Below, piece after piece: positions 1 to 64,000 of a stretch of DNA of 64,000 nt. Location: positions 12,951,117 through 13,015,116 of the forward strand of contig CM119270.1 of assembly GCA_051294375.1 (NCBI GenBank). Direction: 5' to 3'. How positions within the stretch are numbered: the stretch's first letter is position 1; each line of letters opens with the position of its first letter. Position numbers and translations under genes: made by a program. The DNA is from Paraspadella gotoi (lineage: Eukaryota > Animalia > Chaetognatha). The notes beneath the pieces are model-generated. The model saw only the letters and a program-made list of their open reading frames with translations, was not told the DNA's origin and did no database searches.

Positions 1-292
1 TGTTCGGGTAATGAAAACTATATGTAAATTTACGACACGTGGCTGATAACGTATCGCATAGTATAAATTTAATGCAAACAGACCAAATGATATTTTAATA
101 TTAATCGAGCTTTCAAACCTGTAGTTACAAGTTCATCTCAGGGCCGGGTGAGGTACTCACACAGAGAACATAATTATGATTTCGCCGCTGAGATTCTCAA
201 CGCTTTGATTCTTCTTCGCTGACGGACGTTTCCATCTTTCAATTCTTCTCCGACTAGACCGTCTGTTACCTGAGATGGGTCCTCTTGTTTGA

Positions 293-366
<74 letters not shown>

Positions 367-397
367 TCCTTCCCCCCATCGTCCGCGCGTTATCCAG

Positions 398-25616
<25,219 letters not shown>

Positions 25617-27583
25617 CACAAATTTCGATTTATTTATATTTTTTATTGTTTTTTCCTAGTTCCCATTGGCGATAACCGTGTGATAACACTCCATGTGATA
25701 TGACGGAATAAGTTTAAGTATTCAAAAATATACTCAACCACCGTAAGGTACTTACATTTTTGCAAATTATATTTCATCGTGAAGTTGATGAATTCCGTTT
25801 TTTGATGTATTCTAAGCGACTTTTGTTAATTTTACATTTACTTACACTTAGCTTTTTAGCAAGTGATTATCGATGATTTCAGTGTTAGACGCAAATTTTC
25901 TTGTTCATTTCTGACCATCACGCTTCCAGCTCTTGTATATAATGAAATATTTATTGTAAATAATACTAGTGAACTGGTGGCTGCTTCATTATGTAGATTC
26001 ATTGCATGCGACTGTTTAGACTTGTGCGTCTGAAGGAGAAATAACCTTATGATTTTTCACGGTATTGTCATTAACCTTGGCATATTTTCTCAATTTTAAA
26101 AATAATGTATTTGCTGATTTTGTTACAACTATCCTTCAAGCGCCCAAAATGTTCTGTCAAAATATTTGTTATGATCTCAAGTTGAGGTCCCAGTTCGTGT
26201 CCTGAAATCAAATGTTTTTTATTGTTTGCGATTTAGATTAGCTCATGTCTTTATGTTTGTTTCCCAGTTCTTTCAAGAATGTTTTTTTTACTTTTTACGA
26301 CAGAAGCTGGTATCTTAATTGCAAAACTTGATTTGCTTTTTTTTTTTACTAAATAACTAAATGTCCTTGTTGAATTTTTTTGTGATTACTTGAAAAGCGA
26401 AATATACGTACAATTAGGGGCTTAAAATAAATACTAGTATAGATAGATATAAAAAATTGAAAACGACTAATTTACGTTTATCTACGTAAAAAAAGTTAAA
26501 TTTCTTATCACCGCTTCAAAAATTATCTTATCTCATCAATAAATACACTGCGGCGCAAAAAAAAGAAGCCACTAGTTACACACCGAGAATAATTATATTT
26601 GATGGCTGAATTTTATAAAAATATAAAAACATAAGATAAAATTTATAGAAAACTGAAGCGATTGGTTCAAGTCTTATTAAAATCGACAAAAAGCGTTAAA
26701 AATTTATAAGACCTCAAAATTGATTGATACAAAAAATCTGATAAAAACAAATTAATTTAACAAAAAAAAAATATAATATTAACTGAACAAATTTAATATT
26801 AAATATCTGTAAATAGCCATAACCGATGAAATTTAAATGCGAATATATATAATGTTAAAATAATCTATCATGAGCATAGATTATAGTATTAAAATTTTTT
26901 TAATAAAAAAATATTTTTTTTAAAGGTACGAGCCGAATAAAAATTATTGGCAAAATGCTCTTCAATGCCCCCTTGCCGAATGATGGAGCAGCGAATCTCT
27001 CTCTCTCTGGCTAGAAGACTCAGTCAGGATCGGGATCGACAAAAACGACGATAATTTGAACGATGGATTAATTGTTTAAAGTTTCGGTTAGGGATAAGGT
27101 TAGATGAGGGGATAGAGATTAGGGTTAAGGATTAAGGTTATGGATTAGGGTTCTTTCCCTACGCTACAAAAAACACTACAACAAAAAAATTTTAGTTTGC
27201 TCAGTGACTCATTAGTCAGGATCAAGATCAACAGAAACAACGAAGATAATTTGAAGGATGGAGGAAGCAGTTGCGACGGTGAAAAAACGGTATAAAATGG
27301 TATAAAACGATGATGGAAGCAGCAAAAGATAAGATTTTTGTGCATGTTTGATTCCGCTGCTTCAGGAGCCGCAGCAAGGGGGCTTCTTTGAAAAAAATGC
27401 CAAATCATTATATTATTATATAAAAAAAAATTTAAAAAATGATAAAATCATCAAAAGATGATGATGATGATGACGATTGTTTATGGTTTTTTTAATGTTT
27501 AACCTGCTTATCATAAAAATATTTAAAAAATAATTATTAGAAAAGTTTGAAATGAATTTTCAACAACGATTTTATTTTATAAA

Positions 27584-27626
27584 AACGGACATGTTTCGGC
27601 TTAACTACAAGCCTTCATCAGCATTA
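27584..27626 (-). ncRNA. Minimal type-I hammerhead ribozyme (Penelope-type)
   Basis: Minus strand AAUG-CUGAUGA-A-GGCUUGUAGUUAAGCC-GAAA-CAUG-UC-CGUU: intact core, stem II, palindromic stem III ACAUGU. Confidence 0.8.
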
Positions 27627-27672
27627 AAAAAGTTAGTGAATTTGAAACAAATTATGTGCATAAAGAAAGAGT

Positions 27673-27717
<45 letters not shown>

Positions 27718-28414
27718 CAAAGTTTCCAACACAGAGTTGAGAAGGGATAGTGGTCAATTGTGAGGACAGATTAAGGTGAAACAAATAGAGCCAGTTTGTG
27801 AAAAGAAATTGAAATGGTGAGAGAGAGAGAGAGAGAGAAGGAGAGAGAGAGTGAGAGAACTTGAAAAATAATACATTGTGCAATGTACAACAAAGATAAA
27901 TATTGTTTAAAACTTAATGATTAGTGTTAACAATTAACTACTGTGAATAAATAAGTTAGTGAAGATGAAATTGTGAAATTTGAAATGTGAAGGAAATAGA
28001 GGTGAGGGATAGTTAAGCAATTATTATTATAGTGAAGTATAAGAGTTAAGATAGAGCTCAAAGTGAGCTGGCCCCCCTTGGCTTGTGCAAATGAAAGGCC
28101 TGATCGATGTGGTCGGGTCATTGACGTGTCAGTGGCTGTGAGGACAAAATCGTTGAGCCTATGTGTGCGGCGTTAGGGAGGCTTCCTTGCGGGAAGATAC
28201 CCAAGGCTACTCTGATGTCTCTCTGGCCTGGTACGCCTGCCGACTGCCCTCTTCTCGCCTGCTGACGAGGTGGGCGGCTTTCCGTTCTTGCCGCTTTTGC
28301 GACAGGAGTGGTGGACTCTCCTTCCTCCTGCAGCCGTCGCTTTGGGCGGCGCTCACTCCTTTCTTTCTTTCTTTCTTTATGCACATAATTTGTTTCAAAT
28401 TCACTAACTTTTTT

Positions 28415-28456
28415 AATGCTGATGAAGGCTTGTAGTCTAGCCGAAACATGTCCGTT
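28415..28456 (+). ncRNA. Minimal type-I hammerhead ribozyme (Penelope-type)
   Basis: AAUG CUGAUGA A GGCUUGUAGUCUAGCC GAAA CAUG UC CGUU; predicted cleavage after C28452. Confidence 0.8.
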
Positions 28457-29146
28457 TTTATAAAATAAAATCGTTGTTGAAAATTCATTTCAAACTTTTC
28501 TAATAATTATTACACAACGAAAAGAAAGGATTATACCACAATGTCTAAAAATAATTATATATTGTGTAAACAACTTTTTATGAGCTATCTGAATCTGGTT
28601 TAAAAATTAAAAATTTTTCAAAAATATTTTTGGCCTCTCCTATTTATAAATAAATATTAAAAATTGTTTTATATAATTAAAAATATATAAATTTTTGTTT
28701 GAGCATGTACTCGCTCTAAGTTTTTGACTCACCCCATTGAGTGCGGCTACCCCTACAGTATCAACCATTGTTAACCTAAAGTAAAAAAAAACAGTTGAAC
28801 GATAACTTACCTAAGGTTATTTTCAAAATTTTTTCTTATTTAAGTTTTTTTTTATGGTATCTCGTGTTGAAACAAACATTCCATTATAATTTTATCAATT
28901 CTATATTATAATCATCAGTCAGAAAAAAAATGCTATCAATTTTAACCTTTAAAAATAACTTTTTACACAATTTCATTTTGAGACTAAATTTAAAGTCTGA
29001 ACGAATGCAAATATTTTTTATACCAATCGATAGCTCTTTTAAAAGGCTATATTTATAATGTGGTATTCCTTTCGTTTCGTTGTGTTTTGGTGTTTTAGCG
29101 AAAACAAAGTTTAGAGTTTGTACTACAACGATTTTTTATTTAATAT

Positions 29147-29190
29147 AAACAGACATGTTTCGACTCTTGTTCGAGCCTTCATCAGTGTTT
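29147..29190 (-). ncRNA. Minimal hammerhead ribozyme
   Basis: Minus strand AAACA CUGAUGA A GGCUC GAACAA GAGUC GAAA CAUG UC UGUUU; perfect stem I AAACA/UGUUU. Confidence 0.85.
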
Positions 29191-29478
29191 GACAGAATAT
29201 CAAAAAACTTTTGCAAAAGTAAATGTGTGAGAGAGAGAGAGAGAGAGAGACAGAGTTAAAGTTTCCAACAAAGTGGTGAGACAGAATAGTGGTCAGAGGT
29301 GAGGACAGGTGAAGGCAAGGACAGATTGAGTGAGTTTTGAAAAGAAAGTGAAATGGTCAAACAGAGAGAGAGAGTTTGACCATTTCATTTTCTTTTCAAA
29401 ACTCACTCAATCTGTCCTTGCCTTCACCTGTCCTCACCTCTGACCACTATTCTGTCTCACCACTTTGTTGGAAACTAA

Positions 29479-29516
<38 letters not shown>

Positions 29517-29549
29517 TTTACTTTTGCAAAAGTTTTTTGATAGTCTGTC

Positions 29550-29593
29550 AAACACTGATGAAGGCTCGAACAAGAGTCGAAACATGTCTGTTT
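29550..29593 (+). ncRNA. Minimal hammerhead ribozyme
   Basis: AAACA CUGAUGA A GGCUC GAACAA GAGUC GAAA CAUG UC UGUUU. Confidence 0.85.
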
Positions 29594-29865
29594 ATATTAA
29601 ATAAAAAATCGTTGTAGTACAAACTCTAAACTTTGTTTTCGCTAAAAGGCTATATTTTTAATGTATATTTTTTTTAAATTAAAAAACCTTAAAAATATAA
29701 TAATCGTGCAAAAAAAAATGTTAAAAATTAATACAAAAATTAAAAAAAAAAAACAAATAATTGATCTAATAATAATTATATATAATAATAATAGATTGAT
29801 ATAATAATAATAGTGAAGAGACAGTAATTATTGTTATGAGTTAGTGATAGAACCGTTCAATATAA

Positions 29866-30045
29866 GCAGTCCCTGAGCTTCGGATCAGGCTCTAACACCA
29901 TGTTACAGGCGGGTTAAGCGCCCCGTCCCTCTTAACTGCCAGACGACCACCGGGCTAGAACCCCGGACCTTTGGGTTGGGAGGCGAATGACTTGCCTCCG
30001 GCACCAATGGCCGCTGATGAACGGTTGGTGGGTTTTAGTCCACCA
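29866..30045 (-). mobile_element. tRNA-derived SINE-like element (tRNA head 29944-30013)
   Basis: Minus strand: acceptor-like stem CGGCCAU/GUGGUCG, A-box-like TGGTGCCGGAGG, T arm/B-box CCGGGGTTCTAGCCCGG; anticodon arm does not pair; GC-rich structured body follows. Confidence 0.6.
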
Positions 30046-30441
30046 TAATAGATTAATATAATTAATGTAATTGATTAATGTGATAAATTGATAAAATAGT
30101 AAATGATTGATGTAATAGTAATGGATTGATATAATAGTAAAGAGTAATACATCTCGCATAAGTCCGGCTTTAATTAATCTGGCGAGTTAAAAAGAAATAG
30201 TAGTGCATTTAAAGCTAACTCGTGGCTACTTTTTTTGCGCCGCAGTGTATCATGAGTTAAAATACATTCAATAGACTCAAAACCTCATCAAATACTCCGC
30301 GACCAAAAAAAATAAGTTTGTTAATAATTTATTTAATAAGTAAATTGCCATACATTGCCTCTGATAAGCAAGGCTCTGGCCAACCCATTGCACACTCCAA
30401 GATATATTATATAGCGGTAGACGACAAAAAAAATGAAGGTA

Positions 30442-31567
30442 TTAGCAGTTGTAGGCATCCGGTTTAAAGTTTAGATCGAGCCAATTGTTGACAGCGTTGG
30501 AATTGAGAGAGCTCGGTCGTTCTCCCGACGGCCGTGGCGGTGGCGGCGGAAGGTGCTGGCGAAGATGATGCATCGACGCCCGGTGGGGAGACAGGTGATG
30601 ATGACTTTCCGTCGACGAACCCTGGCTACCGTCAGCCCCGCTCAATCGTCGAGCGGAAGAGTTACCGCGCACGGGGCCGTCGCCGTTCATCGCGAGTATC
30701 CGAAGCCTCTCCGTCGCTCGAGGAGAATCCTGATGAGTAGCCTGTCCAAGGTTTTCATTCTCGTCGTCCTCATCGACAGCTTCCACTTCCGCGGCGAACT
30801 CCTCGTCAAAATCTTCGGTTAGACTTGTCGAATATTCCGAGTTTGTTTCTGATTGGCGTTCAAGGCGCTCATTCATCTAAGGTAAAGAAAATTTTGGTTT
30901 TGCAAAACGACCAATAGTGAACCTGTAGGCTTCGCTGAATAATACCGCCGTTTTGTAGGATACAATTTGTTGATGCAGCTCGTTTAGCTGATGGAGAAGA
31001 GCCAGATCGGCGTTTCGAAGACAGACCATTTCCTTCTTTAACAATCCTATCGAGTCTCTCAGCGATTTTTCCTTCGAGGAGGCAGTTCCTGTCGGAGCTG
31101 ATAGATGGATTATGGCACAAGTTAACGAAATATATGGAAACAAAGAAAACCCTTGAAATCATTTTAAATGCTTGCCAGAATCATTGTTAGCGGCTGCCCC
31201 CATGTTTTCATTTTCTCCTTGAATCGAAGAAAAGTTAATGTCTCTCGGCCGTTGAAGAGCAGGTGGAAGGGGAGGCAATTCCTAAGAAATAAACTTTACT
31301 TAAAGCGGCAAATTTGCAAAAAAATAGTAAATAAAGAAAGGTGAATCTAACTTGAAAGTTCGATGGGTTTAAGGCGATTGTCGGAAGCGGCGGTGGCGTT
31401 GCTGTCGTGTTTGTGTTATTGGAAGCGGCGCTGAGATCGGCATCTAGACCGTCGACCGCCTCCGCAGAACCGCGCGATGGAAACTGCGAAGGCTGCAAAG
31501 AGTTGTTGAGGTCAGACTGCTGAAAGTTGACGTGGATGGACGGGGATCCGTCATCGGATGTCGCCAT
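30442..31567 (-). CDS. FAM89/LURAP-family adaptor protein (4 exons)
   Basis: ELPPLPPAL and SIGLLKKEMVCLRNADLALLHQLNELHQQIVSYK match the FAM89/LURAP1 LPPLP and LRKEMVGLRQLDMSLLCQL signatures. The exon 2/3 junction needs a GC donor and probably a 1-nt indel. Confidence 0.75.
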
Positions 31568-32636
31568 TGGAGGATTCCACGTTTCGTAGGGCCATGAGTG
31601 AGAGGAGAATTTAGGGTCTCAACTGTCAAAGAACGCAACGGTCAACGAGGTCGACCACAAAGTATCGGTCTATGTCCAACAACCCGATCTTTAGGTACAA
31701 TGTTGGACAATAATGCCGCGAACACATGATGCTTTAAAGAGGTTCATCCTAAAATAGGCAAAATATTTCATAAAAAGCAACAAAAATTAGGGAAAAAAAT
31801 AAAAAAATTACATCCATACAATGTACAAAATATTTCACCACTTTTTAATGCTTAAAAAATAGGCAAAGGTGAAGAAACCCGAAATTTAAACATTTATGAT
31901 AAGTAGTCCTAATTTGGTAAAAAGAGTATCCATTTTCGGCAAGATGACCTATAAGGCAAAGAAAAAAAAATCAAAGAAATAAAGAACTTAAGTTTTGAAA
32001 TACAAAAACAGGTATCAGATGCGGTAAAACAATAAATAAAAATAGAATAATAATGAAAACAAACGTCATCTTACCAACTGGACTAAACAGCAATTACCTA
32101 TCAATTGTTAACATCAAGAATAAGACCCAGGAAATAGTTCTTAATTAAATTCTCGTTTAATTATAACCATTTGCCCATACAGGGAAAAGCCTATAAAAAT
32201 TTTAGAAATAAAAGAAAAATATCAGAAATACCGTCGCTTTGCCACTCCGAAATCGCTGTCCCTACAAAAATTCCAAAACAATGCTACCAGAGATGGTATA
32301 ACCCTGAAGAATTCCTGTTACAATGGTTACAACAGCTGGAGTTATATTTTTCTCAAGTTTTAGGCGTGTCAAGGCGTTGGAAAAAAGCCTGGGACCAGGC
32401 ATAATCATAATGTGGCGAAAAAATAATAAACTGTAAAGGAAGATGACAATTTATTCGTGATGTTAAATCGGTGGTGGTTTTAAATAAGGTCGTTTAAAAA
32501 AATACCAGCTTTTATTTTTTTCTCATTACTCCCTTTGAAAGTTAACTAAGCTACAAAAATATACAAAACGAGATGATTGTTTGCTAGAGAAATTGCGGGG
32601 AAAAAAGTCAAACAAGTTTTTTTTTTTAAAAAAGGA

Positions 32637-33277
32637 TCATCTGTAAGTGTGGCCGGAAAAACCTCTAGTTCCATCAGGGCCATTGGGCTGCCTCACTACG
32701 TTAGAGTTCAAGCGAAGATTCTCCATTCTGTTGGTGAGACAGCCTCTCCTCAACTCTTCCTCGGTCCGGGAAGGCATTAGCGGCGGGTTCGCGGAGTGGG
32801 ACTGTTGGGGAGAATAAGGGGCGGCGGGTAAGGCGGCACGAGTTGTGCGAGAGATGGCGCGGGGGGAGGGTAAGGTGGCACTAAAGAGGGGATGGGGGGG
32901 ACGGCAGTTTGATCCTCTGGGTTGGAGTAAGTCGGGCCTAGGATTCTCCGTCGGGCCTCGGCGTATTCGGCTTCTCGCTGCGCCAATGTCTTAGGCTTTG
33001 CCGCCGTAGACGACCCCGGAAGTGACTCGGCTTCGGAGCCGTTGGCAGTGAGGGTTGCGGAAACCTTCTTCATGGTTACATCATTGGATGGATTGCTGAG
33101 AGGTTCGCGTTTCAAAATACGGATCTGCGGTTTGTACTGAGTCCGGTGCGTGTCTTCCGTCACGATAACCGATTCGCTCGACTTAGAATTCCCTTTTGAA
33201 TTCGACGTTGCTTTTTTCGTGGGAGCGTCGAAATCCTTGAAGTCTTCCCAACTGTCTAGAATCTCATTGGAAGCCAT
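32637..33277 (-). CDS. SZRD1: SUZ RNA-binding domain protein (one apparent frameshift near 32820)
   Basis: ILDSWED, YKPQIRILKR and KTLAQREAEYAEARRRILG in one frame; SUZ-C motif VVRQPNGPDGTRGF in a shifted frame ending at 32637. Confidence 0.9.
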
Positions 33278-33904
33278 GGTTGACAGTGACGAGCGATTAA
33301 ACTGTGTAAATATAAACAAACAAACATATATAAACTACCTACATTAATGTAATTTAGTGTCATTTTTAAAGTTAATCTTAAAGAAATAGCTGGAAAACGA
33401 TTATTTGCGAAAAGAAATTGGGAAAACATAAATTAGCAGAATTCCAAAAAAAATTTAGGGCAATTCGCGATAATCACAATAATTAACAAAAGGCGATTTC
33501 TCGATAAAAGTTTTGGCTGGTTAGAATTACTGATTGATGAACTAATCGCCATTTCCCTCTTGATGCCGACCTAGTGGCGAGGATGAAAAAACAGCGATGC
33601 TGCTGCTGTTAATCAATAATTAAGGAGTTATTCGCAATAATTTCAGTGTGGAATTGAATCAATAACTAGCTTATCAACAGCTGTATTATAAAACTATTTT
33701 GTTATTATTTTAAAAATAATACATTCATCGCAGAGGCGATAAGAGACGCAATTCACCGGCTGCTGCTACTTTGTTCGAAATCAGCGGCAGGAAACGCATT
33801 ACTCATGCCATTAGTGAAAAAAAGTAAAGGCTGCAGCAGCAGCAGCATATATTTCCTAATTTGGGGAAAGAATTAATCAGTAATCAGCGGCAGCGAAATT
33901 TATT

Positions 33905-33965
33905 TGTAATTTCACTGCATTAATATAACTGTTATTAACAGTTATATTAATGCAGTGAAATTACA
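33905..33965. repeat. Perfect 61-bp palindrome (30-bp arms); copy at 42836-42896
   Basis: TGTAATTTCACTGCATTAATATAACTGTTA-T-TAACAGTTATATTAATGCAGTGAAATTACA. Confidence 0.95.
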
Positions 33966-34746
33966 GTGTTAACAAACTCATCATCATCGGGTGCATCAGC
34001 AGATGCCGTAGCAGATGCAGCGGGGGAACGAAAGGCGTGGGTCGAATTGCAGATTTCTCATTGGTCGCCTCATGTAAATAGATGAACCAATTAGATCTGA
34101 CTTTCTCTTAGAAAAAAAGGCTCTCTCACATTCTGGAATTTTGTCACTTACGGTCACTTAATATCACTTCGGGTAATTAGTACTTCGGTTGTCCAAAACT
34201 TGAAATTTGGAATGCTGGGTGATAATTTCTTGAATTTGTCTTTTTTCATGACCAAAAATTCTTCTATTCCACAACTTGTTCCAGTCGCCAACTCGCGGGG
34301 AGGCTGACCGAACGGAAGGCTGTAAGCTGAATCCTTCCAAATCTGCTGGGACAAACCTTTTTTTCTGCTTTAATAGAAAGAAGTTATTACATTATTACAT
34401 TTTTTTTTTCAATTTTAGAATTTAACGAATGATCCAGATCGTACTTTCTCACCCTATTGTCCCCGCTAAAAGTCATTAAAATTTCTGTCTCATCCGCGTC
34501 ACGAAAGTTAGCTGCGGCGACGAAGTCGTCGTCTTCCTTCGCCGTCGACGGCTCCACCACGGGGAATTTCGTGACGCGGCGACGGCGACCGCCACAACGA
34601 GACGCCGTCGACTCGACCGCCACTGAGGCCCACAGACCAAGCAAGAAATTCAGTCAGTCATCTTCGGTCTTTCACATTATTGTTCTGTTATTTCGTTCTG
34701 TTAATTAGCTCTTATTTTGGTCACAGGTGTCTCGCTGACACCTGGG

Positions 34747-36450
34747 ATGACGACGATGTCGCCAGGGGGCGTGGCGGGGTCCTCGCCCGCAGAATTGAAG
34801 GAGATGGGGAACAAGTACTACGCTCAAAGGAAATACGACGAGGCACTGGAGTGTTACACGTGAGATTAACTTTACTTTAATTTATTTTGACAATTTTAAT
34901 ATGAGTTAGTCGACACATTCAGCGCCGCTATCTCAAAAAACCCGACCGTACCGACATATTTTACCAACCGGGCTCTCTGCTATCTCAAGAAATACCAGTG
35001 GGACCTCGTCATTAAGGATTGTCGACGGGCTCTTGATCTGGACCCCAACCTCGTGAAAGCCCATTTCTTTATGGGTCAAGCACTACAGGTTAGCTTTCGA
35101 AAAAGGATCTCGGTGTTAAAAATGTGAAATATTTGTTCAGCCTAACGAGTCTTCATTGTAGGAGCTGGACTCCATGGACGAGTGTGTTGCGTGCTTGCAA
35201 AGGGCGTCGGATTTGGCCAAAGACAACAAGCAGCACTTTGGGGACGACATTGCTATGGCAACAAGAATAGCCAAGAGGAAGCGCTGGAACGCTGCCGGTA
35301 GCTATTGTTGTGCATCGAGAGCTGTTTTCGGCGGTCAACGCATTCACTTTTTTCTTGCTCAACTTTTTCACATTAAGTTGCTCTTCCAATTTCATTTCTT
35401 TCTTAGAGGAGAAGAGAATAACAGAGGAGATCGAACTACAGTCGTTTTTGAACCGCCTCATCCAAGAAGAGACTGAGCGACAAATCCAAAAGCTTCGACT
35501 CGACCTCGCCGACGCGGCCCCGCAGTCGGAGATGCTCGCTGACGCGCTAAAAACGGCACGAACGGCGGCGCCCGTAACAGCGTCCATCGATCCGGTCGAG
35601 AACGTGGTTACTGACGCCGGAGACGGCGGCGACGCCGAAAACTTTAAAAGCCCCCTGGCGACGACGCCGCTTTGTGGCGACAAGTCGGACAAGGCGTCGG
35701 AGGCTGATGGAAAAAAAGAAGGGAAAAAGGACGATTCGCCGCACACAGAGCCTGACGACGACGAAAAAGACGACGTAAACGAGGACATTGATCATGAAAT
35801 CCGGGAGGGTAACGAAGGACGTGAATCGGACGGGGAAGACGCCGACGCTTCTACCAATTCGGAGGACACCACGAAGGAAGCGACGTCGACAACCGCTACG
35901 GTCGTCATGGCGACGGAGGCCTCCAAGTCGACGGACGTTCGTTCTCTGACGGAAAAGGATATTCAAGAGAAGATCGAGGAAATCAAGGTCCGATTCATCG
36001 GGAGAAGAGATCCCAGGCCGAAATGGTTAACTTTTTTGTCACATCCGGTTCCCGTCTTTTAGGCATACCACGCGAAGATGACGATGGATCTCAATTCGGT
36101 CTTCGCCCAAGTGGATGATCGACGAAAGAAGCGAGAAGTTCCCGACTTTTTGTGCGGAAAAATCAGTTTCGAGCTCTTGCGGGATCCCGTAATCACTCCC
36201 TCTGGCATCACCTACGACAGGTACAATCAATGCCTGACAAATGGTCTATATTTGAAAATCGTTTACGATAGCAATACAATTTACCGCTTAAAAATTTAGA
36301 AAAGACATAGAAGAGCACATTCAGCGTGTGGGTCACTTCGATCCGGTCACACGGGTCACCCTGACCCAGGAACAACTAATTCCCAACTTCGGCCTCAAGG
36401 AAGTCGTCGATCACTTCGTCGCCGAGAACGCTTGGGCCGTTGACTTTTGA
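34747..36450 (+). CDS. STUB1: CHIP E3 ubiquitin ligase (TPR + U-box)
   Basis: [88 protein letters not shown]. Confidence 0.95.
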
Positions 36451-37100
36451 TGAACCGAATTTTTCATAGCGCTCCAGCACTATCCTCCCTTGGATAAATA
36501 ATCCCAGACGCTTGAAAATTTTCACATATTCGACTTCCAAAATGTGAAATCATTTTCGTCGCGAATTACAATCTCGTGTCTCGAATCAAACCCGCCTTTT
36601 TCCTGAATCCCCCCTTCGAAAAATTGTTGGGTCGTTTTTTTGTTTCCCCCCCTCCCACTTGAGTATCAATGAAATTGCGTCAATTAAAACTTACAAGATT
36701 GATCGCTTCTGTATTGCACATATCTGTTTAATACACGTTATTCGGATCTATTTATATCCTAATTTTTACTAGTAGCAATATAAGTTTTTAATTTGTATGG
36801 AGTCAATTTTAGCTAATATTTTATTTCTTCTGATCACATTTCCCCTAATCAAATATGCTAGAGGCGTGGAAATACGTTTCCATCGCCAAAATGCCTGACC
36901 GGGTAGGAACTTGTTCAAAAAGAGGCTTAATAGTCAATTATCTCGTTTATTTACAACTGTGAATTAAATTGTATTGATTGTTCGATCTGCAGATGCTCGA
37001 GATCTTCCCTTGAAAGGAGATAAGCTCATTCCGAGGACCAACCCGACTTGTAACTTTGACCGGTGACACTAAAAGTCGTGATCTCACAACGATTTTCGGA

Positions 37101-37935
37101 ATGGAAGGAAGACGCGTGTCCGAATCTAAAGGCATCGCCATAACAACGAGCAGGGAATCGTCCTTGGCGGCAGAATCCGATTTTGCCGAGCTTTCGTTGT
37201 CCCCTTCGACCACCTCGTTCTTGCTTCAGGTTGGTTTCTCTGGGATTCTAACGAGTCGAGGTTAGAAGTGGGCTGTTTTAAGTCAAATCGCAGAAGGGAG
37301 GGAATAGGAAAAATACAATAGGTTGACCATAAACCATCCCGTATTATCAGCTGCCTCATCTAGTTCCTACTCGTCGCAACCGGACCCCCTCAGCCTGTCA
37401 GCGCGCAAGCGACGCGACGGAAGTCAGAGGCCATGTCACGCTCTTTTTGCGTGAGCGTGGTCACGGATTTATCGCTCCTCTCGACTCACAAAATCCGGTA
37501 TTAAGTATGTGTATACACTTTATTTATTCACAATTGTAATTTTCTTTTTCGTCTCCGTTTATGAAATTGGTACAACCAATATAAAAATTATCCATTCATT
37601 TAATAAATAAGCTATCTTGAGAGTAATTTCTATTGAGTAAGGTTTGACCGTTTTCTTACTTTTAGGATGACAAATTATTTATGCACGTTTCAGATGTGGA
37701 AGGGGATATCGTGCCCATGGTAAACTATTATCATTCGAGCATTCCACGTGGCAAGTTATAGTATGCTCTTATCGAAATCTAACTTTCCCAGGTCGGGGAC
37801 GAGGTCCAATACCGACCGCTTCCGCTACCGCCTAAAAATGACAAGATGCAAGCGACTCACGTTCGAATCGTGAAGATGATTGACGACAAGCATTTCACTT
37901 GGGACGGGCAACCTGTTCCTTGTCAGATGGACTAA
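37101..37935 (+). CDS. CARHSP1: Cold-shock domain protein, CARHSP1/CSDC2 family (4 exons)
   Basis: VPTRRNRT, RGHGFIAP, LFMHVSDVEGDIVPMVGDEVQY, PPKNDKMQA. Confidence 0.85.
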
Positions 37936-38598
37936 AGAGTACTATGGCATCAAGCCGACATTCGTGTTTCGTGAGAGATTCTACGATTACTTTGCAATTC
38001 TGGGTTTTATCTTCCCACTTTCTTTAACTCTTTCAAAGAACCGGTTTCTTCGTTAAAAAGTATACGAGCTTGGCTTAGTTAACTACTGGAGGTTTCGGAT
38101 ATTTAATAAATAATCGACTACATTTTAGTAAAGTCTCTACAACATTTCCATATTCCCTATCGATATACTTGCGGCAGACTATATTTTTAAATAAATAAGA
38201 TGTTTAATTTTCTAATTCATGGGAAATATAATTTTTTATATCTCGATGATTAAAATTCGTTGTTTATCATTTGTGTTTTCTTGTTAATTCCAAAGTGCTT
38301 TGAATTCGTTTCTACGGCCTATCTACATTCCCTTCTCCCTCGTCCCCAATCTTAACCAAATGTGCCGGTATGAATCGAAAACAACCCGATGGTTCCCTCC
38401 TATCAGGAATCTTTGTGCGCTATTAATTTCACTGTGAATTTATAAGTTTTTTTTAAAAAGATCATTTGCTCTTATTTAAAAATATTTCGGTTGTAATTAC
38501 TTGGTTGATTTGTATTGTCTTTATCCGATCTTCTTCCTGAATAAGTTGAAATCATGTCTATGCGGTGAGATTTTTGACCGTGTATCAAGCGCGGCGTC

Positions 38599-39097
38599 AT
38601 GCCCGGTTACGAACTCATGGTACTGCTGAAGCAGGCAGCCCGATCAGAGTTGTCAGCGAATGTTCGTCGCGTGGCGGAGGGATTGATCAAAGAGGGCTCC
38701 GTCATACGGAGAATCGAGAATATGGGCGAGAGAAAACTCGCCTATAAAGTTCGATCGTGAGTTTCAATTTACATTACAATATGAATGCTTAAATCGTGAG
38801 AAAAACAATTTTCCCCGATTTCTGCAGAAAGTCGGATGAAAGTCACGATTATGCCAATTATGTCGTTTATCATATGAACGTTCACAAGGATAAGTTTCAC
38901 GATCTCAAGGGTAAGTAATCGTCAATACTTTATTGACGTTCTTATTTATTACCACTTCCCCCTTGCGATCAGATCTCCTTGACCGAGACCAAGACGTCCT
39001 CCGGTTCGGATTGAGGCAAATGCCCGACTTCGACGCCGAATCCAATTTCGATTGCGTGGATCCGATGTGGCACCAGACGTCTCCGTTTCAGAGATGA
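38599..39097 (+). CDS. MRPS6: Mitochondrial ribosomal protein bS6m (3 exons)
   Basis: [39 protein letters not shown]. Confidence 0.9.
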
Positions 39098-39207
39098 CGT
39101 CCTGTTGCCCCTGCGCTTGTTGTCATTTGATAAAAATAATCTGCCAAACTCAAGTCATTCGCGTTGTTTTTGTTTTTGTTTTAAGATTTAAAAATAAACT
39201 AGCGAAG

Positions 39208-39424
39208 ATGAGCCTTCGCGCATTCGTCTTGAGAACAAACTTAATCGGACTATCGTCGCAGAGACGCGGCGAGTCTCGACGATCCTTTCGATCCTCCGTA
39301 CAAACGTCCATGCCTCTTATCCCCATGGTCGTGGAGCAGACGGGCCGGGGGGAGCGGGCCTACGATATTTATTCTCGGTTGCTCAAGGAGCGAATCATCT
39401 GCGTCATGGGTGGAATCAATGACG
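39208..39424 (+). CDS. CLPP: CLPP exon 1 (first copy; orphaned by the duplication)
   Basis: Presequence plus [33 protein letters not shown]; donor gtgag at 39425. Confidence 0.85.
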
Positions 39425-40111
39425 GTGAGCATTTGTTGGGTGAATTAAAATAGATGCTAAAAGCGACTAAAATTTTAATTTATAAATGAGTTGTCGATTA
39501 AGGGGAAATGTGTTTGGAGTTAAATCTAAAAAATCTTTTTTTCCGATATTGGCCTTGTGTGAAATGAAATTTGACTAAGGAAACAAATATATAACAGTTT
39601 ATTAGTCTGAAGCAAAGTACTTCGGATTACAAACGCCGAAATTACAAATCCCGAATCCCAGAAATACTTTGGTGTCTCCAAAAGAAAATCGTATTTTCTC
39701 TTCTTTCTTCAGAATCCGTTCTTTTAGCCCATGTCACATAACATTGCGGAGGCGTCATCGGTCGTTCTTAAGATGTTTTCATGAATTTCGAACCCTTCGC
39801 AGCTAGAAGCCAGGGTGGGTGGCTTTTCTTGATTTCGATGCCTTTATGCTGTCTTCCATTGTTGTAGTGTCCCCTTTTTCGCGTTAGGCCGAGTCGCCGA
39901 TCATTCGAAAACGAAAGATAATTTGCGAAAAAAAGTACACCGATTGCGGGGAACTCTCTCCAGTGCGAAGTCGAGAACGAGACTTGGAAGGCTTTCAATT
40001 GTTTGTGTTACACTTACCTAAAATGCAGTACAGTGACGTTTTTCAATTTTGCTTTTTCTGTTTCTCTGTTTCAGAAAATTAAGTGTTTGGTCATTGGTTT
40101 TGGCTGCTGTT

Positions 40112-41743
40112 ATGACGTACTTTCGCTCTTTTTGCCTCCAAACTTTGCTTCCTCTCTCTTTAAGGGGACCAAGTGAACAGGGGGGGTAAAAAGCTGAAAA
40201 CATAACGTTTGACCCTTTAACTTAAGCTGGTTCTGATCATATAATTTTTTCTTCTATAATCATTTGGGAAAGTAGTTAAAAAATTCGATAAAATCAGCGA
40301 GCTTAATTTTCTTTAAAAAATCGGTAAGAAGAAAATATTTTTCAAGTTTAAAATTGTTTTTTTCCAAAAAGGGTAAGATCTAATTTTAAAAAGATTTTCA
40401 GCTTTTATCACAAAAATTTATAAGAAAAAAAACTAGGAATGAATCAAAATTTAAGGTATCGACTGATTTTATTTAAACTTTCTTTTCAAATGATTCTGTT
40501 AATTGGATGAAAATAAAACTCTTTGAAGTAATATAAATATAAAAAGAAGAGAAAAATTCTGTACTTTTGCTAAATTTTTAATTGTTATAATTAGGAATCA
40601 ATATAGTTTAATTATACATTTAAGGGATGAATATGAATATTAATTAATAATTATTACAGTTTTGTTTCTGTAAGAATAGAATTTAGGTTTGATTTGTCTG
40701 CTTTTAAGTAAATATAAAAATATAAAAATATTAGTCTTGTAAAGCCTTTGTTCAATGAGGCTTAAACCTAAAATTATAGCTTTGTACAGTAAAAAATAAA
40801 AAATTAGAATTTAGTAAAAAATACTTTCTAATGCAAAAATAAAATAATGGATTATATAAATATTTAGGTAGGGTCAACTAAATTTTTTTTTCATAATTAT
40901 TAAATTTTTGTTTCCGCTACAATAAGAGATAGGAATTTTTTTGCCACTTTCCCGTGCAAAGAAAAATTAATGACTATCACCATTCAAATTCCTTTGATGA
41001 CAGACCCTTAAGCTTATGATATCATTTTTATCACTGGGTCCCCTTAAGAGAAAGCGTCAGTGTCAGGTCGCGGAACTCTTGGGCGTTGCTCCATCCCGCG
41101 GCATCCCTTCAACGACTGCTTGTCCGGTCATGCGCTGCGGGGCCTCCGCCGCCACGACTGGTGACTCCCTCCGACGTAGAGGGAGAGGAGTGGACCAATT
41201 TGTTTGTCTTTCGTCACATCCGCTTTACGAGTATCTTGTCCCGTCTGAAGATCGTCCAGACGGGTTTAACGGTGACGTCTGTGCCATGCTTTTCGTATGA
41301 ATGTCTCGTGGCGCAGACCCAACCAGTTACGACGCTGTATTACGTCGCGGGCGTGGCCACTTTTGCCGCCATTATGCTTTTGGTCTTCACCCGTATCTCC
41401 CAGGTGCTGTTGAGACCGCCTTACTTAGTTGCATTAATATTATACCTCATCGAAATGATCTTTATAATCTATATTCTCGCTCTTTTTCATACAGAAAATC
41501 GTGATGATGTTATACGTTAACCAAAGTCAAGACTTGGTTCGCGTTTCGCATCTCACTTTTTGGGGTAAGCGTCGTGAGTCGTACTTCGCGTCGGGCGACT
41601 TTCGGCCTGTCAGCTCGTCCAATCAGAGTTGGGGAGAAACGTTTATCAAACTCGAACTGCCAGGGCATAAGCGGGCCTTTTTCATTTCGCCTAAATACTC
41701 TAAATCCGTCAAAATCCAAGCTCTTCTTTCTTTGCTTGATTAG
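40112..41743 (+). CDS. TMEM186: TMEM186 nested in CLPP intron 1; proposed exons 40112-40185, 41049-41403, 41495-41743
   Basis: FVFRHIRFTSILSRLKIVQTGLTV and LYVNQSQDLVRVSHLTFWGKR resemble TMEM186; ATG 40112 is in frame across the transposon. Confidence 0.8.
40164..41043. mobile_element. Non-autonomous TTAA-specific TIR transposon (Kolobok-like termini); copy at 49084-49963
   Basis: TTAA|GGGGACCAAGTGA ... TCACTGGGTCCCC|TTAA. Purine-starting termini with TTAA TSD fit Kolobok rather than piggyBac (CCY). AT-rich interior without ORF. Confidence 0.8.
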
Positions 41744-41803
41744 TCCTCATATTTGTCGACATGCTAAAGGAGCACTTTTTAATGTAGACGTAAAGTTTAT
41801 TAT

Positions 41804-42207
41804 TAAGGTGGCACTAAGAGGGGATGGGGGGGACGGCAGTTTGATCCTCTGGGTTGGAGTAAGTCGGCCTAGGATTCTCCGTCGGGCCTCGGCGTATTCG
41901 GCTTCTCGCTGCGCCAATGTCTTAGGCTTTGCCGCCGTAGACGACCCCGGAAGTGACTCGGCTTCGGAGCCGTTGGCAGTGAGGGTTGCGGAAACCTTCT
42001 TCATGGTTACATCATTGGATGGATTGCTGAGAGGTTCGCGTTTCAAAATACGGATCTGCGGTTTGTACTGAGTCCGGTGCGTGTCTTCCGTCACGATAAC
42101 CGATTCGCTCGACTAGAATTCCCTTTTGAATTCGACGTTGCTTTTTTCGTGGGAGCGTCGAAATCCTTGAAGTCTTCCCAACTGTCTAGAATCTCATTGG
42201 AAGCCAT
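41804..42207 (-). pseudogene. SZRD1: Truncated duplicate of SZRD1 5' part
   Basis: Matches 32871-33277 with 1-nt deletions. Confidence 0.7.
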
Positions 42208-43674
42208 GGTTGACAGTGACGAGCGATTAAACTGTGTAAATATAAACAAACAAACATATATAAACTACCTACATTAATGTAATTTAGTGTCATTTTAAAG
42301 TTAATCTTAAAGAAATAGCTGGAAAACGATTATTTGCGAAAAGAAATTGGGAAAACATAAATTAGCAGAATTCCAAAAAAAATTTAGGGCAATTCGCGAT
42401 AATCACAATAATTAACAAAAGGCGATTTCTCGATAAAAGTTTTGGCTGGTAAGAATTACTGATTGATGAAACTAATCGCCATTTCCCTCTTGATGCCGAC
42501 CTAGTGGCGAGGATGAAAAAACAGCGATGCTGCTGCTGTTAATCAATAATTAAGGAGTTATTCGCAATAATTTCAGTGTGGAATTGAATCAATAACTAGC
42601 TTATCAACAGCTGTATTATAAAACTATTTTGTTATTATTTTAAAAAATAATACATTCATCGCAGAGGCGATAAGAGACGCAATTCACCGGCTGCTGCTAC
42701 TTTGTTCGAAATCAGCGGCAGGAAACGCATTACTCATGCCATTAGTGAAAAAAAGTAAAGGCTGCAGCAGCAGCAGCATATATTTCCTAATTTGGGGAAA
42801 GAATTAATCAGTAATCAGCGGCAGCGAAATTTATTTGTAATTTCACTGCATTAATATAACTGTTATTAACAGTTATATTAATGCAGTGAAATTACAGTGT
42901 TAACAAACTCATCATCATCGGGTGCATCAGCAGATGCCGTAGCAGATGCAGCGGGGGAACGAAAGGCGTGGGTCGAATTGCAGATTTCTCATTGGTCGCC
43001 TCATGTAAATAGATGAACCAATTAGATCTGACTTTCTCTTAGAAAAAAAGGCTCTCTCACATTCTGGAATTTTGTCACTTACGGTCACTTAATATCACTT
43101 CGGGTAATTAGTACTTCGGTTGTCCAAAACTTGAAATTTGGAATGCTGGGTGATAATTTCTTGAATTTGTCTTTTTTCATGACCAAAAATTCTTCTATTC
43201 CACAACTTGTTCCAGTCGCCAACTCGCGGGGAGGCTGACCGAACGGAAGGCTGTAAGCTGAATCCTTCCAAATCTGCTGGGACAAACCTTTTTTTCTGCT
43301 TTAATAGAAAGAAGTTATTACATTATTACATTTTTTTTTTCAATTTTAGAATTTAACGAATGATCCAGATCGTACTTTCTCACCCTATTGTCCCGCTAAA
43401 AGTCATTAAAATTTCTGTCTCATCCGCGTCACGAAAGTTAGCTGCGGCGACGAAGTCGTCGTCTTCCTTCGCCGTCGACGGCTCCACACGGGGAATTTCG
43501 TGACGCGGCGACGGCGACCGCCACAACGAGACGCCGTCGACTCGACGCCACTGAGGCCCACAGACCAAGCAAGAAATTCAGTCAGTCATCTTCGGTCTTT
43601 CACATTATTGTTCTGTTATTTCGTTCTGTTAATTAGCTCTTATTTTGGTCACAGGTGTCTCGCTGACACCTGGG

Positions 43675-45373
43675 ATGACGACGATGTCGCCAGGGGGCGT
43701 GGGCGGGTCCTCGCCCGCAGAATTGAAGGAGATGGGGAACAAGTACTACGCTCAAAGGAAATACGACGAGGCACTGGAGTGTTACACGTGAGATTAACTT
43801 TACTTTAATTTATTTTGACAATTTTAATATGAGTTAGTCGACACATTCAGCGCCGCTATCTCAAAAAACCCGACCGTACCGACATATTTTACCAACCGGG
43901 CTCTCTGCTATCTCAAGAAATACCAGTGGACCTCGTCATTAAGGATTGTCGACGGGCTCTTGATCTGGACCCCAACCTCGTGAAAGCCCATTTCTTTATG
44001 GGTCAAGCACTACAGGTTAGCTTTCGAAAAAGGATCTCGGTGTTAAAAATGTGAAATATTTGTTCAGCCTAACGAGTCTTCATTGTAGGAGCTGGACTCC
44101 ATGGACGAGTGTGTTGCGTGCTTGCAAAGGGCGTCGGATTTGGCCAAAGACAACAAGCAGCACTTGGGGACGACATTGCTATGGCAACAAGAATAGCCAA
44201 GAGGAAGCGCTGGAACGCTGCCGGTAGCTATTGTTGTGCATCGAGAGCTGTTTTCGGCGGTCAACGCATTCACTTTTTTCTTGCTCAACTTTTTCACATT
44301 AAGTTGCTCTTCCAATTTCATTTCTTTCTTAGAGGAGAAGAGAATAACAGAGGAGATCGAACTACAGTCGTTTTTGAACCGCTCATCCAAGAAGAGACTG
44401 AGCGACAAATCCAAAAGCTTCGACTCGACCTCGCCGACGCGGCCCCGCAGTCGGAGATGCTCGCTGACGCGCTAAAAACGGCACGAACGGCGGCGCCCGT
44501 AACAGCGTCCATCGATCCGGTCGAGAACGTGGTTACTGACGCCGGAGACGGCGGCGACGCCGAAAACTTTAAAAGCCCCCTGGCGACGACGCCGCTTTGT
44601 GGCGACAAGTCGGACAAGGCGTCGGAGGCTGATGGAAAAAAGAAGGGAAAAAGGACGATTCGCCGCACACAGAGCCTGACGACGACGAAAAAGACGACGT
44701 AAACGAGGACATTGATCATGAAATCCGGGAGGGTAACGAAGGACGTGAATCGGACGGGGAAGACGCCGACGCTTCTACCAATTCGGAGGACACCACGAAG
44801 GAAGCGACGTCGACAACCGCTACGGTCGTCATGGCGACGGAGGCCTCCAAGTCGACGGACGTTCGTTCTCTGACGAAAAGGATATTCAAGAGAAGATCGA
44901 GGAAATCAAGGTCCGATTCATCGGGAGAAGAGATCCCAGGCCGAAATGGTTAACTTTTTTGTCACATCCGGTTCCCGTCTTTTAGGCATACCACGCGAAG
45001 ATGACGATGGATCTCAATTCGGTCTTCGCCCAAGTGGATGATCGACGAAAGAAGCGAGAAGTTCCCGACTTTTTGTGCGGAAAAATCAGTTTCGAGCTCT
45101 TGCGGGATCCCGTAATCACTCCCTCTGGCATCACCTACGACAGGTACAATCAATGCCTGACAAATGGTCTATATTTGAAAATCGTTTACGATAGCAATAC
45201 AATTTACCGCTTAAAAATTTAGAAAAGACATAGAAGAGCACATTCAGCGTGTGGGTCACTTCGATCCGGTCACACGGGTCACCCTGACCCAGGAACAACT
45301 AATTCCCAACTTCGGCCTCAAGGAAGTCGTCGATCACTTCGTCGCCGAGAACGCTTGGGCCGTTGACTTTTGA
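43675..45373 (+). CDS. STUB1: Duplicate STUB1 with several 1-nt frameshifts (likely sequence errors)
   Basis: Same as 34747-36450 except single-base deletions (e.g. cagtgga, cacttggg, aaccgctc). Confidence 0.7.
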
Positions 45374-46021
45374 TGAACCGAATTTTTCATAGCGCTCCAG
45401 CACTATCCTCCCTTGGATAAATAATCCCAGACGCTTGAAAAATTTTCACATATTCGACTTCCAAAATGTGAAATCATTTTCGTCGCGAATTACAATCTCG
45501 TGTCTCGAATCAAACCCGCCTTTTTCCTGAATCCCCCTTCGAAAAATTGTTGGGTCGTTTTTTTGTTTCCCCCCTCCCACTTGAGTATCAATGAAATTGC
45601 GTCAATTAAAACTTACAAGATTGATCGCTTCTGTATTGCACATATCTGTTTAATACACGTTATTCGGATCTATTTATATCCTAATTTTACTAGTAGCAAT
45701 ATAAGTTTTTAATTTGTATGGAGTCAATTTTAGCTAATATTTTATTTCTTCTGATCACATTTCCCCTAATCAAATATGCTAGAGGCGTGGAAATACGTTT
45801 CCATCGCCAAAATGCCTGACCGGGTAGGAACTTGTTCAAAAAGAGGCTTAATAGTCAATTATCTCGTTTATTTACAACTGTGAATTAAATTGTATTGATT
45901 GTTCGATCTGCAGATGCTCGAGATCTTCCCTTGAAAGGAGATAAGCTCATTCCGAGGACCAACCCGACTTGTAACTTTGACCGGTGACACTAAAAGTCGT
46001 GATCTCACAACGATTTTCGGA

Positions 46022-46856
46022 ATGGAAGGAAGACGCGTGTCCGAATCTAAAGGCATCGCCATAACAACGAGCAGGGAATCGTCCTTGGCGGCAGAATCCG
46101 ATTTTGCCGAGCTTTCGTTGTCCCCTTCGACCACCTCGTTCTTGCTTCAGGTTGGTTTCTCTGGGATTCTAACGAGTCGAGGTTAGAAGTGGGCTGTTTT
46201 AAGTCAAATCGCAGAAGGGAGGGAATAGGAAAAATACAATAGGTTGACCATAAACCATCCCGTATTATCAGCTGCCTCATCTAGTTCCTACTCGTCGCAA
46301 CCGGACCCCCTCAGCCTGTCAGCGCGCAAGCGACGCGACGGAAGTCAGAGGCCATGTCACGCTCTTTTTGCGTGAGCGTGGTCACGGATTTATCGCTCCT
46401 CTCGACTCACAAAATCCGGTATTAAGTATGTGTATACACTTTATTTATTCACAATTGTAATTTTCTTTTTCGTCTCCGTTTATGAAATTGGTACAACCAA
46501 TATAAAAATTATCCATTCATTTAATAAATAAGCTATCTTGAGAGTAATTTCTATTGAGTAAGGTTTGACCGTTTTCTTACTTTTAGGATGACAAATTATT
46601 TATGCACGTTTCAGATGTGGAAGGGGATATCGTGCCCATGGTAAACTATTATCATTCGAGCATTCCACGTGGCAAGTTATAGTATGCTCTTATCGAAATC
46701 TAACTTTCCCAGGTCGGGGACGAGGTCCAATACCGACCGCTTCCGCTACCGCCTAAAAATGACAAGATGCAAGCGACTCACGTTCGAATCGTGAAGATGA
46801 TTGACGACAAGCATTTCACTTGGGACGGGCAACCTGTTCCTTGTCAGATGGACTAA
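46022..46856 (+). CDS. CARHSP1: Duplicate CARHSP1/CSDC2-like
   Basis: Same sequence as 37101-37935. Confidence 0.75.
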
Positions 46857-47519
46857 AGAGTACTATGGCATCAAGCCGACATTCGTGTTTCGTGAGAGAT
46901 TCTACGATTACTTTGCAATTCTGGGTTTTATCTTCCCACTTTCTTTAACTCTTTCAAAGAACCGGTTTCTTCGTTAAAAAGTATACGAGCTTGGCTTAGT
47001 TAACTACTGGAGGTTTCGGATATTTAATAAATAATCGACTACATTTTAGTAAAGTCTCTACAACATTTCCATATTCCCTATCGATATACTTGCGGCAGAC
47101 TATATTTTTAAATAAATAAGATGTTTAATTTTCTAATTCATGGGAAATATAATTTTTTATATCTCGATGATTAAAATTCGTTGTTTATCATTTGTGTTTT
47201 CTTGTTAATTCCAAAGTGCTTTGAATTCGTTTCTACGGCCTATCTACATTCCCTTCTCCCTCGTCCCCAATCTTAACCAAATGTGCCGGTATGAATCGAA
47301 AACAACCCGATGGTTCCCTCCTATCAGGAATCTTTGTGCGCTATTAATTTCACTGTGAATTTATAAGTTTTTTTTAAAAAGATCATTTGCTCTTATTTAA
47401 AAATATTTCGGTTGTAATTACTTGGTTGATTTGTATTGTCTTTATCCGATCTTCTTCCTGAATAAGTTGAAATCATGTCTATGCGGTGAGATTTTTGACC
47501 GTGTATCAAGCGCGGCGTC

Positions 47520-48018
47520 ATGCCCGGTTACGAACTCATGGTACTGCTGAAGCAGGCAGCCCGATCAGAGTTGTCAGCGAATGTTCGTCGCGTGGCGGAG
47601 GGATTGATCAAAGAGGGCTCCGTCATACGGAGAATCGAGAATATGGGCGAGAGAAAACTCGCCTATAAAGTTCGATCGTGAGTTTCAATTTACATTACAA
47701 TATGAATGCTTAAATCGTGAGAAAAACAATTTTCCCCGATTTCTGCAGAAAGTCGGATGAAAGTCACGATTATGCCAATTATGTCGTTTATCATATGAAC
47801 GTTCACAAGGATAAGTTTCACGATCTCAAGGGTAAGTAATCGTCAATACTTTATTGACGTTCTTATTTATTACCACTTCCCCCTTGCGATCAGATCTCCT
47901 TGACCGAGACCAAGACGTCCTCCGGTTCGGATTGAGGCAAATGCCCGACTTCGACGCCGAATCCAATTTCGATTGCGTGGATCCGATGTGGCACCAGACG
48001 TCTCCGTTTCAGAGATGA
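47520..48018 (+). CDS. MRPS6: Duplicate MRPS6
   Basis: Same sequence as 38599-39097. Confidence 0.8.
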
Positions 48019-48128
48019 CGTCCTGTTGCCCCTGCGCTTGTTGTCATTTGATAAAAATAATCTGCCAAACTCAAGTCATTCGCGTTGTTTTTGTTTTTGT
48101 TTTAAGATTTAAAAATAAACTAGCGAAG

Positions 48129-53754
<5,626 letters not shown>

Positions 53755-53965
53755 CTGTGATATTAAGGATGCCTGTACGATCACCATGCCTCCTTACTGT
53801 TTTGCATTGGACACCGTGAATTACGTGGTTTTCGCACGGTTCCATGTTTTATTTCTTATTTTTTCATTTTAGTCAGTTAACACAAGACAACCTTTGTTTG
53901 GACTTCTGTGCCTATTGTGTTATATTCACTATTCGGGGGAAAACATTTTTAAAAAAACGTAAAAA

Positions 53966-56271
53966 ATGGGCATGGCGACCAACGGCGAGTCGGGCAACGC
54001 GGCAGGGGAACCTGCCATCACTCCTGACCGTGCCCTCAAACTCAACGGACACGTCGGCTTCGATAGCCTTCCCGATCAACTCGTCAACAAATCTGTCGGC
54101 CAGGTTCTTTACTCGGCATTTGAGTGAGGAAGGATTACGGCAACAGCCGGGTTGCCTATGATGCCCATTGGGATTGGGCATCTCACTGTTGGCTCTAGGG
54201 GCTTCCGACCCTCAGTGGCGCCGCCTGCCATTGGCGCAGTTACCGAGGGCGGTCTCGCTTTGCGTCGTAAGGACTGTGAATGGAACGTAACGCTTGGGAT
54301 GGTGCGTTCCCCATCTGAGTCATTGGAATTGTCTTAACGATGTTGCATCTGAGGCGGTGTAAATATACCGCCGCAGGATCTTCATTCATCGCTGGTTTGT
54401 TTGCCTTCTAGGGATTCTCATTTAACATCCTCTGCATCGGAGAAACTGGGATTGGAAAATCGACCATGATGGATACGTTGTAAGTTCATCCAAAAATTCC
54501 CTTCACTCTGAAATTTCCAACCAAATAGTAAACTCTTGTCGTAGCGTAATTCATTTCCATTTTTTTAATCCTCACATAGGTTCAACACGCAATTCGACTC
54601 AACTCCTTCCCAACACACTTTACCGGGAGTGGAGTTGAGGGTAAGTTATCCTTCCAATTCTTTGAAATTGTATTGCAGAGTCAGTTTTACAAGAGAGCCT
54701 CATTTTCCACAGCCCCACACTTACGAACTTCGCGAAAGCAACGTTCGCCTTCGTTTAACCGTCGTCGATACAATTGGCTACGGTGACCAGATCAACAAAG
54801 AGGATTGCTGGAAGCCGATCGTCGACTACATCGACGCCCAGTTCGAAGGTCTGTGGCTCTGCCGTGGCGGAAAATTTCTTTTCGACCCCTAGAGTTTCAT
54901 CTTTGACATTTTTACATCTCCCTGCCAACAGCTTTCCTTCAAGAGGAGCTGAAGATCAAAAGGAGCCTCGACACTTACCACGACGGACGCATCCATGCTT
55001 GCCTCTACTTCATAGCGCCCACGGGTCATTCCCTCAAATCCTTGGATCTGATGACCATGAAAAAACTGGATTCCAAGGTAGGACAGTAGATTTTTTGTGA
55101 CTGGAAACTGAAATAGATTATTCTCTTTTTTTTTTGTAGGTCAACATCATTCCTGTAATTGCCAAAGCGGACACCATTTCCAAATCCGAGTTGCATAATT
55201 TTAAACTAAAAGTGCGTATCGATGGGGGGGAATACTATTAAAAGCTTTTAAACGCTGCTAAAGACTAATGGCGTTTCTTAATTTTAGATTATGAGCGAAT
55301 GAAATCAAACGGCGTCCAAATTTATCAATTCCCTACCGACGACGAGACCGTTGCCGATCTTAATGGCTCCATGAACAAGTAGGAAAAATAAGATTTGTTA
55401 AATTATGTATTATACATTACTATTTTGACGTAATCTTTTTGCTATGAAGCCATTTGCCTTTTGCTGTGGTGGGCAGCACGGAAGAAGTTAAAATGGCAAC
55501 AAAATGGTCAAAGCCCGTCAATATCCTTGGGGAACCGTCCAAGGTAATTTTTTTTAAACATGAGGTTGAAATATATCTTTCTCATTTCTCTTAACCATCG
55601 CTGCATACTTCTGTCATCCCCTTTTCCAGTGGAAAATGAGAACCACTGCGACTTCGTCAACTCCGCGAAATGCTCATCCGCACAAACATGGAGGATCTTC
55701 GAGAGCAGACGCATCAGAGACACTTCGAGCTCTACCGGCGCGACCGGCTGCAGGAGATGGGCTTCAGTGACTTGACTAACGAGGGAAGAGCCATTGGCTT
55801 GGGCGAGACGTTTGAGCAAAAGAGGAACGAGCACCTTCAAGTGAGCCCCTTTGAGAGTTTACAGGAAAGGGACACTTGTCTAATGTCTAGTTATATCTTG
55901 TGTATCGATCATTATTACAGGGACTTCAAAAAAAAGAGGATGAGATGAGACAGATGTTCGTCCAGAGGGTAAAGAGAAAAGGTCTGAGTTAAAGGAGTCG
56001 GAGAAGGAACTGCACCAACGATTCGAAAGTCTCAAGAAGATGCACGCTGATGACAAGAAGAAGATCGAGGTGAGTCGGTCGCGTCTTTCGATCCGAGTAC
56101 GTCAAACATCAAACGAAGACGTCCTTTTTTGTGGCAGGAAAAGAAAAAGTTGTTGGAGGAAGAGATGCAGGCCTTTTACCGCAAGAGGAGAATGAGAAGA
56201 TGGCGCAGGAGGCGCAACGCCTGGCGATGCTGCAGGCGCAAACCATGACCGGAAAGAACAAAGAAAAATAA
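53966..56271 (+). CDS. Septin, SEPT6 group (multi-exon; 1-nt frameshifts in 3' half)
   Basis: [78 protein letters not shown]-terminal coiled coil. Confidence 0.92.
54121..54388 (+). ncRNA. Unidentified multi-stem structured RNA in septin intron 1 (54104-54411); copy in 63131-63439
   Basis: Closing stem UGAGUGAGGA/UCUUCAUUCA; internal stems GGCAAC/GUUGCC, GAUGCCCA/UGGGCAUC, UCACUGUU/GACUGUGA, GACCCUC/GAGGGCGGUC, GCGCC/GGCGC, GAUGG/CCAUC, CUGAGGCGGUGU/AUACCGCCGCAG. G-U pairs favour the + strand. Confidence 0.65.
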
Positions 56272-57054
56272 AAAACGAACGTTTTCAGGGACGTTTTAGG
56301 GGTTTGCCAAAAAAATATGCCGTCGAACGAATATATTTGCCAACGTATCAATCAGTCGTTTGATAATGAGATACGTTTGGATGTTGAGGGTGAAAAAAGC
56401 GCGAGATTTTTGTTACTTAAACATATTATTTTAATTCCAAATTATTAATTACTTTATTAAGTTTATTCTAACTTTTTATTATTTAGCTCTGCTATGAAAG
56501 ACATCTTAGACCATAAGTATTTTTTACGAAATTAGCAAGATCTGAAAAATTTAGTCGTCAAAATCTCTGATTTACTAAATAATTAATTGTTTATCTTTTT
56601 GCATGTCACCATAGTTCTATATTTATACAGAGTTCCGCATGTAGATGATTTTAATAAATATCTAGTCGAAATTTTGATAGGATTAGGTGTCAACGGTACT
56701 CCTATTTTAACAGCCCGCCTTAGTTATTGTGATTTTACGTTTAGTTAATATCCGTCTCTCGTACATGGTATGTATACTTAGATTTTAGGTTTGTCATGAT
56801 GTTAAAAAACAATAAAAATAGTTTTTTGTCAAAAAACGTTACGGTATCTCTTCTAATTCGAGTCTTTGTTTAAATAAAGCAATTTAAAACGTTCTTTGTT
56901 CAAGTGTTCAGTTTAGATTGAAATTTGTTTAACATTGCCAAAAACTGTCCTTTTTTCCTTTACTATTTAACATTTTTTACACGTTTTAAAGTTTCAGCGT
57001 TCTATTTTCGTATAATTTTTGTAGATTAGTGATAATTTGACAATACTCTCGGCG

Positions 57055-59116
57055 ATGCGGCGAAAGCGCGGAAAAGCGGCAAAGAAGGCGAGGCAGGCGA
57101 TGACGGTGGCTGAGCCCGAGGACCTCGTGAAAGCTCCTCACTCATTCGTGTTTCATCGCGGTATCTTTTGTTAAAATATAATCCTTATAGCTATGTACGT
57201 ATGTATGATATGAACTTAACCAACACTTTCGTTTTTTTGACAGGACAAGTTTCGACGAACTTGAAAAACCTCATCACTGATTTCAGAAAAGTATTGGAGC
57301 CCTTTACGGCTGCGAATTTGAGAGCGAGCGAGAAGAACAGTCTTAAGGTTCGGAATTTACCACTTGCCATTTGCCAGACTCTCACTGTGGCGTTGGTTTT
57401 TCGGATAACGAAATTTTAAGATTAATTCCGCCACTTCATTTATTTTCCCTCATCAGGATTTCGTTTCTATTGCTGGTCCTCTGAACGTTAGTCACTTTCT
57501 CATGGTGAGCTCATCCTCTTCCTCTGCTAACATGCGGATCATGCGACTGGCAAGGGGCCCCACCATGTCGTTCCGGATAGTCAATTACACTTTATCAAAG
57601 GTTAAATCTTAGTGGCGTCGCTTCATTATACTGCTTTTAAATTGTTACTCATAGACTTGCATTTTCTTTTCAGGATGTGATCTCAGCCCAGAAACGTCGA
57701 ACGTCAACACCAAGCTCTTTGCTCATCACCTCTTCTTGTCCTCAATGGATTTGGCGAGCAGAATGGTCAACCTCCGCCAATCATTTGAAGCTCATGGCTA
57801 CTATGTTTCAAAATATGTTTCCTGCTATCAACATTAACAAGTAAAGCTAATTGCTATTTACCAACCGAAAGGCAAGCTTTCTACTTTAACTTTTTTTCTT
57901 TCTCAGAATGAGAGTGGCCAACGTTCGTCGATGTCTATTGATTCGCTACGATCCGGAATCAGAAAAGATCTACCTCCGCCATTATTCCATCAAAGCCGTT
58001 CCCGTTGGTAAGTTACGAAAAAAGTAATTAGAGTAGTTGCTTTTGTTTTTTTCTTTTTCCGTGCATTTTTTTTTTTTCAGGGGTATCTCGTCGCGTCCGA
58101 AGGATGATCCAAACTCGTCTTCCAGACATGTCGGGTTTCAACGACATCGGGGATTATCTTCTGAACAAGGGTGGTCCATGTTATAAATATGTTGTTTCTG
58201 ATAATATTTGGTACTTCGTTAAAACGGCCAATTTGAATTACCTTTTCTTTAAAGGCGCGATCAGTTCTGAGTCGGAAGGAGAGATGGACGGAGAACACAA
58301 CCAAATCCAACTCCCAGACAACATGCCCGGACGGGGAAACATGAAAGAACACCAGTCGGCCATCCGCTGCACGAGTTGGGTCCGCGACTCACGTTGCAGC
58401 TCGTCAAAGTAAGGGGCAGTCTTTTACTTCGTCAGATATAGCGAAAAGCGAGACATAATACGTACATCTTTCATGATAGGTGGAAGAAGGCCTCTGCGAC
58501 GGCCGCGTCGTCTATCACTCGTTTATCTCAAAGTCTCCCGAAGAATTGGCCACCTTGGAGTCGAGACTGAAGGAACGGCAGAAGCTAAAGGAGACGCGGC
58601 AGAAGCAGCAAAAGGCGAATGTCGGTAGTCTTGCTTATTTAATTATATAATTAATTACTCCTATTTAGTTTTAATTCTACACCCTTGAAAAGCGGAAAAG
58701 AAGAAGCGGCGAGAGGAACACAAGACTAAATGCTTGGAAGGCATGAAGTCTAACGAGAACGACATGGGCGTCGGGAACGACGAGGTGGAAGAAGAGAAGG
58801 ACGAGGACCTGACAGCGACGAAGACGACGCGGAATACTACAGGTTAATCGTATGGAAGATCTTCGGCGCAAAGCAGCACGTAAACCAAAAATATATTTTC
58901 AGGAATGAGATTGGCGAGGAACCGGAAGCTGGTTCTTTCTCGGCTCCTGGCGCGAAACGGCGGAGAAAGAAGAGCGCCTCCTCTCTCGAGATTCCTAAGC
59001 GGTTCAAAAAGTCGAAGCCGGTCGGCGACAGACAGGCCGGAAAGGCGGGACGCCCGCCGATGGCCGAGCCGGAAGAACTGTCAGATTCGCTGGAGACGCT
59101 CGGAAAAAAAATATGA
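57055..59116 (+). CDS. PPAN: Peter pan/Ssf1 Brix-domain ribosome biogenesis protein (frameshifted by probable errors; 3' end uncertain)
   Basis: KAPHSFVFHRG, DFRKVLEPFTAANL, NSLKDFVSIAGPLNVSHF, GPTMSFRI, MFQNMFPAINI, LRHYSIK, KVEEGLCDGRVVYH. Confidence 0.9.
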
Positions 59117-59259
59117 AAAAGCCGGGATTCAAAAAATATCCCGGTCGGACGTAAAAAATATATAGTTTTGCGTCATTGTTGTTGTTTGTGTGCCTTTAAA
59201 TCGAAAATCGTTTTTACTGTTTTTCCAGAGGAAAAATAATTTAAAGAAAGAAGGGGAAA

Positions 59260-60283
59260 ATGACTGAAGACGACGACTGGAGCGTGAATCTGCGGAGGAA
59301 AGGCGGGTTTTATCAAGACGCCGATTGGTGACCAAATTCTTGTTTGAACTCGAAATACGGTTTTTCCCTATTATTATCTTTCCGAGAAACCGGGTTCTTT
59401 AGGTACGCACTACAATTGACGCGAAAAATGCCGCTGGTGACTAAGATGCTGAAGGAGCTAACGTTCGCCTTCCTCCTTTGAAGGAGGGTAGAGTCTGCGA
59501 CTTGGCCGCCGGAAACGGCAACGCCGCCGTTCAAGTAAAAACTGCTTATCCGAGGTTGCCTTCATCGTGTCTTGCCTTATAGAGGATGTAAAAACATGAT
59601 CTGAAAGCGATAAGTTTGTTGTCGTCTTGGCAGAGTGGCGGTCAGCGTCGTGGAGCAGTGTCCCTATCGAATCGAACAGTGCAGGAAGAGATTGGAGGAA
59701 GCGGGATTTAGCTTATTTGCCGAATATCAGCATAAAATCGTCTTGAATACGGGAGGTGCCATTGGAGAAGTGGCTGACAAAGCTATACGGGTATTCGTTG
59801 ATGGCCTCTGTTATTGCCCTACTTGTTGGTTTATATTTAATAATAAATCGAAACACTTATTTCTTTTGTTTTAATATTTTTCACGCTTTTTACGGAATTT
59901 TGTTGTCATTGGTACGCGATGGTATCGCAGGTTCTCCATATGACGCCGTCGTGGGTTCTTTGGCCTTCACACCCTCGTTGGACATGACGCTGATCAGTCT
60001 CTTATTAGAGACAGATATTGCAAAGTCTTTTCGCTGGTTTTTGATTCTCTCAAACCCGGGGGGCATTTTATTTTCGGAGATCACGTAGAGCTTCTTCCAC
60101 TTTACAGGTCCTTTACTTTCCTTTTTGATACTGAGGGATAGAAACTATTTTGTTTTTTTAGCCTAATATAAAAAATCCAGACAACTCCGCCTCATGGAAG
60201 ATGTTGGCTTTATGTCCATTGACGTCGCTTGGCGCGAAGATGCATATTTCGTGGCGGGAGGCCGAAAACCCAAGGCTGTTTAG
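59260..60283 (+). CDS. Class I SAM-dependent methyltransferase (multi-exon, frameshifted)
   Basis: Motif I RVCDLAAGNG, VSVVEQ, PYDAVVGSLA, NPGG, LMEDVGFMSIDVAWRE. Confidence 0.7.
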
Positions 60284-60607
60284 TCCTGGCGCTGATTGGT
60301 TTTGATGTGGTTAATTCGTCCGGTTTTTTGCATTTTTTAATTTCTTAATTTCTTTCTTTGATATACTCAATGGAAAGTTCGATGTTTCGATAAATTTGAT
60401 AAACACAATTATACAATTTAGTCATGACATTTTTATAAAATTTTTTATCCGATCCGCCAATGAGCGTTGAGGCGAAATCTTTTCTCCATGTCGCTGATCC
60501 GACAGCGTCTTCAATGCGTCTTTTTGTGGTTTTGACATATCATCAATCGTACTTTCATCTATCGAACTTACTTGAAACAAAAATAAAAAAGTATGGAAAA
60601 AAATTGA

Positions 60608-62780
<2,173 letters not shown>

Positions 62781-62992
62781 CTGTGATATTAAGGATGCCT
62801 GTACGATCACCATGCCTCCTTACTGTTTTGCATTGGACACCGTGAATTACGTGGTTTTCGCACGGTTCCATGTTTTATTTCTTATTTTTTCATTTTAGTC
62901 AGTTAACACAAGACAACCTTTGTTTGGACTTCTGTGCCTATTGTGTTATATTCACTATTCGGGGGGAAAACATTTTTAAAAAAACGTAAAAA

Positions 62993-64000
62993 ATGGGCAT
63001 GGCGACCAACGGCGAGTCGGGCAACGCGGCAGGGGAACCTGCCATCACTCCTGACCGTGCCCTCAAACTCAACGGACACGTCGGCTTCGATAGCCTTCCC
63101 GATCAACTCGTCAACAAATCTGTCGGCCAGGTTCTTTACTCGGCATTTGAGTGAGGAAGGATTACGGCAACAGCCGGGTTGCCTATGATGCCCATTGGGA
63201 TTGGGCATCTCACTGTTGGCTCTAGGGGCTTCCGACCCTCAGTGGCGCCGCCTGCCATTGGCGCAGTTACCCGAGGGCGGTCTCGCTTTGCGTCGTAAGG
63301 ACTGTGAATGGAACGTAACGCTTGGGATGGTGCGTTCCCCATCTGAGTCATTGGAATTGTCTTAACGATGTTGCATCTGAGGCGGTGTAAATATACCGCC
63401 GCAGGATCTTCATTCATCGCTGGTTTGTTTGCCTTCTAGGGATTCTCATTTAACATCCTCTGCATCGGAGAAACTGGGATTGGAAAATCGACCATGATGG
63501 ATACGTTGTAAGTTCATCCAAAAATTCCCTTCACTCTGAAATTTCCAACCAAATAGTAAACTCTTGTCGTAGCGTAATTCATTTCCATTTTTTTAATCCT
63601 CACATAGGTTCAACACGCAATTCGACTCAACTCCTTCCCAACACACTTTACCGGGAGTGGAGTTGAGGGTAAGTTATCCTTCCAATTCTTTGAAATTGTA
63701 TTGCAGAGTCAGTTTTACAAGAGAGCCTCATTTTCCACAGCCCCACACTTACGAACTTCGCGAAAGCAACGTTCGCCTTCGTTTAACCGTCGTCGATACA
63801 ATTGGCTACGGTGACCAGATCAACAAAGAGGATTGCTGGAAGCCGATCGTCGACTACATCGACGCCCAGTTCGAAGGTCTGTGGCTCTGCCGTGGCGGAA
63901 AATTTCTTTTCGACCCCTAGAGTTTCATCTTTGACATTTTTACATCTCCCTGCCAACAGCTTTCCTTCAAGAGGAGCTGAAGATCAAAAGGAGCCTCGAC
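62993..64000 (+). CDS. Duplicate septin 5' part, runs off window
   Basis: Same as 53966 onward. Confidence 0.85.

Follow-up and report, generated by a model that had tools for sequence, protein, structure and literature searches.

A high-copy dispersed repeat with a predicted type-P5 twister on its minus strand, a likely solo LTR, in a septin intron of Paraspadella gotoi

The interior of the first intron of a septin gene of the chaetognath Paraspadella gotoi is a high-copy dispersed repeat with unrelated flanks and not a single-copy non-coding RNA, and the minus strand of this repeat has the sequence and pairing pattern that defines a type-P5 twister, the fold itself being predicted. The repeat is likely a solo LTR that stems from a small LTR retrotransposon of the non-coding kind (a twister "LTR retrozyme" with a predicted ribozyme), and we assign this reading a probability of about 0.6. 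For the intron itself the outcome is deflationary, as it holds a decayed antisense repeat rather than a new host non-coding RNA, and the novelty rests with the repeat family and not with the septin intron. All or part of the window, by which we mean the whole stretch of 64,000 nucleotides that was analysed, is contained in ten public runs from four studies.

The septin gene and its first intron

53966..54103, plus strand: septin exon 1 (SEPT6/8/11, Sep2-type, invertebrate), from the translation and relatives with PF00735
54104..54411, plus strand: septin intron 1, 308 nt, GT..AG, from the spliced joint in run X9
63131..63439, plus strand: further copy of this intron, part of a 99.9% duplicated segment, with the repeat at 63165-63403 and the twister core at 63286-63225

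The gene has relatives with PF00735 that go by the names septin-2 or septin 6/8/11; the closest named septins are 60-72% identical, and the closest named SZRD1 is 45% identical. A contig of run X9 skips 54104-54411 and joins the exons, which confirms that the proposed 308-nt intron is real and spliced; that X9 is an RNA run is a guess, though its contig skips introns. In the same run the depth is 9 at 54361-54411 and 173 in the exons, and no contig could be assigned to septin intron 1. The intron had been described as GC-balanced and longer than its AT-rich neighbors, and this holds for its GC content (0.54) and its length, whereas only three of the next four introns are AT-rich (100, 72, 83 and 62 nt long, with GC contents of 0.33, 0.36, 0.47 and 0.29). 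Without the segment 54138-54375 and one 6-bp flank, 64 nt of intron are left, a size like that of the neighboring introns. The insertion likely went into an intron of about 64 nt, an empty site that we infer; no allele of the intron without insert was found among the listed joints of the runs examined. The second intron copy carries one extra base in the P1 helix discussed below, which is backed by reads, as the contigs of X5 and X6 agree with 63228-63329 with zero differences.

A high-copy dispersed repeat with TG...CA ends

54138..54375, minus strand: 238-bp copy of the dispersed high-copy repeat, TG...CA ends, likely a solo LTR, from loose ends and contig pieces

The search of run X1 with 53800-55300 returned 1,598 contigs, of which 134 depart from the reference at 54134-54140, nearly all into long and unrelated flanks (median length 255 nt, mutual flank agreement 0.45-0.53). 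Many contig pieces stop at 54375, the other boundary of the repeat. The summed depth of X1 reaches 710,200 at 54157-54207, compared to 34-37 over the exons and other introns, and the ratio of peak to single-copy depth is about 20,800 in X1, 41,000 in X3, 6,100 in X5 and 21,700 in X6, four DNA runs, with the reservation that summed contig depth is not copy number and that these ratios are taken merely as "thousands". The family is dispersed as single copies, the sole contig joint going back being one of 186 nt. It combines high copy number and dispersal with a fixed 3' end, as a SINE would.

At the termini, CA is found at 54374-75, and a T at 54138 in 91,230 of 91,626 of the X1 depth as well as in an allele of X3; the window itself has a substitution at 54138, so the TG end there is known from other copies and from the X3 allele. 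The flanking repeat of the intron copy matches at 0/4, 2/5 and 4/6 bases in the 4-, 5- and 6-bp registers. Almost half of the loose ends (62/134) begin at 54134-35, and many copies share 2-4 bases beyond the TG end; apart from these no tail or target site duplication (TSD) could be resolved in the family. The depth drops steeply towards 54375 and is about 17-39 times that of single-copy sequence at 63375-84, and four contigs of run X8 depart at 63354, which corresponds to 54326, into unrelated flanks. The very high copy number of the repeat and the informative structure on its minus strand had earlier been overlooked.

The predicted twister core on the minus strand

54198..54258, minus strand: type-P5 twister core, from a descriptor match with shuffled controls, Rfam twister-P1 positions 1-52 and the element order of Rfam Twister-P5
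first part of the core: P2' 54258-55, GA 54254-53, T1' 54252-50, short P1 54249-43, UAA 54242-40
middle part of the core: P2 54239-36, T2 GC 54235-34, P3 54233-13, P4 54211-09, U
end of the core: T1 54207-05, AA, T2' GC 54202-01, P4' 54200-198
54241..54242, minus strand: predicted site of self-cleavage (U^A), its position transferred from the published consensus of twisters

The nucleotides conserved in twisters, judged by Table 1 of PMC8501958 and the consensus lines of Rfam, are present, namely the U^A-A, the G-A of L1', the GC of T2 and the U-NNN-A-A-G-C of L4. Both pseudoknots can pair (T1 CGG/CCG with 3 bp, T2 GC/GC with 2 bp), P4 forms 3/3 and P2 3/4 pairs, the first P2 pair being C-A, P3 is a 7-bp hairpin with one mismatch, and P1 consists of 2 bp and a 4-nt loop in the read-supported copy. 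A descriptor of this pattern, which was drawn up after the motif had been seen, matches only the two intron copies in the window and none of 20,000 shuffled introns; 100 shuffled windows gave one match. Among three guesses of the sequence-only reading, the one of a ribozyme fits, with the corrections that it would be of a known class (twister, type P5), that it lies on the antisense strand and that it belongs to a high-copy mobile repeat.

The first lead was a weak match to Rfam twister-P1 (17.8 bits, E 1.6); positions 1-52 of that model, a stretch chosen afterwards, align at 20.6 bits with an E value of 0.012. This alignment covers the 3' two thirds of the core, and the missing AAA, P2', GA and T1' lie upstream, which indicates the type-P5 permutation of the twister as described in PMC5408937. 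No match to Rfam Twister-P5, whose gathering threshold is 37.6 bits, was returned in any Rfam search of the region; we think that the missed score lowers the case for membership of RF02684 and not the case for a sequence that works like a twister.

T1 is unlike the Rfam consensus on both of its strands, yet it still pairs. The same layout is found in phage P5-type motifs. The 141 loci of this set yielded 68 different sequences that pass the pattern, and their T1 occurs in 13 combinations; that of the intron is absent from these 13, and its reverse is among them. As the phage motifs were picked by our own pattern, pair counts in them are partly circular. A covariance model built from 64 of the 68 (L168, L185, L223 and L229 were left out) gives the two intron copies its two best, if weak, scores in the window (14.6 and 13.1 bits, E 0.017 and 0.044) and places the 5' half of the core in another register than the one assigned here. 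A first phage pattern scan had given 79 loci that were mostly type-P1 twisters or chance, with 1/79 passing the stricter descriptor; in 20 of these loci checked in Rfam there were seven twister-P1 and one Twister-P5.

A deviation concerns P1, which is 7-8 nt long in the intron copies and 14-33 nt in the phage set. In addition, the minimum-energy fold joins T1' and P1 with P4 and T1 in one long helix of -25.7 kcal/mol, whereas the nested twister fold reaches -11.2 kcal/mol with the pseudoknots uncounted, a gap of 14.5 kcal/mol. Published mutational data show that P1 is dispensable and that mismatches in P2 are tolerated, which is not the case for the pseudoknots and the catalytic bases (PMC5113685, PMC11662667), and these mutation-sensitive parts are intact in the intron core.

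Variation among copies and decay of the intron copy

54263..54264, minus strand: site at which 14 nt present in most copies are deleted, from loose ends in all four runs, with pieces that stop at 54263 or start at 54264-65
54188..54193, minus strand: 3' strand of P5, its partner mostly lost here, from loose ends at 63291/63292 that reveal the complementary segment in other copies
54139..54182, minus strand: terminal pair of hairpins (54182-54160 and 54156-54139), where the family is most conserved, from folds
54313..54323, minus strand: weak Pol III A-box-like site in most copies, from site majorities compared with the A-box consensus

The 14-nt deletion takes out most of the 5' strand of P5 in the intron copy, and in other copies a P5 of 6-7 bp is present. 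The P3 pair 54228/54218 is G-C in the window and A-U in most reads, both changes occurring within one loose-end consensus, and most reads have Watson-Crick pairs in place of the P3 mismatch 54231/54215 and of the P2 wobble at 54238. No variant at a core nucleotide was found among the variant rows listed. This variation favors the predicted twister fold. The listed rows also contain a single variant (54175) between 54139 and 54194. P1 has a 6-nt palindromic core in most copies, which is broken in the window copy, and the A-box-like site has three differences in the intron copy. ARAGORN found no tRNA in the intron copy, and the alignment of its head with that of the second element described below is not significant, since 1,424 of 2,000 shuffles align as well. 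The septin intron copy is decayed: it differs from most copies at many sites, has lost most of the 5' strand of P5 by deletion and has the competing helix that the folding prediction prefers.

The depth of the DNA runs continues across the predicted cleavage site at 90-97%. A fall of the X9 depth to 41% at this position was also observed; contigs cannot show RNA ends, and we give this fall no weight.

A second predicted twister element in the window

29814..30045, minus strand: second element of the same design and unrelated sequence, 232 bp, TG...CA, exact 6-bp flanking repeat
30014-29942, minus strand: tRNA-Gly(CCC)-like head of the second element, from ARAGORN at relaxed thresholds
29931-29874, minus strand: type-P5 twister core of the second element with a 7-bp P5, from a relaxed descriptor

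The core of the second element is the third match of the phage model in the window (29934-29872). Its T1 is reversed compared to the intron family (CCG/CGG), its P2, P3, P4 and P5 are different, and its P1 is a short, near-palindromic 6-mer. With the relaxed descriptor, none of 200 shuffled windows holds two sites, and five sites were found overall. The tRNA-like head needed ARAGORN thresholds of 80-85, at which between 27 and 9 weak calls are made window-wide. The flanking repeat matches at 6/6 positions and lies within low-complexity, TAT-rich sequence. That the TAT run beside the element is a LINE-type tail was considered and ruled out, as the run is flank. An Rfam search of the second element gave nothing relevant.

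A likely solo LTR of a proposed twister retrozyme and alternative explanations

A solo LTR is suggested by the TG...CA ends and by the second element, which combines such ends with a tRNA-like head and a flanking repeat of 6 bp. In the cycle that we propose, a full element would have, in both of its LTRs, the twister behind a promoter of the Pol III type. Cleavage in both LTRs would release a unit RNA that a ligase closes to a circle, and reverse transcription of this circle would rebuild whole LTRs as well as solo LTRs; a helper element would be a further part of the cycle. Such a cut-and-circularize cycle of LTRs has been modelled for plant retrozymes, in which solo LTRs and circles arise (PMC4918200). 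As it rebuilds whole LTRs, it would account for genomic copies that run across the cleavage site. P1, stunted and self-complementary, would make cleavage more favorable once two copies have paired. The septin pre-mRNA carries the non-catalytic strand of the repeat, and since the intron copy is antisense to the septin gene, it would not cut the pre-mRNA but be spliced out as a passenger.

A bolder version of this proposal, which we put forward tentatively, is that of an animal twister LTR retrozyme in which the stunted P1 of both families permits cleavage only as a strand-swapped dimer of the two LTRs of one transcript. The transcripts of solo LTRs would then stay uncut, the unit RNA of full elements would circularize, and the genome would contain thousands of twisters that are invisible to Rfam. 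If the twister is indeed part of the LTR in so small a non-coding element, the cut-and-circularize cycle would be modular with respect to the ribozyme and would exist in its LTR form in animals, and the family would offer a natural case of a dimer-dependent twister. The Rfam models miss these predicted, abundant animal twisters with short P1 and altered T1.

No copy of the intron family with two LTRs, no primer binding site and no polypurine tract were seen in the contigs and read tables, which give at most 30 letters of flank. The lack of a clean TSD speaks to some degree against an LTR: the 4-bp register of animal Helenus elements has no matching base and the best register does not exceed the 4/6 mentioned above. 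The strongest competitor is a non-LTR retroposon of the SINE type, in which the twister would be internal, the tRNA-type head degenerate and the 3' end fixed at 54136-54139. Such an element would be copied by the enzyme of a LINE or Penelope element and would resemble the hammerhead-bearing Sm-alpha elements of Schistosoma. The sharp common boundary at 54134-54140 and the depth that falls towards 54375 suit such an element, and the depth gradient fits 5'-truncated non-LTR insertions as well as it fits a variable U3. The 2-4 shared bases just past 54138 could be a SINE-like tail, the copies that exit at 63354 do so where the tRNA-like head would start, and SINEs that combine a promoter with a ribozyme have been described (PMC6765202). 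However, TG...CA is found at both ends of both elements, many pieces stop exactly at 54375, neither a poly-A nor a clear tandem tail is present, and, in contrast to Perere-3, no start of copies at the cleavage site is visible. On balance we regard the SINE-like origin as less likely than the solo LTR.

Improbable in our view is a repeat whose twister is a non-catalytic look-alike that arises from a long imperfect hairpin, the complementarity of T1 merely reflecting the preferred helix. The one-helix minimum-energy fold agrees with this, as do the weak scores of the Rfam and phage models and a P1 far shorter than in the phage examples. Against it stand UAA, GC, GA and U-NNN-AAGC, which are all correctly spaced, the unrelated second element with the same core and T1 reversed, which the shuffled windows did not reproduce as a pair of sites, and the mutational data on P1 and P2 cited above.

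Folding of the intron and the host RNA explanation

54122..54130, plus strand: 5' arm of the claimed closing stem, in host sequence of the intron beyond the repeat, partner 54379-54387

The sequence-only reading had seen a densely structured RNA. The stability of the intron is indeed above that of shuffled sequences, but this is true for both strands alike, with a z score of -2.64 for the plus strand (1/100 shuffles as good) and of -2.90 for the minus strand (0/100), so that folding energy does not tell which strand matters. For the repeat alone the values are -1.55 (plus) and -2.43 (minus), and for the duplicate copy -1.17 and -1.52. The complementarities behind the two suggested tertiary pairings exist (6/6 and 8/8 pairs); the second is not tertiary, as GGAACGUA and UGCGUUCC pair in a normal nested stem within the minimum-energy fold, with a pair probability of about 0.9. 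The closing stem 54122-54130/54379-54387 has nine pairs, three of them G-U, and is part of the minimum-energy fold, but it is absent from the centroid and none of its pairs reaches a probability of 0.3. A local hairpin at 54105-54131 competes with it at a probability of about 0.79, and a natural allele at 54128 turns one of its G-U pairs into a mismatch (22/22 of the depth in X3, 8.9/32.9 in X1).

The Rfam search that had been suggested gave no match at the gathering score in the whole window, and on 53500-55000 only weak matches with E values above 0.7. RNase P RNA, which sits in introns in insects and crustaceans according to PMC4287351, had no Rfam match at septin intron 1. By eye, the intron did not fit the consensus features of telomerase RNA, SRP/Alu, HDV-like, pistol or hammerhead RNAs, and a scan of septin intron 1 for a hammerhead core found none. 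The search for relatives or orthologous introns by a metagenome scan with an 18-nt motif gave 65 loci, all of them chance, with at most 8/20 of the next bases matching.

The reading as an undescribed intron-hosted non-coding RNA is not supported, as the intron matches a high-copy repeat in a copy that has diverged at many sites and lacks 14 nt; such a match had been named beforehand as removing the novelty of the intron RNA. The cis-regulatory interpretation is not supported either, given the high-copy nature of the repeat, the decay of this copy and a closing stem that is polymorphic host sequence. A co-option by the host, in which the plus-strand structure, looped out by the flanking stem, serves either as a stable RNA of the intron or as an element of splicing or regulation, can draw on the bracketing 9-bp stem of host sequence, the plus-strand z score and the lack of an empty allele among the listed joints, but with the weak and allelically disrupted stem, the deletion and many private changes of the copy, and the low X9 depth of the intron, it is hardly credible.

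Comparison with known systems

In the literature searched, retrozymes are described with hammerheads only, and no twister was found in an LTR or a SINE, with the restriction that this literature mostly excludes subscription papers. The animal twisters in this literature are located at the 5' ends of RTE LINEs (PMC8501958; PMC7761336), and in the accessible text of the chaetognath genome paper PMC12460157 the words "ribozyme" and "twister" do not occur. With the twisters of Rfam, Twister-P5 (RF02684) and twister type P1 (RF03160), the core shares the conserved UAA, GC, GA and U-NNN-AAGC, both pseudoknots and the element order. It differs from them in the length of P1 (7-8 nt), the hairpin at P3, a P5 that is a true helix in intact copies, the T1 CGG/CCG and a C-A as first P2 pair, and it scores below both gathering scores.

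Perere-3, an RTE LINE of Schistosoma mansoni, likewise has a twister in a high-copy animal retroelement, and its TSD abuts the twister cleavage site (PMC8501958), whereas the predicted ribozyme of the intron family is internal, permuted and spanned by the genomic copies. The metazoan non-LTR retrozymes including Sm-alpha (PMC7229834, PMC6765202, bioRxiv 10.64898/2026.07.22.740005) resemble the family in being short, non-coding and repeated, with a permuted ribozyme in their interior; as far as these sources go, theirs is a type I hammerhead and they mostly form tandem arrays, in contrast to the twister and the dispersed single copies found here. Among amphibian hammerheads, those with a stunted palindromic helix work as dimers (PMC7229834).

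The LTR retrozymes of plants (PMC4918200) are non-coding LTR elements with a ribozyme in each LTR, they leave solo LTRs, and their ribozyme is sequestered in the most stable fold, as it is in the intron copy. Their ribozyme is described as a type III hammerhead in LTRs of 300-400 bp, with a 4-bp TSD, while the intron family is a type-P5 twister in an animal repeat of about 240 bp that lacks a clean TSD and of which no full element was seen. The Helenus elements (TRIMs/TRIMp3, PMC10886601) have short LTRs that are bounded by TG...CA and contain a Pol III promoter derived from a tRNA; they include animal members and form solo LTRs. The animal members have 4-bp TSDs, which the 0/4 of the intron copy in that register does not match, and a tRNA-like head was detected only in our second element and not in the intron copy. 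The LTR of Helenus-2_SyJa, as read by eye from the supplement of PMC10886601, has a tRNA-like box followed by hammerhead core motifs; in the main text, as far as it was accessible, "ribozyme" appears only in the title of a reference, and among 11 of the 14 AAGCCC sites of the supplement that were examined none is twister-like. By analogy, the repeat family may work like an LTR retrozyme or a ribozyme-bearing Helenus TRIM, to which it would be assigned by likeness only.

Second predicted twister-bearing element and the intron repeat

Apart from the high-copy dispersed repeat in septin intron 1, the window holds a second predicted twister-bearing element.

29814-30045, minus strand, second predicted twister-bearing element, unrelated in sequence to the intron repeat

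The head of this element resembles tRNA-Gly(CCC), and it contains a predicted type-P5 twister core in which the T1 pseudoknot is in reversed orientation relative to that of the intron repeat. Its P1 is 6 nt long and near-palindromic, the P2 strand comprises 3 nt, P5 has 7 bp and the outer stem 9 bp. The termini are TG...CA with a 6-bp repeat flanking them, and the folding z of the region is -3.13. The element is adjoined by a 555-bp, near-perfect (94.8%) inverted repeat at 29093-29647, which has GA/TC microsatellite arms and is MITE- or foldback-like.

Within the intron repeat, the motif TGGGAT recurs three times (54169, 54295 and, as TGGAAT, 54324), each time at or near a hairpin loop, and it is possibly a protein-binding site.

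Septin neighbourhood and assembly quality

A ClpP-like gene lies upstream of septin on the same strand, and about 210 bp separate its end from the start codon of septin (53754-53966), a spacing so close that the arrangement could be operon-like. The window also contains a 339-bp repeat (50724-51426) and two long duplications (copies 99.7% identical in pair 1 and 99.9% in pair 2), which may be assembly artefacts.

32871-41803 / 41804-50723, duplication pair 1
51427-54972 / 60451-64000, duplication pair 2

The assembly lacks single bases that the reads contain at 53934, 55125, 55223 and in later septin exons, which, together with apparent frameshifts in septin exons, points to indel errors in the assembly.

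Comparison with known systems

In the published consensus of Helenus-2_SyJa-LTR, from a TRIM family, a tRNA-like box is followed by hammerhead core motifs, as recognized by eye (PMC10886601 supplement); the consulted portion of PMC10886601 contains no remark on these motifs. Among the viral loci collected by a pattern scan are contigs that hold several predicted P5-type twister motifs, spaced by 400-600 bp or 1-2 kb (L150, L223, L183-L185, L188-L190 and L168, the last with six).
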